Shown here piece by piece: positions 1-64,000 of a stretch of DNA of 64,000 bases. Source of the DNA: Planctomycetota bacterium (GTDB lineage: Bacteria > Planctomycetota > JAJSAM01 > JAJVHW01); assembly GCA_024280885.1 (NCBI GenBank), contig JAJRPF010000008.1, positions 11,707 to 75,706 on the forward strand, written 5' to 3'. Below the pieces are notes generated by a model, which saw only the letters and a list, made by a program, of their open reading frames with translations, was not told where the DNA came from and did not search any database. The position numbers and the translations under genes are program-made. Position 1 is the first letter of the stretch. Each line of letters opens with the position of its first letter.

Positions 1-1739
1 CCGCCGTGGCGCAGCGACCAGATGTCCTTGAGCGCCCATGGAGCCCAGCCCTTCTTCTCGATGATCTCGGCGAAGATCCAGAGATCCTTCATCCGGTTCT
101 CGAGGGGCACCATCCAGGTGAACTTGCCGTTCTCTTCGGTGTGCGAAGAGAAGAACTCAGCGAAGCCCTCGGTACTCCATAGCGGGCGTGTGAGCGAGTC
201 GAGCCAGCGCGGTGGGCGGCCGATGATCTTGCGCGTTGTATCCCACGTATAGAAGTGCACGAGTTGGTGCGTCGCTTCGTGGCATTGCACCTGGTTCGTG
301 GACTCCTGGGACTCGCCTTCGCCGTCGGCGCCCTTCTCTCCATCGCCTTCGTACGTCGTGATGAAGCGCGGCTCCTGCTTGGAGTAGTACGCGCGCGCGC
401 TGCCGGGTCCACCGACCTGGCGGATGTACTCGTAGTAGGAATCGCTGTCGGCGAACACGTTGGCCTTCAGGATGGTCGCGTAGTCCACCGAGTCTTCGGT
501 GTAGCGCTCGAAGCCGAAGATCGGCGCGATCTGCGTCATCCAGCCTTCGTACATGTTCTTGAAGAGGTCGATGTTGCGGTCGAGGATCTTCTGCGCCGTC
601 GCGACGGCCTCGGGGTCCGCATCCTCGATGACGGTCCCCTTCTCGGACTTGATCTCTACGAAGAGAAGATAGGGCCCGACGTGTGCGCTGACTGTCGGGT
701 GATCCTTGAACACCTCGAGCGTGCGGCGGTACGCGATCCACCGCGCGCGGCCGAACGCGGCGTCGGAGTTCGCGAGCTCCTGCTCGCCTGCTTCGACCTC
801 GGCGAGCAGCTCGTTAATCTGCGCGAGCTCCTCGCCCTCGGCCCACCACTTCTTCTTCCCGTTGTCACCCGCGTGCTTCTTGATCAGGCGGCCGAGTTGG
901 ACGACCGACTCGAGTTGGACGTCGTCGGCGAGTTCGCACTTGCGCAGGACGCGGCGTGCCTTGGAGGAGACCTCCTCGCGGCCGAGGACCTGGTTCGCCC
1001 ACTCGCTGGTCGGCGTGCGCGCGACGTAGAGACGCGCCAGGCGCTCGAGGCCTTCGCGTTCGTCGCGGTCGCGGAGGAACGTCGCCGTCTCTTGGACGAT
1101 CGAGTCCGACTCGGTGTTGGCGCGTGCGACCATCATGTTGACGCGGTCGGCGCGGACGTTCGCGGCGAGCATGGTCCACGCGGCCGGGTCCTTGTCCGGG
1201 TCACCGCCGCCCGCGGCGACGCCGGTTCCGTCGGCGGCCGGGGACCCGCCGATAGTCGTCGCCGGGGGGAGCTCGTCGCCGCCCTTCATCATGAAGAAGG
1301 CGATCACCGCGACGACCAGAAGACCGCCGCCAGCGAGCATCGGGACGGGTAGGGTCTTCTTGTCGGTGCGGGGGGCGTCGTCGCCGCGTGTAGCGCGCTG
1401 CCTGCCCCGGCTGCGCCCGCGCGGTTCCGGCTCGGACTCGGGCGGTGGGGCCGCGCGGCGCGCGGCGGGTTTCGCCGTGCGACCGGCGCCTGCGCGGCGT
1501 CCGGTGGATGCCTGTGCGCCGCGCGCTGCTGCGGGGGGCGTCCGTTTCGCGGCGGGCCGCGCCGGGGATGTGCCCGGGGATCTGCGCTGCGCGGGGCGTG
1601 CGGCCTGAGCGGGCTGCGCGGGCGGGGCCGTCGGCACCTCCACGACATGCCCGCACTTGCTGCAGGTGAACGTCTCATACTGTGCGACGGCGGCCAGGGG
1701 GAACTGGCCTCCGCAGCCGGGGCAACGAACCGTGGACAT
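1..1739 (-). CDS. partial CDS (first 579 codons; continues past window start): MJ0042-type zinc ribbon + one TM helix + HExxH putative metallopeptidase domain (DUF1570/peptidase-MA-like)
   Basis: Manual minus-strand translation from ATG at 1737-1739. MSTVRCPGCGGQFPLAAVAQYETFTCSKCGHVVEV is a CxxC..CxxC ribbon; LLVVAVIAFFMM is hydrophobic. YYSKQEPRF...VQCHEATHQLVHFYTW aligns with the AGYYSPGE...LAHELTHHW segment of the paralogs at 12859-15738 and 25406-28294. Absent from the ORF track because it runs off the window edge. Confidence 0.7.
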   Translation of the reverse strand, partial: MSTVRCPGCGGQFPLAAVAQYETFTCSKCGHVVEVPTAPPAQPAQAARPAQRRSPGTSPARPAAKRTPPAAARGAQASTGRRAGAGRTAKPAARRAAPPPESEPEPRGRSRGRQRATRGDDAPRTDKKTLPVPMLAGGGLLVVAVIAFFMMKGGDELPPATTIGGSPAADGTGVAAGGGDPDKDPAAWTMLAANVRADRVNMMVARANTESDSIVQETATFLRDRDEREGLERLARLYVARTPTSEWANQVLGREEVSSKARRVLRKCELADDVQLESVVQLGRLIKKHAGDNGKKKWWAEGEELAQINELLAEVEAGEQELANSDAAFGRARWIAYRRTLEVFKDHPTVSAHVGPYLLFVEIKSEKGTVIEDADPEAVATAQKILDRNIDLFKNMYEGWMTQIAPIFGFERYTEDSVDYATILKANVFADSDSYYEYIRQVGGPGSARAYYSKQEPRFITTYEGDGEKGADGEGESQESTNQVQCHEATHQLVHFYTWDTTRKIIGRPPRWLDSLTRPLWSTEGFAEFFSSHTEENGKFTWMVPLENRMKDLWIFAEIIEKKGWAPWALKDIWSLRHG

Positions 1740-1904
1740 ACGTCTTCTCCTCGCGCGGCGCTTCTTGCTCGATCCTCTTCAGACGACCCGGGCACGGTGA
1801 AGCGGAAGCCTCGCGTCCTGCTGAGCGTATCCTGCCGGGGGCCGACCGTCGTTGATCGAATCCCCCAAGCAGGGCTTGGACAAGTAGAACGTGGAGTTCC
1901 CGTC

Positions 1905-2597
1905 GTGAAGCAGCCTGAAATCACAGATCGCGGCGTCCTTTTCGATCTCGATGGCGTCCTGATCGACTCCGAGCGGCTCTACTATCGCGCCTACTCGGCG
2001 GTCCTGGCCGAGTTCGGCGTCTCCGTGACACCCGAGGTCTACGGCAAGGAGTGGATCTCCGCGGGCACCGGGCCCGAGTACGCGGTGGCGACCTTCGATC
2101 TGCCGATCACGCCGGAAGAGGTGCGTGCGCGCAAGAACCCGATCTACAGCAAGCTCCTGCGGGAAGAGGTCGCGCTCATGCCCGGGGCGAAGCAGGCGCT
2201 CGCGCGGCTGGCGGCCCGGTATCCGCTCGTACTGGCGACGAACTCGCGCGAGGGCGACGTGGACATGGTGCTGGAGCGCTTCGGCATCCGCGGGTTCTTC
2301 ACGGACGTCGTGACACGCGGTCGCTATGCGCGTCCGAAGCCGGCGCCCGATGCGTTCGTGACGGCTGCGGCTGCGATCGGATTGCCGAATGCGAGCTGCG
2401 TCGTGATCGAGGATGCCTGGAAGGGTGTGAAGGCCGCGAGCGTGGCCGGGTCACCGATTGTCGCCGTGCCGCATGAGTTCACGGCGGCGAACGATTTCAG
2501 TCTGTGCGCGAAGGTCGTTTCGTGTCTGGATGACGTGACGGCGGAACTGATCGACGAGGTGCTGGGCGACGGCTCCGTCGCTACGGTGTCCGCATGA
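1905..2597 (+). CDS. HAD-superfamily hydrolase (beta-phosphoglucomutase-like)
   Basis: GTG start is residue 87 of ORF 1647-2597, with GGAG 8 nt upstream. Motif I VLFDLDGVLIDSE. The N-terminal 86 codons of the track ORF overlap the upstream minus-strand gene and are low complexity. Confidence 0.8.
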   Translation: MKQPEITDRGVLFDLDGVLIDSERLYYRAYSAVLAEFGVSVTPEVYGKEWISAGTGPEYAVATFDLPITPEEVRARKNPIYSKLLREEVALMPGAKQALARLAARYPLVLATNSREGDVDMVLERFGIRGFFTDVVTRGRYARPKPAPDAFVTAAAAIGLPNASCVVIEDAWKGVKAASVAGSPIVAVPHEFTAANDFSLCAKVVSCLDDVTAELIDEVLGDGSVATVSA

Positions 2598-3079
2598 GCG
2601 ACCCGAGTAGCCCGCGAGACAAGATCAGTCTGCAAGCGCGCCTGGCGCCGAAGAGTGTGTGCTTCGGGTGCGGCCCCGCGAACGAGAAGGGGCTGCGGAT
2701 CGAGAGCTTCGTCGATGGCGAAGAGGTCGTCTGTGACTTCACCCCGGAGCCGCATCACCACGCGTTCCCCGGTGTTCTGAACGGCGGGATGGTCGGAACG
2801 TTGCTCGACTGTCATTGCAACTGGACGGCGGCGTATCACCTGATGGAGGCGGCGGGCGACGGGGAGTTGCCGAGCACCGTCACGGCCGAGTACACGATCA
2901 AGATGCTGCGCCCGACACCGATGGACGGCGTGTTGCATTTGCGCGCGCGCATTGTCGAGATGAAGGGCTCGCGGGCCGTCGTCGAAGGCGAGATCCACGC
3001 GGGTGGGAAGATCACGGCGACGTGTCGCGGGACGTTCGTCGCGGTGAAGACGGGCCATCCGGCGTATCACCGCTGGTAG
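2594..3079 (+). CDS. PaaI/4HBT-family hotdog thioesterase
   Basis: CFGCGPANEKGL and hotdog-fold length (161 aa). ATGA overlap with the upstream HAD gene suggests translational coupling. Confidence 0.8.
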   Translation: MSDPSSPRDKISLQARLAPKSVCFGCGPANEKGLRIESFVDGEEVVCDFTPEPHHHAFPGVLNGGMVGTLLDCHCNWTAAYHLMEAAGDGELPSTVTAEYTIKMLRPTPMDGVLHLRARIVEMKGSRAVVEGEIHAGGKITATCRGTFVAVKTGHPAYHRW

Positions 3080-3081
3080 AG

Positions 3082-3159
3082 GGTGAGAATACTGTGCCGG
3101 GCTCGTTTTTCTCAGGCGCGTCGAGGGGAGAAAAACGAGCCCGGCACGGTATTCTCACC
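3082..3159. repeat. long inverted repeat between convergent genes: 29-bp arms (one mismatch), 20-nt loop
   Basis: ggtgagaatactgtgccgggctcgttttt ... aaaaacgagcccggcacggtattctcacc. Lies exactly between the stop codons at 3079 (+) and 3172 (-). Arms are AT-richer than the surroundings. Confidence 0.6.
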
Positions 3160-3171
3160 AACAGACCGAGA

Positions 3172-4884
3172 TCACCGGATGTATGCGCGGATCACCTTGC
3201 CCGTTCTGTCCAGCAGCTTGACGCGCCCGTTCTGTGCCACGGCAACGCGCCCTCCGGCGACGTTGACGACGTTGCGCCATACGTTTCTCGCGTCGGGGAG
3301 TTCGACACGCGCTCCCGTTTCGATCTGCAGCAGTCCGGAGTCGGTGCGCACCCACGGGCCAAACCCGTTCGGCATCGCGAACGCTTGCTCGTCTCTGGCG
3401 AGTCTCGCCGTCGCGCGCGTTCCCACGATGGCGCCCGTCTCGCTGTTGACCGTGCTGTACGAGGCGGAGCCCTTCGCGAACTCGTAGACATGTACGAGGC
3501 CGGCGAGTTCGTCGAGGCGCCCCGTCGCCGTCCCGGTGACGGGGATGCTCAGGACGTCGTCGCCGGATTGCAGGTCGCGCAAACGGAGAGAGTCGTCGTC
3601 CGTCTGCTGGAACGCATGGTGCGGGCGCACCGAGAGCTTCGTCCCTGCTGGCACCTCCATCGATCGCCCGGCCCACTGAACGGACGTGTGGCTGCTACCG
3701 TCCTTTTCGCGGCCTGACCATGACGAGCCCCACCACGCGTCGTTCTGGCCGCGCCAGCCTGCGCGGTGTTTCTCCATGACCTGGCTCTCGGCGCTGAGCT
3801 GATCCCAGGAGCGGCTCTTCACCGACAGTCCGTCGGTCGGCTCGACCCAGCGCATCACTGCACGCTTCACGTCGTTGGCGTTGGAACCCGGCCAGCGAAA
3901 GAGATCGCACTCCCAGACGCGGAACGTCCCTGCGGCGGTCCACGCGGGTTCGGCCGGGATCACGTACGTACCGTCTACGACGTGCACTGCGCCCGACTCG
4001 ACGTTTACGATCCACACATGTGCCCGGCGTGCTCCAAACCGCTTCACATGCAAGGCGAGGTAGCGTCCGTCTGGCGACGGGTCGATCCGGTAGATATTCA
4101 CGTCCTCATCGCCGGGCACGAAGCTGGTGTGAGCTTCGACGGTCGCGATTGCCGCGGCCCCCGTCGGGACGCCGATGCAGATCGGGATCAGCAGCGCGAG
4201 GGCCCACTTCCTGACGAGCGAACGACTGTGGATGGGTCCGCGCGTGAAAGCGACGAGCGAACCGGCCAGAAGCAGCGCGCTGATGGTCGCCGGGACGGCG
4301 ACGAGGATCGTGTCGCCCGCGTCGATCCCGAGTGCCCAGAAGTCGATGCTCCACATCGCGAACGCCGGAGCTCCGACGGTGGCGACGCCCGCGACCGTTG
4401 CGGCGAATCCGCGGGGGAGGAGCGTGGAGAAGAAGAGGGCCGCGAACGCGGGGACGAGCGCGATGGGAGTTCGGGCGATCGCCTCGCCGCTTGCGCCTTG
4501 CATTGCCGTGTTGGCGGCGCCGCTGGCGCGCAGAGCGTAGAGCGCTGTTGTGACGGTCAACGCGTACACACCGAATGCGAGCGTCGCGACGACGAGGTGT
4601 GTGACCTTCGCGGCCCAGATCCGACCGAGGCCCGTCGGGAGACTTGCGAGAGCGTCCATCCGGCCGGTGGAGACATCGCTTGCCACCAGGTCAGAAGCGA
4701 TGAGCAGCCCGCAGAGCGCGGCTGCCGCCGTCCCGAACCAGCGCGCGGTCGATGCGCCGTACGTGTAGTGCCCGAAGAACTCCTCGTAGGCGATCAGGGC
4801 GAGGGGGGCGATCACGGCGAGCACGACGATGAGCGCGCGCGTGTCGCGGGCTTCTCTGCGGAGGAGGGGCAGGAAGGTCCGCAT
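3172..4884 (-). CDS. ABC-2-type permease fused to a C-terminal extracytoplasmic PD40/TolB-like beta-propeller domain
   Basis: N-terminal ~250 aa is a multi-TM region. C-terminal ~320 aa contains IYRIDPSPDGRYLALHV. Paralogous to the next gene. Confidence 0.7.
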   Translation of the reverse strand: MRTFLPLLRREARDTRALIVVLAVIAPLALIAYEEFFGHYTYGASTARWFGTAAAALCGLLIASDLVASDVSTGRMDALASLPTGLGRIWAAKVTHLVVATLAFGVYALTVTTALYALRASGAANTAMQGASGEAIARTPIALVPAFAALFFSTLLPRGFAATVAGVATVGAPAFAMWSIDFWALGIDAGDTILVAVPATISALLLAGSLVAFTRGPIHSRSLVRKWALALLIPICIGVPTGAAAIATVEAHTSFVPGDEDVNIYRIDPSPDGRYLALHVKRFGARRAHVWIVNVESGAVHVVDGTYVIPAEPAWTAAGTFRVWECDLFRWPGSNANDVKRAVMRWVEPTDGLSVKSRSWDQLSAESQVMEKHRAGWRGQNDAWWGSSWSGREKDGSSHTSVQWAGRSMEVPAGTKLSVRPHHAFQQTDDDSLRLRDLQSGDDVLSIPVTGTATGRLDELAGLVHVYEFAKGSASYSTVNSETGAIVGTRATARLARDEQAFAMPNGFGPWVRTDSGLLQIETGARVELPDARNVWRNVVNVAGGRVAVAQNGRVKLLDRTGKVIRAYIR

Positions 4885-4885
4885 C

Positions 4886-6571
4886 TCAGTTCTCCTGCTT
4901 CGGGGCGTAGACGGTGCGGGGGTTGGTGCCGTCGAGGTTCTGGATCTCGATGCGACCGTCGATCGTCAGTTGAATGACGCGGCGATCGGGGAGAACGCGG
5001 GCGCCGAGGAATGGATTGCCGGTCCACGCCTGGACGCTGGCGTACGTCGCTTGTGTGGCGAGGTCCAGGATGACGCGTTCGCCATCGTCGTCGCGAAACA
5101 CGAAGCGATCGTCAGAGCCGCCGCCGGGGAACCACGGAATACCGTGTGATCCGTCATCGACGACAGAACCCGTCTGCACATCTACGATGGTCGATCCGGT
5201 TGGGGAGTACATTCTCACGTACGCGCCGGTGGGCGAGAACGTCGCGTTGATGAACCGTTCGCGAGCGCGTTCTGGTGCACGAATGATCCGCGACGTGCCG
5301 GCGACGAGATCGTGAAGATGCACGCCCGCGGTGTCGGTGTAGAGCGCGTAGCCGGGAAGGCGCGAAAACTGGGGACTTCGGCTCACCGGCAGTGCACATT
5401 CCACGCCGGTGGCGGAGAGCGTCACGATCATGTCTGCGCCTTCGATGCGCGTCGTCGCCCAGTCAACGAACGGATAGAGGCGACCGGAGTTGACCTGTTT
5501 CGCCGACCGCGTCTCAAGGACGACGCCGGTCTCCTGGTCATAGAGGCGGTACAGGCTGGCGGTGCTTGTGTCGCCCGGCGTCCAGGCCCGGTACGCGCCG
5601 TCGTCGGCCCACGGGTTGCTCTGGTCGGCGCTCAGGTTGAGCTCTCCGAGTTGGGCGAGACTTCCGTCCTCGAGGTCGAGGATCCAGGTGCGAAGACTGG
5701 CGAACTTGTGCGGCTTCGCCGCGAGGATCACGAGGCGTCGGCCGTCGGGGGATACGTGACCGAGGGCAAGCCGCAAGCCCGGATCGTGGGGTTCGACGTC
5801 GAGTCGCTGTGAGAGTACGGCGGCCGAGATCGCTCCGGCCGGGAGAAGGACGACGATGGGGATGATCGCCGCAATGGCGAGTCGGCGCCAGACGGACGAG
5901 GTGTGCTGCGGAGCACGTACGAAGGCGAGTAGAGAACCCGCGAGAAACACGGGCGGCAAGGCGAGGAGCGCCGTTGCGACGGCCTCGTCGTCGGGCACCA
6001 ACTCCGGCGAGATCCAGTGGAGCAGCGGGATGGTGCCGCCGATCGCCGTGCACGTGACGACAGCGGCGCCGACGACGGCGAAGCCGCGTTCGAGGACGGT
6101 GGACCAGAACACGACGGTCGCGACGGCGAAGAGCGTTGCGTAGACCGCCATCGGGGGGAGTCGCGACAGTTCCACGAGGAACTGCGTGTTGGCCTCGGCG
6201 GGCGCGAGTGTCGCGTAGATGGCGGCGCAGGATGTGACGGTCCAGACCGAGAACGCCGCGCCGATCAGTAGCAGGAACGTCAGCTTCGACGCCCAGAGCG
6301 AGGACCAACGCGTCGGGAGGGCGGCGAAGGCGCGGGCGCGCTTCGTCGCGATGTCGGCGGCGATGATGTCCGCGGAGATGACCGCCAGGAAGAGGCCGAT
6401 GCAGACGGGAACGTACGTGGCGGCGGCGATGTCGCCGCGCCAGTCGAGGTAGCCGTACTCGATCGCGAGCAGACCGCCGGGGACGAGCAGCGCGCACGCG
6501 ATCGTGAGCGCGCGGACGTCGCGCCACTCCTTGTGGAGCAGTGCGAGTTGGGTCCTCAGGAAGCGTTGCAC
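4886..6571 (-). CDS. ABC-2-type permease with C-terminal PD40-like domain (paralog of 3172-4884)
   Basis: Same architecture. LGHVSPDGRRLVILAAKP motif. Only a 1-nt gap to the downstream paralog. Confidence 0.7.
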   Translation of the reverse strand: MQRFLRTQLALLHKEWRDVRALTIACALLVPGGLLAIEYGYLDWRGDIAAATYVPVCIGLFLAVISADIIAADIATKRARAFAALPTRWSSLWASKLTFLLLIGAAFSVWTVTSCAAIYATLAPAEANTQFLVELSRLPPMAVYATLFAVATVVFWSTVLERGFAVVGAAVVTCTAIGGTIPLLHWISPELVPDDEAVATALLALPPVFLAGSLLAFVRAPQHTSSVWRRLAIAAIIPIVVLLPAGAISAAVLSQRLDVEPHDPGLRLALGHVSPDGRRLVILAAKPHKFASLRTWILDLEDGSLAQLGELNLSADQSNPWADDGAYRAWTPGDTSTASLYRLYDQETGVVLETRSAKQVNSGRLYPFVDWATTRIEGADMIVTLSATGVECALPVSRSPQFSRLPGYALYTDTAGVHLHDLVAGTSRIIRAPERARERFINATFSPTGAYVRMYSPTGSTIVDVQTGSVVDDGSHGIPWFPGGGSDDRFVFRDDDGERVILDLATQATYASVQAWTGNPFLGARVLPDRRVIQLTIDGRIEIQNLDGTNPRTVYAPKQEN

Positions 6572-7533
6572 GGCGTCACCTCCTGCCCGTTCTTCGGAGT
6601 TGTCTCGGTGGCGCGGGCGGCGGCGCGGAACACGTGTTCGAGGTCGCGAGTCAGCCGATTGATGGACGCCACCTTCGCGTCCTCGCGCAGCGCCTTCTCG
6701 TAGGCGGGGTGGAAGTCGATGTAGGTGAGGACGACATCGGCGCCATCGCGTTCCGTGGCGGGGTGCCCCGGTGCCGACCAGATGGCGTTCGCGTCGTGGA
6801 GCGTGACCGCCATGCGGACGGACGAGCGTTGCAACTCCTCGAGGTCAGAGTCGAGACGGATCACGCCCTGCTCCATCAGCGCGACGCGATCGGCGACGCG
6901 CTCGACGTCGGTGATCGAGTGTGTGACGACGACGACCGTGCGACCTTCTTCGCGAAGATGTCCGAGGATCGCGGTGAGCACCTCGTGTCGCACGATCGGA
7001 TCGAGTCCGCTGAACGGCTCGTCGAGGAGCAGGAGTTTCGGGCGGTGCGCGAGCGCTGAGATCAGCGAGTGCTTCGCGCGCTGCCCCTTCGAGAGCGTCG
7101 ACACGTTCGCACGCGGATCGAGGTCGAGTTGCGCGCAGAGCTGCGTCTCCTCGTCGCGACTCCACGTCGGATAGAACGGCTCGAGGAAGCGGAACCAATC
7201 CTCGACGCGCATCCACTTCGGGAGCTCGACGCCGTCCTGGACGTAGCCGACCTTCGCGCGGATCGCTGGACCCTTGCGGGCGGGGTCGAGTCCGAGCACG
7301 CGAATGTGCCCGGCCTTCGGGACGAGCCAGCCGGTGAGGAGGCGCATGAGCGTCGTCTTGCCCTCGCCGTTGCGGCCGAGCAGCGCAGTTACACTCCCCC
7401 GCGGAACGCAGAGATCGACGCCGTTCAAGACGTTGTTCTTGCCGAAGCGATGGTGGAGTGCGTCCACCTCGATCACATAGTCGTCGTCCATGTTCACGGT
7501 GTTCGCTGTGCGTACTGTGTGTGCGGTGTTCAT
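6556..7533 (-). CDS. ABC transporter ATP-binding protein
   Basis: Walker A GRNGEGKTT, signature LSKGQRAK, Walker B LLLLDEP. AGGAGG 8 nt upstream of the ATG. 16-nt overlap with the downstream permease. Confidence 0.85.
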   Translation of the reverse strand: MNTAHTVRTANTVNMDDDYVIEVDALHHRFGKNNVLNGVDLCVPRGSVTALLGRNGEGKTTLMRLLTGWLVPKAGHIRVLGLDPARKGPAIRAKVGYVQDGVELPKWMRVEDWFRFLEPFYPTWSRDEETQLCAQLDLDPRANVSTLSKGQRAKHSLISALAHRPKLLLLDEPFSGLDPIVRHEVLTAILGHLREEGRTVVVVTHSITDVERVADRVALMEQGVIRLDSDLEELQRSSVRMAVTLHDANAIWSAPGHPATERDGADVVLTYIDFHPAYEKALREDAKVASINRLTRDLEHVFRAAARATETTPKNGQEVTPCNAS

Positions 7534-7922
7534 TGAGTCACCTCCTGCGTGGCGCCTTGCAGCAAGCGGCTCACGAGTCGTTCGATTTCTTGGGGGGAGA
7601 GGCCAGCGGCGAGCGCCTCCTCGACGGCGCGAGCGAGTCGCTCACCGAGCAACTTGCGCGTGCCGATGCGGCAGAGCTTCGGGGCGTCCGGGGCGACGAA
7701 TACGCCCGAGCCACGCCGCGTCTCGACCGTGCCGTCGCGCTCGAGTTCGCGATACGCGCGGGCCACGGTGTTGGGGTTGACGAGCGCCTGAGCGGCGAGA
7801 CCCCGTACCGACGGCAGCTTGTCACCGGCGCCGAGGCGTCCGCCGGCAACGGCAAATCGCACCTGATCGGCGATCTGTTCGCTGGGCGGCGTAGGCGCCT
7901 TGGGATCAACCTCGATCCGCAT
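7530..7922 (-). CDS. GntR-family transcriptional regulator, short YtrA-like subfamily
   Basis: 130 aa. HTH LPSVRGLAAQALVNPNTVARAYRELERDG. ATGA overlap with the ABC ATPase gives the YtrA-type regulator-ABC operon layout. Confidence 0.85.
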   Translation of the reverse strand: MRIEVDPKAPTPPSEQIADQVRFAVAGGRLGAGDKLPSVRGLAAQALVNPNTVARAYRELERDGTVETRRGSGVFVAPDAPKLCRIGTRKLLGERLARAVEEALAAGLSPQEIERLVSRLLQGATQEVTQ

Positions 7923-7960
7923 GGTCGTGCTCCTTCGACCGGAACACCAAGTCCCGGGAA

Positions 7961-7982
7961 GTGTGCTATCGGCCTAGTACAC
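7961..7982. promoter_or_regulatory. 22-bp near-perfect palindrome GTGTGCTATCGGCCTAGTACAC about 40 bp upstream of the GntR start: candidate autoregulatory operator
   Basis: Half-sites GTGTGCTA / TAGTACAC with one mismatch. Position is right for a YtrA-type operator. Confidence 0.4.
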
Positions 7983-8005
7983 CCACACGGTTAAGACCAA
8001 AACCC

Positions 8006-8109
8006 AGACCGGGTCGGCCTTGGGGCCTTATAGCCTCAAAATGCCGGGTTCGGATCCACGGCGGCGTTGGAGAGTTGAGGCTATAAGGCCCCAAGGCCGA
8101 CCCGGTCTG
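8006..8109. repeat. inverted pair of the 34-bp element AGACCGGGTCGGCCTTGGGGCCTTATAGCCTCAA forming a ~104-bp hairpin (MITE/REP-like)
   Basis: Direct copy at 8006-8039, inverted copy at 8075-8109, ~35-nt spacer. The same 34-mer recurs at 29217-29250 and 38005-38038. Confidence 0.7.
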
Positions 8110-8122
8110 TTACGTGGGGCTG

Positions 8123-10990
8123 CTACTTGGCGTTGTGTTCTAGGAGCTGGGTGAAGGTGCCGCCGCCCTGGTGGGCGAGGCGCTGGAGGAACGTCTCGTT
8201 CACTCCGAGATTGCCGTAAACGACGACGTAGATGCGGGCGCGGGCGTAGCGGTTGACCTCGGTGAACCAGCGCAGGAATTGCTCCGGCTCCACGACGTCG
8301 CCGATCGTCGGGCTGCCGTCCGTCAGGAGATGCACCGTGTCGGCGCTGTCCGGCAGTGACGGCGACGTCCACGTGCGCTCGCCGATCTCCAGTGCGGCGC
8401 CGAGCGCGCCGTGGAAGTTCGTCTCGCCCCATGGCGATCGGCTCCGCGCGAACGACGCTCCACCGCGCTTGTTGCCGGCGCTCGCCGGAACGAGTGCGTT
8501 CTTCCACGTCGCGACGTCGCTCGCGAAGGCGACGACGTTGAACACGGCGCGCGGGTCGAGTTGCTCGATCGCGTGCCGCAGCTCGATGCGCGACATCTCG
8601 GAGATTGTCGGATTGCCCGGCCCATAACTCCCGAGCAGACGCTCCTTCGTTCCGGGTGACGGGCTGAAGTTACGGTTCGTGCTGCGGCTCGTGTCGATCA
8701 CGAAGACGATGCGTTGCGAGAAGATGCGCTCGCCATAGACCGTCGGCGTGTTGTCGGGCGCGTAGCGCCCCGGTTCCTCGGGCTTCGGCTTCGGGCCCGT
8801 GATCGCGAAACCGCCGCGCTCGTTCGCCGAGCGCTCTTCCAGACGCCACCAGCCCTTCCACTTCTCGACGTCGTTGCCCATGTCCTCGCCGGAGAGGCGC
8901 CGCAGCGTGGCGAAGATCTCCTCGCGGACGCGCCCGCCCTCCTTCTCTGCGCGCTCGAGTAGTGGCGGGATGCTCTCGGGCGCGCCGATCTCCGCCAGTG
9001 TCTGCGCCGCTGCGATCCGCACTTGCCAGCGGGCGTGGGAGAGGTTCTTCGCGATGAGCGGAAGACACGTCGAATTCACTTCCTCACCGAACGCAGCGAG
9101 TGCGTCCATCGCGGCGATGCGCGTCTTGGGGGATGTGTCTTGAGAGAGCGCGCGGATCCCCGACTGCGCGTTGAAGTCGCGGAGTGCGGCCGAAGCCAGT
9201 GCCGACTCCGCGCGCACCAACCAGTGCGCGTCCTTGACCAGTGGGCGGAGCGCGTCCTTCGCGTTCGTGAGTCGCAGGAGTCGCACCGCCCGCGCCGCGT
9301 AGGCCCGCGAGAGCGGTCGCGCGGCCGACAGTCCGTGTTCCCAAATCGCGCGCCTGGCCGCTGCGTCCTCGACCTTCAGCAGTACGTCCAGGCCGGTCTC
9401 GCGAACACGATCGCTGCGAACGATCCCCACGAGATCGAGCAGAGCGGCGATCTCCAGCGGATCGGTGATCCTCCCCAGCGCGCGGATCCCCGCTTCGAGG
9501 TCGGCGGGGTCCATCATCGCGTTGAGCTTCCTGGCCGACGGTGTCTCGACGTCGGCCGCCTCGCTCGCGTCCTTCCCGAGGAGACGCGCAACCCACGCTT
9601 CGTGGAATGCCTCCGGGCTCATACCCAGATGATCCTCGAATGCCTCGCGCACGTCCCGTTCCTTGCGCAGATCCGCGAGTAGGTCAACCCACGGTTCGCG
9701 CCAGTCGTCCGACTCAAACGCCACGTCGAAGTAGCTCCAGCATTGGCGGCGCTCCTCGAGATTGAGGTGTCCGAGCGAGCTCGCTGCAAGCAGTTTCGCA
9801 ATCGGCGCGAGGTCTCCGCTACGCGCCCGGTTTTTCAACTTCTTACGCCAGTCCTTGCCGCTCCCCGAGATCTTCTGCTGTTCGCCGGTGCAGTAGTAGA
9901 CGACGTCACGGTGCTTCTCGACGCGCTTGTTGAACCAGTGCGCGATGCCGACGAACGCCCAGCGCGGCATCGTGCGGTTCTCGCCATTGCGTCCGATCCA
10001 GCACGTGATCATGACGTGCGCCATCAAGTGTCGCATCGCTCCGTGCAGCGCGTAGTCGTCGCCCGCGAGCGACCGCGCGGCCGCGGCCGACTGCTTCATG
10101 CGCTGCAACGGAACGCAGAAGCCGTTCAGGCAGAAGCCCTCGGAGATCGCGGAGTCACCGCGCCCCTGATACGAGCTGTAGATCATGTGGTTGCGCGAGT
10201 TGCGAAAGTACGACGCCTGCAACTTGCGGCCATCGGTCTCGCTCTTCGGTAGGTAGATGCCCATCGGGCGCAACAACTTCACGCGTCCGTTCATGACCTT
10301 GCCGAACTCGGTGTACGCCTGCTCGGCGCGTTGCACCATCAGGTGTGCATACTCGTGCGTCGTCGCGACGCGCACCTTCCCGGACTCGGACATCAGCTTG
10401 ATCTTGGGGATGTCCGTGACGACGTAGAAATGCCGCGAGTACGCCACCACCACGCGCTTCTCGTCGAACCATTGCTTCTCGATCGCGAGTTGCTTCTCCA
10501 TCGAAGAGCGCGCGTCCTGGCGCATGGCGTCCTTCTCGAAAGGGTCACCGTGGTCGCCGTCGCACCGCGGACAACTCGCACGCCCGGGGAACGGACAGCA
10601 CGTCGTGTTCGCGAGACACGCGCTGCAGTTGATCTTCCACGAGAGCGCGTGACGCTTGAGAAAGCACGCCATCCGATTGGACGCCATGCACGCCGCGTTG
10701 AAGCCCTTCGGTATCTCCCGCCCGGCGACGCAGAGCGCGCCCGACGCGCATTTCTCGCAGGGTCGTGGATCGTCGGGCGCCGCAACGGGCGCGTTCAGGA
10801 AGTGGTAGCAAGCCTGACGGTAGACGCAATGACAGCGCGCCTCGTCGGCGCCCGCCTCGTCGTCCTGCGCCGCGGCGCGGCGCCCGAACGGACCGATCAC
10901 GCACGCCGCCACCAGCAATGCAATCGCGAGAGCGCGCATCCATGCTCGTCGCTCGGAGATCGTCTGCGACATCATCTGCGATCCGTCCAT
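8123..10990 (-). CDS. secreted multidomain protein: Cys-rich module + HExxH metallopeptidase-like domain (DUF1570-like) + HEAT/PBS repeats + C-terminal von Willebrand factor A domain
   Basis: Start placed at MDGSQMM (residue 187 of the track ORF): GGGAGGAAGG 6 nt upstream, and further upstream would overlap gene 11070-12029. Signal peptide MRALAIALLVAACV. A ~12-Cys module follows. HExxH is ATTHEYAHLMVQ. HEAT-like repeats follow. vWA MIDAS motifs VFVIDTSRS...TNFHGAL...LLTDGSPT. Confidence 0.75.
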   Translation of the reverse strand: MDGSQMMSQTISERRAWMRALAIALLVAACVIGPFGRRAAAQDDEAGADEARCHCVYRQACYHFLNAPVAAPDDPRPCEKCASGALCVAGREIPKGFNAACMASNRMACFLKRHALSWKINCSACLANTTCCPFPGRASCPRCDGDHGDPFEKDAMRQDARSSMEKQLAIEKQWFDEKRVVVAYSRHFYVVTDIPKIKLMSESGKVRVATTHEYAHLMVQRAEQAYTEFGKVMNGRVKLLRPMGIYLPKSETDGRKLQASYFRNSRNHMIYSSYQGRGDSAISEGFCLNGFCVPLQRMKQSAAAARSLAGDDYALHGAMRHLMAHVMITCWIGRNGENRTMPRWAFVGIAHWFNKRVEKHRDVVYYCTGEQQKISGSGKDWRKKLKNRARSGDLAPIAKLLAASSLGHLNLEERRQCWSYFDVAFESDDWREPWVDLLADLRKERDVREAFEDHLGMSPEAFHEAWVARLLGKDASEAADVETPSARKLNAMMDPADLEAGIRALGRITDPLEIAALLDLVGIVRSDRVRETGLDVLLKVEDAAARRAIWEHGLSAARPLSRAYAARAVRLLRLTNAKDALRPLVKDAHWLVRAESALASAALRDFNAQSGIRALSQDTSPKTRIAAMDALAAFGEEVNSTCLPLIAKNLSHARWQVRIAAAQTLAEIGAPESIPPLLERAEKEGGRVREEIFATLRRLSGEDMGNDVEKWKGWWRLEERSANERGGFAITGPKPKPEEPGRYAPDNTPTVYGERIFSQRIVFVIDTSRSTNRNFSPSPGTKERLLGSYGPGNPTISEMSRIELRHAIEQLDPRAVFNVVAFASDVATWKNALVPASAGNKRGGASFARSRSPWGETNFHGALGAALEIGERTWTSPSLPDSADTVHLLTDGSPTIGDVVEPEQFLRWFTEVNRYARARIYVVVYGNLGVNETFLQRLAHQGGGTFTQLLEHNAK

Positions 10991-11069
10991 CGAGGACCTT
11001 CCTCCCGAGCCGAGGGATCCAACCACCCGGGCTCCTGTCTCGCGCTTCCACAGGGTACCGGAAGCTGCG

Positions 11070-12029
11070 CTACTTGGGCGGCAGGCGTTCGATCGTGCAG
11101 CGGAGTTCCGCCGTCTCGCGCCACGCCGGGTCCGCCGCGTCCCGGACGTCGATCTCCAGCGTCCACTCGAGCGTGTTCGGCAGCCCGTCATCCCACGCAA
11201 GACTCGCATTGCCCGCGAACGATGCGGCTTCGAGGCGCAATCGCGACAGACGAGTGGCACGTGTGAGCACCTCGTCCTCGGACGCCGCGCGCTGCGCACG
11301 TCCGGCGGCTCCCCAAGCGCGAAGCAGCACGGGCTTGCCGGAGACGTCAAACGTGATCGACGCACCGTCGCGCGCGAGCACTGCCGTCTGCGTCTCGACC
11401 TTGACGCCTGGCCCCCATAATGCGGCGACGAACTCCACGTCCGACTTCCACGGACCGTCTCCGTGGGCCAACGGAACGAAGAAGAGCGCCGGATCGGAGA
11501 GGAGGTGTTCGAGGAGTGCCGAGCCGACGTCTTCGGCGCGGTTGTCATCCACGCGCTCTGCGATCCGCGGATCGATCGTCGGGTCCGCCACGAACCCGTG
11601 CGTATCGACGATGCAACTCGCCGCCGTACCGGTACTCACTGCCCAGAACGCCGCGAACTCCACCGCGATGTCGCTCTCGGGGTCCTCGAGTACCTCGGTC
11701 ACCGCGGCGTATCCGCGATCCGTCGTGTCGAGCGCTGGAGCGCCGTCGAGGCCGCCCACCCACACACGCGCCCGTCCGTATTCGATACCGACGTGCCACG
11801 CACCATCGGCCACCTCGCGCAAACAGCGGAGTCTGACGTTCTGCGCCACCCTGATCTCTGGCTGCTCCTCGCCGTCCACGAGGACCCCCGTCAGCTCGAG
11901 TGTCTGCACGTACTCGATGGCATCGCCCGCCGAGAGCGCAACGTGCGCGTCGCGGTCGCCACCACTGCATGCGGACACAACGAGGCCGCCGAGCACGAGA
12001 AGGGAGAGAGGGACCACACGGCGAGACAT
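11070..12029 (-). CDS. lipoprotein of unknown function
   Basis: N-terminus MSRRVVPLSLLVLGGLVVSACSGG fits a lipobox. 12-nt gap to the methyltransferase gene. Confidence 0.6.
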   Translation of the reverse strand: MSRRVVPLSLLVLGGLVVSACSGGDRDAHVALSAGDAIEYVQTLELTGVLVDGEEQPEIRVAQNVRLRCLREVADGAWHVGIEYGRARVWVGGLDGAPALDTTDRGYAAVTEVLEDPESDIAVEFAAFWAVSTGTAASCIVDTHGFVADPTIDPRIAERVDDNRAEDVGSALLEHLLSDPALFFVPLAHGDGPWKSDVEFVAALWGPGVKVETQTAVLARDGASITFDVSGKPVLLRAWGAAGRAQRAASEDEVLTRATRLSRLRLEAASFAGNASLAWDDGLPNTLEWTLEIDVRDAADPAWRETAELRCTIERLPPK

Positions 12030-12041
12030 CGTCAGCGCAGA

Positions 12042-12857
12042 CTACGCGCTCGCGGCGCGAAGGACCCAGACCTGCTCTCGCCCGTATGTTGGCGGCGCGC
12101 CCTTGAAGTCCCCGTACTCCGCCTCGACAACGAGTCCGCACAGTTCGACGAGATGCCGCATCTCCTGTCGATACGTCCACCGGAGCGCGAGGCGGTCCGT
12201 CTCTCTGCGGATCTCCGTGCCGTCCGCGTCTCGCTCTATGAAGATGAACCGCTCTTCGATCACCTGACGCAATGGGTTCGTCGACATGCGCTTGTTCCAG
12301 ATCTCGACCGTCGTGCCGCTCGGCAGCGCGTACGTGCCACACGACTCGTTCACGGAATCACGCGTCGGAGCGAGGAGATCGAGCCGTGGGTCGAAGAGAT
12401 CGATCACGAGTCGGCCGTCGGGTGCCAGATGCTCGCGCAGCGCTGTGAGAGAGGCGCGTTGCGCGACCGTCGTGAGCAGCACCTGCCACGTTCGAAACGT
12501 GACGAGAATGAGCGGGAAGAGACGACCGAGGTCCGGCTGCGCGACGTCGCCGCTGCAGAACGTCACGCGTTCGGCGGCTTGTGCGTCGGGCGCCTTTACT
12601 GCTGCGGCCTTGCGCATGGCAGCGGAGAGATCCACGGCAACGACTTCGAAGCCCGCCTCCGCGAGCGGCCACGTCACGCGCCCGGTTCCGCATCCGAACT
12701 CGGCGATCGGCCCGCCGAGGCGACGAGCGAGATCGACGTAGAAGGCGACATCGCCTTCCACGGGTGTCTGGGGAATCAGGGCTGCATGTGCCGCGTCGTA
12801 GCTCCGAACCGAGAGCCCCTCCTCCGCGCAGAGACGCCGCGTCACTTGATCAACCAC
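12042..12857 (-). CDS. class I SAM-dependent methyltransferase
   Basis: Motif I EFGCGTGRVTWPLAEAGFEVVAVDLS. GTG start 1 nt after the stop of the upstream 959-aa gene. Confidence 0.8.
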   Translation of the reverse strand: MVDQVTRRLCAEEGLSVRSYDAAHAALIPQTPVEGDVAFYVDLARRLGGPIAEFGCGTGRVTWPLAEAGFEVVAVDLSAAMRKAAAVKAPDAQAAERVTFCSGDVAQPDLGRLFPLILVTFRTWQVLLTTVAQRASLTALREHLAPDGRLVIDLFDPRLDLLAPTRDSVNESCGTYALPSGTTVEIWNKRMSTNPLRQVIEERFIFIERDADGTEIRRETDRLALRWTYRQEMRHLVELCGLVVEAEYGDFKGAPPTYGREQVWVLRAASA

Positions 12858-12858
12858 A

Positions 12859-15738
12859 TCACTTGACCAACGACAGCAAGAACACCTTGAACTTCTCGTG
12901 CATGTCCTCGCCGCTCTCGAAGCCGAACCGCGTCGACGGGTCCTTCACTGAGCTGCTTCCGTAGTAGTTGCGCATGTACTTGATGAGCGCCTGGCGCCCC
13001 TCGTCACCGCAGCGATTCATGAGGAAGAAGACGAGGCTGCCCGACTGCTCGTAGAAGAGCGCGCGGTAGTCGAAGCGGCGGTTGCCGACCGTGTTGCGAA
13101 GGTCGACGTCGGCGATGTGCTTCTCGGGGATCTTCGAGAATTGGACCTGTGTCATCGCGACGAGTTCCGCCGTGTTGAGCAACTTGTCGATGCGCGCGAC
13201 CTGCGAGCAGCCATCGAGCGACGTGACCGTCGGATCATCGAGTCTGCCCTGGCGGCGCCCCATCTCCATCGACTGGTCTTCCATGAAGCGGGCGAATCCC
13301 TCGACGACGAAGTAACCGGGAATCCCCGCGCTGCCGCCCCGCGAACGCCCGCCGAGCCAGCGCATCGAGAGCCAGTGGTGCGTCAGCTCGTGCGCGAGCG
13401 TCTTCAGCAGATTGAGTGGTACTCTGTCGCTGCCGTCACGCGCCTTCGATACGTAGAAGCGACTGACGTTCTCGCCCGGGGAGTAGTACCCCGCGGACCA
13501 CGGCATGGCCTGACCACCGTCGGGGGTTCGCTCGGCGAGATACTCCTCGCGATTCTTGTGGATGCGCACGTCGAGCGGCTGTTTGCGATTGGCCTTGCCC
13601 TTCCCGAGCAAGCTTTCGAGTCCGCGCACCGTGCCCTCGCCGATGCGCAGGCACTCACCCACGACGTTGATGTCGGCGCTGCGCGAGAAGAGCATGACGT
13701 TGCGCGTGCGGAGACCGAGCGTGTCCTCCGTCCACGGCTTATTGCGTGCTTGCTTCCAGAGCCCGTTGGACTTCGAGATGAAGCGCCCGCCCGACGGCAC
13801 GATCGCCTTCGCCCACGTGAACCACACGCGCCCGGGGTTGGGCGCGTCAGCGAAGGGGAAGCCCTCTGGGATGAGCTTCTTCGCGCGCGCGTCGATCTCC
13901 GCCGCATCCACACCCTCGCGTTCGACGTACTCGAGCAACGCGGTCGCGGCGCCTTCGTACTCGCGGCTCTCACACCATTCGATCGCGCTCCAGATGGCCG
14001 CGACGCCCTTCGCTCGTGCCTTGTCTTCGATCGGCCCGAGGCGCTTCTTCTTCATGTCCGAGTTCGCGTTCTCGGTCTTGCTGGCGATGCTCGATTGATA
14101 GGTCTCGACGAGTGCGTCGCCCGCGTTGTAGCGCCGCATGTCGGCGAGAACGCGGCGGGCATCTTTCAGTAGTCTCTCCTTGCGGTACGCTTCGAAGGCG
14201 GGCTGCAGACCCTGCACGAAGACGCCGTCCAGGATGTTCTTCCAGGCTGCGAGCACGGCCGGTTCTTCGCCACGCAACGTGACCTCGCCGCCCGCCTCGC
14301 CGAGCGCGATATCGTCGAGTGCGAACTCCTCCGCTTCACCGGACTTCGGCGTGACCTTCACCGCGTCGCCGACGCGTTCGAACGTGCCGACGATCTTGCG
14401 GCCCGAGCGGAGGAAGACGCCGTCGCCATCGGTTGGTGGCGGTGCGGCGACTTCGGCGCCCGCGACGGCGGCACTCTCGGGATCGCTGCTGACCACTGCG
14501 TCGGGTTCCGCGAGGCAGATCAACTCATTCGTCTCGGTCCCGAGCATGACGAAGGCGTCCGCGACCGGTGTCACCGTCGTGATCTTCGGCAGATCCGGGA
14601 GGACCCACATCGTGCGGCCGGTGGCGGCGTCCATCGCCCAGTTGCCGAAGCAGACCGTGTTGCCCCAGGCGACGGCCGGACCCGGACGAGCGCCCTGCGG
14701 CAGCGATCCGCGCTCCGTGAGGGCGCGTCCCCCGCGTTCCGCAGTCACCATGTTCAGCGTCGTGTCCCTGGCGAAGCCATAGGCCTTGCCGCCACTCTGC
14801 GCCGGAGGCGTGATGATGTCGGATGCCTTGCGCTTCTTCACCTCGTCGGGGTGGAGCGCCATCGTTCCTGAGAAACCCGAGCCGTTGCCGCGCCCGGTCA
14901 GGAGCCACGAGCCCTCTTTCTTGCCCTGGAGCCAACCCATGACGAGCGCGCGTTGCGCGTCTCCGCCCGGCTCGCTTCCAACGCGGTTGAGTTCGTGGGT
15001 CGTCAGCGATCCAAACGACGGCTTCTTCGTCCCGAGTCCCTTGAGCGCCGTCACATGCATGTAGAGCTTGGCGTCATCGATGGACTGATACGTGCCAGCG
15101 ATCTGCACGCTGCGCTTGCCGCGCCGCACACCCAGCATCGCGTAGGGAATCTGCCCACTCACCTCGTCGTCTGGCCCGAGCCAGCGCGTCTTCGCGTATT
15201 CGCGCCCCTTCAAGGCGTCGAACATCTTCAGTTCCGCACCGTCGCGCACGATGACAAGGCCGTCGATGACGCTCTGGCCGCCGATGAACGCGCCCTTCTT
15301 CCGCCACGGGTTGCCAAGCTTTCCGCCCTTGAGCGGGAACCCGCGCAGGCTCTTCTCCTGACAGACGATGACGCGTCCCTGCCAAGCTGCAAGCGTGGCC
15401 CACAGGCCCTTTCCGAGGCCCCGCTCGTGTACCTTCGTGCCGCGGCGCGCGTGATATGCCTGCAAGATGAGCTTGTCGCGATCGGCGACGACCACGTACA
15501 CGATCCCGCCCCAGGTGACGGGTTCGCAGACGAGTGGTCCCGGCAGCTGCGCCTTCCACGCGATCGTGGGTTCGGCCGCGACCGGTGCGAAGGCGCTCAT
15601 GCCGGTGCGCGCCTCGTCGCCACGCGCTTGATTCCATTCGCGCGGCGCGCTGTCCTGCGCGTGCGCGTCCATCGGGGCGCTCCCCACGCCGAGTGCCGCC
15701 ACCAAGGCCAGGGTCACGATCACCGCTCGTCGCATCAT
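12859..15738 (-). CDS. secreted PQQ-like beta-propeller + HExxH metallopeptidase-like (DUF1570-like) protein
   Basis: Signal peptide MMRRAVIVTLALVAALGVGSAPMDAHA. PQQ/BamB-like repeats WGGIVYVVVADRDKLILQAYHARRG. C-terminal LKTLAHELTHHWLS. GGAGGG upstream of the ATG. Confidence 0.8.
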   Translation of the reverse strand: MMRRAVIVTLALVAALGVGSAPMDAHAQDSAPREWNQARGDEARTGMSAFAPVAAEPTIAWKAQLPGPLVCEPVTWGGIVYVVVADRDKLILQAYHARRGTKVHERGLGKGLWATLAAWQGRVIVCQEKSLRGFPLKGGKLGNPWRKKGAFIGGQSVIDGLVIVRDGAELKMFDALKGREYAKTRWLGPDDEVSGQIPYAMLGVRRGKRSVQIAGTYQSIDDAKLYMHVTALKGLGTKKPSFGSLTTHELNRVGSEPGGDAQRALVMGWLQGKKEGSWLLTGRGNGSGFSGTMALHPDEVKKRKASDIITPPAQSGGKAYGFARDTTLNMVTAERGGRALTERGSLPQGARPGPAVAWGNTVCFGNWAMDAATGRTMWVLPDLPKITTVTPVADAFVMLGTETNELICLAEPDAVVSSDPESAAVAGAEVAAPPPTDGDGVFLRSGRKIVGTFERVGDAVKVTPKSGEAEEFALDDIALGEAGGEVTLRGEEPAVLAAWKNILDGVFVQGLQPAFEAYRKERLLKDARRVLADMRRYNAGDALVETYQSSIASKTENANSDMKKKRLGPIEDKARAKGVAAIWSAIEWCESREYEGAATALLEYVEREGVDAAEIDARAKKLIPEGFPFADAPNPGRVWFTWAKAIVPSGGRFISKSNGLWKQARNKPWTEDTLGLRTRNVMLFSRSADINVVGECLRIGEGTVRGLESLLGKGKANRKQPLDVRIHKNREEYLAERTPDGGQAMPWSAGYYSPGENVSRFYVSKARDGSDRVPLNLLKTLAHELTHHWLSMRWLGGRSRGGSAGIPGYFVVEGFARFMEDQSMEMGRRQGRLDDPTVTSLDGCSQVARIDKLLNTAELVAMTQVQFSKIPEKHIADVDLRNTVGNRRFDYRALFYEQSGSLVFFLMNRCGDEGRQALIKYMRNYYGSSSVKDPSTRFGFESGEDMHEKFKVFLLSLVK

Positions 15739-15782
15739 CTACTTCCCTCCAAGTGGGTGCCGAGGGTACCCGCTCGCCTGCG

Positions 15783-16484
15783 TCAATTGGACCCTCCCCC
15801 GGAGAGGAAATAGCCCACCATGAGTTGAAGGACGATCGAGGCCTCGCCGACAGACCCTAGAACCTCGTGGAGTGAGTCCTCGATTGGCTCTCCCACTTCC
15901 GGCGCCGGAAGCCCGAACACCATGATCGCCAGGAGCGCAGCGTAGGGACTGACCAAGAGCAGCATTCCGGCGCCGCGTCCGAAGAGGACCCGGTTCCGCG
16001 GGCGCGCCTGCCACGTCACGAACGCGACGAGGCTGAGCACGACCACCGCGGGCGTGTACCAGCGGGCGAAGAGCAGCAGCCACGGTCCGCCAGGCCACTC
16101 CGCCGGAGGCATGTCCAGGCCGCGCGTGACGAGGAAGGAGATCACCGCGGCAGCGAGCGGCAGCACCAGGAAGAAGAGGCCCGCTGCGATCGGGCCGATC
16201 GCCCGCCTCACACGTTCCTCGCCCTGCTGCATGCAACCCCAACCGAGGAGGCTCGCCGTCGCCAGCGCGACCACGACATAGAACGTCAATCGGTCGGGAT
16301 CGAGCATCTCCGGCCACGCGTCGTCGGGCGTCAGAGCCAGCGCGCCGGTTCCGACGAGCGCCGCCATTCCGACCACCCCGATCCACCACGAGACAGGAAT
16401 CAAGATCCGTCGCACGAGATCGGGGGCCTCGAACGCGACGCGTGCCGCATCCTCGATCCCCGTCCGTCGCTTCCGTCTGCCCAT
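15783..16484 (-). CDS. integral membrane protein (about 6 TM), unknown function
   Basis: Hydrophobic segments throughout. Fills the gap between the tricorn gene and the downstream operon. Confidence 0.5.
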   Translation of the reverse strand: MGRRKRRTGIEDAARVAFEAPDLVRRILIPVSWWIGVVGMAALVGTGALALTPDDAWPEMLDPDRLTFYVVVALATASLLGWGCMQQGEERVRRAIGPIAAGLFFLVLPLAAAVISFLVTRGLDMPPAEWPGGPWLLLFARWYTPAVVVLSLVAFVTWQARPRNRVLFGRGAGMLLLVSPYAALLAIMVFGLPAPEVGEPIEDSLHEVLGSVGEASIVLQLMVGYFLSGGGSN

Positions 16485-16499
16485 GCCGCGGCCGCCCGC

Positions 16500-19400
16500 T
16501 CAGGGCTTCGGGTAGCGCAGATCGGGGCGGGGGCCGAGGTCGGGCGGCACCGTCGGCGCGGCGTCGAGGCGGTGCATGACCTCCTTGATGGCGCGGTCGA
16601 GTTGAGGGTCGCGATCGTGCCACGCGTCGGAGGGCGTGCGATCCACCACGATGTCGGGCTCGACACCGTGGTTCTCGACGCCCCAGCCGGGGCCGTGGAA
16701 CCAGAATGCGTACTCCGGCTGCGTCGTGAAACCGCCGTCCACAAGATCCTTCGCGCGATCGATGCCCACCACGCCGCCCCATGTCCGCATGCCGATCAGC
16801 GGCCCGAGTCCGGTGACTTTCACCGCCTGACTGAAGATGTCGCCGTCGGAGCCCGCGTTCTCGTTCGTGAGGACGACCACGGGACCCATCGGCGCGTGAT
16901 ATGGATACGTGCGCGGGGCGTGATTCCAGCGCGCTGCCGTCCACCCGACGACCTGCCGTAGGAGCTTCGCCAGCAGGATGCTCGAGATGTTGCCACCGCC
17001 GTTGAAGCGGTTGTCGATCACGAACCCACTCTTCTGCGTCACCTGCCAGAGGAAGTGCCGGTGGAACTCGATCGCGCCCCCGAGGCTCATGTCGGGAATG
17101 TGAACGTAGCCGATCCGGCCGTCTGTCGCCGCATCGACTTTCAGTCGGTTCGTCTCGACCCAATCCCGGTAGCGCAGCGATTGTTCGGAGCCAGTCGGCG
17201 TGACGCAGACCTCGCGCGTGTTGGTGCCCTCGGCGTCGTCGGCGATCGTCAACGCCACGCTGCGGCCCGCCTTCTGGAGGAGGAACTCGCCGGGATGGAC
17301 GCAGCGCCCGGGTCCATCGCCGCCCACGGGATTGCCGTCCACCGCGAGCAGGTAGTCACCCACGCTCACGTTCTTGCCGGGCGCCGCGAGTGACGAGTGC
17401 TGCCCTTCGGCCCACACGTCGCCGGTGTAGATCCGCGCGATTCGCAGCGCGTTCGTGTCGTCATCGGCGCTCAGGTCGCAGCCAAGTTGCCCGGGTGCGT
17501 AGCGGCGCGCCTTCGAGAGGTCGCCGCCCATCGCGTAGGCGTGCGACGTGCCGAGTTCGCCCTGCATTTCCCACAGCAGGTCCGCGAGTTCCTCGCGCGT
17601 CCGCACGCGCTCGACCAGCGGTGCGTAGCGGCGCAGGCAGGCGTCCCAATCGACCTGCACCAGCTCCTTGTCGTAGAAGTGATCGCGCTGGAGCGCCCAT
17701 GCCTCCTCCAGGATCTGGCGATACTCCGCACGCGGGTCTGTCGCGAGTGTGATGCGTGAGAGATCCATCCAGCCGGTTGTGCGCGATACGCGCTCCTTGT
17801 CCTCGGTCGGCGGGAGTTCCGCGGGCTTGACCGCGGCGCCGAGCGCGCGGTAGCGCGTGCCGATGCGGTAGAGCCACGTCGAGCCGTCGGCCGACTCGCA
17901 CCAACCGCTCACTGACGGGAGCGCCGTGTCCACTTTGCGTTCGATCAGGTCGTATGTCTCGACGCTGTAGGGAGCGGCCTCCGGTCCGTCGCCTTCCCAC
18001 TCGATCCGCCAACCCCGCAACGGCAGCTTCAGGACCGCGACGGACGCGGCGGAGCAGCCGATCTTGTCGTAGCGTCCGGCGGGGAAGGGGAAAGGCACAG
18101 CGCGCTCGGCAATCCCGTCGAAGTCGATCTCGATCGGCTCCGTCACGCGCTCGGGCGCCTTCTCCGGCGGCACGACATCCGCCGCGAAGGGCGGCTCCTC
18201 ATCCTTGCGCAACATCAGCGCATACGCGCGGGTCGGCGCGACGAATGCGAAGTCGTGTTCGAGCGCGCTGCCGTAGGGGTCGAGATGGCGTGACGAGAGG
18301 AGCGCGAGGAAGCGTCCGGCGGGATCCCACGCGGGCGAGGAATCGACAAACTCGTCGCGGCTGACCCGCGCGATGGAGCCATCGGCGACGCTCCACACGA
18401 AGATGCGCGTGGACCACCAATCGGACGCCCGCGAGTACGCGAGCCACGTGGAGCACGGCGACCAGGCGAGATCGCGCACCCATTTGTTGCCCTTGTCATC
18501 GATGAGCGCGAAGTCGGCGCTCTCGCCGTCGTCGGCGAGCGTTGCGATATGGAGCCCGCGACCCTGATCCACGATGGCGATGCGTTTCCCGTCCGGGCTC
18601 GGCTCGATGGTGCGGATCCGCCGCCCGACGCCGCCGAGGATCGTGGCCTGCTCGAGATCGGTTCCGATGCCGGCGACCGGGATGGTGAGCAAGCGATCCT
18701 CGCCGTCGATCTGCCCAATGGCCACCATGCGGCCGTCGTCACCGACGAAGCGCGCTTCGCGGAGGCGGATGCCGTGCGGCGCCGCGACCACCCGAGCCGC
18801 GCCGTGCCAGTTCGGGAGATGTACGACGCGGCCACGCGTGGTGAAGAGCGTCTCCTTGCCGTCCGCCGACAGCGCCATCGACTGGATGCTCTTCGGCACG
18901 CCGACGAACTTGCGCTGCGTCGCGAGAGAGTGCCCGCGCACGGTGACCGGGATCTCGCGCGGCGTGGGCTCGTCAGTCGTCGTGTCCAGCAGGAAGAGGC
19001 GCGCGCCCGCCGTGAACACGATGCGCGTTCCGTCAGCTTGCGGCCAGCGGACGAAGAACTCCTGCTGCGACGTGACGCGACGGCGATTGCCGCCGTCGGC
19101 GTCGGCGACCCAGAGATCGCCCATGCCGTCCTGATCGGAGAGGAACCAGAGCTGATCCCCGATCCACATCGGACAGCCATCGGTCCGCGGGCCGCCCGGC
19201 AGCAGCTCGAACTCGCCGGTGGACCGACTGCCGATCCAGATACGTCCGGCGCGCCCGCCCTGATAGCGCTTCCACCACGCGGGATCGGATCCGTGTCGAT
19301 TGACGGCGACGCGCTCGCCGTCGGCGTGATACGCGATCGTGGACGCGCGCCCGAGTGGCATGCCCGTGACCGGTCCGCCTCCGGCCGGCACGCTCGCCAG

Positions 19401-19766
19401 CGATTGCGCGCGGATGCCCTCGACTGCGAGTGTGCGGAAGATGATGTGCGCGCCGTCCGGGGTCCACCCGACGACCTGATCCGGCGTCGCGTGAAACGTC
19501 AGACGCCGCGCGTGTCCGCCGTTCGACGGCATGACCCAGACCGCGCTCGCGCCGTCGTCACCCGACGAGAACGCGATGTGCCGCCCGTCCGGCGAGAATC
19601 GCGGGAACGTGTGCGCTGCCGACGACGACGTCAGGCGTCGCGCTTCGCCTCCCTCGGTGCCGACCTCCCAGAGGTTGCCTTCGGCGCTGAAGACGACGTG
19701 GTCGCCCCGCAGCGTCGCGTGCTGGATGTACGCCAGCCCATCGTCGGTGTTCTTCACGTCAGACAT
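16500..19766 (-). CDS. tri: tricorn protease homolog (beta-propellers + PDZ + S41 peptidase)
   Basis: RFSPDGRHIAFSS PD40 repeats, a PDZ-like segment, and the S41 core TNENAGSDGDIF. Start placed at MSDVKN (residue 17 of the track ORF); ATG at 19814 is also possible. Confidence 0.85.
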   Translation of the reverse strand: MSDVKNTDDGLAYIQHATLRGDHVVFSAEGNLWEVGTEGGEARRLTSSSAAHTFPRFSPDGRHIAFSSGDDGASAVWVMPSNGGHARRLTFHATPDQVVGWTPDGAHIIFRTLAVEGIRAQSLASVPAGGGPVTGMPLGRASTIAYHADGERVAVNRHGSDPAWWKRYQGGRAGRIWIGSRSTGEFELLPGGPRTDGCPMWIGDQLWFLSDQDGMGDLWVADADGGNRRRVTSQQEFFVRWPQADGTRIVFTAGARLFLLDTTTDEPTPREIPVTVRGHSLATQRKFVGVPKSIQSMALSADGKETLFTTRGRVVHLPNWHGAARVVAAPHGIRLREARFVGDDGRMVAIGQIDGEDRLLTIPVAGIGTDLEQATILGGVGRRIRTIEPSPDGKRIAIVDQGRGLHIATLADDGESADFALIDDKGNKWVRDLAWSPCSTWLAYSRASDWWSTRIFVWSVADGSIARVSRDEFVDSSPAWDPAGRFLALLSSRHLDPYGSALEHDFAFVAPTRAYALMLRKDEEPPFAADVVPPEKAPERVTEPIEIDFDGIAERAVPFPFPAGRYDKIGCSAASVAVLKLPLRGWRIEWEGDGPEAAPYSVETYDLIERKVDTALPSVSGWCESADGSTWLYRIGTRYRALGAAVKPAELPPTEDKERVSRTTGWMDLSRITLATDPRAEYRQILEEAWALQRDHFYDKELVQVDWDACLRRYAPLVERVRTREELADLLWEMQGELGTSHAYAMGGDLSKARRYAPGQLGCDLSADDDTNALRIARIYTGDVWAEGQHSSLAAPGKNVSVGDYLLAVDGNPVGGDGPGRCVHPGEFLLQKAGRSVALTIADDAEGTNTREVCVTPTGSEQSLRYRDWVETNRLKVDAATDGRIGYVHIPDMSLGGAIEFHRHFLWQVTQKSGFVIDNRFNGGGNISSILLAKLLRQVVGWTAARWNHAPRTYPYHAPMGPVVVLTNENAGSDGDIFSQAVKVTGLGPLIGMRTWGGVVGIDRAKDLVDGGFTTQPEYAFWFHGPGWGVENHGVEPDIVVDRTPSDAWHDRDPQLDRAIKEVMHRLDAAPTVPPDLGPRPDLRYPKP

Positions 19767-19969
19767 TCGATCCCCAGTCCGGGTTGGTGACTCTCTCTGT
19801 GAACTCGGCGTCATGCCCGCGCCGCTGGCGGGCCGCGCATCGTATCAGGGCAACCGTGCGTGTCACTCTGCGCCGTCAAGTTCCCGTCTCCGCGGTGTTC
19901 TCTCGATCCGCCGTTCCTTGGATACGCGCGCCGTCGCCGCCAGAGTCCCGGAATGCAGCGAGTTTCGGC

Positions 19970-20419
19970 ATGAGCCGTTCCGAGATCGAGCACCTCTATC
20001 GTGCGGTGATGCCCGCGGTGCGCCATGCTCTGGCGCACCACGACGGATTCCGCGCATTCGGTGCCGTGCTGGGCGAAGACGGCAACGTCGCCCGCATCGA
20101 GCCGCGGCCCGATTTGCACGATGGCGGGCCATCCGGTCATGTGCTCGCGGTGCACGCCGCAGTCCAATCCGTCGTCGCCGCGCAGCGCATCGCCGCCGCT
20201 TGCGTCTGCACCGAGATCGAGCTCGAGGCGGACGACGTGGGCGACGAGCCCGACGGCGTCCGCATTCATCTCGAGGACGCGGACAGCGAGGTCATCGACG
20301 TTCTGGTGCCCTTCCGCCGCGACGACGCGGGCGAGGTCGAGTACGGCGAGATCGTGGGCCAGGAGGCGGAGCGGAAGTTGATGCCCCGGCGCCCGGCCGA
20401 CGAGGGCCCGCCGGAGTAG
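19970..20419 (+). CDS. hypothetical acidic cytoplasmic protein
   Basis: Internal ATG (residue 63 of ORF 19784-20419). Upstream part of the track ORF is Arg/Ser-rich junk. No recognisable domain. Confidence 0.4.
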   Translation: MSRSEIEHLYRAVMPAVRHALAHHDGFRAFGAVLGEDGNVARIEPRPDLHDGGPSGHVLAVHAAVQSVVAAQRIAAACVCTEIELEADDVGDEPDGVRIHLEDADSEVIDVLVPFRRDDAGEVEYGEIVGQEAERKLMPRRPADEGPPE

Positions 20420-20434
20420 CGGCGAGGCGGGACT

Positions 20435-21193
20435 CTACTTCTTGGCCTTCTTCGCAGGCTTCGGCTTCTCGGCCGTCTTCAGGATTTTCGGGAAGAGTTC
20501 GACCAGCTTGCGCGGGAAGCCGCTCTGGATCGGATCGTCACCGAAGTAGATATCCCACATCGCGCGGCACAGAGCGTCGCTCTCAATCGCGCCGAGTTGC
20601 TTTGCGTTCATCCGCACGGTCAGCGTCGTGCCCACCCAGGTGAAGTCGAGCTTCGTGCCCTCGGCGAGTTCATCCAACTTGAAGAGCGCCTTCAGCTTGG
20701 CGATGTCCTTCAGCGACCCTTTCACGCGATCCTTGAGCAGTTGCGCCACGCGCGGCTGCAGTGAGTCTTCGAAGGCCTCGTTGAAGTCCTCGACGTCCAC
20801 GTCGCGGGCGAGCTGCAAGCGCAGCGAGCGACCGAAACCCGGCGTGACAAGCTTCTCGCGGAAGTCGTCGTCGGCGCTCAGCTCCTTCGCCGTCTTGCCC
20901 TTCCACTTCCAGAGCGCAGCGCGGGCCTCGTCCGCGTCGACGTAGTGCCCGCAGGCGTAGACGTCCACGGCAAAGATCGACTTCTCGCGTACCGCGGTGC
21001 CGGTGATGCGGTGGCCGACCATCGTCTTCAGCACGTTGATCGTGACCGGCAGTTTGATGCCCGTCTCCGGCTCGGTGACCGTCGGACGCTTGCTCCGACT
21101 TTGGGCCGAGGCCGTGTGGCCGGCGATGGACGCGCTGCCGACAAGTATCGCGGCCGTCGTGAGAGCTGCGGCGATGAGGTTGAGGCGCGCCAT
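20435..21193 (-). CDS. secreted chalcone-isomerase-like protein
   Basis: Signal peptide MARLNLIAAALTTAAILVGSASIAGHTASA with GGAGG 7 nt upstream. GHRITGTAVREKSIFAVDVYACGHY resembles the CHI-like family pattern. Lys-rich tail. Confidence 0.55.
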   Translation of the reverse strand: MARLNLIAAALTTAAILVGSASIAGHTASAQSRSKRPTVTEPETGIKLPVTINVLKTMVGHRITGTAVREKSIFAVDVYACGHYVDADEARAALWKWKGKTAKELSADDDFREKLVTPGFGRSLRLQLARDVDVEDFNEAFEDSLQPRVAQLLKDRVKGSLKDIAKLKALFKLDELAEGTKLDFTWVGTTLTVRMNAKQLGAIESDALCRAMWDIYFGDDPIQSGFPRKLVELFPKILKTAEKPKPAKKAKK

Positions 21194-21255
21194 GGGAGAT
21201 CCTCCGGCCCGCCACTCTACATCGCTCGCCACCCTACATCACTCGTCAGTCCGGG

Positions 21256-22701
21256 TCAGCGCCGGATGGCGCCTCCGACGCGGATGCCGGTGCGCCGCCC
21301 GCCGCCGCTGATCCCACCACCCCGTATCCCACCATTGCGTATCCCACCGCGGTGAATTCCGCCCCAGCTATGGCCGCGGCCGGGGTACCACCCGCGCGGG
21401 TAGGCCGTCGAGCGATGACGGCGCCAGCGATACCAGCCGACGCCACTCCCCACGCCCCAGTACCCGTTGTAGTAGTCGTTGTAATTGTCGTAGCGCGACT
21501 CTTCCTCCGCCTCTCCGATCCGCGTGAGCAGCGAGAGCGCTTCCTCGTCCTTGTTGTCGATGGCGAGTGCTGCACGAGTCGCGGTGCGAGCCCTCGAGTA
21601 GTCGCCCTTGTCGAGATACGACGTGCCGAGCTGGATCTCGTTGTCACGCTCCTGCAGGTCGAGGCGCGCGGCGAAGTCGTCGAGGCTGTCGATCATCTCC
21701 GCATCGCCTGATCGAGTCGCCATCCGCTGCGCGGCCCCGACCTTGCGGCGCGCCGACGTCGTCTTCGAGCGGGCGAGCAGATACGACCGGATCGCCGTGG
21801 TCGGTCGGTCGGCCCGCTGGAGCCCCTTGCCGGTCAGGTTGAGCGAGTCATCGAGGAGCTTCTGAATCGGCGTCAACTGCTTCTGCCGTCGTGCGTCGAT
21901 CTTCTGTTCTGCAAGCCGCGCGTCGATCGCGGCGACGGCCGCCGCGGCGCTGTCTGCTGCTGGCATGCCCGCGAACTCTCGCTGCACGCGTCGCAAGATG
22001 CGTCGCGCCCTGTGGTCATCTCCGGAGATGGCTGCACTCTCGCCGCGGGCGAGTTCTTTGACGGAGACTTGATCCGCCAGCGCGACGAGTCGCGCTTCGG
22101 CGATCTGGAGCACGTCCGGGTCGGCCTGCGCGGCAGCGAGGTAGCTGACGCGGGCGACGTCATACATCCCCTGCGTGACCGCATACTCGGCGACATCCAT
22201 GAGCGCACCGGCGTCGCGCTCGCCCGCCCGCGCCAGCATCAGGTCCGCGACGCTATCGGGGTGCAGCGCGCCGTACTTGACGCTCGTCGTGCCTTTCATG
22301 CCCGTCTCGGTCTCAAACTGAAACTCGACGACGTTGCCGTCGTCGGAGACCACGCGCCCGGCGAGGAGCTTGCCGTTTCTGAGGCGTAACGCCGTCACGA
22401 TGCGGCGTCCGTCGTTCGCCCCCGGGCTCTGGAACGACACGGTGCGCGTGAGTGCGGTGCTCGCCGACTCGCGCCCTTCGTCCGAATACGTCGCGAGGAT
22501 GGCGCGGGCGTCATCCGGACGGAGATCGCCGTAGGCGCCCGTGCCGGCGTCGATGAGCGGCACGTTCGACTCCGTGTCCGCGACGACGCCGTCGCGAACT
22601 GTCGACTCTGCGCGCGGCGCGTCCGTCGATGTCGACGCCGTTTCCGAGGCGCACGAGGCGAGGAGCACGAGAACGAGACAGTGGGCAGGTCGAAAGCGCA
22701 T
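21256..22701 (-). CDS. lipoprotein with TPR-like helical repeats and a Tyr/Gly/Arg-rich C-terminal tail
   Basis: Start MRFRPAHCLVLVLLASCASE (lipobox) with GGAGG 6 nt upstream. C-terminus YDNYNDYYNGYWGVGSGVGWYRWRR...GGIRNGGIRGGGISGGG. Confidence 0.6.
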   Translation of the reverse strand: MRFRPAHCLVLVLLASCASETASTSTDAPRAESTVRDGVVADTESNVPLIDAGTGAYGDLRPDDARAILATYSDEGRESASTALTRTVSFQSPGANDGRRIVTALRLRNGKLLAGRVVSDDGNVVEFQFETETGMKGTTSVKYGALHPDSVADLMLARAGERDAGALMDVAEYAVTQGMYDVARVSYLAAAQADPDVLQIAEARLVALADQVSVKELARGESAAISGDDHRARRILRRVQREFAGMPAADSAAAAVAAIDARLAEQKIDARRQKQLTPIQKLLDDSLNLTGKGLQRADRPTTAIRSYLLARSKTTSARRKVGAAQRMATRSGDAEMIDSLDDFAARLDLQERDNEIQLGTSYLDKGDYSRARTATRAALAIDNKDEEALSLLTRIGEAEEESRYDNYNDYYNGYWGVGSGVGWYRWRRHRSTAYPRGWYPGRGHSWGGIHRGGIRNGGIRGGGISGGGRRTGIRVGGAIRR

Positions 22702-22783
22702 GGGAACCTCCACCGTCCAGCATAACGGGCCGTGCCGAATGCGCGCGGAAGCAGGCACCGTGGTGCGGGGCCGGCTGCGGCGA

Positions 22784-23323
22784 CTACCGCGGCGGGAATC
22801 GCGCGAGCGTCTCGCGAACGGCTTGATTGATGCGCTGATCACGCAGTTCGGCCGACGTCGAGTCGCGGAGTTCAGCCTCCGCCCAGCCTCGCCAGACGAT
22901 GTTGCCGCTCTCGGCATCGACGACATCGATGATGCACGAGCCCATCTTGTAGTTGTGGACGCTCACGTTCGCCGGCCGCCAGTTGCGGCGCCAGTGGTAG
23001 CCCGGCCCGGAGTCGTCCCACACGACGATGTCCTGCTGCTGCACGATCTGCACGCGGTAGGTCACGAGGAAATCCGCGGTCTCAGGCTCGACGCGCTGGA
23101 AACCGCCCTCGGTGAGCGCGGCCTCCGCTGCCCGGCGAATGCGCGAGTCATAGAGCGACGCTTCCACCTTGCCGACGGGCTGCGGCGCCCAGGCCCACGT
23201 GCGCAATGGCGAGAAGTTCACGGTGGTGTCGTAATCCGACCCGATGGTGGGAGCCCACGCGCATCCGGTCAGGAGCGCGAGAGCGAGTAGAGCGACGGCG
23301 AAAACGGCAGTGCGTGCATGCAT
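22784..23323 (-). CDS. DUF4136-family lipoprotein
   Basis: Lipobox ALLTGC. YKMGSCIIDVVDAESGNIVWRGWA matches the DUF4136 signature. Confidence 0.7.
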   Translation of the reverse strand: MHARTAVFAVALLALALLTGCAWAPTIGSDYDTTVNFSPLRTWAWAPQPVGKVEASLYDSRIRRAAEAALTEGGFQRVEPETADFLVTYRVQIVQQQDIVVWDDSGPGYHWRRNWRPANVSVHNYKMGSCIIDVVDAESGNIVWRGWAEAELRDSTSAELRDQRINQAVRETLARFPPR

Positions 23324-23447
23324 GCGGCTCAGTGTGGCCGAGGGACCTCGCCCGCCGAAACTCGGATCGACGAGATGCCGGAGCGGAGGGGCGGACGGGT
23401 CGGCGCGGGCGTCGTGTCCGGCCGGTACGCGGCGTGCCGATGCCGCG

Positions 23448-23927
23448 TCAGTCGCGGTGGTACGGATGGCCGCTGCGGAGGGACCACGCGCGGTAGACTT
23501 GTTCCGCGGCGACGACGCGGGCGAGGCCGTGCGGGAGAGTCAGTCGCGAGAGCGAGAGTGTCAGCGACGCGCTCTGTCGAAGTGCGGCGTCGAGTCCGTC
23601 GGCGCTGCCGATCACGAGCGCAACGTGGCGACCTGACTCAAGCCAGCGGGAGAGATGCGCGGCGAGTTCGCGTGTCGTCACGGCCTTTCCCCGTTCGTCG
23701 AGTGCCACGAGCAGGCAGCCCTTCGGCAAGGCCGCACGGATGCGCTCGGCTTCTTTCGCCAACACGGCGGCGATCGCCGCGCTCCCCGCGTTCGCCGGGC
23801 GGTGAAGCGGTTTGACCTCGATCAACTCCAGGCGCGCTTCACGCGGCATGCGCTTGGCGTATTCGCGGAACGCATCGGCGACCCAAGCCGGCTGACGCTT
23901 CGAGACGCACACGATGACTACTCGCAT
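23448..23927 (-). CDS. rlmH: 23S rRNA (pseudouridine1915-N3)-methyltransferase RlmH
   Basis: MRVVIVCVSKRQPAWV ... LSRLTLPHGLARVVAAEQVYRAWSLRSGHPYHR is a SPOUT RlmH signature. Start is residue 207 of the track ORF; the 206 codons upstream are Pro/Ser/Arg junk. Confidence 0.8.
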   Translation of the reverse strand: MRVVIVCVSKRQPAWVADAFREYAKRMPREARLELIEVKPLHRPANAGSAAIAAVLAKEAERIRAALPKGCLLVALDERGKAVTTRELAAHLSRWLESGRHVALVIGSADGLDAALRQSASLTLSLSRLTLPHGLARVVAAEQVYRAWSLRSGHPYHRD

Positions 23928-24045
23928 GGGGGTCGGATCCTTCGGAGACGGACGCAGAACGTGGTTGGGATGATCCTCACCTGTCGCGGCAATCCGAAGT
24001 TTCGATCGCCTGTCGCGTCTTTCAAGTCCGTGTAGGGTATTCCGC

Positions 24046-25383
24046 ATGACGCGGCGCCGCACTCCGCTCGCTCTCCTCTTCCTCCTTCTTCTGGTGGGCG
24101 GCGGGAGCGTGTTGATCGGAGTGCTGGACACACCGGGCGATGGCTCGGGCGACGAAGCGCGCGCAGCCGAGGGTGATGGCTCAGCTGAGCGGGAGAGCGG
24201 CTCCGAGCGGAAGACGCGGCGGTCGCGCGAGCGGACGCATGTGGCGCCGGGGGAACGCGGCGAACTCGGTGAAGGTGGCGAAGGTGGCGAGGGTGTTGCC
24301 AAAGGCGAGACGGGGCGCAGCGGGGGCGAACGCGGCGCCGCCGACGCCGAGCGCAATGGCGAACTCGGGGCGGATGGCGAGGCGTTACCCGCTCCCCCCG
24401 AGGAGCGCGAGCGCGTGACCGTCAAAGGACGCGTCGTGGACGCGGCCACCGGGAAGGGACTCTCGGGTGTGCGCATCCTGGTCGTGCGCGCGGGACGCGG
24501 TTGGGATGGCACGCGTACCGACGAGACAGGCGCTTTCTTGGGCACCGTTCCCGATCCGTCCGACCCGGCCGTCGAGACGCCGGTCGAATTGCGGATTGCG
24601 ATGAAGGGCTATCGCACACAGACCGTCCCGTGGACGAGTGGCGAGCCGGTGATCACACTGGAGGCGCGCGCGATGCCGCCTCTGCCGGGCATCGTCGAGG
24701 GACTCGCGACGGACCCCTCGGGGCACGTCGTGAGCGGTCGGCTCTTGATCACGTCGTACGACGAGATGGGCGATCACGTCGGGCAGTGGGTGCGCGCCGA
24801 CGAGAGTGGCGCGTTCCGTCTCGAGGGGCTTGCGCCCGGGCACTGGCAGATGCGCCTTGCGGGCGGCAGCGCGGCGGTGGATGTGATCGTTTCGGAGGGC
24901 GGGCGCACGTCGATGCATCTGCGCGCCGGCGCCACGGCGTGGCCCGGCACGCTCACGCGAGAACGCTTCGAGGAGTTGCACCGAGAGCTCTCGCTGCCCG
25001 GACCGACGCGTACCGATTCGCAGTCGTCCGACGTCGAGCAAGGCGGCGAGTCCGCGATGCTCGAAGAGCGCCGCCGTGCGGCGCGCATGCAGGCCCGTCA
25101 GCAGGCGATACAGAACCTGGAATCGCGCTGGCGCGGCGTGGCGCCGGAGCGTGACGTCATCGTCTCGGGTCTTCCGCAACGCGACTTCGCGTACGTGCGT
25201 GCCGCGACCACGAATGGCCCGAACGAGAGCTGGCGCGTGACGGTCCGCGACGGTGTCGCGCGTCTGCGTCTGACGCACGAACGCTGGCGACTCATCCTGG
25301 AGATCCCGGGCGAAGAGGAGCTGTCGTTGACCCTCATCGTCAACGCCGGCGAAGGCGCGCAGACAGTGTCGTGGACGCGCTGA
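24046..25383 (+). CDS. signal-anchored protein with a Gly/Glu-rich low-complexity linker and two carboxypeptidase-regulatory-like beta-sandwich domains
   Basis: MTRRRTPLALLFLLLLVGGGSVLIGVL TM segment. VKGRVVDAATGKGLSGVRILVV and GRLLITSYDEMGDHVGQWVRADESGAFRLEGLAPGHW motifs. Confidence 0.5.
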   Translation: MTRRRTPLALLFLLLLVGGGSVLIGVLDTPGDGSGDEARAAEGDGSAERESGSERKTRRSRERTHVAPGERGELGEGGEGGEGVAKGETGRSGGERGAADAERNGELGADGEALPAPPEERERVTVKGRVVDAATGKGLSGVRILVVRAGRGWDGTRTDETGAFLGTVPDPSDPAVETPVELRIAMKGYRTQTVPWTSGEPVITLEARAMPPLPGIVEGLATDPSGHVVSGRLLITSYDEMGDHVGQWVRADESGAFRLEGLAPGHWQMRLAGGSAAVDVIVSEGGRTSMHLRAGATAWPGTLTRERFEELHRELSLPGPTRTDSQSSDVEQGGESAMLEERRRAARMQARQQAIQNLESRWRGVAPERDVIVSGLPQRDFAYVRAATTNGPNESWRVTVRDGVARLRLTHERWRLILEIPGEEELSLTLIVNAGEGAQTVSWTR

Positions 25384-25405
25384 CCGCGACTCTCCGCGGC
25401 GGCTC

Positions 25406-28294
25406 TCAGCGGACGGTCTGCAGGAACTTCGCGAACGCGGTTCCCATCTCTCCGGCCGACGTGAAGCCGAGTCGCTTCCAGCCCGCCTTCGTCGAGCGCC
25501 CTGTGTAGAAGTCGCGGATGTAGCGGATCGTGAGAACGCGAGACTTGTCGCCGCGCATCCGGAGGAGCCAGAAGGCGAGGGCGCCGGACTGCTCGTAGAA
25601 GATGCTGCGCGGACTCATTTTGAAGGTCTGGAGCGAACGTCGCAACGTGACCTCGCACTTCGGCAGGTCCGAGAGTCGCGCGAATGTCCCCTGCGTCATA
25701 TCGACCAGTGTCTTGAGCGGGAACGCGTTGCGGTCCTTCGTCATCTGCGCGGTGGAGTCGATGGACCCGACCGTCTGGTCGTTGAACGTGAGGCCGCGTG
25801 TGTCCGCGTCCACCATCTGGTCCTCGATGAAGCGAGCGAGCCCTTCGACGATCCAGAACCCGGGCGCCTCGGCGCCGCGGCGAGCCGGTACACCGAAACT
25901 CGGTATCCAGCGCGAGTCGACGTAGTGGTGCGTCAACTCGTGGGCGAGCACCTTGAACAGCCCGCGGCCGAGCGGCTCCCGGTTCGGGCCCCCGTCCGGC
26001 ACGTGGAAGCGCGAGATGTTCTCGTACGGCGCGTAGTAGCCCGCACTCCATTTCGGCGCCGTGCCACCGACGGTCTTCTCGATCAGGTACTCCTTGCGAT
26101 TGCGATGGATGCGTACGTCGAGCCGGTCCTTGTCGGTCCAGCCCCGCGCCGGGCCGTCGCCGAGGATCTGCATCAGGCCCTCGACAGCGGCTTCGCCGGA
26201 GCGCAGACATGGTCCGATGATGGACGCGTCTTGACTGCGTGAGAAGAGCAGCAGACGCGGGGTTCGGAACCCGATCGTCCCACGAACACGAGTCCACACG
26301 CCCTCACAGCGCTTCCACGCGGGGTCGTCCGCACCGAGGAATTGCGCGTCGGCGGCGAGGACATACGGCGCCCATTGCAGCCAGCGTTGCGGCGCGTCGG
26401 GGAACCCACGATCGGGGAACTCCTTCGGGATTGTCGTCGCCGCCAACTCCGCGATGGCGGTCGAGTTGGCGTCCAGCTTGGTGGCCAGGGAGAGCAGGCC
26501 TGCGGCCGCAGTCTTCAGTTCACGACGGATGCACCACTTTGCGGCGGCGAGGATCTCCGTGACCATTGCCGCTTCCGCCTCGCCTTGTCGCCGTTCGAGC
26601 GCCGGTAGTCGGAGGTTGGCGTTCGGGTGCATGCGCTTGCCGGTGAGCTGCGCATTCAGTTCCTTCGCGCGACGCTCGCTCATGCCCCATGCGCGCGCCT
26701 CCTCGAGAACACCGCCAGCGGCGTTCGGGATCTCCATCCGCACGGCGCGTTCGAAGAGCTGCTCGTATCCACGCACCGCGGTGGCGCGCGCGGCGCGGCG
26801 CAGCACGTCGAAGACATCACGCTGCGTCGCGGCGTGGAGGACCTCGCCTCCCGAACGGGCGACGAGGACGTCGGCGCCCGCGACGGTGCGCGGTGCAGCC
26901 TTCGTGGTGACGATGAAGTCTTCACCCTTCTGCGTCACGGTCCCCGCGACCTCCGAGCCATCACGCAGGAGTACGCCGTCCATGGCGCGTGGGAGCGGCG
27001 GCACTGCGACTTCGGCTGCTGCCGTCGCGGTGGCCGCATCGGCGTCTGCACCGCGCGCGGCGTCCGGACTCGCCAGGCAGACCAACTCGCCCTTCTTCGT
27101 CCGAACAACGACCAATCCGTCGCCGGAGGGGATGGCCGGCAGTTTGATGTCCTCGCCGAAATCATGGACCCAGAGGACGCGCTTCGACGTGAGGTCAACA
27201 GCCCAGTTGCCGAAGTAGGCCACGTTTTGCGCAATCGACGGCCGACCGCGCCAAGCACCCTTGGGCTGGTCCTTCGCCTCGACCACCACGAAGTAGCGGC
27301 CGTCGACGTTGATCTTGAGCAGGTCCCACTTCTCGTTGAACGTGTACGCCTGACCACCAAAGATGGCCGGCGCGACGCGCGCATCCGCGAGGCCGCCCTC
27401 GCCGCGATCGGGAACGAGTGCGCCGTTGAGCGCTCCCTTCGCGCCTGCGAACCCGTCCTTGCACCAGAAGAACCAACCCGAGCCGTCCGCGCCGTCCATG
27501 CGCGCGACCACACTGTTGGAGAGCTTGCTCGACGCGCCGCGCTCGACCGGTGTGACTGGGCGGTTGTCGCCCGGCGCTGCCGTGATCGTCGGTGCTCGTT
27601 TGTGGAGCTCTTCGACACTGGTCAGGCGGGGGCGCAGCCAATCTCCTTGGAAGCTGAAGTGGTTACCAATCGACGCACTGGCGAGGAGGGCGGACTGGGG
27701 CCTGGGATACGTCGTCGCGATCAATCCGCTGCCCCCGACGGTGGCCGTGAGTTCCTTGCCGCGCCGCAGTCCGTAGACCGAGAAATCGGAGGACGTCGGG
27801 ACCAGCAGCAGGTCGCCGCAGATCCCCGGATGTCCGGAGAAGTCGCCCGCCTTCTTCCACATGGCCTTGAAGGACGTCCCCTTGAAGAGGAATGCGCGCA
27901 CGGTCTCGCGTTCCGTCATCACGACGGTCCCCTGCCACGCGAGCAGGTTGACGCGCCTGTCGGTGCTCTTCAAGACGACTTTGCGCGCGCGTTGCTCGCC
28001 CGTTGCGGCGTCGTATGCGAGCAGGACGTTGCGTCCCTGCGTGTCGCGCGAGACGAGGAAGATCGTGCCGCCCCAGACCACGGGCTCGCACACAATGGCG
28101 CCCTCGGGCTTGATGCGCCAGGCTTCGATCGGCTGGCGGCGGATCGGCTCGCAGGTCACGCGAGAGGTGCGGTCGGCGCCGCCGCACTTCATGTTCCAAT
28201 GCCGCGCGCCGACGCCGTCGTCGGCTCCGCGTGCGATCGGTCCCAGGCACAGCAGCGCGGCCGTCGCGCAGAGCACACTCAGTATCGTTCGCAT
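25406..28294 (-). CDS. secreted PQQ-like beta-propeller + HExxH metallopeptidase-like (DUF1570-like) protein, paralog of 12859-15738
   Basis: Start MRTILSVLCATAALLCLGPIARGADD (residue 58 of the track ORF) with AGGAGG 8 nt upstream. LAHELTHHYVDSRW. The C-terminal ~200 aa align with the paralog. Confidence 0.8.
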   Translation of the reverse strand: MRTILSVLCATAALLCLGPIARGADDGVGARHWNMKCGGADRTSRVTCEPIRRQPIEAWRIKPEGAIVCEPVVWGGTIFLVSRDTQGRNVLLAYDAATGEQRARKVVLKSTDRRVNLLAWQGTVVMTERETVRAFLFKGTSFKAMWKKAGDFSGHPGICGDLLLVPTSSDFSVYGLRRGKELTATVGGSGLIATTYPRPQSALLASASIGNHFSFQGDWLRPRLTSVEELHKRAPTITAAPGDNRPVTPVERGASSKLSNSVVARMDGADGSGWFFWCKDGFAGAKGALNGALVPDRGEGGLADARVAPAIFGGQAYTFNEKWDLLKINVDGRYFVVVEAKDQPKGAWRGRPSIAQNVAYFGNWAVDLTSKRVLWVHDFGEDIKLPAIPSGDGLVVVRTKKGELVCLASPDAARGADADAATATAAAEVAVPPLPRAMDGVLLRDGSEVAGTVTQKGEDFIVTTKAAPRTVAGADVLVARSGGEVLHAATQRDVFDVLRRAARATAVRGYEQLFERAVRMEIPNAAGGVLEEARAWGMSERRAKELNAQLTGKRMHPNANLRLPALERRQGEAEAAMVTEILAAAKWCIRRELKTAAAGLLSLATKLDANSTAIAELAATTIPKEFPDRGFPDAPQRWLQWAPYVLAADAQFLGADDPAWKRCEGVWTRVRGTIGFRTPRLLLFSRSQDASIIGPCLRSGEAAVEGLMQILGDGPARGWTDKDRLDVRIHRNRKEYLIEKTVGGTAPKWSAGYYAPYENISRFHVPDGGPNREPLGRGLFKVLAHELTHHYVDSRWIPSFGVPARRGAEAPGFWIVEGLARFIEDQMVDADTRGLTFNDQTVGSIDSTAQMTKDRNAFPLKTLVDMTQGTFARLSDLPKCEVTLRRSLQTFKMSPRSIFYEQSGALAFWLLRMRGDKSRVLTIRYIRDFYTGRSTKAGWKRLGFTSAGEMGTAFAKFLQTVR

Positions 28295-28409
28295 CGCGAC
28301 CCCTCCTGCGCGTTCATTGTCGCGATCCTGCGACTCCAATCGGGCACGAGCATACACGAGGGGCCTGCGTCCCCGACGGGTAGCATGGGCTGCCCATGGG
28401 AGGTCTCTG

Positions 28410-28793
28410 ATGACATTCGGTTTTCGTACACTCGCTCTCGCGCTCGTCGGCGGGATTCTCGTCACGGGCGGCTGTATCAGCGATGGCCTGATCGGCTCCC
28501 GAACGAAGGAGAGGATGCTCGCGACGGCGATCCCCGGCTACGAGCTGCAGGTGATCACGCTGCGCGTACGCGACAAAGCGTACGGTCGGCTCACAGTCGA
28601 GCAGGCGGTGATCGATGTCTTGCGGCGGCGCGAGGGCATCATGGACGTCAAGCGCGGCACCGGTCGCGAAGAGATCTACGTCCTCACCGAGACGTTCGTT
28701 GATCCGTATTCGCTCGCGCGCAGTGCGCCGGAACGGTTCACGGTCCGCGTGATCGACGTCATGAAGTCCGAGGGCCCCGAGGTCCCGAAGTAG
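28410..28793 (+). CDS. small lipoprotein, unknown function
   Basis: GGGAGG 7 nt upstream. MTFGFRTLALALVGGILVTGGCISDG. Divergent from 25406-28294 across a 115-bp intergenic region. Confidence 0.5.
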   Translation: MTFGFRTLALALVGGILVTGGCISDGLIGSRTKERMLATAIPGYELQVITLRVRDKAYGRLTVEQAVIDVLRRREGIMDVKRGTGREEIYVLTETFVDPYSLARSAPERFTVRVIDVMKSEGPEVPK

Positions 28794-28852
28794 GAAGCGC
28801 GGCCTCTGTCCCGGGGCGCCTCGCCGCCGGGTCCAGCCGCCGGAGGTGCACG

Positions 28853-29209
28853 ATGATCAAGGGTCTTCACGCGATGTTCTACTCGGCGGATCCGCCGGCC
28901 ACGCGCGCCTTCCTTCGCGACAAACTGGACCTGCCGTTCTGCGACGTCGGCGACGGCTGGCTGATCTTCGACCTCGCCGAGGCCGAGGTCGGCAGTCACC
29001 CGCTCATGCCGGAGCAGGGCCGCGCCAAACCCGGCCACGACATCTCGTTCTACACGGACGACATCGAGGCGACCGTCACGGCGCTGAAGGCCAAGGGCGT
29101 CGAATTCAAGGGCGCGATCGAAGATTGCGGCTTCGGTCTCGCCACCGAGATGAGCGTCCCGGGCGACCTCGTAGTCACCCTCTACGAGCCCCGCTACAAG
29201 AAGACCTGA
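28853..29209 (+). CDS. VOC / glyoxalase-bleomycin-resistance family protein
   Basis: 118 aa. GGAGG SD. Glyoxalase-like fold motifs. Confidence 0.75.
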   Translation: MIKGLHAMFYSADPPATRAFLRDKLDLPFCDVGDGWLIFDLAEAEVGSHPLMPEQGRAKPGHDISFYTDDIEATVTALKAKGVEFKGAIEDCGFGLATEMSVPGDLVVTLYEPRYKKT

Positions 29210-29216
29210 TCCTCAC

Positions 29217-29250
29217 AGACCGGGTCGGCCTTGGGGCCTTATAGCCTCAA
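29217..29250. repeat. copy of the 34-bp MITE/REP-like element, 8 bp after the stop at 29209
   Basis: Identical 34-mer. A degenerate inverted partner (ACCGGGTCTG) lies ~40 bp downstream. Confidence 0.7.
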
Positions 29251-29393
29251 ACCCGCCCCCTTTCCCGACCATACCGGGTCTGTTTTCGCGCCTTTTGGCC
29301 TCGACTTCGGCCCGATAATGCGGATCTCGGGCGGGCGCCTCTCCAAGCTGCCGATCTATCCCGCCGATGGATACCGAGGAGAGGAACTGCCCC

Positions 29394-29630
29394 ATGGACA
29401 TGCCGCTCGCGTTGGGTCTGATTGCAGCAGCACTCGTCATCGGCTACGTACTCGGCAGGCGAGCGCCTGGCGGCACGTCTCTGCCTCCGCCCGTCCCGCC
29501 CGACCCAGCGGCTCTCGCCGCGGTGGGGCCCATCCTCGCCCGAGACGGCAAGATCGCCGCGATCAAGGCGTATCGCGAGCGCACCGGGGTCGGACTGCGC
29601 GACGCGAAGCTCGCCGTCGACACGCTCTGA
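29394..29630 (+). CDS. small membrane protein with a ribosomal-L7/L12-C-terminal-like domain
   Basis: TM helix LALGLIAAALVIGYVL. C-terminus GKIAAIKAYRERTGVGLRDAKLAVDTL resembles the L7/L12 CTD. Confidence 0.5.
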   Translation: MDMPLALGLIAAALVIGYVLGRRAPGGTSLPPPVPPDPAALAAVGPILARDGKIAAIKAYRERTGVGLRDAKLAVDTL

Positions 29631-29640
29631 CGTCGCGATT

Positions 29641-29669
29641 GCGCCCGAGTCGAGCGCGCTCGCGGGCGC
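29641..29669. terminator. GC-rich hairpin between convergent stop codons (29630 and 29670): candidate bidirectional terminator
   Basis: gcgcccgagtcgagcgcgctcgcgggcgc (7-bp outer stem plus palindromic core), followed by ctatttgta. Confidence 0.5.
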
Positions 29670-30704
29670 CTATTTGTACGTCGGGACGCGCTCCCGAATG
29701 AGGCGTGAGTAGTCGCCCACACGACCCAGACCGGTCCCGACCGGGTTGAGGTGACTCTGATCCTTGTACTCATCGAACGGCAGCGTCGTCTCGAAGCCGT
29801 CGCGTGAGTAGATGAGCTCGTCCACCTTGCCCGGGAGCAGGATGCGCCAGTCCCACGGCTTGGGCGTCTCGGTGGTCGCCACCGCGTGCACGCGAATGCC
29901 CGTGGTGCAATTCGTGGAGAGCACATTGTAGAAGACCGGCTCCGTCTTCATCCGATTGATGGTCTCCACGTAGTCGAGGAAGATCGCCCGCGCGCGCTCC
30001 GGGGAGATCGTGAGGCGGTAGAGATAGACGTCCTCACCCTTTCGGTAGTCGGTGCGCAGCCGAACGATGTCGCGCTCCTCGGCGACGACGTAGATCAGCG
30101 TGAACTGACGGTAGAGCCCGCCGAACGTCGAGTAGGTCTGCCCCTCCTGCATGCGCGTCTCGATCGAGATCACGACGGGGTCGGAGTCGTCGAACTGGAA
30201 CGAGAGGAATGGGTGCGCGATCCACGGCGACCCCCAGTAGGTCAGGAACATGTCGACGCCGGTCAGCTTTGAGACATCCACGGTCCGCGTGTTCCAGTGC
30301 GCCGTGTAATCGAGCTCTGCGCGGTATTCGCAGTCTCGAATGCCGTGCAAGGTCACGCGATCGCCGTCGATCTCCCCCCATGGCTCCACGGCGACGTTCC
30401 GCTGCCAGGTGCGGTCATTCGAGGGCTCGAGCGTGAGCCACCAGCCCGTGACGATCGCGCAGAGCCCTGCCACCGCCGCCGCCTTGCGCAGCCATCCGCC
30501 CTTCACGAAGATCGCCGCCGCGAGGACCGCAACGAAGAGCGCGCCCACGAAGAGCGCGTTCGGCGCCCCGTCGGGGAGGTCGTAGTGTAGCGCTCCGGCG
30601 GCCCAGATCGTCCAGAGCCCGAGCAGGAGGCTCACGACGACTCCACCGAACGCTCGCACCAAGCGCAGGAGACAGCCTGGCTTCGCCTCTGGAGATTCAC
30701 TCAT
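29670..30704 (-). CDS. DUF4105-domain membrane-anchored protein
   Basis: N-terminal TM helices, then SNDRTWQRNVAVEPW ... HPFLSFQFDD ... VYLYRL ... FYNVLSTNCTT matches the DUF4105 (Lnb N-terminal) pattern. Confidence 0.75.
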   Translation of the reverse strand: MSESPEAKPGCLLRLVRAFGGVVVSLLLGLWTIWAAGALHYDLPDGAPNALFVGALFVAVLAAAIFVKGGWLRKAAAVAGLCAIVTGWWLTLEPSNDRTWQRNVAVEPWGEIDGDRVTLHGIRDCEYRAELDYTAHWNTRTVDVSKLTGVDMFLTYWGSPWIAHPFLSFQFDDSDPVVISIETRMQEGQTYSTFGGLYRQFTLIYVVAEERDIVRLRTDYRKGEDVYLYRLTISPERARAIFLDYVETINRMKTEPVFYNVLSTNCTTGIRVHAVATTETPKPWDWRILLPGKVDELIYSRDGFETTLPFDEYKDQSHLNPVGTGLGRVGDYSRLIRERVPTYK

Positions 30705-30772
30705 CCCCGGATCCTACGCACATCTCCTTGCGAAGCGCATTCCCGCGTGCCCGCAGCGCCGCGCATGCGAGA

Positions 30773-31126
30773 ATGGACCGCATGATCGAAGAGACGCTCC
30801 GGAAGCTCGAGGAACGCATCCAGTCGTCCAAACGTACCGGTGACGGGACGCGCACGGAACTGCTCGCACTCGTCAAGGAGCTGCGTACCGAGTTCGCGTC
30901 GGTCGCGGAGACGCACGGCGAAGAGGCTGCGGCCATCGCCCAGCGAGCACAGGAGGCCACGCGCGACGGTACGGTGCGCGTTGACGGATCGGGGTCCGGC
31001 GAGCCGACGGCCGACGGTCGCGCTGCCGACGTCGAGGACGCTCTTCTCGAGTTCGAATCCGCGCACCCCCGCATGGTGGGTATCTTCCGTTCGCTGATGC
31101 GCACGCTCGCCGACGCCGGCATCTGA
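30773..31126 (+). CDS. DUF4404-like small protein
   Basis: C-terminus LEFESAHPRMVGIFRSLMRTLADAGI matches the DUF4404 tail. Start is residue 16 of the track ORF. Confidence 0.55.
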   Translation: MDRMIEETLRKLEERIQSSKRTGDGTRTELLALVKELRTEFASVAETHGEEAAAIAQRAQEATRDGTVRVDGSGSGEPTADGRAADVEDALLEFESAHPRMVGIFRSLMRTLADAGI

Positions 31127-31194
31127 GCTTCACAATTGCCGGCGATCGGCGCCTGGTCGGCACGCGGTCTCTACGAAGTGCGAGGACCGCCGTG

Positions 31195-32127
31195 CTACTG
31201 ATCGGCGCGCGGCAGGTTGCTGTTCTCGAAGCGTCGGACGACAGGTCGCTCGACGAAGAGAGTCGTACCGTCGTCGAAGAGCGTGTCTCGTCCCCTGCCT
31301 CCGTCGAACTCGGCTGTGAAGAAGTCCGACGTGCCGGTCAGTGAGATCATGTCGCGTGCCGCGTCGGTTGAGATGCGCAACGCGTTCGCGGAGACCGCGT
31401 TGAGTCGGACATCGTCCACGCCCCCTCCGGCGCGCACGTTGACCTGGCCGGGCATTGTCACGCGATCGAGCACGAGACGATCATCGCCCTTGCCGAGCAA
31501 CAGGCGCGCGTCGTCACCGATCGCAACGTCGCGGATGTCGACCGTGTCGGCGGCCCCGCCTGTGTTCATCGTGAGGTCGTCCGTGATGGCCGTGTCGGCG
31601 ATGGTGATCGAGTCTTCGTCGCCGCCGGTGGAGACTTCGAAGTCGTCGCCGATCGTCGCGCCGGAGATGGTCAACTGATCCCGTCCCGAGCCCGTCGCGA
31701 CGCGCACCTCGTCGGAGACGCGCAGATCGAAGATTTCGATCAGATCGTCGCCGCCGCGCGAGTCGATCGTCAGCTCGCCGGGGAGCCGTAGCGCAGCACT
31801 TCCGTCCGGGTCCGCGAATACACGGATGACGTCGTCGCCACCCGTCGTCTTGATGCGCACGTCGCCGAAGACCTTCTCGAAGATCTCCGAGACTCTCCCG
31901 TTCACCGTTGTCGACTCGTCGATCGCGCGAACTGCGACTCTGCCGCCTCCGAGGGATTCCACTTCGAATTGGACAGCACCCGGGCCGGTGGAGCGAAGCC
32001 GCAGTTCGCCGGAACGGACGCGTCCGTTGATCTCGGCCGCCTGCGCCGTCGTCGTCAAGATACCCACTGCGAGGATCCCGATCACGCCGCTGAATCGGCC
32101 AAGACTGGCCCGTCGGAGCTTGTGCAT
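31195..32127 (-). CDS. secreted repeat protein (GGDD/TGG beta-helix-like repeats)
   Basis: Signal peptide. Periodic TTGGDDVIRVF / SRGGDDLIEIF / STGGDEDSITI / NTGGAADTVDI / RAGGGVDDVRL repeats. Confidence 0.6.
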   Translation of the reverse strand: MHKLRRASLGRFSGVIGILAVGILTTTAQAAEINGRVRSGELRLRSTGPGAVQFEVESLGGGRVAVRAIDESTTVNGRVSEIFEKVFGDVRIKTTGGDDVIRVFADPDGSAALRLPGELTIDSRGGDDLIEIFDLRVSDEVRVATGSGRDQLTISGATIGDDFEVSTGGDEDSITIADTAITDDLTMNTGGAADTVDIRDVAIGDDARLLLGKGDDRLVLDRVTMPGQVNVRAGGGVDDVRLNAVSANALRISTDAARDMISLTGTSDFFTAEFDGGRGRDTLFDDGTTLFVERPVVRRFENSNLPRADQ

Positions 32128-32336
32128 CTGTTTCGCGTCCTTCCCAACCGGGACTCTGCCACGGACCTCCGAAGTGAGGGCGTAGGGGCGGGAGCCTCGC
32201 AGTTGCGTATGGCGATGGGAGGAGCAAACTTTGGCCGCTACCGCGAGCCGCCCGCGTGATCGTTCCTACGTGGATTGTCGAGAACGAACCGCGCACGTCT
32301 GCGTCTGCACCCTCGTAGGGTGTTCTCGAAAGGACG

Positions 32337-32873
32337 ATGAGCATGCATCGACACACCACCAACCTGCCACGGAAACGGGGCGCCGCGCTGATGCTCGCGC
32401 TCGTTCTTTCGTCCGGACTCGCGGCTTGCGGCACCGGTGACACGGCGCATTACGTCGCGGAGGAACCGGCTGGCTCCGAGCAGTGGGTCGAGATCGAGGA
32501 TGAGCCCGCGTGGGTCACTGAAACCCCACACCACGACGGCTACGTGCGCTTCGTCGCGACGGGGAAGTCGAACCTGCGTTCGATCATCGCGACCGGCAAC
32601 CGCCCCTCCGCGACGCGCGATGCCGTTCTCTTCATCGCTTCGCGACTCACGCCGGTCGTAGGGGTCGAGCAGGCGACGCAGATCGCGAACAGCGGAGCGA
32701 ACGCGCTCCAACTCGCGCGGCGTGCGTGTCGCGAAGAGATCCTCACGACGGACCCGGTGCCCGGGAACACGCTGTGCACCGCGTGGGCGCTCTGGGAGGT
32801 CTCCATCGCGGACGTGATCGCCGACGTTCCGGAGTCCCTGCGCGAAGCGGCGCACTCCGCGCTCGCGCGATAG
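32337..32873 (+). CDS. lipoprotein, unknown function
   Basis: MLALVLSSGLAACGTGD lipobox. Confidence 0.5.
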   Translation: MSMHRHTTNLPRKRGAALMLALVLSSGLAACGTGDTAHYVAEEPAGSEQWVEIEDEPAWVTETPHHDGYVRFVATGKSNLRSIIATGNRPSATRDAVLFIASRLTPVVGVEQATQIANSGANALQLARRACREEILTTDPVPGNTLCTAWALWEVSIADVIADVPESLREAAHSALAR

Positions 32874-33071
32874 CAACGCCAGTGGGAGCGCCCGGTCGGC
32901 CCTCCAGAGCCGTCACGTGGAGGGTACCCGGGGAGGGGCGGCCCAACTGGCTCGGCTGCGGTGACGCCCTCGGTCCGCCGCTCGACGGGGACCGCGGGGC
33001 GTCGCCGGGACTCCGGAGGAGTCGAGAGGCCGCTCCGCAGTCATCGTACTCGCGGACATGAGTCGAACGAC

Positions 33072-33416
33072 TCAGTCGTCCGAAGGGCAGCCCCAACCGG
33101 CCGACGAGCCGCCGACGGTCTCAGCGATGCGCGCGAGTTCCGCTTCGCATTCCCCGATCGCCCCGTGAGTCGGCAGGACCTCGCGCCGGCAGACGACCTC
33201 CCACTGGCCCTCGCCATCGTCTGGCCCGTGGACCTCGACCTCGTAGCCGAGAGCCGCCGCCTCGCGCGCCATCTGCGTCGCGGCGCCCGGGTCCGAGATC
33301 ACGTGCGCGAAGGCCACCATACGATGCCGGTCGAGGTCGATCCCCGCCGCCTCCATGTCGCGCAACTGATCTCCGTTGCGATCGTCGGGATAGTCCGCCG
33401 TGTCGTTGTCGTGCAT
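33072..33416 (-). CDS. small acidic protein (possibly RraB-like)
   Basis: 114 aa, very acidic. VAFAHVISDPGAATQMAREAAALGYEVEV. Assignment is tentative. Confidence 0.4.
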   Translation of the reverse strand: MHDNDTADYPDDRNGDQLRDMEAAGIDLDRHRMVAFAHVISDPGAATQMAREAAALGYEVEVHGPDDGEGQWEVVCRREVLPTHGAIGECEAELARIAETVGGSSAGWGCPSDD

Positions 33417-33507
33417 GCAGCGCCTCGTCCAGTGTCGCCGACCAGTGTTGCGGATCGGCCTTGCGGGATCAGTGTCGCCGTGTAGCGCGTCGGACTACAC
33501 TTTCGTC

Positions 33508-34875
33508 ATGGCCTTGAGGGGAACCCGCATCGCGACGAGGGTCTGGCTCTGGCTCGGCTTGGCCGTGTTCGTTGCCACGCCAGCGTTCGCGCAGGACAAT
33601 CGGCCCCTGACGGACCCCTCGGTCCCCGCAGACCCGGCCGTAACGCCCGCCACCAAACGCGTCACGAGTGCCGACGGCAGCGTCTCGACCGAAGTGCCAG
33701 TCGGTTGGGAGGTCGAGGTCGTCGATGACGAGAAGTTCGTACTCACGTTGATTGTCAGTGTGCCGGAGACCGCGGCAGAGAACGAGGCACCGGCCGCTCC
33801 GGGCGCCCCGGAGGTGGAAACGGAGACGGAGGAGCCGCCGCCGCGGTTCCGCATCCGCGTTGTCGCGGACGACTCCGTGCGGCGCGCGCGACCGCAGCCG
33901 TTCGTCGAGCGCGACACCGTGGCGCAGCAATTCGATCTCGACCCGGCGCAGATCGAAGCGTCCCTCGATCCGATTCCACACCTCACGTTCGAGTGGGCAA
34001 CGCGCGGACGCGACCTGCGCGCGTACTTCGGGTATCGACGCATCGGACGGCAGGTCTTCGTCGTGACCACGGTCGAGATCGATCCGTCGGACTGGCTGGG
34101 CCTCCGCGCCGGCATCGTCGGCGTCGTGCAGTCGCTCGAGACCACACGGACCTACGATCAGCCGTGTCCCGAGGGCTACACCGAGACCGTGTTGAAGGGC
34201 GTTCACTTCCAGGTCCACCCCGACGTGCCGAAGAAGGAAGTCGCGCTGATCAAGAAGCGCTTCACGGTGCTGCGTAAGGCATTCGAGAGTGGTCTCTGGA
34301 AGCTGAGATTCACCGCCGACAGCCCACCGATCGTCCTCGTGCATTCCACGAAGGGGCTGGCTCGCGCGATCTGTGCCGCGGCGGACGACCGGCGCTTCGG
34401 GCAGCACTACGATCTCGACACGCAGCGGCTCTTCGTCGTGCCCTTCGGTAGTGAGCGGACGATGGCGTCGGCCGACTTCGCCCAGAGCGTTCAGGCGCTC
34501 TTCATCATGGAGTCGTTCGGGCGCTGCGTGCCGACTTGGATCATCCGTGGCTTGACGAAGCAGGCGGCTGCCGGTGCGTTGACGGGGAAAGCCGCGCCTG
34601 TGATCCCGGAGATGTTCGGTCCCGTTCCCTTGTCGCTACCGCCGCTCGAGCGCCAGTTGGACGGAGCCGAAGAGAGCTTCTTCTGGCTGCTCTTCTTCCG
34701 CTCCGGCCCCGTCCGGTATCGCAAGGCATTCGACGCCGTCGTCGCGGAGGCCACGCGGACGTTCGACTGGGACACCGCGGTGCGCACGCACCTGCTCTCC
34801 CTCGATCAGGAGAAGCTGCTGAAGGCCGCCAATGCGTTCGTCGCGAAGAAGGTGAAGATCGACAGCGGCGAGTGA
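33508..34875 (+). CDS. secreted hypothetical protein
   Basis: Signal peptide MALRGTRIATRVWLWLGLAVFVATPAFAQD (residue 37 of the track ORF). No recognised domain. Confidence 0.5.
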   Translation: MALRGTRIATRVWLWLGLAVFVATPAFAQDNRPLTDPSVPADPAVTPATKRVTSADGSVSTEVPVGWEVEVVDDEKFVLTLIVSVPETAAENEAPAAPGAPEVETETEEPPPRFRIRVVADDSVRRARPQPFVERDTVAQQFDLDPAQIEASLDPIPHLTFEWATRGRDLRAYFGYRRIGRQVFVVTTVEIDPSDWLGLRAGIVGVVQSLETTRTYDQPCPEGYTETVLKGVHFQVHPDVPKKEVALIKKRFTVLRKAFESGLWKLRFTADSPPIVLVHSTKGLARAICAAADDRRFGQHYDLDTQRLFVVPFGSERTMASADFAQSVQALFIMESFGRCVPTWIIRGLTKQAAAGALTGKAAPVIPEMFGPVPLSLPPLERQLDGAEESFFWLLFFRSGPVRYRKAFDAVVAEATRTFDWDTAVRTHLLSLDQEKLLKAANAFVAKKVKIDSGE

Positions 34876-34905
34876 CGCGGATGCGCGTGACGCCGCCGCG
34901 AACGT

Positions 34906-36636
34906 CTACGCTTCGAACGAGTCCCCGCGGTGCAGGCGCCGCGCGATCGAGAAGGTCTGCTCCATCGCCCGCCGCGTTGGGAATTGAGCCGCGATCCAGC
35001 GCGCAGTCGCCACCAGCGCGAGGCGCCCTTGTTCGGATTGCCCGTGACGTTCGAGCTGCCGCCACGCGATCTCGAGTTGCTGAAACGAGTGGAAGCCAGT
35101 GTCCTCGCGCAGGACGGCCTTGCCGAGCGTGCCGAGCAGCGCGCGCGGATCGCCGCCATTCTCGAGGTAGGCGCGCGCGATGGATGCGGCCTCGTCGATC
35201 GAGCTGCGGCGATCGTATGCATCCAGTAACTCAGGGAGCAGCGTGGCCGCGTCGTCCACGGCGGCGCGCGAAGCGGGGAGCGGCGCGGGTGGGAGATTGA
35301 GAAAGCGGTCGAGGTAGACCGACATCGCGCCGTCGAGGACCGCGCGGAAGAGATCGCGCGAGGGCGCGCGTCGCATGGCCTCCGCGACTGCATTCGCGTA
35401 CGTCAGCGTGTGGTGAACCGTATCCCAGTCGGTCGCTTCGTTCGACGTGCCAAAACGCAGCACGCGCAGGATGGCGGCGAGCACCACGGCGTCGGCGAGC
35501 GCGACGGGCGAGACGCCCGCGGATAAGTGCGCGACGATCGTGGCGAGCGCGCCCTCGGGGTCGTCGGCAACGAGCGTCTCGGCCAGGCCGCGCGCGTCCG
35601 GGAGCACTGTCCCGCCGGGCCGCGCGAAGGGCTCCTCGGGCACGTCGTCCCACGCGGCATCTACCAGCGCCGCCACGTCGACGGGCGAGCGCCACGCCGA
35701 CGTTTCCTCCATCCGGCGCATCTGCGCCATCTGGGGTATGAGTGACGTGAAGAGTTGCGCCTGGTCGGTTGCGTCGTCCATGCGCTCGGCCAGCTCGGCG
35801 CACTTGATTGCGTAGTCGAGCGTGTGCCCGACGTCGGCGTAGCGATGATCCGTGCACGCGGCGAGCACGGCGTCGAGTGCCGCCGTCGTGCCGTGCTCGA
35901 CCAAGAGCGTGAAGAGGACGCGCTCCGCCCCGGGTGCGTCACGCACATCGATCGTCTCGCGCAGCCACTGGCGCAGCCCCGCGCGGTCGCGCCCGGAGCC
36001 GCTGAGATCTGGCAACGGATGACGCGGCGGGCTTCCGGCGCAATCGCGGGCCACGAAGCGCACGCCGTGAACGAGCGCACGCTGCCGGTCCTCGGCGTCG
36101 AGGGCTGGCAGCACATTGACCATCGCGGTGAGCACCGAGAGCCCGGGCTGCCATCCGTCGCTGCGCTGCGTGGCGCCCCATCGTGCGGCGAGCGACATCG
36201 CGAGTTCGGGCTCGATGTCGCCCTCGTCCAACTCGATGATCGCCTTCGCCGCGACCAGCCCGAGATTGTCCATGAGCCCGCGTCCGAGTCGCTCGCTGCC
36301 GTGTTCGCGCGGATCGCGAGGGGGGCGAGTCGGATCCACGTACACCTCGTCGCCGCGCACCTCAACCCGGTACGCCGCGGCGTCATCAGCCCAGGGATCG
36401 AGAGTCGCGCCGCAGGTGATGTCGAAGCGCGCATGGTGCCAATGACACGCGAGGAGCCCATCGCGCGTGTCGCCCGTATGGAGCGGGAAGCCCATGTGCG
36501 GACAGCGGTTGTCGAGCGCGTGGAAGGCGCCGTCATGCCAGAGCACCAGTACGGGCGTGCCGCCCACCGTCACGACACGATGGCCCTTCTCGCGGATGGT
36601 CGCGGCGGGGCCTGCAAGGACGAGTTCTGCGGACAT
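34906..36636 (-). CDS. Rieske [2Fe-2S] domain fused to a ~450-aa C-terminal domain of unknown function
   Basis: CPHMGFPL...CHWHHARFD Rieske motif at the N-terminus. AGGAGG 5 nt upstream. Confidence 0.75.
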   Translation of the reverse strand: MSAELVLAGPAATIREKGHRVVTVGGTPVLVLWHDGAFHALDNRCPHMGFPLHTGDTRDGLLACHWHHARFDITCGATLDPWADDAAAYRVEVRGDEVYVDPTRPPRDPREHGSERLGRGLMDNLGLVAAKAIIELDEGDIEPELAMSLAARWGATQRSDGWQPGLSVLTAMVNVLPALDAEDRQRALVHGVRFVARDCAGSPPRHPLPDLSGSGRDRAGLRQWLRETIDVRDAPGAERVLFTLLVEHGTTAALDAVLAACTDHRYADVGHTLDYAIKCAELAERMDDATDQAQLFTSLIPQMAQMRRMEETSAWRSPVDVAALVDAAWDDVPEEPFARPGGTVLPDARGLAETLVADDPEGALATIVAHLSAGVSPVALADAVVLAAILRVLRFGTSNEATDWDTVHHTLTYANAVAEAMRRAPSRDLFRAVLDGAMSVYLDRFLNLPPAPLPASRAAVDDAATLLPELLDAYDRRSSIDEAASIARAYLENGGDPRALLGTLGKAVLREDTGFHSFQQLEIAWRQLERHGQSEQGRLALVATARWIAAQFPTRRAMEQTFSIARRLHRGDSFEA

Positions 36637-36790
36637 GGAGCCTCCTGGGCGGACCAGGATAGCGCGTACGCGGCTTCGTGCACGCCGCGACCGCGCCCGA
36701 CTGCGCCGCTCTTCGCGACGCAGCCCACGCGGATTCGTCTCGCGGGCGCGGCTCCACTACCCTGCGCGCTCTCCCACCCAGAGGACTGCG

Positions 36791-37978
36791 ATGCTGCTCA
36801 AGACGTTCCCGCCCATGGGGGTCTACGAGACCCTCTTCAAGTTCGCCGACGCGACCGCCAAGTACATGGGCGACGCGGGCACGCACCCGTGGGCGCAGGG
36901 TTTTCCACTCACGACGCAGCTTCCGGACGGACCGCCGCTGCCCACCAGCGTCGCGATCACGTCGGACGACCTCATGTACCCGAAAGCGGACGGCCAGCCA
37001 CCGTTGCGCCAGGCGATCGCCGACTACTACAACACGTTCTACGATGCGGGCATCACGGCCGACAATGTGGCCGTCTTCGCAGGCGGGCGACCCGCGATCT
37101 TTGCGATCCTCGCGTTCCTGCTGGAAGGCACGACCGTCGCCGTCGAGTCGACCGAGTACACGCCGTATTGGGATGTCCTGCGGCTGCTGAACGTGCCCCA
37201 CACCCTGATCCCGAGCAACGTCGAGAACCGTTTCCGGCCAGCAGGTTCGGACTACGACGTCGAGCCGCTCGACGGCACATCCCGCGTCATGCTGCTGAAG
37301 AGCAACCCCTGCAATCCGACGGGCGTCGCGACGACCGGCTCGGCGCTGCGGGAACTCGTCGAGAAGTTCAGCGCACCCGGCCGCGGCGCGCTCATCGACG
37401 AGGCGTACGAGTTCTATCTCGACCCGGAGCCCGAGAGCGCCCTGCGCCACATCGACGACATTGACGCGACCGACATCTTCGTCGTCGGCGCCGCGACGAA
37501 GGGCCTGCAGGTCCCCGGAATGCGCGTCGGCTGGTGCATTGCGGCGAAGCAACACATCGAGATCTTCCGCAACTACTCGTCGTTCGGAATGGGCGGGGTC
37601 TCGCGTGCGTCGCAGCTCTACGTCACGCAGCTGATGGAGCTCGAGCGTGTGCGCCAGGCCCGCGCCGCCGTCGGTGCGTTCTTCACGTCGCAGCGCAACC
37701 GCTACGCCGAGGGACTCGCCTCGCTCGGTCTTGAGCTCTTCAGCGGCAAGGGCGGGTTCTACCACTGGGCGCGCCTGCCCGAGGGCCTGACCGGCGACAG
37801 CGTGAACGAGCTCCTCTTCGCGCACGAAGCCGGCATCCTGCCGGGCCGTCTCTGCGATATGTCCCGCCCGGCTGGCGGCGGCCCGAGCAGCCTCGACAAC
37901 ATGTTCCGCTTCTCGTTCGGCCCGCTCTCCGCGGAGAGTTACAAGTCCGACATGGAGATCCTGCGCCGCGTGTTCTGA
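36791..37978 (+). CDS. PLP-dependent aminotransferase (class I/II fold)
   Basis: 395 aa from the internal ATG. The upstream 108 codons of the track ORF overlap the Rieske-gene promoter and are junk. LLKSNPCNPTG and ATKG motifs. Confidence 0.8.
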   Translation: MLLKTFPPMGVYETLFKFADATAKYMGDAGTHPWAQGFPLTTQLPDGPPLPTSVAITSDDLMYPKADGQPPLRQAIADYYNTFYDAGITADNVAVFAGGRPAIFAILAFLLEGTTVAVESTEYTPYWDVLRLLNVPHTLIPSNVENRFRPAGSDYDVEPLDGTSRVMLLKSNPCNPTGVATTGSALRELVEKFSAPGRGALIDEAYEFYLDPEPESALRHIDDIDATDIFVVGAATKGLQVPGMRVGWCIAAKQHIEIFRNYSSFGMGGVSRASQLYVTQLMELERVRQARAAVGAFFTSQRNRYAEGLASLGLELFSGKGGFYHWARLPEGLTGDSVNELLFAHEAGILPGRLCDMSRPAGGGPSSLDNMFRFSFGPLSAESYKSDMEILRRVF

Positions 37979-38004
37979 CCCGCCACACAATCCGATTCGA
38001 GCCG

Positions 38005-38038
38005 AGACCGGGTCGGCCTTGGGGCCTTATAGCCTCAA
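38005..38038. repeat. copy of the 34-bp MITE/REP-like element between convergent genes
   Basis: Identical 34-mer, 27 bp after the aminotransferase stop. Confidence 0.7.
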
Positions 38039-38099
38039 CTCGAGGACTCTCCGAGCCCTCGGGTCGGCACTCTGCGGGAAGCTCGATGGCGCGCTCGCC

Positions 38100-39167
38100 C
38101 TACTCGACGGGCAAACGCCGGAAGCCGTCGATCATCGTGCGGAACTCGGGTTCCCAGTCTTCGCGCGCGTTCGCCGCGACCATCGCCTGGAGCACCCAGT
38201 AGTTGCCGTCTTCCTCGAAGAGAACGAGCTGCAGGACGAACATCGCGTCGGATGTGCCCGCATGCGTCGCCGTCGTCGTGATCTCGACGGCTTCCAGACC
38301 GTCCACCCGCAGTTCCTTGACGGCCGAGTCACGCAGGTTGGTCATCTGCGCCGTCGCCGCGAGCCGACGCTTGGCGAAGTTCACGCGCTCGCCCGCTGCG
38401 ATCTTCGAGACCGACGGCGCCACGATCACCAGCGGCGCCCCGGGCTTGCTCTTCCCGAATGTCCCCGGCTCGCAATAGATCGTCCCGACGCGTGTGTGGT
38501 GCCCGATCTCCAGCCGCTTCGCCTTGCCGAGCGCGAAGCGCATCACGTCCGGGTGGCGCGTCTTCGAGATGGTGAGTTCGCGCAGGCATTTTTCCATTGG
38601 CGCGCGCAACGCGTCGGCGTCGGAGACCCGAAACGTCGCCGACATCAACGCCGTCCCATCAGGCACCGGAGCCACCAGGATGAAGCGCTCCATCTCGATG
38701 CCGCGCGCCTCCTGCATCACGCGCAGCAAGAGCGCCGTGCGCGCGCCGATCTTGATGTCCTCGCGCGATACAACCGTCATCCCGCGCGAAGCGAGCTTCT
38801 CGTCGTCTCGCATCCCCGAAACGGTCGCCTCGTAGGGCCCGGGCAACTCGTTCACCAGGATGGAAGCCGAGCGCTTCTCATCCCCGAAGCCCGAGTACCG
38901 TTCCGCCTTCACAAACCCCGCGGGCGGCACCAACGCCACGTGCGTCCCCGGCACGGGGATGCGCTTCGCTGCGATCGGCGGCTTCTGCGACGAGGGCGAC
39001 GGCGTCCCCGCGACCGGTGTGGGCGGTGCCGCCTCGTCCTGTGCCTGAGCGGACGGTGTGCCGACGAGCCCGAGCACTCCGACGAGGAGCGCAGCCCTCG
39101 CCGTCGCCAGCCAACCCTGCGCGAGCCGACCGGATCGGGAGTTCGAGTGTGTGGAGTAGGACCTCAT
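38100..39167 (-). CDS. secreted hypothetical protein
   Basis: Start MRSYSTHSNSRSGRLAQGWLATARAALLVGVLGLVGTPSAQA (residue 58 of the track ORF). Pro-rich linker. No SD seen. Confidence 0.55.
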   Translation of the reverse strand: MRSYSTHSNSRSGRLAQGWLATARAALLVGVLGLVGTPSAQAQDEAAPPTPVAGTPSPSSQKPPIAAKRIPVPGTHVALVPPAGFVKAERYSGFGDEKRSASILVNELPGPYEATVSGMRDDEKLASRGMTVVSREDIKIGARTALLLRVMQEARGIEMERFILVAPVPDGTALMSATFRVSDADALRAPMEKCLRELTISKTRHPDVMRFALGKAKRLEIGHHTRVGTIYCEPGTFGKSKPGAPLVIVAPSVSKIAAGERVNFAKRRLAATAQMTNLRDSAVKELRVDGLEAVEITTTATHAGTSDAMFVLQLVLFEEDGNYWVLQAMVAANAREDWEPEFRTMIDGFRRLPVE

Positions 39168-39382
39168 GTAGCGCACTCTGCGGGATAGCGCCGCGCTGTC
39201 AAAGCGCCGGCCGGGAGCCGAGGCCGGCCGCACATCACCGCGAGTGCGCCCGGCGGCCACCTGAACTCTGCCGCGTGAGATGTGCCCCGAGTCACTGTAG
39301 GCTTTCCGTCGGCGCGCGAATGGCGGCGGTCGGTCCACCGCGAGTGCCGCGCCGCGGATTGGAACCAGGAGGAGGTGGGGTG

Positions 39383-40651
39383 ATGGGAGTGAAGCACAGG
39401 ATCCGGACGAGCATGGTCGCGCTCGGTCTGCTTGTCAGCGCGAGTGCTCCAGCGTTCGCGCACGAGTACTTCGTCGACGGCAACGAGGTCGATCTCGCGC
39501 CGCCGTTCTTCACGGTCCGCGAGATCGTGCTGGAGCGCGGCAAGAGTGTCCGGATCGAGGTGCGCGACGCGGGGACCTGCAAGGCTCGGATCCAGATGAC
39601 GGGTGACTCCTCGGGTCTCCAGGTGAAGAACGGAGACTCGAAGACAGCGAAGGTGTCGCACACGATCACCGTCACGGCCAAGGAGTCGGGCACGTTCACC
39701 GCGGAGATCTCCGTCAAAGGAGAAGGCACGGACAAGAACGGCAGCCCGTGCACCGAGGACTCCGTCAACCGCTTCCTCTTCAAGGTCTCGGCGCCGACCA
39801 AGACGCTTGTGAAGGAGTTCAGCAAGGGCTGGAAGGGGTTCGGGAAGACCTTCAAGATGGAGTTGTCCGGGCACCGCTCGTTCGTCTCCGAGGTCACGAA
39901 GGACTGCCTGCGCAACTTCCAATCTGGTTCTGCCGATGGCGAGACTGCGCTATGGGGGATGTACGGCGCGTGGACGATCGCGCTCAACGAGACGTATATG
40001 TCGGGCTCTCGCGCTCTCACAGGATACCGCGACTTCGGCTCCGACATCCTCTCGCGCGGCCAAGTCCCCGAGGGCTGCCCTCCGCGCTCGTTCGACGACG
40101 GCAGTGGCGGCGCCTGGGACTCCGCCCAGACGAACGTCTACTCCGGAACATGCCGACTCGCCGCGGCCCTCCGGAAGTCCGCGACGAAATCGACAGCCAA
40201 GTTCATGAAGATCGGCACGCAGCTCGACGAGAACTGGACGATCAACATCGGATTGCGGCCGTTGCGCGACCCCTCCGTGAGCGCTCCCAGCATCGGCGGA
40301 CGGGCGCCCGAGGGTGACGAGGGCGCCCACGTCACCGTCTTCGGCGGCGTCTCTTACCGCAAAATGGACATGGGCACGAACCAGTACGTCTGGGCCGGCG
40401 GTTACGCCGACCCTGTGCGCGGCGCCTTCGAAGTCATGCTCCGCGACGCCGATGGCGACGTGGCGACGAAGACCGTCACGCCCGGAAGCTCTGGCACATG
40501 GAACGTCCTCTTCGACAAGAGCGACGGCATCGCAGCAGGCTTCTCCTATCGCCTCGGCGTCGGCTACCGATCCGGCGGCCTCGACATCGGTCTCAGCTAT
40601 GACTGGGAGCAGGTCTCCGTACCGAAGATCGCCGTCACGACGCGCTTCTGA
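39383..40651 (+). CDS. secreted hypothetical protein, Lys/Ser/Thr-rich, lower GC than neighbours
   Basis: AGGAGGAGG SD. Signal peptide MGVKHRIRTSMVALGLLVSASAPAFA. Composition differs from the Ala/Arg-rich norm of the window. Confidence 0.55.
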   Translation: MGVKHRIRTSMVALGLLVSASAPAFAHEYFVDGNEVDLAPPFFTVREIVLERGKSVRIEVRDAGTCKARIQMTGDSSGLQVKNGDSKTAKVSHTITVTAKESGTFTAEISVKGEGTDKNGSPCTEDSVNRFLFKVSAPTKTLVKEFSKGWKGFGKTFKMELSGHRSFVSEVTKDCLRNFQSGSADGETALWGMYGAWTIALNETYMSGSRALTGYRDFGSDILSRGQVPEGCPPRSFDDGSGGAWDSAQTNVYSGTCRLAAALRKSATKSTAKFMKIGTQLDENWTINIGLRPLRDPSVSAPSIGGRAPEGDEGAHVTVFGGVSYRKMDMGTNQYVWAGGYADPVRGAFEVMLRDADGDVATKTVTPGSSGTWNVLFDKSDGIAAGFSYRLGVGYRSGGLDIGLSYDWEQVSVPKIAVTTRF

Positions 40652-40799
40652 TCTCCGGCGTCGCCAACGAAGTACCGCCGCTTGCCGCTACCGAGTCACT
40701 CGAGAGGGCGCGTTGCCGAGACGGGCTGGACTCGGGTGCGGGCGTGGCACAGAGGTGCCTGCCCTGGCAGGTGCATTGACGCGACGGAAGGAGGCGGCG

Positions 40800-41012
40800 A
40801 TGAAAATCTGTCCTGATTGCTCCGCCGAGATGGTGGAGGGCTGTCGTCGCGATAAATTCAACGCCATGACGGCCAGTCCGGAGAGCTGGGTGGCGAACGA
40901 GCCCAAGAAGCAGCTCCCGTTCCTTCTTGGTCACAAAGAGCGCCCCATCCCCGTCGTGACGTACGCGTGCGTCGAGTGCGGACGGCTCGTCTCGTACCTG
41001 AAACGCGAGTGA
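40800..41012 (+). CDS. small zinc-ribbon protein (CPDC...CVECG), 70 aa
   Basis: GGAGG SD. Two CxxC pairs. Lower GC. Confidence 0.5.
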   Translation: MKICPDCSAEMVEGCRRDKFNAMTASPESWVANEPKKQLPFLLGHKERPIPVVTYACVECGRLVSYLKRE

Positions 41013-41322
41013 AGCGGGCGGCGTGTTCCGGTGGGCGCTCCACTCCGACCGTGCCCCCGAGACCGCGGGTCACCTCGCCGGAACATCGACGTTCGTCAAC
41101 CCCGACAAGACCCCGGCCAATTGCGGCCATCCGGGGAGGCCCTGAAGCGCGGAGCGACTCCCCGCGCAGGATGGACACCGCGTCTCCGATCGAGACGCCC
41201 ACGTCGCGGCGAAGAGACCGGTGTCGACGTGCCATGCCGCCACCGAGAGTCATCGGACGAGCCGCGGACTCACCCCACAAGTGGGCGGGTCGTCCATGCA
41301 CAAGCGCGGTTGTCGCCGAGCA

Positions 41323-41706
41323 TCAGCCCTCGGAACGGGTCATGAGCCACCCGATACTACCGACCACGCCGACTAGCGGCAGAGAGGCGACACAGCACCA
41401 GAGCGTGCGCCGCAGGGCGTGAAATGGCTCGTCCCAATCGCGACTCCGGAACCACAGTTTCCAACTCGCGAGGATCGAGATCACGCACAGCACAGGTATC
41501 GACTGCATCCAGGTCCAGTACGCCGAGGTGGGGTCGCCCCACGCGCCCGGCACCGGGAAGTACGTCGCGTTCAAGATCGTCACGGGAACGGAGCCCGTGC
41601 CCAGTAGCACACACCCCACCGTGACGCATAACGGAACGGTGATCGGCTGGCGTTCAGGTGACAGGTCCACGGCGTACGATCGCCGATTGCGCTCCTCATA
41701 TGTCAT
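41323..41706 (-). CDS. small membrane protein (3 TM)
   Basis: Hydrophobic segments. Its start codon lies inside repeat R1. Confidence 0.4.
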   Translation of the reverse strand: MTYEERNRRSYAVDLSPERQPITVPLCVTVGCVLLGTGSVPVTILNATYFPVPGAWGDPTSAYWTWMQSIPVLCVISILASWKLWFRSRDWDEPFHALRRTLWCCVASLPLVGVVGSIGWLMTRSEG

Positions 41707-41926
41707 ACCGAGTCAGGCTCAATTCGTCGGATTGAACGCTCCGCACCTTGCCAGGCTCGTCGCCCTCCCGAGCGGAGTTCAACGCACGTTGCCCCGGCGA
41801 CGCTCGTCCGCGTGTAGAGTCCTGAGCGACGTTGAGAGGCGCAACGAGGTGGTCGACAGGCTGGCGACCCTGGTCGAGAGTGGAGAGTTGAGACCGCCGA
41901 AGCGAGCTTGGCACAGCATGCCGAGG
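41697..41926. repeat. dispersed repeat family copy R1 (~230 bp)
   Basis: Starts catatgtcataccgagtcaggctc, ends gttgagaccgccgaagcgagcttggcacagcatgccgag. Homologous over its length to R4 (47450-47700); the 5' ~60 bp also match R3 and R2. Confidence 0.6.
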
Positions 41927-41967
41927 CGTGCGCCGCAACGACGTGCGTGGGCCGTGGGAGGGCAGCT

Positions 41968-44517
41968 ATGACCGCAGACCGAGCATCCAGAGCCGTCGTC
42001 TCGCTGGCCGATGTGCCGTTCTCGATGCGGCTGCGCCTGCACCTGATCGCCGGCGTCGCGGTGGCTTTCTTGAGCGTGTACGGGCGCGCGGTCTGCCCGT
42101 TCGTCGCGGGCGTTCAGCTACCGCGACTCGTCGCCGGACTCCTCGCCGTCGCCGCCGCTCAGATCGCGCTGCGGGAAGCGCTCTACCGTCTGGTCCCGCG
42201 GCCCTTCGGCAGGGCGTCTCTCGCGCGCCACGGAATGGTCGTCTCGATCTTCTCGTGGCTGGTGGCCGGAGTCGTCGCCCTCGCCCTTCACATGGCGCTC
42301 TACCCGGACTTCCCGATGGGCAGCCACATCAAGCTGCTGACCGGGTACTGGGCTCTGGGCGGCGGGATCCTCTCGCAGCTCGACTTCGTGCTCCTCGAAC
42401 GCTATCTCCGCAAGCATGGCGCCGTGCACACGGTCGCGGCGCAGAGCGTCGAGCGAATCACGCGCCGGCTCATGGAGAGCTACGTCATCTTCACGATCGT
42501 GCCCGCGCTGATCCTGGTCCTCGTCCTGTTGCGCAACGTCTACGAGGGGCACGCGGGGATGGGCCAAGCGGTGGAAGGGATGTTCGTCGGGGCGGTGTTC
42601 GTCGGTTCCGCGCTCGTGGTCTCTCGGCAGTACGGGCTTGCGCTGCGCGAGGACTGCGACGCCATGCGAAAGGCGGTGCTCGACGTCGCCGAGGGTCGCT
42701 TCGACGTGGATCTCGACAGCTCCCGCCCCGACGAGATCGGCCTCGTCGCGCGGAGCATCTGCGCGATGGGACAGGATCTCGCCGTCCGCGAGAAGCGCGA
42801 GGTCAAACTGCTCCAGATCACGAGCGCGTTCAGCGAACAGTTGCACCTCGACCGGCTGCTACGAGTCATCACGACGGGGGCGACTCAACTCGTCAACGCG
42901 GAGCGCAGCACGCTCTACCTCTACGACGCGCGTCGCGACCAGCTCTGGACCCCCGTGGCGGAGGGGATGAACGGTGAGCCTCTCTATCTCGACAAGAACG
43001 CCGGTCTCGCGGGCGCGACGTTCACGACCCAGGAGGCGATCATCCTGGACGATGTCCGCGCCGACCCGCGGTTCAACGCGGCGACGGATCGCGCGACCGG
43101 TTTCACGACGAAGAGCATGCTGTGTGTGCCGGTCAACTCGAAGGACGGCAAGCACCTCGGCGTGATCCAGGTTCTCAATCGTCGCGACGGCGCGTTCGGG
43201 CCGCGCGACGAGAGTCGCCTGCGGGCCATGGCGTCGCAATCCGCGACGGCGATCGAGAACGCCCAGCTCTTCGAGGACGTGCTGAACCTGAAGAACTACG
43301 CCGAGAGTATTCTGCGCAGTCTTTCCAACGGTGTGATCTCGCTCGACCGCGATCTGAACGTGACGACACTCAACGAGGCGGCCGAACGGATTCTTGGTTG
43401 CACCGAAAGCGACGTCGCGGAGCAGCCCGCGAGCGCGTTGTTCCACACCGAGAACGAGTGGGTGATGGACAGCGCACGCACCGTCATGAGCAGCGGCGTC
43501 GCCGATCACACCCTCGACGTCGAACTCGTGATCGACGCGGACCGGAAGGCCTCCGTCAACCTCACCGCCGTGCCCCTGATCGACGCGAGCGACGAGCCGA
43601 TTGGCCAGCTCCTCATCATGGAGGACCTGTCGGCGGAGAAACGGACGCGCGCCACGATGTCGCGCTACATGCCCAAGGAGGTCGTGGAACAGGTGCTCTC
43701 CGGGCATCGAGACGTGATCGAGGGCCGCATGCAGCAGATGACACTGCTGTTCACGGACATCCGCAGTTTCACGACGATCTCCGAGGCCATCGGACCACGA
43801 GCAACCGTTGCCATGCTGAACGAGTACTTCGAGGGGATGGTCGATGTCGTCCACGACCACGGCGGCATCCTCGACAAGTACATCGGCGACGCGATCATGG
43901 CTCTCTTCGGCGTGCCGCTCGGAGGAGAGCACGACGAGCGCGATGCCGTCGCAGCCGCCAACGACATGATGCGCGCGCTCGCAGCGATCAACGCACGTCG
44001 GGAAGCGGCAGGCCTCGAACCCATCATGCACGGGATCGGCGTGTCCACGGGCGAGGCCGTCGCCGGCAACATCGGTTCGCCGCGACGGATGGACTACACG
44101 GTGATTGGCGACTCGGTGAATCTGACGGCGCGCATCGAGAGCATCACGAAGTTCTACAAGGCGCCCGTGCTCGTCAGCGAGATGACCGTCAAGCTGCTGG
44201 ATGCGCCCGAGTACTTGCGCGAGGTGGACTGCATCCGCGTCAAGGGCAAGTCGGATCCAGTCACAATTTTCGAGAGTTTCGAGTACCGCGCGGACCGGCT
44301 CACGGACGAACTCCTGCAGGCCTACGAGATCGAGACGACGGCGCTCGCGGCGTACCGCACGCAGAACTGGGCTGACGCGGAGCGCCTCTTCCAACAGGCG
44401 CAGGTGCTCGCGCCGGCCGACCGGATTCCCGAGATCTACCTCGAGCGGATCGCCCACTATCAAAGCGCGCCGCCGGGCCCCGACTGGGACGGCGTCTGGA
44501 CGATGCTCTCGAAGTGA
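41968..44517 (+). CDS. membrane-anchored multi-sensor class III adenylate/guanylate cyclase (TM + HAMP + GAF + PAS + CHD)
   Basis: GGGAGG 7 nt upstream. Start placed downstream of repeat R1. GAF region NAERSTLYLYD...CVPVNSKDGKHLGVIQVLN. Cyclase motifs LLFTDIRSFT and KYIGDAIMALFG. Confidence 0.85.
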   Translation: MTADRASRAVVSLADVPFSMRLRLHLIAGVAVAFLSVYGRAVCPFVAGVQLPRLVAGLLAVAAAQIALREALYRLVPRPFGRASLARHGMVVSIFSWLVAGVVALALHMALYPDFPMGSHIKLLTGYWALGGGILSQLDFVLLERYLRKHGAVHTVAAQSVERITRRLMESYVIFTIVPALILVLVLLRNVYEGHAGMGQAVEGMFVGAVFVGSALVVSRQYGLALREDCDAMRKAVLDVAEGRFDVDLDSSRPDEIGLVARSICAMGQDLAVREKREVKLLQITSAFSEQLHLDRLLRVITTGATQLVNAERSTLYLYDARRDQLWTPVAEGMNGEPLYLDKNAGLAGATFTTQEAIILDDVRADPRFNAATDRATGFTTKSMLCVPVNSKDGKHLGVIQVLNRRDGAFGPRDESRLRAMASQSATAIENAQLFEDVLNLKNYAESILRSLSNGVISLDRDLNVTTLNEAAERILGCTESDVAEQPASALFHTENEWVMDSARTVMSSGVADHTLDVELVIDADRKASVNLTAVPLIDASDEPIGQLLIMEDLSAEKRTRATMSRYMPKEVVEQVLSGHRDVIEGRMQQMTLLFTDIRSFTTISEAIGPRATVAMLNEYFEGMVDVVHDHGGILDKYIGDAIMALFGVPLGGEHDERDAVAAANDMMRALAAINARREAAGLEPIMHGIGVSTGEAVAGNIGSPRRMDYTVIGDSVNLTARIESITKFYKAPVLVSEMTVKLLDAPEYLREVDCIRVKGKSDPVTIFESFEYRADRLTDELLQAYEIETTALAAYRTQNWADAERLFQQAQVLAPADRIPEIYLERIAHYQSAPPGPDWDGVWTMLSK

Positions 44518-44554
44518 CGAGCCGCTTCAGACGCGCGCTTCGCATGCGCGGAGA

Positions 44555-45469
44555 CTACTGACCGCCGGCGTTCAAGCGACCCACGTCGATCTCCTCTTGC
44601 CCCTCCCAGGCGAACGCGCCATGGATGCGAGAGCGTTCCAAGGTGCCGGAGAGCATGTACGTACGGCCGCGTTCGAGCCACTCGGTCGAGATCCGACCCA
44701 AGTGGTCGGTCGTCCGCTCGCCATGCGGCAACTGGGCGCCGTCTGTGACGTCATGAATGCGGACGCTCAGCCCCGACAACGGCTGCTCGCGTAAGCTGAG
44801 AACGACGGTGTCGCCGTTCGCCAACCGGGGTAGAGCGACGTTCGTATCCGACGCCGTTCGCCCCAACTCGAGCGATGCGCGGAGCGGACGACGTCCGGGG
44901 ATGAGTGCCAGAATGACGAGCCGCACGTGGCTCGCAGGGTGCGCCTCCAGGGAACCACCGGAAACCCCGATGCGATGCTCGAACCAGCCGTCGGCGTCGG
45001 TCGTGACGCGTCGGTTTGCGATGAACGTCGCCTTGTGCTCCAAAGGCGAATGCGAGTAGACGGTCGCCCCCCGATTGCGAGCGCTATCGGCAGAGATATC
45101 CTCCTCCACGCGCACGCTCTGAAAGCGAACCGACACTCCGGCGATGGGCTCACCTCGCTCGTCGACGATGCGACCTCGGCCCCAGAGTCCGGCAATATCG
45201 ACGTGGGTGCGGTCCTTCCGCCTGACGGTCGGAGTCGGTGGCTGCACGTGTCGCCGACTCCGCAGTCGCGAGTCGACCCCGGTCGGCTCGGGGTCCGCGC
45301 CTGCCGTCTCCGGGCTGACGCCGTGGGCGGAAGGAGGCCGCCCCGCAGGAACGCGCGGTTCGCCGTCGAAGTCGGCATCGAACGAACTCAGAACACGTGG
45401 CACACCGGCGACAACCGCCGCCAGCAGAGCAAGCACCACAACTCCGAGGGCGATCCTCCGTCTCGTCAT
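44555..45469 (-). CDS. signal-anchored hypothetical protein with a carboxypeptidase-regulatory-like domain
   Basis: MTRRRIALGVVVLALLAAVVAG TM segment. GRIVDERGEPIAGVSVRF. Confidence 0.5.
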   Translation of the reverse strand: MTRRRIALGVVVLALLAAVVAGVPRVLSSFDADFDGEPRVPAGRPPSAHGVSPETAGADPEPTGVDSRLRSRRHVQPPTPTVRRKDRTHVDIAGLWGRGRIVDERGEPIAGVSVRFQSVRVEEDISADSARNRGATVYSHSPLEHKATFIANRRVTTDADGWFEHRIGVSGGSLEAHPASHVRLVILALIPGRRPLRASLELGRTASDTNVALPRLANGDTVVLSLREQPLSGLSVRIHDVTDGAQLPHGERTTDHLGRISTEWLERGRTYMLSGTLERSRIHGAFAWEGQEEIDVGRLNAGGQ

Positions 45470-45566
45470 GGCGTAATCCTAGCCGAGCAGCGGGAGGGCT
45501 CTCGCGATCGGACTACCCAACGGCTCGACTGCACTCCGGATTCGCGACCGCGTGTCAACCGCGTGC

Positions 45567-45660
45567 GTCATGCCAAGCCAGGCTCGTCCGCCCGCTCCGC
45601 GAAGTGACCGTCGGAGCGCCCGAAGGTCCCACGCCATGAAGACGCCATCTACGAGACGCG
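45567..45660. repeat. dispersed repeat family copy R2 (partial, ~95 bp)
   Basis: gtcatgccaagccaggctcgtccgcccgctccgcgaagtgaccg...cccacgccatg aligns with the 5' part of R3. Confidence 0.5.
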
Positions 45661-45890
45661 GGCCGGTTCGATGCTCTGTAGCTCGGCTGCGTGGTCGGAA
45701 CGAAGAGCTCTCCATAGGTCCACCGCCTGCTGGAGATTCAGCCAGAATGCCGGCTCTGTCCCGGTGAAACGTGCCAGCCGCTAGGCTGTGCCCGGATTGC
45801 CCGAGCGCTTGCAGAAGACGCGACAACTACCCTGACACCGGGGGCGCGCTGCCACCGTCCTGGGTTGAGGTCGGCGACGAGCACGTGGCA

Positions 45891-46301
45891 CTAAGCGAAG
45901 TCCGCGAGTCGGCGGAGGATCGCGGTCAGCGCGCCGGCGTGGCGGGCGGACCGAAGCGTGCCTTCGCAGAAGCGCTCCTTGCGCACGTAGGTGGTGATCA
46001 GCTTGCGCAGCGTGTCGATCGTTGCGGCGTGTAGGGCCGACGGGTCTTTGTGCAGCCGCTGCGCCTCGTCTTGCCACGCGGGCCAGTCGAAATCGTAGAC
46101 CCATTTGTGTGCGTACGCGCGTTCCACGAATTCGTTCTCGACGCGGTCCGAGAGCATGTGCGGCAGCGTGAGCACTCCGTCGTCTCCCGGCGGTGGTTCG
46201 TGCCACCGGTCGGTCGTGGGGCTCGCCATCTCCGGGAGGAGTTCGGCCAGTGCGGCGATAGCCTCGGGACGGGGCGTCCAGTCAGGTTCCTTCTGCGTCA
46301 T
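45891..46301 (-). CDS. hypothetical protein
   Basis: 136 aa with normal composition (Trp-rich WVYDFDWPAWQDEAQ). Starts 27 bp from R3. Confidence 0.5.
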   Translation of the reverse strand: MTQKEPDWTPRPEAIAALAELLPEMASPTTDRWHEPPPGDDGVLTLPHMLSDRVENEFVERAYAHKWVYDFDWPAWQDEAQRLHKDPSALHAATIDTLRKLITTYVRKERFCEGTLRSARHAGALTAILRRLADFA

Positions 46302-46327
46302 CGAGTGATGCTACGTGTCAGACCGCG

Positions 46328-46500
46328 CCATGTCATACCGAGCCAGACTCAACTCGTCGGTTTGGACACTCCGCTTCTCGTCAGGCTCGTCGGCCCGCTG
46401 CGCGAAGTGCCCGCTGGAAGCCGCGATCGTCCCGCACCATGACGACCCGTCTGGCGCGCCTCGCGCACGCCGGGTGACGCGGGCTACCCCGTGTGCTTTC
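46328..46500. repeat. dispersed repeat family copy R3 (~170 bp)
   Basis: ccatgtcataccgagccagactcaactcgtcgg...gtcaggctcgtcggcccgctgcgcgaagtgcccgctggaagccgcgatcgtcccgcaccatg. The 5' part matches R1; the central part matches R4. Confidence 0.6.
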
Positions 46501-46591
46501 TCCGCCTCGTACCACCGTTGGTAGCCTCAGAAGCGGTTCGGACGAGCCACTCCTGATGTCACATAGTGGCAGTTTGTGATACACTCCGGAG

Positions 46592-46888
46592 ATGGCAACG
46601 CGCACCTCCCTGAACGTCTCGCTGAGCCCCGAACTCGCGGGCTACGTTCGCTCCTGCGTCGAGTCCGGCAACTACCTCACCGCGAGCGAAGTCGTGCGGG
46701 AGTCGTTGCGACTCCTGCAGCAGCAGCACGCCGAGGGTCGCCTGGTCATCGAAGAGGTTCGCGAAAGGGTCGAGGCCGCGTACCGCGCCTCACTGGAAGA
46801 CGAGATCGTGGACAGCGACGTCGTCCTTCAGCGTGTTCGTCTCAGCCTGGAGGCACGGAGGGAAACGCAGACACTGCCACCCGGGTGA
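46592..46888 (+). CDS. parD: type II antitoxin, ParD family
   Basis: MATRTSLNVSLSPELAGYVRSCVESGNYLTASEVVRESLRLL. GGAG SD. Confidence 0.8.
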   Translation: MATRTSLNVSLSPELAGYVRSCVESGNYLTASEVVRESLRLLQQQHAEGRLVIEEVRERVEAAYRASLEDEIVDSDVVLQRVRLSLEARRETQTLPPG

Positions 46889-47187
46889 GTCGCGCTCGGC
46901 TTTCATCGCTCGCCGCACGCGAGTTCGTGCGCTGCGTGGATCGGATCGCGGACGCCAATGCCGACGCTGCGTTGGCCTGGGTAGATGCTGTTGAGGCCGC
47001 GCTCGCGCGCATCGCGTCATTCCCCGCATTGGGTCATCGGCGAGAGGATCTGACGGAAAGAGAGATCCGCTTCTATCGCGTCTCGTCTCACCTGCTCGTG
47101 TACCGCACGGACACAGATCCACCGATCGTCATCGACATCATCCACTCCGCTCGCGACGTCTCGGCGCGACTGCGGGCAACGGAGTGA
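46885..47187 (+). CDS. parE: type II toxin, ParE/RelE family
   Basis: GTGA overlap with the parD stop. C-terminus EIRFYRVSSHLLVYRTDTDPPIVIDIIHSARD is typical ParE. The first 103 codons of the track ORF are a spurious extension. Confidence 0.75.
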   Translation: MSRARLSSLAAREFVRCVDRIADANADAALAWVDAVEAALARIASFPALGHRREDLTEREIRFYRVSSHLLVYRTDTDPPIVIDIIHSARDVSARLRATE

Positions 47188-47449
47188 CGCCGGAACGCCC
47201 ACAACTGCGACGTCGGGCGACGGACGCCACCCGGGTGCGGGCCAGCGCCTCATGGGCAACGGGCGGGAGTCTGCCGAGAGGGGCTCCGCCGACGGGAGGT
47301 CACGTTCATCGTCGCGACGAAGCGCGGGGCGAGCGCCGCGCACCAGCGCGACGCAACCCCGGACTATCTCCCGCCGCCACCGCACGTTGAGCTTGGCCCG
47401 GGCGTGATTTGGCACCGCAGATGCCAGATTGGGGCGCAAAGTGGCAGTG

Positions 47450-47700
47450 CCATATCGAGTCAGGCTCGTCGGCTCGCTCCGCGAGGGCCCGCTGGAAGCC
47501 GCGACCGCCCCGCGCCATGGCAACGCGTCTCACGCGCCCTCGCGAGTGGCGTGCGACGCGTGTTGCCCCAGCGACCCCCGTCCACGAGTAGAGTCTTGGG
47601 CGCCGTCGCGAGCCGCGACGGCGCGGTTGACAGGCTGAGGAACTTGGTCGAAATTGGCGTGTTGAGACCGACGAATCGAGCCCGGCGCAGAATGCCGATG
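47450..47700. repeat. dispersed repeat family copy R4 (~250 bp), ending at the stop codon of 47703-48185
   Basis: ccatatcgagtcaggctcgtcgg...cccgctggaagccgcgaccgccccgcgccatgg...gttgacaggctgaggaacttggtcgaaattggcgtgttgagaccgacgaatcgagcccggcgcagaatgccgatg. Confidence 0.6.
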
Positions 47701-47702
47701 TC

Positions 47703-48185
47703 CTAGTCCGAGACGCTCAGGTGCAGGATGAACCGGCCCTTCGGTCCTTCGAAGGCGAGCTCATCCCACGCGCACGCGTAGAAGGAGCTCTCAGTCCTCA
47801 CGTGCACGATCCAGACGCTCGTGGCGCACGTGGCGGCTGCAATGCGTTCCAACAACCGGTCGATGATGCGCTCGCGCCCGCGGTCATTGCTGACCTCGAA
47901 GTCCGAGTTCGTGTCGTCCAGTCTGGGCCCGTGCGGGTCCTGGAACTCGAACAGCCAGCGTTCGAACATGGACTTTGCCGCTCGCCCCGCGTCATCTACC
48001 GGTTCGACCGTTACGCGCGCGGCCTTGTCGCGGACCCAGAGCTTGATTGCATCGACGATTGAGCCGTCCGGTGAAAGTCGGTCGATCTCGAACGTGTACC
48101 CGTGGTTCGTCTTGCCGTTCAGATCCGCGAACGCCTCCAGGTATCCGCGCAACTCGCCGAACCTCACGTCTGCGTCTGATGTCAT
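47703..48185 (-). CDS. hypothetical protein
   Basis: 160 aa, acidic, no domain recognised. Confidence 0.5.
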   Translation of the reverse strand: MTSDADVRFGELRGYLEAFADLNGKTNHGYTFEIDRLSPDGSIVDAIKLWVRDKAARVTVEPVDDAGRAAKSMFERWLFEFQDPHGPRLDDTNSDFEVSNDRGRERIIDRLLERIAAATCATSVWIVHVRTESSFYACAWDELAFEGPKGRFILHLSVSD

Positions 48186-48453
48186 CGGGCTCCTCGTTGG
48201 TCGTGGCTCCGGTCCATCACATCGCGCGGGGCTCGATTCGGCAATTCGAGCGCTCTACTCTCGACCAGGCCTGTCGGCGAGTCAACCGCCTCGTCGCGGT
48301 TCGTCAATCGCGTCGAAGTGGCACCACCAATACGCGGCAGCCCGTCGTGAATGTCACCGCGACCGTGTGCGAGCCGTCTGCCGTCACGACGCACCAGCGC
48401 TCGACGCGACCGAGGCTCACGAACGGCTGGATGCTGACGCGCAGATCGCGGAG

Positions 48454-50412
48454 TCAGTAGTACTGATAGTGCGGGCTGGTGAGGAGGGCTAGGGCGGCGG
48501 TGCGCCAGGTGGAGCCGGGGTCGGCCAGGATTGTGAGGAAGGCGGAGAGTTCGTCGGGGGTGGGGTCGCGGCCGAGGAAGCGGCGGAAGACTTCGGTGAC
48601 CTGGGCGCCGGTGACGGAGCCGGAGTCGCTGGTTTGGCCGGAGGCGGCGGCGTCGGCGGTGCGGAGGGGGAGGACGGCGCCGGAGTCGAGCATCACCTTG
48701 GCGAGGACGCCGCGGAGGGGGGCCGGGTCGGTGAGGGCCTGGAGCGCGTTGCGCATGTTGCGGAACTCCTGGAGCGCCGGGGCGCGGCCGAGGAGGTCGA
48801 CGAAGAGGCCGCGGATGAACTGGTGGTCGTCCTTTGCGCGGGCGGGGCGGTCGGGGCTGGTGTAGCGCTCCGAGGTGAGCCATTCGCGTATGAGGGGCTT
48901 GAGTTCGCCGGCGTCGAGGGCGAGGCGACCGGCGGCGCGCGCGTGCTCTTCGTCGGGAAGGGCCTGGCCGAGGTAGCGGACTTCCATGCGCCGCGTGAAC
49001 TGGTCGACGTAGTCGGGCTGGGAGAGGGCGATCTTGACGACGTCGCTCTGGTTCTTGCCGAGGGTCTTGAAGATGCGCGTCTTCTCGCCGTCGTACATGC
49101 GCTTGGCTTCCTTGAGCAGCTTGAGTTCGCTCTGGACCTCGATGCCGAGGAACTGCTCGAGGATGACGGTGACGTACGTGTCGTTGCCGGGGTTGCGCGA
49201 GTTGAATTCGGCGGAGAGGGCGAAGTCGCGGTGCGCGTCGAAGAACGTGGCGTCACCATCGCGCATCTTCCGCGGCACCTCGGCGAGTCGATCGCTGACG
49301 GGGCGAAAGCGGTCGATCAGGAGGAAGAAGAACGCCTCTTCGTTGAACCAATGCTCCCAGGCTTCGAGTGAGCCGAGGAGTTGATCGACGCGCGCCGGAA
49401 AGGGCTTCGCCGCGATGCGTGCGAGTTCCTCGTCGGTGGGGCTGCGTCCGAGGACGTCGAAGTAGAGGGCGCGGGTGAGACGGCGATCGGCGCTGGGGAT
49501 GCGTTCGACGCGCGCGACGGTGTCGCCGTCGCCTTCCGTGCGTTCGGTCGGACGCACAGCGGCGAAGCGCACGAGCACGGGCCATCCGGAGAGTTTCGCG
49601 TCGCGCGGTCGGCAGCGCAGCAGCCACGGCCCGTCGCGATCGGGCGCGAGTGTCGTCTTCGCGCCGTGCTTCGTGGAGAGGCGCGCCTCCGCCCCGAGCG
49701 GCGCCTCGACGATCTCCCACTCGATACTGACGTCGTCTCCGTCGGGGTCGAATGAGAGCGACGCGTCGAATGTGATCTCGGTCCCACGTGTGACGTTCTG
49801 CTGCCAGGGCGCGAGTACCGCGACGGGCGGCTTCTGTCTCTTCGTCGCGCCGAATACCCACTGAACGAGCGGACCCTTCGGATCGAGGAGCGCTGCGTCG
49901 AAGTCGCTGCCGTCGGCCTTCCCTCCGTCGTGGTCGATGCCGCCGTTCGCGAGGGGGACGAGCTTGAGCAGGAGCAGGCTGCGTTCGGGGGCGGGCGCGT
50001 GGACGAGGCCGGTGACGTTCTCGTAGTTGGCCTGAACGATCGCCTCGTCCCACGTGCCGTCGACTTCGGGTGGGAGGAGGCGGTGCTTCGAACGATTGTC
50101 GGGATCGCCCGCGTCGTGGCAACCGATGCACTCGCGTTCGAGGATCGGCAGGACCTCGTCGCGGAAGAGCTGCGGATCGTGGACGACGTCACGACGCATC
50201 GCGCCGCCGTTCATGGGGTCGGGCGACATCGGGTCGGGCGACATCTTGTCCTGCGCGAAGAGGACAGTCGGGATCAGCACGGCCAGAGTGACGGCCGAGC
50301 TTGTGGCGAGGAGGATGCGCAATGAGATCACGGTCACGATCCTACCGCCGCGCGGTGAGTGTGCGACGCCTCGCTTGTGCGCCAGCCTCGGGAGACCGCG
50401 TGCGCTGGCCAC
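48454..50412 (-). CDS. PSCyt1 (planctomycete-type cytochrome c) + DUF1549 + DUF1553 protein
   Basis: LPILERECIGCHDAGDPDNRSKHRLL haem-binding CxxCH, DUF1549-like RRLTRALYFDVLGRSPTDEELARI. True start may be the internal GTG near 50326, which has GGTAGGA upstream and begins a signal peptide ISLRILLATSSAVTLAVLIPTVLFAQD. Confidence 0.75.
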   Translation of the reverse strand: MASARGLPRLAHKRGVAHSPRGGRIVTVISLRILLATSSAVTLAVLIPTVLFAQDKMSPDPMSPDPMNGGAMRRDVVHDPQLFRDEVLPILERECIGCHDAGDPDNRSKHRLLPPEVDGTWDEAIVQANYENVTGLVHAPAPERSLLLLKLVPLANGGIDHDGGKADGSDFDAALLDPKGPLVQWVFGATKRQKPPVAVLAPWQQNVTRGTEITFDASLSFDPDGDDVSIEWEIVEAPLGAEARLSTKHGAKTTLAPDRDGPWLLRCRPRDAKLSGWPVLVRFAAVRPTERTEGDGDTVARVERIPSADRRLTRALYFDVLGRSPTDEELARIAAKPFPARVDQLLGSLEAWEHWFNEEAFFFLLIDRFRPVSDRLAEVPRKMRDGDATFFDAHRDFALSAEFNSRNPGNDTYVTVILEQFLGIEVQSELKLLKEAKRMYDGEKTRIFKTLGKNQSDVVKIALSQPDYVDQFTRRMEVRYLGQALPDEEHARAAGRLALDAGELKPLIREWLTSERYTSPDRPARAKDDHQFIRGLFVDLLGRAPALQEFRNMRNALQALTDPAPLRGVLAKVMLDSGAVLPLRTADAAASGQTSDSGSVTGAQVTEVFRRFLGRDPTPDELSAFLTILADPGSTWRTAALALLTSPHYQYY

Positions 50413-50475
50413 GAATGGGAAGAGGCGGGAGGTCCACCTGGAACCTCCCGCCTCGAGAAATGCTGACGAGGTCAG

Positions 50476-51012
50476 CTACTTCTTCTTGCGTGCAGTCTTC
50501 TTCGCAGCCTTCTTCTTCGCAGGCTTGCGTGTCGCCTTCTTAGCAGCCTTCTTCTTGGCAGGCTTGCGCGTTGCCTTCTTGGCTGCCTTCTTCTTGGCGG
50601 GCTTGCGCGTCGCCTTCTTAGCAGCCTTCTTCTTGGCAGGCTTACGCGTTGCCTTCTTGGCTGCCTTCTTCTTCTTGGCGGGCTTACGCGTCGCCTTCTT
50701 AGCGGCCTTCTTCTTGGCAGGCTTGCGCGTTGCCTTCTTGGCTGCCTTCTTCTTGGCGGGCTTGCGCGTCGCCTTCTTAGCAGCCTTCTTCTTGGCAGGC
50801 TTGCGCGTTGCCTTCTTGGCTGCCTTCTTCTTCTTGGCGGGCTTACGCGTCGCCTTCTTAGCAGCCTTCTTCTTGGCAGGCTTGCGCGTTGCCTTCTTGG
50901 CTGCTTTCTTCTTCTTGGCGGGCTTGCGCGTCGCCTTCTTCGCAGCCTTCTTCTTAGCCGGCTTGCGGGTCGCCTTCTTGGCGGCCTTCTTTGCTGCCTT
51001 CTTCGCGGCCAT
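50476..51012 (-). CDS. histone H1-like / AlgP-like Lys-Ala tandem-repeat DNA-binding protein
   Basis: About 12 tandem KKATRKPAKKK(K)AA units with 39/42-bp DNA periodicity. AGGAGG 6 nt upstream of the ATG. Confidence 0.8.
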   Translation of the reverse strand: MAAKKAAKKAAKKATRKPAKKKAAKKATRKPAKKKKAAKKATRKPAKKKAAKKATRKPAKKKKAAKKATRKPAKKKAAKKATRKPAKKKAAKKATRKPAKKKAAKKATRKPAKKKKAAKKATRKPAKKKAAKKATRKPAKKKAAKKATRKPAKKKAAKKATRKPAKKKAAKKTARKKK

Positions 51013-51125
51013 CTGAAAACCCTCCTGATGGTCGTAATGAAAATGGCGGCACGGCCGCGTGCCGCTCGTTCACTCAGTTCATCGACCGAGCTGACGGCTT
51101 ACTTCGGCAGGGACGCACCGAAACT

Positions 51126-51458
51126 TCAACCCGTCTTCACGTCGATCGTGTTTGCGGAACACGCCGCAGTGATCCATGCGGCGTAGGCTGGGTGCACCGA
51201 TGACGTGTCGAGCGCCACGATCTCTGGCACGTCGTAGGGGTGGAGTTCGGCGACCCGTTGCATGAGCTGCGACAGCGCTTGCGTACTGGTCTTGATGACC
51301 AACAATGACTCGCGGTCGCGGTGTACTTCACCTTGCCATCGGTAGACGGACGTGATGCCGGGGAGGATGTTCACACACGCGGCCACGCGCTCTTCGATCA
51401 GCTTGGAAGCCAGCGTTTCCGCGGCCTCCGGAGTGATCGTGGTCAGAACGACGTGCAT
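51126..51458 (-). CDS. cutA: divalent-cation tolerance protein CutA
   Basis: MHVVLTTITPEAAETLASKLIEERVAACVNILPGITSVYRWQG. AAGGAG upstream of the internal ATG. Confidence 0.8.
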   Translation of the reverse strand: MHVVLTTITPEAAETLASKLIEERVAACVNILPGITSVYRWQGEVHRDRESLLVIKTSTQALSQLMQRVAELHPYDVPEIVALDTSSVHPAYAAWITAACSANTIDVKTG

Positions 51459-51540
51459 GGCGTTCTCCTTCACGTCCTGCGACTCTCATCGCTGAGCCGA
51501 CAGGTTAGCGCATCGCGGGTACGCGCTGCTCACTCCGTTG

Positions 51541-52296
51541 TTACATGGTCGGCATGCGCGCGAGAAATGCGCGCAGTCGGTCGCTCGTCGGCGTGCGCAG
51601 AAGTGGCTGCGTCGCGCCCTCTGCAATGATGCGTCCGTGCTCCATGAAAACGGTGCGCGACGACACGTCGGCAGCGAATGAGATTTCGTGTGTGACGATC
51701 ACCATTGTCGTTCCGTCGGCTGCGATTTCGCGGATGACGCCGAGAACTTCGCCCACCGTTTCGGGGTCCAATGCACTCGTTGGTTCGTCGAAGAGAAGCG
51801 CGTCTGGGCGCATCGCAAGAGCGCGCGCAATCGCCACGCGTTGCTGCTGTCCACCGGAGAGTTCGCCGGGTCGCGCGGACGCCTTGTCGGCGAGTCCGAC
51901 GCGGTCGAGTAGCTCACGCGCGTGACGCGTTGCAGTCGCGCGGTCTTCGGTGCAAACGACTGTCGGTGCGAGCGTCAGGTTGTCGAGTACGGAGATGTGC
52001 GGGAAGAGGTGGAACGCCTGGAACACCATGCCGACGCGGCGGCGCAGTGCGTCGATGTCGGGCGCGCCGACGCGCAGCGGAGCACCGCCCACGCGCACCG
52101 AACCCGCGTCCGGAACCTCGAGACCGTTCAAGCAACGCAACAACGTCGACTTGCCGCCGCCCGAAGGGCCGATGACGGTGATGACCTCACCCTTGTGCAC
52201 GGTGAGGTCCACGCCGTCGAGAGCGACGACGTCGCCCCAACGCTTCGCGAGCCCGCGCGCTTGCAGGATTACGTCGTTCTGCGTGGAGACGCTCAC
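51541..52296 (-). CDS. polar amino-acid ABC transporter ATP-binding protein (GlnQ/HisP-like)
   Basis: GTG start overlapping the permease stop (GTGA). GPSGGGKST, LSGGQQQRVAIARAL, LLFDEPTSALD. The 223 N-terminal codons of the track ORF are Arg-rich antisense junk. Confidence 0.85.
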   Translation of the reverse strand: MSVSTQNDVILQARGLAKRWGDVVALDGVDLTVHKGEVITVIGPSGGGKSTLLRCLNGLEVPDAGSVRVGGAPLRVGAPDIDALRRRVGMVFQAFHLFPHISVLDNLTLAPTVVCTEDRATATRHARELLDRVGLADKASARPGELSGGQQQRVAIARALAMRPDALLFDEPTSALDPETVGEVLGVIREIAADGTTMVIVTHEISFAADVSSRTVFMEHGRIIAEGATQPLLRTPTSDRLRAFLARMPTM

Positions 52297-53075
52297 AGTC
52301 GCGCCACCGGCAACGCCTCCTCGCCCGCGAGGCGGCGCTCCATGCGGCGTGTGAGGAGCGTGAGCGGCAGCGTCACGACGAGATAGAGCGCTGCGAGGCA
52401 GATGAACGCCGCCCACGTCTCGTACTCCCGCGCTTGCAGGTTCTTCGCGTGATACGTGATCTCCGCGACGCCGATGATCGAGAGCAACGAGCTCTCCTTG
52501 ACGATCGAGACGGCTTCGCCCGTCAACGGAGGGAGCAGTCGCCGCGCGCACTGCGGGAGCACGACGTGGCGCAACGCCTGCGCGTGACTGAGGCCGAGCG
52601 AGCGCGCCGCCTCCCACTGCCCGCGGTCGATCGATTCGATGGCGCCGCGCACGACTTCCGCGATGTACGCCCCGCCGAAGACGCCGAGACCGATCGCGCC
52701 GACGATTGCGGCTTCGCGCGGGCCGAAGAGACCGTGAAGTTGCAGCGCCTGCGCGATGCACCAGTACCAGAGGTAGAGCTGCACGAGAAACGGTGTGCCG
52801 CGCACGACCTCGACGTATGTGCGTCCGATCTGATCGAGCGCGACGGAACGCGACACCCGGAAGAGCGCTGCGATTACGCCGAGAATGAGGCCGATCCCCA
52901 CAGCACCGGACGAGATGACGACTGTCAGGCCGAGGCCGGTGAGGAAGAGATCGCGGCGCTCCCACGCGAGCGCCCAGCGGATCTCTCCCGGTGCGAGGGA
53001 GATGACGATCGCGAGCGCAGCGATGATCGCCATGACGACAGCGCCGCGGACGAGTCGCTCTCTCTGGGCGGTCAC
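52293..53075 (-). CDS. polar amino-acid ABC transporter permease
   Basis: EAARSLGLSHAQALRHVVLPQ EAA-loop motif. GTG start 4 nt after the SBP stop, with AGGAG upstream. Confidence 0.8.
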   Translation of the reverse strand: MTAQRERLVRGAVVMAIIAALAIVISLAPGEIRWALAWERRDLFLTGLGLTVVISSGAVGIGLILGVIAALFRVSRSVALDQIGRTYVEVVRGTPFLVQLYLWYWCIAQALQLHGLFGPREAAIVGAIGLGVFGGAYIAEVVRGAIESIDRGQWEAARSLGLSHAQALRHVVLPQCARRLLPPLTGEAVSIVKESSLLSIIGVAEITYHAKNLQAREYETWAAFICLAALYLVVTLPLTLLTRRMERRLAGEEALPVARL

Positions 53076-53079
53076 GCGC

Positions 53080-53901
53080 TCACTCCTCGGTCGCGCGGAA
53101 GCGCTCCGCATCGCCAAGCCACTTCGCGAGCAGCTCGTCGACCTTGCCGCCCGGTCGGGTTTCGGCGGCGAGGAACGCGTCGAGTGCGGGCGCAAGTTCT
53201 GAGCCCAGCGGCAATGCGACTGCGTAGAGCTCGATCCCGAGTTCCGTGTCGATGATGCGCGTCGTCTCGGGATGCTGCGCGTGCAGGTTCACGATCGAGA
53301 CCATGTCGTAGACGAGCGCGTGCGCGCGTCCGGCAGCGACCTCGGCGGCGGCGTCCACTTCACGGTCGTAGACGCGGATCTGCGCGTTCGGAAATCGTGT
53401 CTCCGCCTTCTCTTCTCCCGTCGTCTTGCGCTGCACCGCGATCACAACGTCATCGCCCTCGAGTGCCTCGAGGCCCGCAGCGTCCGCCACGCGCTGCGTC
53501 GAGACGAGCACACCCGTCGCCACGCGGGCGTAGGGACGCGAGAAGAGCACCACGTGCGCGCGCTCCTTCGTCCGGCTCATCCCGGAGGCGATGGCGTCGA
53601 TGCGCCCCGCCTGCAGGTCCGGGATCAATGCCGAGAAGTCCCGGCTACTGAAGGTGACCTCGCGGTTGATGTGCGCGCCGAACGCCCGCATGAGGTCGAT
53701 GTCGAAGCCCTCGAGCGATCCGTCGGTTGCGACCGACTCGAAGGGCGGGAAGGCGGCCTCGGTGCCCACGACGAGCGCATCGCTTCCGGCGGACTTTGTG
53801 CAGGCGGCAAGGCAGACGAGGGCGAGCAGGAGCGTGACAATGCGGCGCATGGCCGACAGCCTAACGCGACGCCCGGTCCGAAGCCCCCGCCGAGCGAACA
53901 A
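53080..53901 (-). CDS. amino-acid ABC transporter substrate-binding lipoprotein
   Basis: Lipobox LVCLAAC. Periplasmic binding protein family 3 motifs. Start may instead be the internal ATG at 53850. Confidence 0.8.
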   Translation of the reverse strand: MFARRGLRTGRRVRLSAMRRIVTLLLALVCLAACTKSAGSDALVVGTEAAFPPFESVATDGSLEGFDIDLMRAFGAHINREVTFSSRDFSALIPDLQAGRIDAIASGMSRTKERAHVVLFSRPYARVATGVLVSTQRVADAAGLEALEGDDVVIAVQRKTTGEEKAETRFPNAQIRVYDREVDAAAEVAAGRAHALVYDMVSIVNLHAQHPETTRIIDTELGIELYAVALPLGSELAPALDAFLAAETRPGGKVDELLAKWLGDAERFRATEE

Positions 53902-54194
53902 CAGAGGCCGTGGCGTGCCCGAAATCGCGTGCCTGGCTCAATGTTCTCGGCGCGATACCGGGTCTCACCCTCGTCAGCCCGGATCGCCGCGCTGAAGAAT
54001 CTGAGCCTGGCACGACGTTTCGGGCAGCGAAGAGCGTGCTCCAACTGCCGCTCTTCCGGACGGTCTCCTGCACGGAGCCCCCGGCCCGCGACTCCCGGAG
54101 CCGCCCCCTACAGTCGCCCCCTCGGCAGTGCCGATCCTCTAATGCGCACGGAACGGCCGGGCCGTCCCTCGGTGCCGAGCGCAGGAGAAGACTG

Positions 54195-54455
54195 ATGAAG
54201 AAGATGCTGATCGCCCTCGCCGTCGTCGCCCTGTTCTCGACGACCGGTTGCTACACGTCGCGCCGGGTGGCCGGCGATGACCTCGTCGGTGGCCCGACGA
54301 ATGCCTATCTGTGGGTCACTGTGCCTGCCGATATCCTGATGTCGCCCTACCAGATCCCGAAGTGGATGATGGACGAGGACGACACGTGGAATCCGTGGGA
54401 CTTCGATGAGATCCGCGACGAGTACGACTACGAGGCCAGCTACGCTGACATGTAG
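54195..54455 (+). CDS. small acidic lipoprotein
   Basis: AGGAGAAG SD. MKKMLIALAVVALFSTTGCYTS. Asp/Glu/Trp-rich tail. Confidence 0.5.
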   Translation: MKKMLIALAVVALFSTTGCYTSRRVAGDDLVGGPTNAYLWVTVPADILMSPYQIPKWMMDEDDTWNPWDFDEIRDEYDYEASYADM

Positions 54456-54771
54456 TCGCCAAGCGACTCGTTCTGGCCGGTCCCATGGAGTGCGTTCCGT
54501 GCGACCGGCTTTTTCGACATCTGCACGGGATCCGCACGGATCTCGAAAGCGCCACTTTGTCGGCGCGCCTCTTACTCCCTAAGTCCTTTGAAGACAAAGG
54601 CATAACGCTTTATCGGCGTACGGTCGGCACAAGGTCATTTAGCCCTTCCCGCTGAGTTTTCTGGCGGTAGTCGGTGTCTCGACGTACGCTCCGCGACTTT
54701 ATGGCCGAAAGGCGGACGAAAGTCCTCCCCGACGCCAACCGGAGACGGGGCGGCGGAGCCTCTCTCAAGCG

Positions 54772-54996
54772 ATGTGTCAGCCTTCAATGAAGACACCCGA
54801 CGATCGGGCGGGAGCAACGTGGCTTCGCTACACTCATCTGGGCGTTCAGTACTGCCTGACCTTGCTACTCTTCGTATTCGCGGGGTGGTGGGCAGATCAG
54901 AGACTGGGGTGCGAACCCTGGCTGACGATCGTGGGTGCACTGCTGGGGTTCGGCGTGGCGACGTATCTGATCGTCCGGCAGGCCCAGCGGATCTGA
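54772..54996 (+). CDS. atpZ: AtpZ/ATPase_gene1-like small membrane protein at the head of the atp operon
   Basis: LGVQYCLTLLLFVFAGWWADQRLGCEPWLTIVGALLGFGVATYLI matches the putative F0F1-ATPase subunit family. Start may be the second ATG at 54787. Confidence 0.5.
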   Translation: MCQPSMKTPDDRAGATWLRYTHLGVQYCLTLLLFVFAGWWADQRLGCEPWLTIVGALLGFGVATYLIVRQAQRI

Positions 54997-55028
54997 AGCC
55001 GACCGCGCTGGCGCCGGCTGCGAAGGGC

Positions 55029-55553
55029 TTGGCCGCCGAGAGCCTGGCCGCCAACGAGAGTGTTGCCGCCAAGCGTGTCGTTGCCGCACCCGAGATCAGC
55101 GGCGCTACGAAGGTCGCCGGTGGCCTCGGCCTCGCCGCGATCTTCGGGACAGTCCTCTGGGGGCTGGTCGCGCTCTTGGGCTTCAACGCCGTGACGATGT
55201 CCGGGGTCTACACCGGTACGTTCTTCGGCCTCATCTCGCTCGTTGTCGAGATGGCCGTGATCGGGCGTTCGCTGCGGACGTTCGAGGACGACGGAATGAA
55301 GGCGACGTTGCGCGCTTTCATCCTTCGCCTGGTCCTCGTCGGGAGCATCGGGACCTGGTTCGCTCGCGCTGACAGCGGCACGAGCGCTGCCGCGTACTGC
55401 CTCACGTACTGCGCGACGTTCTTCGTCTACATGTGCTGGCTCACGTGGCGGACGTACCATCAGCCCGTGCAGTATCAGGGGCAGCGTGAGCGCGCTCGGC
55501 GCGAGTCGCACGAGGCGCCTGCGCGCCTCGAGACTGTCGGAGGCGCAGCCTGA
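55029..55553 (+). CDS. atpI: AtpI-like membrane protein (start uncertain)
   Basis: Four hydrophobic helices. Ends with TGATG overlap at the atpB start. Codon usage is coding-like. No ATG; TTG at 55029 is one candidate start. Confidence 0.4.
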   Translation: MAAESLAANESVAAKRVVAAPEISGATKVAGGLGLAAIFGTVLWGLVALLGFNAVTMSGVYTGTFFGLISLVVEMAVIGRSLRTFEDDGMKATLRAFILRLVLVGSIGTWFARADSGTSAAAYCLTYCATFFVYMCWLTWRTYHQPVQYQGQRERARRESHEAPARLETVGGAA

Positions 55554-56380
55554 TGCTGACTCTTCTCGCCGCTGACAGTCCCTACGAGCACACGTGGAAC
55601 TCGTGGACGCTCCACTTCTACAACTGGGACATCGACCTGCGTGCTGTGCCGGGTTTTCACGACCTAGGCGTCTCGAAGTTCGTGCTCATGATGCTCAGCG
55701 CAGCCGTCGCGTTGCTGGTGCTGGGGATGTGGGCCGGTGCTGAGGCGCGCCGGGCGCACGCCGAGGGCCGCATCCCGCGCGGCCCGGCGCATGTCGTCGA
55801 GGTCTTCGTTCAGTACATCCGCGACGACATGATGGCGCCGAATATGCCGCACCATCACAGGAAGCCGTTCCTGATCGCGGTGTTCTGCACCAACTTCTTC
55901 TTCATCCTCTTCTGCAATCTGATCGGTCTTCTCCCGCAGCCCTTCGGCGCCACGGCGACGGGCTCGCCGTGGGTCACCGGCGCGCTCGCTTTCGGCGGCA
56001 CGCTGATGCTCATCTTCGGTGCAGGTATCTACGAGCACGGCGTTCTCGGCTACGTGGCGCACCTTGCGCCGCCGTCGCCGTTTCCTGTGCGCTGGTTCGT
56101 GCTCTTGCCCATCGAGTTCATCGGGCAATTCGTGAAGCCCTTCGCGTTGATGATCCGCCTCGCGGCCAACATGACCGCTGGCCACATCATCCTCGCCGTA
56201 CTCGGCGGCTTCCTGACCCTGTCGATGGGTTGGGGCACCGCGGTCATGGTGAAGGGCGCGAGCGCCTTTGGCTTCTTCGCGATCACGGGCTTCGAGATCG
56301 CGATCGCCTTCATCCAGGCCTACATCTTCACAACGTTGAGCATCGTGTTCGTGGGGGCTTCGCTCTCCCACGAGCACTAG
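55553..56380 (+). CDS. atpB: ATP synthase F0 subunit a
   Basis: LMIRLAANMTAGH with the conserved Arg. GGAGG SD. Confidence 0.9.
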   Translation: MLTLLAADSPYEHTWNSWTLHFYNWDIDLRAVPGFHDLGVSKFVLMMLSAAVALLVLGMWAGAEARRAHAEGRIPRGPAHVVEVFVQYIRDDMMAPNMPHHHRKPFLIAVFCTNFFFILFCNLIGLLPQPFGATATGSPWVTGALAFGGTLMLIFGAGIYEHGVLGYVAHLAPPSPFPVRWFVLLPIEFIGQFVKPFALMIRLAANMTAGHIILAVLGGFLTLSMGWGTAVMVKGASAFGFFAITGFEIAIAFIQAYIFTTLSIVFVGASLSHEH

Positions 56381-56462
56381 GCCACACACAGTTAATTCAA
56401 GTTCAAAGCTTCGAGAGGTCGGGCTCGCATCAGGCGGGCCCCAACACATAAGAGGTGTTCCG

Positions 56463-56771
56463 ATGGATCCGACTCAAGCAGCAGTTGTCGCGGCAAGCAG
56501 TGGTGCAGGCATGATGGCCTGGGGTTTCGTGGGCGCGTCGATGGGTGCGGCAATTGCCGCCGTCGCCGCCGCCATGGGCATTGGCAAGATCTCTGCCGCC
56601 GCGTGTGAGTCGATCGCTCGCCAGCCTGAGGCTGCCGGCGACATCAAGGGCAACACGATCCTGACCGCCGCCTTCATCGAGGGCGTCTGCCTCTTCGCGT
56701 GCGTCATTGCACTGCTCGTCAACTTCGGTGTGGTCGACGCGATCACGTTGATGACCGGCAAGGCTGGCTAG
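56463..56771 (+). CDS. atpE: ATP synthase F0 subunit c
   Basis: ARQPEAAGDIKGNTILTAAFIEGVCLFA hairpin with the carboxylate Glu. Confidence 0.9.
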   Translation: MDPTQAAVVAASSGAGMMAWGFVGASMGAAIAAVAAAMGIGKISAAACESIARQPEAAGDIKGNTILTAAFIEGVCLFACVIALLVNFGVVDAITLMTGKAG

Positions 56772-56839
56772 TTACCGCGCCGGCTAGTCGTCGCCCTGGG
56801 CGGCTGACAAGCCAGCTGAACACCTCCGAAGCTCCGGTC

Positions 56840-56860
56840 GCCGGGACTCTGCGTCCCGGC
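56840..56860. other. 8-bp perfect hairpin (gccgggac-tctgc-gtcccggc) in the atpE-atpF spacer
   Basis: No U-tract follows. Could be an attenuator or processing site that sets atpE excess. Confidence 0.35.
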
Positions 56861-56934
56861 GGCCATCGGAGGGGGTGACCTGAGTGGATGTGCGTGGGCC
56901 GTGTGAGCCCGCGCGAATGTCGAGGAGCGAGCGG

Positions 56935-57498
56935 ATGCTGTACCTCTTGGCCGTCGAAGAAGGCGGACACGGTGGCGGACACGGGATCGACCCGATGGAA
57001 GCCGCGAACCCTGCGAACTGGCAGTCCGGCGTGTGGGCTCTGGGAATCTTCCTGGTGCTCGTGGTCGTGCTGAAGAAGTTCGCGTGGGGGCCCATCGTGG
57101 CCGGCCTGGACGCGCGCGAAGAGCGCATCAACGCGAGCCTTGAGAAGGCTGCGGAGATTGAAGAGGCAACGCGGAAGCTGGCGGAGACGAACCAGCAGCT
57201 GCTCGACGAGGCCCGGCGCGAGGCGCAGGGCATTATCGCCGAATCACGTGACGCTGCCGCCGCCGCCGCGAACGAGATCAGTGCGAAGGCGCAGGCCGAG
57301 ATCGAGGCGCAGCGCGATCGCGTGAAGCGCGAGCTCGCTCTCGAGGCCGAGAAGGTCAAGGCCGATCTGCGCGCCGGTGCCGTGGAGCTGACACTCATGG
57401 CGGCCGGGAAGCTGATCGGGAAGTCGTTGACCGCCGAGGACCAGCGGCGTCTCGCCGAAGAGGCCCTCGCCGACGCCGAGTCGGTGGCGAGAAACTAA
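56935..57498 (+). CDS. atpF: ATP synthase F0 subunit b
   Basis: GAGGAG 8 nt upstream of the ATG at 56935. TM WALGIFLVLVVVL then a long coiled coil. Alternative starts at 56884 and 56917. Confidence 0.85.
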   Translation: MLYLLAVEEGGHGGGHGIDPMEAANPANWQSGVWALGIFLVLVVVLKKFAWGPIVAGLDAREERINASLEKAAEIEEATRKLAETNQQLLDEARREAQGIIAESRDAAAAAANEISAKAQAEIEAQRDRVKRELALEAEKVKADLRAGAVELTLMAAGKLIGKSLTAEDQRRLAEEALADAESVARN

Positions 57499-57501
57499 GC
57501 C

Positions 57502-58059
57502 GTGGCAAACCCCAGCCACACGATCGCTCGCGTCTACGCACAGGCGCTCTACGAGGTCGCCGAGGAGCAGGGCTCGGTCGGCGTCGTGCACGATGAGTTG
57601 CGCGCTCTCGCCGGATTGGCCTGGCAAGAGGGCAACGAGGACATTCGCGACTTCTTCCTCTCGCCGCGCATCGATCGCGATACGAAGTGGAAGTTGTTGG
57701 GCGACGCACTCGCAGAGCATCTCTCCCGTCCGGTACTCGGCTTGCTCAAGGTCCTGATCTTCAAGGGCCGCGAGGCGACGCTGGACAACATCGCCGACCA
57801 TTTCGACAGGTTCCAGGATCTGGCGGAGAACCGCATCCACGCGCACGTCACGGTGGCGTCGCCGATGGACGACGCGCTCAGGGCGGACCTGACGGCGCGC
57901 CTCGAGGCGGAGAGCGGCAAGGTCGTGCGCATGCACGAGCGCGTCGATCCCTCGATCATCGGCGGCGCGTCCATTCGCGTCGGTGACCGTGTGATCGACC
58001 GCACTCTGCGGACCAAGCTGGCAGCGCTGCGCGAGCACCTGCTGGAGACGGCGAACTAG
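57502..58059 (+). CDS. atpH: ATP synthase F1 subunit delta (OSCP)
   Basis: GTG start. OSCP-like sequence throughout. Confidence 0.9.
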   Translation: MANPSHTIARVYAQALYEVAEEQGSVGVVHDELRALAGLAWQEGNEDIRDFFLSPRIDRDTKWKLLGDALAEHLSRPVLGLLKVLIFKGREATLDNIADHFDRFQDLAENRIHAHVTVASPMDDALRADLTARLEAESGKVVRMHERVDPSIIGGASIRVGDRVIDRTLRTKLAALREHLLETAN

Positions 58060-58152
58060 CGACGGCAACGAGCGATTGACGACGAGCGAGCTTATAGCGA
58101 CGAAGCGCGCGCCGGGGTTTCCCGGCCGACGCACACGAGCGGAGAACGGCAA

Positions 58153-59805
<1,653 letters not shown>

Positions 59806-59824
59806 GTAGCGGGGAGAGACGGCC

Positions 59825-60730
59825 GTGGCCCAGAACTCCAAGGCGATCCGCAAGCGCATCAAGAGTGTCGCTTCGACGAAGAAGATCACGCGCACCATGG
59901 AAATGGTCGCGACTTCGAAGTTGCAGCGCATCCAGGGGCGTGTGCTCCAGTCGCGTCCCTACATGGCGGCGATGAAGAGCCTGATGGAGAAGATCTCCGG
60001 ATCGGTCGAGAGCATCGGTCTCTTGTCGCCGCTCTTCGAGCGTCGTACGCCGACGAAGCGGGTCCTGGTGTTCGTGATCACGGCCAACCGCGGTCTCTGC
60101 GGCGGCTTCACCTCGAACATCGTCAAGATGTGCCGCGATCACCTCGATGCGCTCCGCGAAGAAGGCATCGAGCCGACGCTGTGGGTGGCCGGCAAGAAGG
60201 GCGTCTCGCAGTTGAAGTTCCGCGGTGTGGACATCGACGAGTCGCGTACCGATCTCACGGACAACCCGACGTTTGCCGAGGCCGAGAGTATCGCGGCGCC
60301 CATGCTGGCGGCGTTCCTCGACCACACGGTCGATCGCGTCGACGTCGTCTATGCCGACTTCAAGTCGGTCGGCAGCCAGCCGCCGACGGCGACCACGCTC
60401 TTGCCGGTCGGCGACACCGGCTCGGAAGACGGCGACGAGTCCGGATCCGAAGACGAACACGGCGCCGGTGCCGACCAATTCATCTACGAGCCGTCGGCCG
60501 CTGAGATCCTGGCCGAGCTCGGTCCGGTGTACGTGAAGAACCTGATGTATCGGATGTTGCTCTCCTCTGTGGCCAGCGAGCAGATCGCACGTCGCGTCGC
60601 GATGAAGAACGCGACGGATGCGGCCGGTGACATGGAGAAGAACCTCACCCGTGACTACAACAAGGCGCGCCAGGCAGCGATCACGCAAGAGATTGCTGAG
60701 ATCGTCGGCGGCGTCGAGGCGATGAAGTAA
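59825..60730 (+). CDS. atpG: ATP synthase F1 subunit gamma
   Basis: Gamma signature at the N- and C-termini. Acidic insertion GDTGSEDGDESGSEDEHGAGADQ. Confidence 0.9.
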   Translation: MAQNSKAIRKRIKSVASTKKITRTMEMVATSKLQRIQGRVLQSRPYMAAMKSLMEKISGSVESIGLLSPLFERRTPTKRVLVFVITANRGLCGGFTSNIVKMCRDHLDALREEGIEPTLWVAGKKGVSQLKFRGVDIDESRTDLTDNPTFAEAESIAAPMLAAFLDHTVDRVDVVYADFKSVGSQPPTATTLLPVGDTGSEDGDESGSEDEHGAGADQFIYEPSAAEILAELGPVYVKNLMYRMLLSSVASEQIARRVAMKNATDAAGDMEKNLTRDYNKARQAAITQEIAEIVGGVEAMK

Positions 60731-60798
60731 AGCAAACGACCAGTCTCGCGCCCTCTCTCCGATCGCGGAGGTCGGGCGCCTGGTACGCAGAGGATTGA

Positions 60799-62223
<1,425 letters not shown>

Positions 62224-62227
62224 TCCT

Positions 62228-62623
62228 GTGAGCACCCTGACCTGCCGCATCGTCTCTCCGGAGCGCCCCCTCTTCGAGGGCGAGGTCGATCGCCTCGTCG
62301 CCCCCGGCGCGATGGGCGAACTCGGCATCTACCCGCTGCACGCACCGCTCATCTCGAAGCTCGGTCCGGGCGTCCTGCGTCTGCACCAGGGCAGCGACGT
62401 GAAGCGCATGGCGATCCGCGGCGGCTTCGTCGAGGTGAAGGACGACGACGTGATCCTGCTCGTGACCCACGCCGTCCTGCCCGAGGACGTGGACAAGCAC
62501 ACCGCTGAGCGCGATCTCGCGAACACCATCGAAGAACTGCAGCACCCGAGCACGCAGGAGCGCTTCGACGAGTTGCTCGAACAACGCACCTGGTTCGAAG
62601 TGTGCGTCCGCATGCACGCGTGA
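62228..62623 (+). CDS. atpC: ATP synthase F1 subunit epsilon
   Basis: GTG start 4 nt after the atpD stop. Epsilon fold. Confidence 0.9.
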   Translation: MSTLTCRIVSPERPLFEGEVDRLVAPGAMGELGIYPLHAPLISKLGPGVLRLHQGSDVKRMAIRGGFVEVKDDDVILLVTHAVLPEDVDKHTAERDLANTIEELQHPSTQERFDELLEQRTWFEVCVRMHA

Positions 62624-62630
62624 TGGCCTG

Positions 62631-62649
62631 ATCCGCGCGTAGCGCGGAT
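62631..62649. terminator. hairpin atccgcgc-gta-gcgcggat 8 bp after the atpC stop
   Basis: Perfect 8-bp stem followed by a G/T-rich tract tgttgtgtttgtg. Putative operon terminator. Confidence 0.5.
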
Positions 62650-62663
62650 GGGGGCATCACGCC

Positions 62664-63345
62664 GCTGTGTTGTGTTTGTGCCGACTCCGTCGGCACCCCT
62701 CACTTCGTTCGGGTGTTCGGCTTCGGTCGCGGCTCCGGCTGCTTCAACCGGGTCTGCGCTCGGAGTTCGTTGCCGCGCCTCGGGCCGTGACCACGCCGCG
62801 TGAGTTCGCGCGTCGCGAGGTCGGGTTTCGCAGGCGGAATCCGCTCCCTGCGCCTCACTGCGATGCTGTGTTGCGTTTGTGCCGACTCCGTCGTCACGCT
62901 CGCTCTCGCTCGCATGTTCGGCTCCCGTCGCGGCTCCGACTGCTTCAACCGGGGCTGCGATCGGAGTTCGTTGCCGCGCCTCGGGCCGTGACCACGTCGT
63001 GTGAGTTCGCGCGTCGCGAGATCGGGTTTCGCAGGCGGAATCCGCTCCCTGCGCCTCACTGCGATTGTCACGCTGAGTGCTGCGCACACAGCCCGCCAAT
63101 CGCTTTGTTGTGTTGGTGCCGACTCCGTCGTCACGCTCGCTCTCGCTCGCATGTTCGGCTCCCGTCGCGGCTCCGACTGCTTCAACCGGGGCTGCGATCG
63201 GATGTCGTTGCCTCGCCTCGGGCGGTGACCACGTCGTGTGAGTTCGCGCGTCGCGAGATCGGGTTTCGCAGGCGGAATCCGCTCCCTGCGCCTCACTGCG
63301 ATTGTCACGCTGAGTGCTGCGCACACAGCCCGCCAATCGCTTTCG
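62664..63345. repeat. three-copy tandem array of a 201/237-bp unit immediately downstream of the atp operon
   Basis: Unit anchor gccgactccgtcg at about 62680, 62881 and 63118 (periods 201 and 237 bp). The 3' ~150 bp of each unit are near-identical. Confidence 0.8.
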
Positions 63346-63516
63346 TTCCCGGCGTTGTCGAGAGGGTGGGGCTGCCTTGCCGCCGAGCCTTCCTACCCCT
63401 CGCCGCGCGAAGAAATTGAGCCTGGCACGGCACTTCGAAGACCGCCCGCACCGTGCCTCCCTTCGCCCTCTTCAGCGCCACTCCTTCACAGACTGGCTCC
63501 CGATCGTCTCAGACGC

Positions 63517-64000
63517 TCACTGGAAGAGGTCCGTGAACGCTTCCGATGCGGTGCGACCAACGATCGTCACGTCGTCGTTTCCGACGTTGGACGGAAGCGA
63601 GGAAATCTGCGGGCGCCCGAGAACCACATGCAGCGAACCACTTCCGTCACCGTTTAGGTCTGTCAGCCCTGATCCCAGCAGCAGGTCCTGGCGTCCATCT
63701 CCGTTGAGATCGACCGCTCCGAGGAACCTGCCGATGAGGTCAGTCTCTGCGACGCCGGAGATGATCGCAGATGCGAGCGTTGCGCTGCGGCTGGCGATGT
63801 TGGGGCCACCCGCAAACACGAAGACGCCGCCCTGACCGGACAGCTGGCCCTCGTAGAGTGAGTCTGCGACGATCAGGTCCACGTTCCCGTCGCCGTTCAC
63901 GTCCGCGAGAACGATCGAGTCTCCAAAAGTCGGGAGGACGCTCTGCGTGTCCGCCGTGAACACGAGATCGGCGGCGAGCCGCGTCGTCGAGCGCGCCGCC
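63517..64000 (-). CDS. FG-GAP/integrin-alpha-like beta-propeller repeat protein (partial; N-terminus beyond window end)
   Basis: VLADVNGDGNVDLIV, VDLNGDGRQDLLLG, TDLNGDGSGSLHVV. The minus-strand frame stays open to position 64000. Confidence 0.7.
   Translation of the reverse strand, partial: AARSTTRLAADLVFTADTQSVLPTFGDSIVLADVNGDGNVDLIVADSLYEGQLSGQGGVFVFAGGPNIASRSATLASAIISGVAETDLIGRFLGAVDLNGDGRQDLLLGSGLTDLNGDGSGSLHVVLGRPQISSLPSNVGNDDVTIVGRTASEAFTDLFQ

Follow-up and report, generated by a model that had tools for sequence, protein, structure and literature searches.

The window, by which we mean the whole 64,000-nt stretch of planctomycete DNA that was analysed (GC content 67%), carries near its 3' end the last gene of the atp operon, a tandem array of a repeat unit (the A unit), a linker, part of a palindromic inverted-repeat (IR) element and a convergent gene. 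A complete copy of the IR element stands alone further upstream. The features are as follows.

62228-62623, + strand: atpC (ATP synthase epsilon), the last gene of the atp operon, with its TGA stop codon at 62621-62623; an open reading frame with PF02823 in its homologues
62631-62649, + strand: strong hairpin ATCCGCGC-GTA-GCGCGGAT (-23.1 kcal/mol, z = -4.5), with no U-tract
62664-62864, + strand: copy 1 of the A unit, 201 nt, without a complete B tail, from repeat finders, alignment and nhmmer; it has a type I 5' part (CACCCCTCACTTCGTTCGGGTG), which it shares with L007, L009 and L010
62678-62696, no strand assigned: H1 hairpin of copy 1, GTGCCGAC-TCC-GTCGGCAC, a perfect 8-bp stem (fold z = -5.3; covariation)
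62865-63101, + strand: copy 2, 237 nt, made up of the A unit (62865-63065) and the B tail (63066-63101), with a 5' part of type II
62879-62897, no strand assigned: H1 hairpin of copy 2, GTGCCGAC-TCC-GTCGTCAC, with one mismatch (covariation)
63072-63092, no strand assigned: B hairpin of copy 2, GCTGAGTGC-TGC-GCACACAGC (folding, covariation)
63102-63338, + strand: copy 3, 237 nt, made up of the A unit (63102-63302) and the B tail (63303-63338)
63116-63134, no strand assigned: H1 hairpin of copy 3 (inverted repeat from the repeat finder; covariation)
63309-63329, no strand assigned: B hairpin of copy 3, with the same sequence as that at 63072-63092
63339-63397, + strand: linker between the array and the palindromic element, resembling the linkers of L010, L006 and L009 (TTCCC..G.C..CGA..GGGTGG)
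63398-63440, + strand: right half only of an IR element, with AATTGAGCCTGGCACGG at 63414-63430 (nhmmer E = 6e-8)
63517-64000, - strand: gene for an FG-GAP repeat protein (PF01839, E = 7e-10), convergent with the array and running towards the window end
53883-54042, no strand assigned: complete solitary IR element (nhmmer E = 6e-41), a long hairpin (z = -5.8)

Three head-to-tail copies were resolved by a repeat finder at 62664, 62865 and 63102, and Tandem Repeats Finder returned a period of 201 at 62664-63065 together with an overlapping period of 237 at 62865-63343. These results confirm the initial annotation, which had described three tandem copies with 201/237-bp periods, and the anchors that it placed at about 62680, 62881 and 63118 correspond to the hairpin GTGCCGAC-TCC-GTCG(G/T)CAC at 62678, 62879 and 63116. 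The significance of the array repeat (E = 1e-78 to 1e-122) was far above chance. When the three copies were aligned, copies 2 and 3 were 97% identical (7 differing positions), and copies 1 and 2 were about 91% identical over 201 nt (16 differing positions) and about 96% identical over the 3' 137 nt of copy 1. The two periods differ by the 36-nt tail B (TGTCACGCTGAGTGCTGCGCACACAGCCCGCCAATC), which is present in copies 2 and 3 and absent at the junction of copies 1 and 2. At this junction, where GCGAT is followed directly by GCTGTGTTGCG, the left arm of the B hairpin can still be read off the sequence, indicating that the 201-nt period arose by deletion of the right half of B. A search of the 64-kb window with BLAST and nhmmer found no further copy of the A unit.

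The hairpin at 62631-62649 starts 8 nt past the atpC stop codon, the position taken by the B hairpin at other loci. It had been described as the atp operon terminator. The strong hairpin is indeed there, but it has no U-tract and the terminator scan was empty, so it can be called a putative terminator at most. A consensus scan of 62200-64000, with non-sigma-70 promoters outside its reach, gave 0 promoter-like and 0 terminator-like sites. Canonical intrinsic terminators are thus absent from the scanned region, an observation that counts against the reading we favour below.

Every frame is open across the array, and it had been noted that the plus frame gives three consecutive ORFs with four Cys each and the minus frame a basic repeat. 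The ORFs and the basic minus-frame peptide are present, but the first ORF has five Cys, not four. On a coding interpretation, either the + strand would specify three small Cys peptides (MSSRVARSGFAGG...) or the - strand would specify a basic repeat protein (...RRRERIPPAKP...), and in keeping with this, gene callers predict ORFs on other copies and the minus-frame peptide can be aligned between loci. However, the GC content of the array is 0.62-0.72 in all codon phases, as against a GC3 of about 0.9 in genuine genes of the window (atpD, 0.66/0.40/0.90 at positions 1/2/3). The variable columns among nine real DNA copies from five contigs numbered 22/24/25 over the three phases (p = 0.9), compared with 29/20/112 for atpD in a control alignment of the window with one relative. 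In addition, the best-conserved blocks do not vary at any of the three phases, neighbouring copies in P0035, P0039 and P0042 stand in different reading frames, no Pfam domain is recorded for any ORF over the repeat, and the minus-strand ORFs extend out of frame into atpC or other genuine genes.

Based on the flat GC phases, the evenly spread variable columns and the frame changes between copies elsewhere, we conclude that the array is non-coding on both strands and in all frames, and the codon-position tests bear out the initial preference for a non-coding array. The protein-coding reading is extremely improbable and effectively excluded. RiPP-like peptide genes were likewise ruled out, since the array has no coding signature. 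The frames that stay open throughout the array are the usual effect of high GC, aided by periods that are, by chance, divisible by 3. This property of the periods had been pointed out at the outset, and it turns out to be a coincidence, as other arrays have different periods and frame shifts between copies.

The lineage is poorly sampled, as judged from AtpC. The best database match to this protein is 89% identical, the nearest cultured organism is Thermogutta at 39%, and one related contig is labelled Planctomycetota. The A unit is absent after atpC in the atp loci of five relatives (L001-L005; AtpC 74-85% identical). DNA homology between the window and these loci spans the operon and ends exactly at the atpC stop codon (62623-62624). 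Downstream of atpC the five loci show no synteny with the window, hence no empty site is definable there.

For exact-match searches we used the 22-mer GGGTTTCGCAGGCGGAATCC GC as a probe. It was absent from species-representative genomes and matched two metagenome contigs, L006 and L007. On L006 the modules that come after the stop codon of a TldD/PmbA-like gene are, in order, B, truncated A, B, full A and B. On L007 a divergent CPBP-protease-like gene starts immediately beside the unit, which extends off the contig end. Because gene callers predict ORFs on open repeats, protein databases were also queried with two translated frames of the array, which yielded 16 'proteins' devoid of annotation, all of them translated from further copies. 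Three of these spurious ORFs sit on one 637-kb NCBI contig, and the others on contigs of 360, 125, 101, 96 and 90 kb. The DNA was examined for three of the ORF loci (L008, L009 and L010), and four NCBI-derived ORFs (P0031, P0032, P0033 and P0035) were used as back-translated sequence. A check of the back-translation against the real DNA of L009 showed that the minimum-distance method is biased to the reference at third positions, and for this reason only amino-acid-determined positions were used. About 10 real DNA copies underlie the family analysis.

Altogether the family comprises about 19 loci on independent metagenome or MAG contigs, some of which are perhaps overlapping assemblies of one locus. 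Their flanking genes are unrelated to one another. A locus contains between 1 and 3 A units, and two or more tandem units occur at no fewer than eight loci (the window, L006, L010, P0031, P0032, P0035, P0039 and P0040). Further searches were negative: a pseudo-peptide alignment pattern gave 28 matches in species-representative contigs, 0 of which were confirmed by tblastn, viral contigs had no match to two patterns, and plasmids had no blastn match to the unit. The array is not tied to the atp operon, and it is one locus of a modular family that is dispersed over several related genomes of an uncultured, planctomycete-like lineage. The placement after a highly expressed operon had been singled out initially, and as a feature of the atp locus it loses its significance, given that the same unit follows unrelated genes and is missing after atpC in the closest relatives available.

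The same distribution bears on the question whether the repeat was falsely expanded or collapsed during assembly. The ends of related contigs often fall within the unit (L007, L008), and L009 starts with a suspicious perfect palindrome. Assemblers evidently struggle with this family, so the array may in reality have more or fewer than three copies. However, the copies in the window differ from one another at 7 (copies 2 and 3) and 16 (copies 1 and 2) positions, as well as by the 36-nt deletion in B and the subtype of the 5' part, and arrays of at least two copies occur in independent NCBI, ENA and JGI assemblies. An assembly artefact is thus highly improbable, and we regard it as effectively excluded; the unit, often in tandem, is not confined to one assembly, as it would have been under the alternative considered at the outset.

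Comparison of the loci revealed a modular build. In full, the element consists of a REP-like B hairpin, which is optional, one to three A units of about 200 nt that start with H1 and bear two near-invariant blocks, a linker and, in most cases, a palindrome of about 160 nt. In L010 the order is gene stop codon, B hairpin 10 nt further on, A, B-like hairpin, A, linker of about 65 nt, palindromic IR element of about 150 nt and convergent gene. The order in the window is identical but for the left arm of the IR element downstream of the array, which is deleted. The IR element (about 125-160 nt, with arms of about 28 nt or more) lies 3' of the unit in the window, L006, L009 and L010, and also in the translations of P0038, P0040 and P0044. 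The complete solitary copy at 53883-54042 indicates that the IR module is itself a dispersed repeat. Folding of the IR elements gave z = -5.8 to -7.7, and the inner arms differ between loci with their complementarity kept. The arms read TGGCACG-N4-TTCG in all copies. The sigma-54 promoter consensus has TGGCAC at -24 and TTGC at -12, with a GC at fixed spacing. We considered a sigma-54 promoter in the IR arms and rejected it, since all copies have CG where the GC of the -12 element is required.

The relationships among copies point to local events. In an identity matrix, copies within an array were 92-97% identical versus 77-89% between loci, indicating that arrays grow or homogenise locally. 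The type I 5' segment is found in copy 1, L007, L009 and L010, and type II in copies 2 and 3, L006 and L008. Despite their different 5' parts, copies 1 and 2 are near-identical over the 3' two-thirds, and this mixture of subtypes indicates that the arrays expanded and were partly homogenised in place. A repeat finder detected no terminal inverted repeats in the A unit, and neither target-site duplications nor an associated transposase were found for the element. The array is also distinct from a CRISPR array, because the whole 201/237-nt period repeats at 91-97% identity and there are no unique spacers.

The position relative to genes was similar at several loci. The first hairpin follows a co-directional stop codon by 8 nt in the window, 1 nt in L006, 10 nt in L010 and 5 nt in L008, where the upstream gene is an ORF of 75 codons whose GC signature is that of coding sequence. 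Thus the element starts within about 10 nt of a co-directional stop codon at 4 of the 5 loci with a readable 5' flank, a preference that is not statistically significant; L007 departs from the pattern, its unit bordering the start of a divergent gene. Convergent genes flank the element in the window and in L010, where it fills the space between them.

As for secondary structure, the fold of the whole unit was barely above shuffles (z = -1.8 on the + strand and -0.9 on the - strand), and the RNAalifold covariation term for the unit was about 0. An unbiased helix scan of the real and strictly back-translated copies picked out H1 alone. This hairpin was 95% paired, with three pairs changed on both sides, and 1 of 500 shuffles scored as high; when the H1 arms were slid as a control, pairing was 62% at most. 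Variants that keep the stem include GTGGCGAC/GTCGCCAC in real DNA and GTGTCGCC/GGCGACAC in back-translated sequence. The B hairpin (9 bp) was 91% paired, again with three pairs changed on both sides, and its covariation score was reached by 0 of 500 shuffles. Judged from these alignments, the H1 and B hairpins are maintained by compensatory changes and under selection. The other 55 predicted pairs were no better than shuffles in RNAalifold (120-224 of 500; few sequences).

A central hairpin is stable on the + strand, with G-U pairs, in the window (z = -3.8) and in L009 (z = -5.5), but in the L010 copies it folds better on the opposite strand, and the strand evidence from G-U asymmetry and local folding is therefore inconsistent between loci. 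The blocks GTCGCGGCTCCGRCTGCTTCAAC and GGGTTTCGCAGGCGGAATCC are near-invariant in all copies, which are otherwise 77-89% identical. Across about 27 copies, real or back-translated, the conservation of these two blocks of 20-35 nt extends to all three phases. Their conservation points to a sequence-specific function, perhaps RNA or protein binding, that would not be explained by 3' UTR hairpins. Rfam gave 0 matches at gathering thresholds in the whole window, and at E <= 10 the region 62500-63600 gave only chance miRNA and snoRNA matches far under threshold. No tRNA or tmRNA was found, and a T-loop or tRNA-like reading of GGTTTCGCAGGCGGAATCC was dropped after a negative ARAGORN result.

It is common for bacteria to have lineage-specific interspersed repeats. 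The present family belongs to the generic class of interspersed intergenic repeats (BOX, BIME, STAR, ERIC): it occupies multiple loci, and it is modular with a variable copy number. We suggest, with a probability of roughly 0.55, that the array arose at this site by tandem amplification of one module of a non-coding mosaic repeat, interspersed and specific to this lineage, which is BOX/BIME-like in kind but of unrelated sequence and is probably co-transcribed as a 3' UTR. Tandem growth and homogenisation could have proceeded by unequal crossing-over, slippage or gene conversion. Given its position just 3' of co-directional stop codons and between convergent genes, the element would most likely be transcribed together with the preceding operon, here the atp operon, as an extension of its 3' UTR; both the strand and the role in RNA are presumptive. 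The hairpins H1 and B and the long palindrome may act in cis at RNA 3' ends as exonuclease barriers, or alternatively in termination or insulation between convergent genes. The family may have spread as a non-autonomous or selfish element. As there are no terminal inverted repeats, duplications, empty sites or transposase, such mobility is read from the distribution alone.

The closest parallel is provided by the BOX elements of S. pneumoniae and S. suis (boxA-boxB(n)-boxC). These are modular, with boxB modules in variable number, and the ORFs on both strands of their large versions have been annotated (PMC3049150). They occur in clusters with other repeats, are in excess between convergent genes and, as 3' adducts, are transcribed along with the upstream operon (PMC3049150). 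The present family is likewise an interspersed intergenic mosaic with a variable tandem module and predicted stem-loops, it has ORFs open on both strands that are annotated as spurious CDSs, and it clusters with a second repeat family. It also lies between convergent genes, and for this family transcription is a presumption. Its traits thus seem to match the BOX description point for point, and those of REP/BIME and STAR more loosely, a likeness of kind and not of membership. No sequence similarity to BOX was seen or is expected; the phylum is different and the GC content is 67%, so homology is implausible. The repeated module is also about 200 nt long here, and the terminal module is a palindrome of about 160 nt instead of a boxA/boxC pairing. 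A boxB module is much shorter, at about 45 nt.

With REP/BIME elements the family shares extragenic GC-rich 8-9-bp hairpins (H1 and B) that show compensatory changes and lie just past stop codons in mosaics. Moreover, TGTCAC or CGTCAC stands before B and CC(G)CCA after it, which recalls the tag and the CCA tail of CGTC-type REPs (PMC3733652). REPs, however, are 20-40 bp long, whereas the hairpins here are embedded in a unit of 200-240 nt with long non-palindromic conserved blocks. The copies are direct tandem repeats and not the head-to-head or tail-to-tail dimers of REPINs, and the examined flanks contain no RAYT. The stems also lack the initial A-T pairs of CGTC REPs (PMC3733652). The STAR elements of S. 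aureus are, like the present family, interspersed intergenic direct repeats that form variable-number tandem arrays at many loci (PMC3532100). In contrast to it, however, STAR elements show no homology and have no long-palindrome partner. The STAR unit is short, and it is GC-rich although the surrounding genome is AT-rich. The IR element resembles ERIC and MITE sequences in being dispersed, also solitary, and an imperfect long palindrome, but no target-site duplication or parent IS was identified for it and the A unit has no terminal inverted repeats.

Two other functional interpretations have to be weighed against a co-transcribed mosaic repeat. The unit may be a trans-acting sRNA family or an RNA sponge, with each A unit released as an RNA of about 200 nt from its own promoter or by 3' UTR processing; the invariant blocks, the C/U-rich CUCCCUGCGCCUCAC among them, would serve as binding sites for targets or a protein, and tandem copies would raise the dosage. 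We consider this unlikely, though it deserves to be taken seriously. It would account for the two near-invariant blocks and for the covariation of H1 and B; the copies at different loci are old and still keep the blocks, and the stable + strand hairpin of the window and L009 contains G-U pairs that become A-C mismatches on the other strand. On the other hand, neither the units nor the junctions between them contain a sigma-70-like promoter or a canonical terminator, the fold outside H1 is no better than that of shuffles, the whole-unit z-scores are weak, and L010 favours the opposite strand. Tandem sRNA arrays are known, for example NsiR1 of the cyanobacterium Nostoc, PrrF1/2 and OmrA/B, and they are single, orthologously conserved loci with a promoter and a terminator for every unit. 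The present array resembles them in having direct tandem, non-coding, intergenic units of sRNA-like size, but its unit is dispersed at many non-orthologous loci and the scan of the window detected neither promoter nor terminator. The tandem sRNA array proposed in the initial annotation is thus not borne out, as the units have no promoter or terminator of their own and no Rfam match, and the global fold is not above shuffles.

It is rather improbable that the element acts at the DNA level, as an array of binding sites for the recombinase or transposase of an unseen autonomous element or for a nucleoid or insulator protein, with hairpins forming in single-stranded DNA as for REP/RAYT. Such a function would fit the lack of structural covariation in the invariant blocks, the palindromic hairpins (H1, B and GCGGAATCCGC), the dispersal of the family and the contigs that break within it, and the TGTC/CGTC-AC tag before B has its counterpart in the CGTC-type REP tag (PMC3733652). 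Yet about 60 kb of flanks contain no transposase or RAYT gene beside any copy, the unit is 200 nt long as against 20-40 bp, the B stems do not start with the A-T pairs of CGTC-REP stems (PMC3733652), and there are no inverted, REPIN-like REP dimers, apart from one possible inverted partial copy in P0045. A more speculative idea, to which we give rather low odds, is that the A unit represents an undescribed class of structured ncRNA of about 200 nt, or an RNA-guided or RNA-templated mobile module, present in many 3' UTRs of the lineage. If so, the invariant blocks would be a protein- or target-binding core, as in a multi-copy regulatory RNA, a sponge or the guide or recognition RNA of an unseen recombinase, and dosage would be tuned by the tandem copy number.

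To our knowledge, almost nothing is known about non-coding elements in Planctomycetota; our literature search returned nothing specific on planctomycete repeats of this kind and no prior description of this family. The analysis removes a false lead, in that the array is neither an atp-specific regulatory device nor a set of small-peptide genes, and it newly defines a family of interspersed mosaic repeats from a planctomycete-like lineage that has been little sampled. The compensated hairpins, the invariant blocks and the post-stop preference make this family a tractable candidate for work on 3'-UTR elements or on how repeats spread in Planctomycetota. The family also has a practical side, since it breaks assemblies and seeds spurious ORFs in public protein databases, where it accounts for at least 16 'proteins'.

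At least 16 predicted 'proteins' in public protein collections (P0031-P0046) are the A-unit repeat family, the dispersed non-coding repeat of about 200 nt that stands in three tandem copies downstream of atpC, translated in various frames. They range from 58 to 280 aa and carry no Pfam domains, and we conclude that they are spurious ORFs seeded by the non-coding repeat. In P0045, a single ORF spans a full unit (residues 147-216) together with an upstream partial unit in the opposite orientation (residues 10-49). Since this ORF reads through an oppositely oriented partial unit, inverted unit arrangements are also present at some loci. Another of these spurious ORFs, P0037, is the database gene call on contig L008, and it lies on the opposite strand to the following uncalled ORF.

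L008 131-358, minus strand: uncalled 75-codon ORF (MRLDPDILELESDCHRIVELICSERVDDDEIDRR…) with a coding-like GC signature of 0.68/0.47/0.79

The 8-bp hairpin H1 of the L008 repeat unit begins 5 nt past the end of this 75-codon ORF. Another contig, L009, opens with a perfect 25-bp inverted repeat (620-689, reverse-complemented) surrounding an H1 loop region (GCCGACGGAGTCGG). Most likely the assembly folded back on itself at the palindromic H1 and so produced an artefact; a genuine long hairpin is the less favored possibility.

The IR element, a dispersed repeat usually found downstream of the A unit, also occurs alone in the window.

53883-54042: complete solitary IR element, a long palindrome of about 160 nt with arms GCCCGAAA..GCGTGCCWGGCTCAAT / ATTGAGCCTGGCACG..TTTCGGGC

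This copy lies upstream of a gene for a solute-binding protein (53080-53901, minus strand) and is predicted to fold into one long hairpin (z = -5.8). The arms look like the -24 box of a sigma-54 promoter, but the -12 GC is missing. On the metagenome contig L006, at least five tandem copies of the heptamer CCCCAAT (3737-3776) end the contig about 40 nt downstream of an IR element.

Homology links two stretches of about 90 nt in the window, 41700-41790 and 46330-46420 (…ATGTCATACCGAGYCAGRCTCAAYTCGTCGGWTTGRAC…CTCCGC…GYCAGGCTCGTCG…); the second lies directly ahead of the start of a DUF6508 gene on the minus strand (45891-46310). A core resembling TTGAGCCTGG occurs in both stretches and in the arm of the IR element, and the stretches may represent a third repeat family, or a common 5' leader or operator.

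The window also contains a tandem repeat that is protein-coding.

50497-50991, minus strand: 39/81/159-nt tandem repeat encoding a lysine/alanine-rich repeat protein (MAAKKAAKKAAKKATRKPAKKKAAKKATRKPAKKK…)

The repeats of this array are 85-95% identical to one another, and the basic protein they encode is of the histone H1 or Hc2 type.
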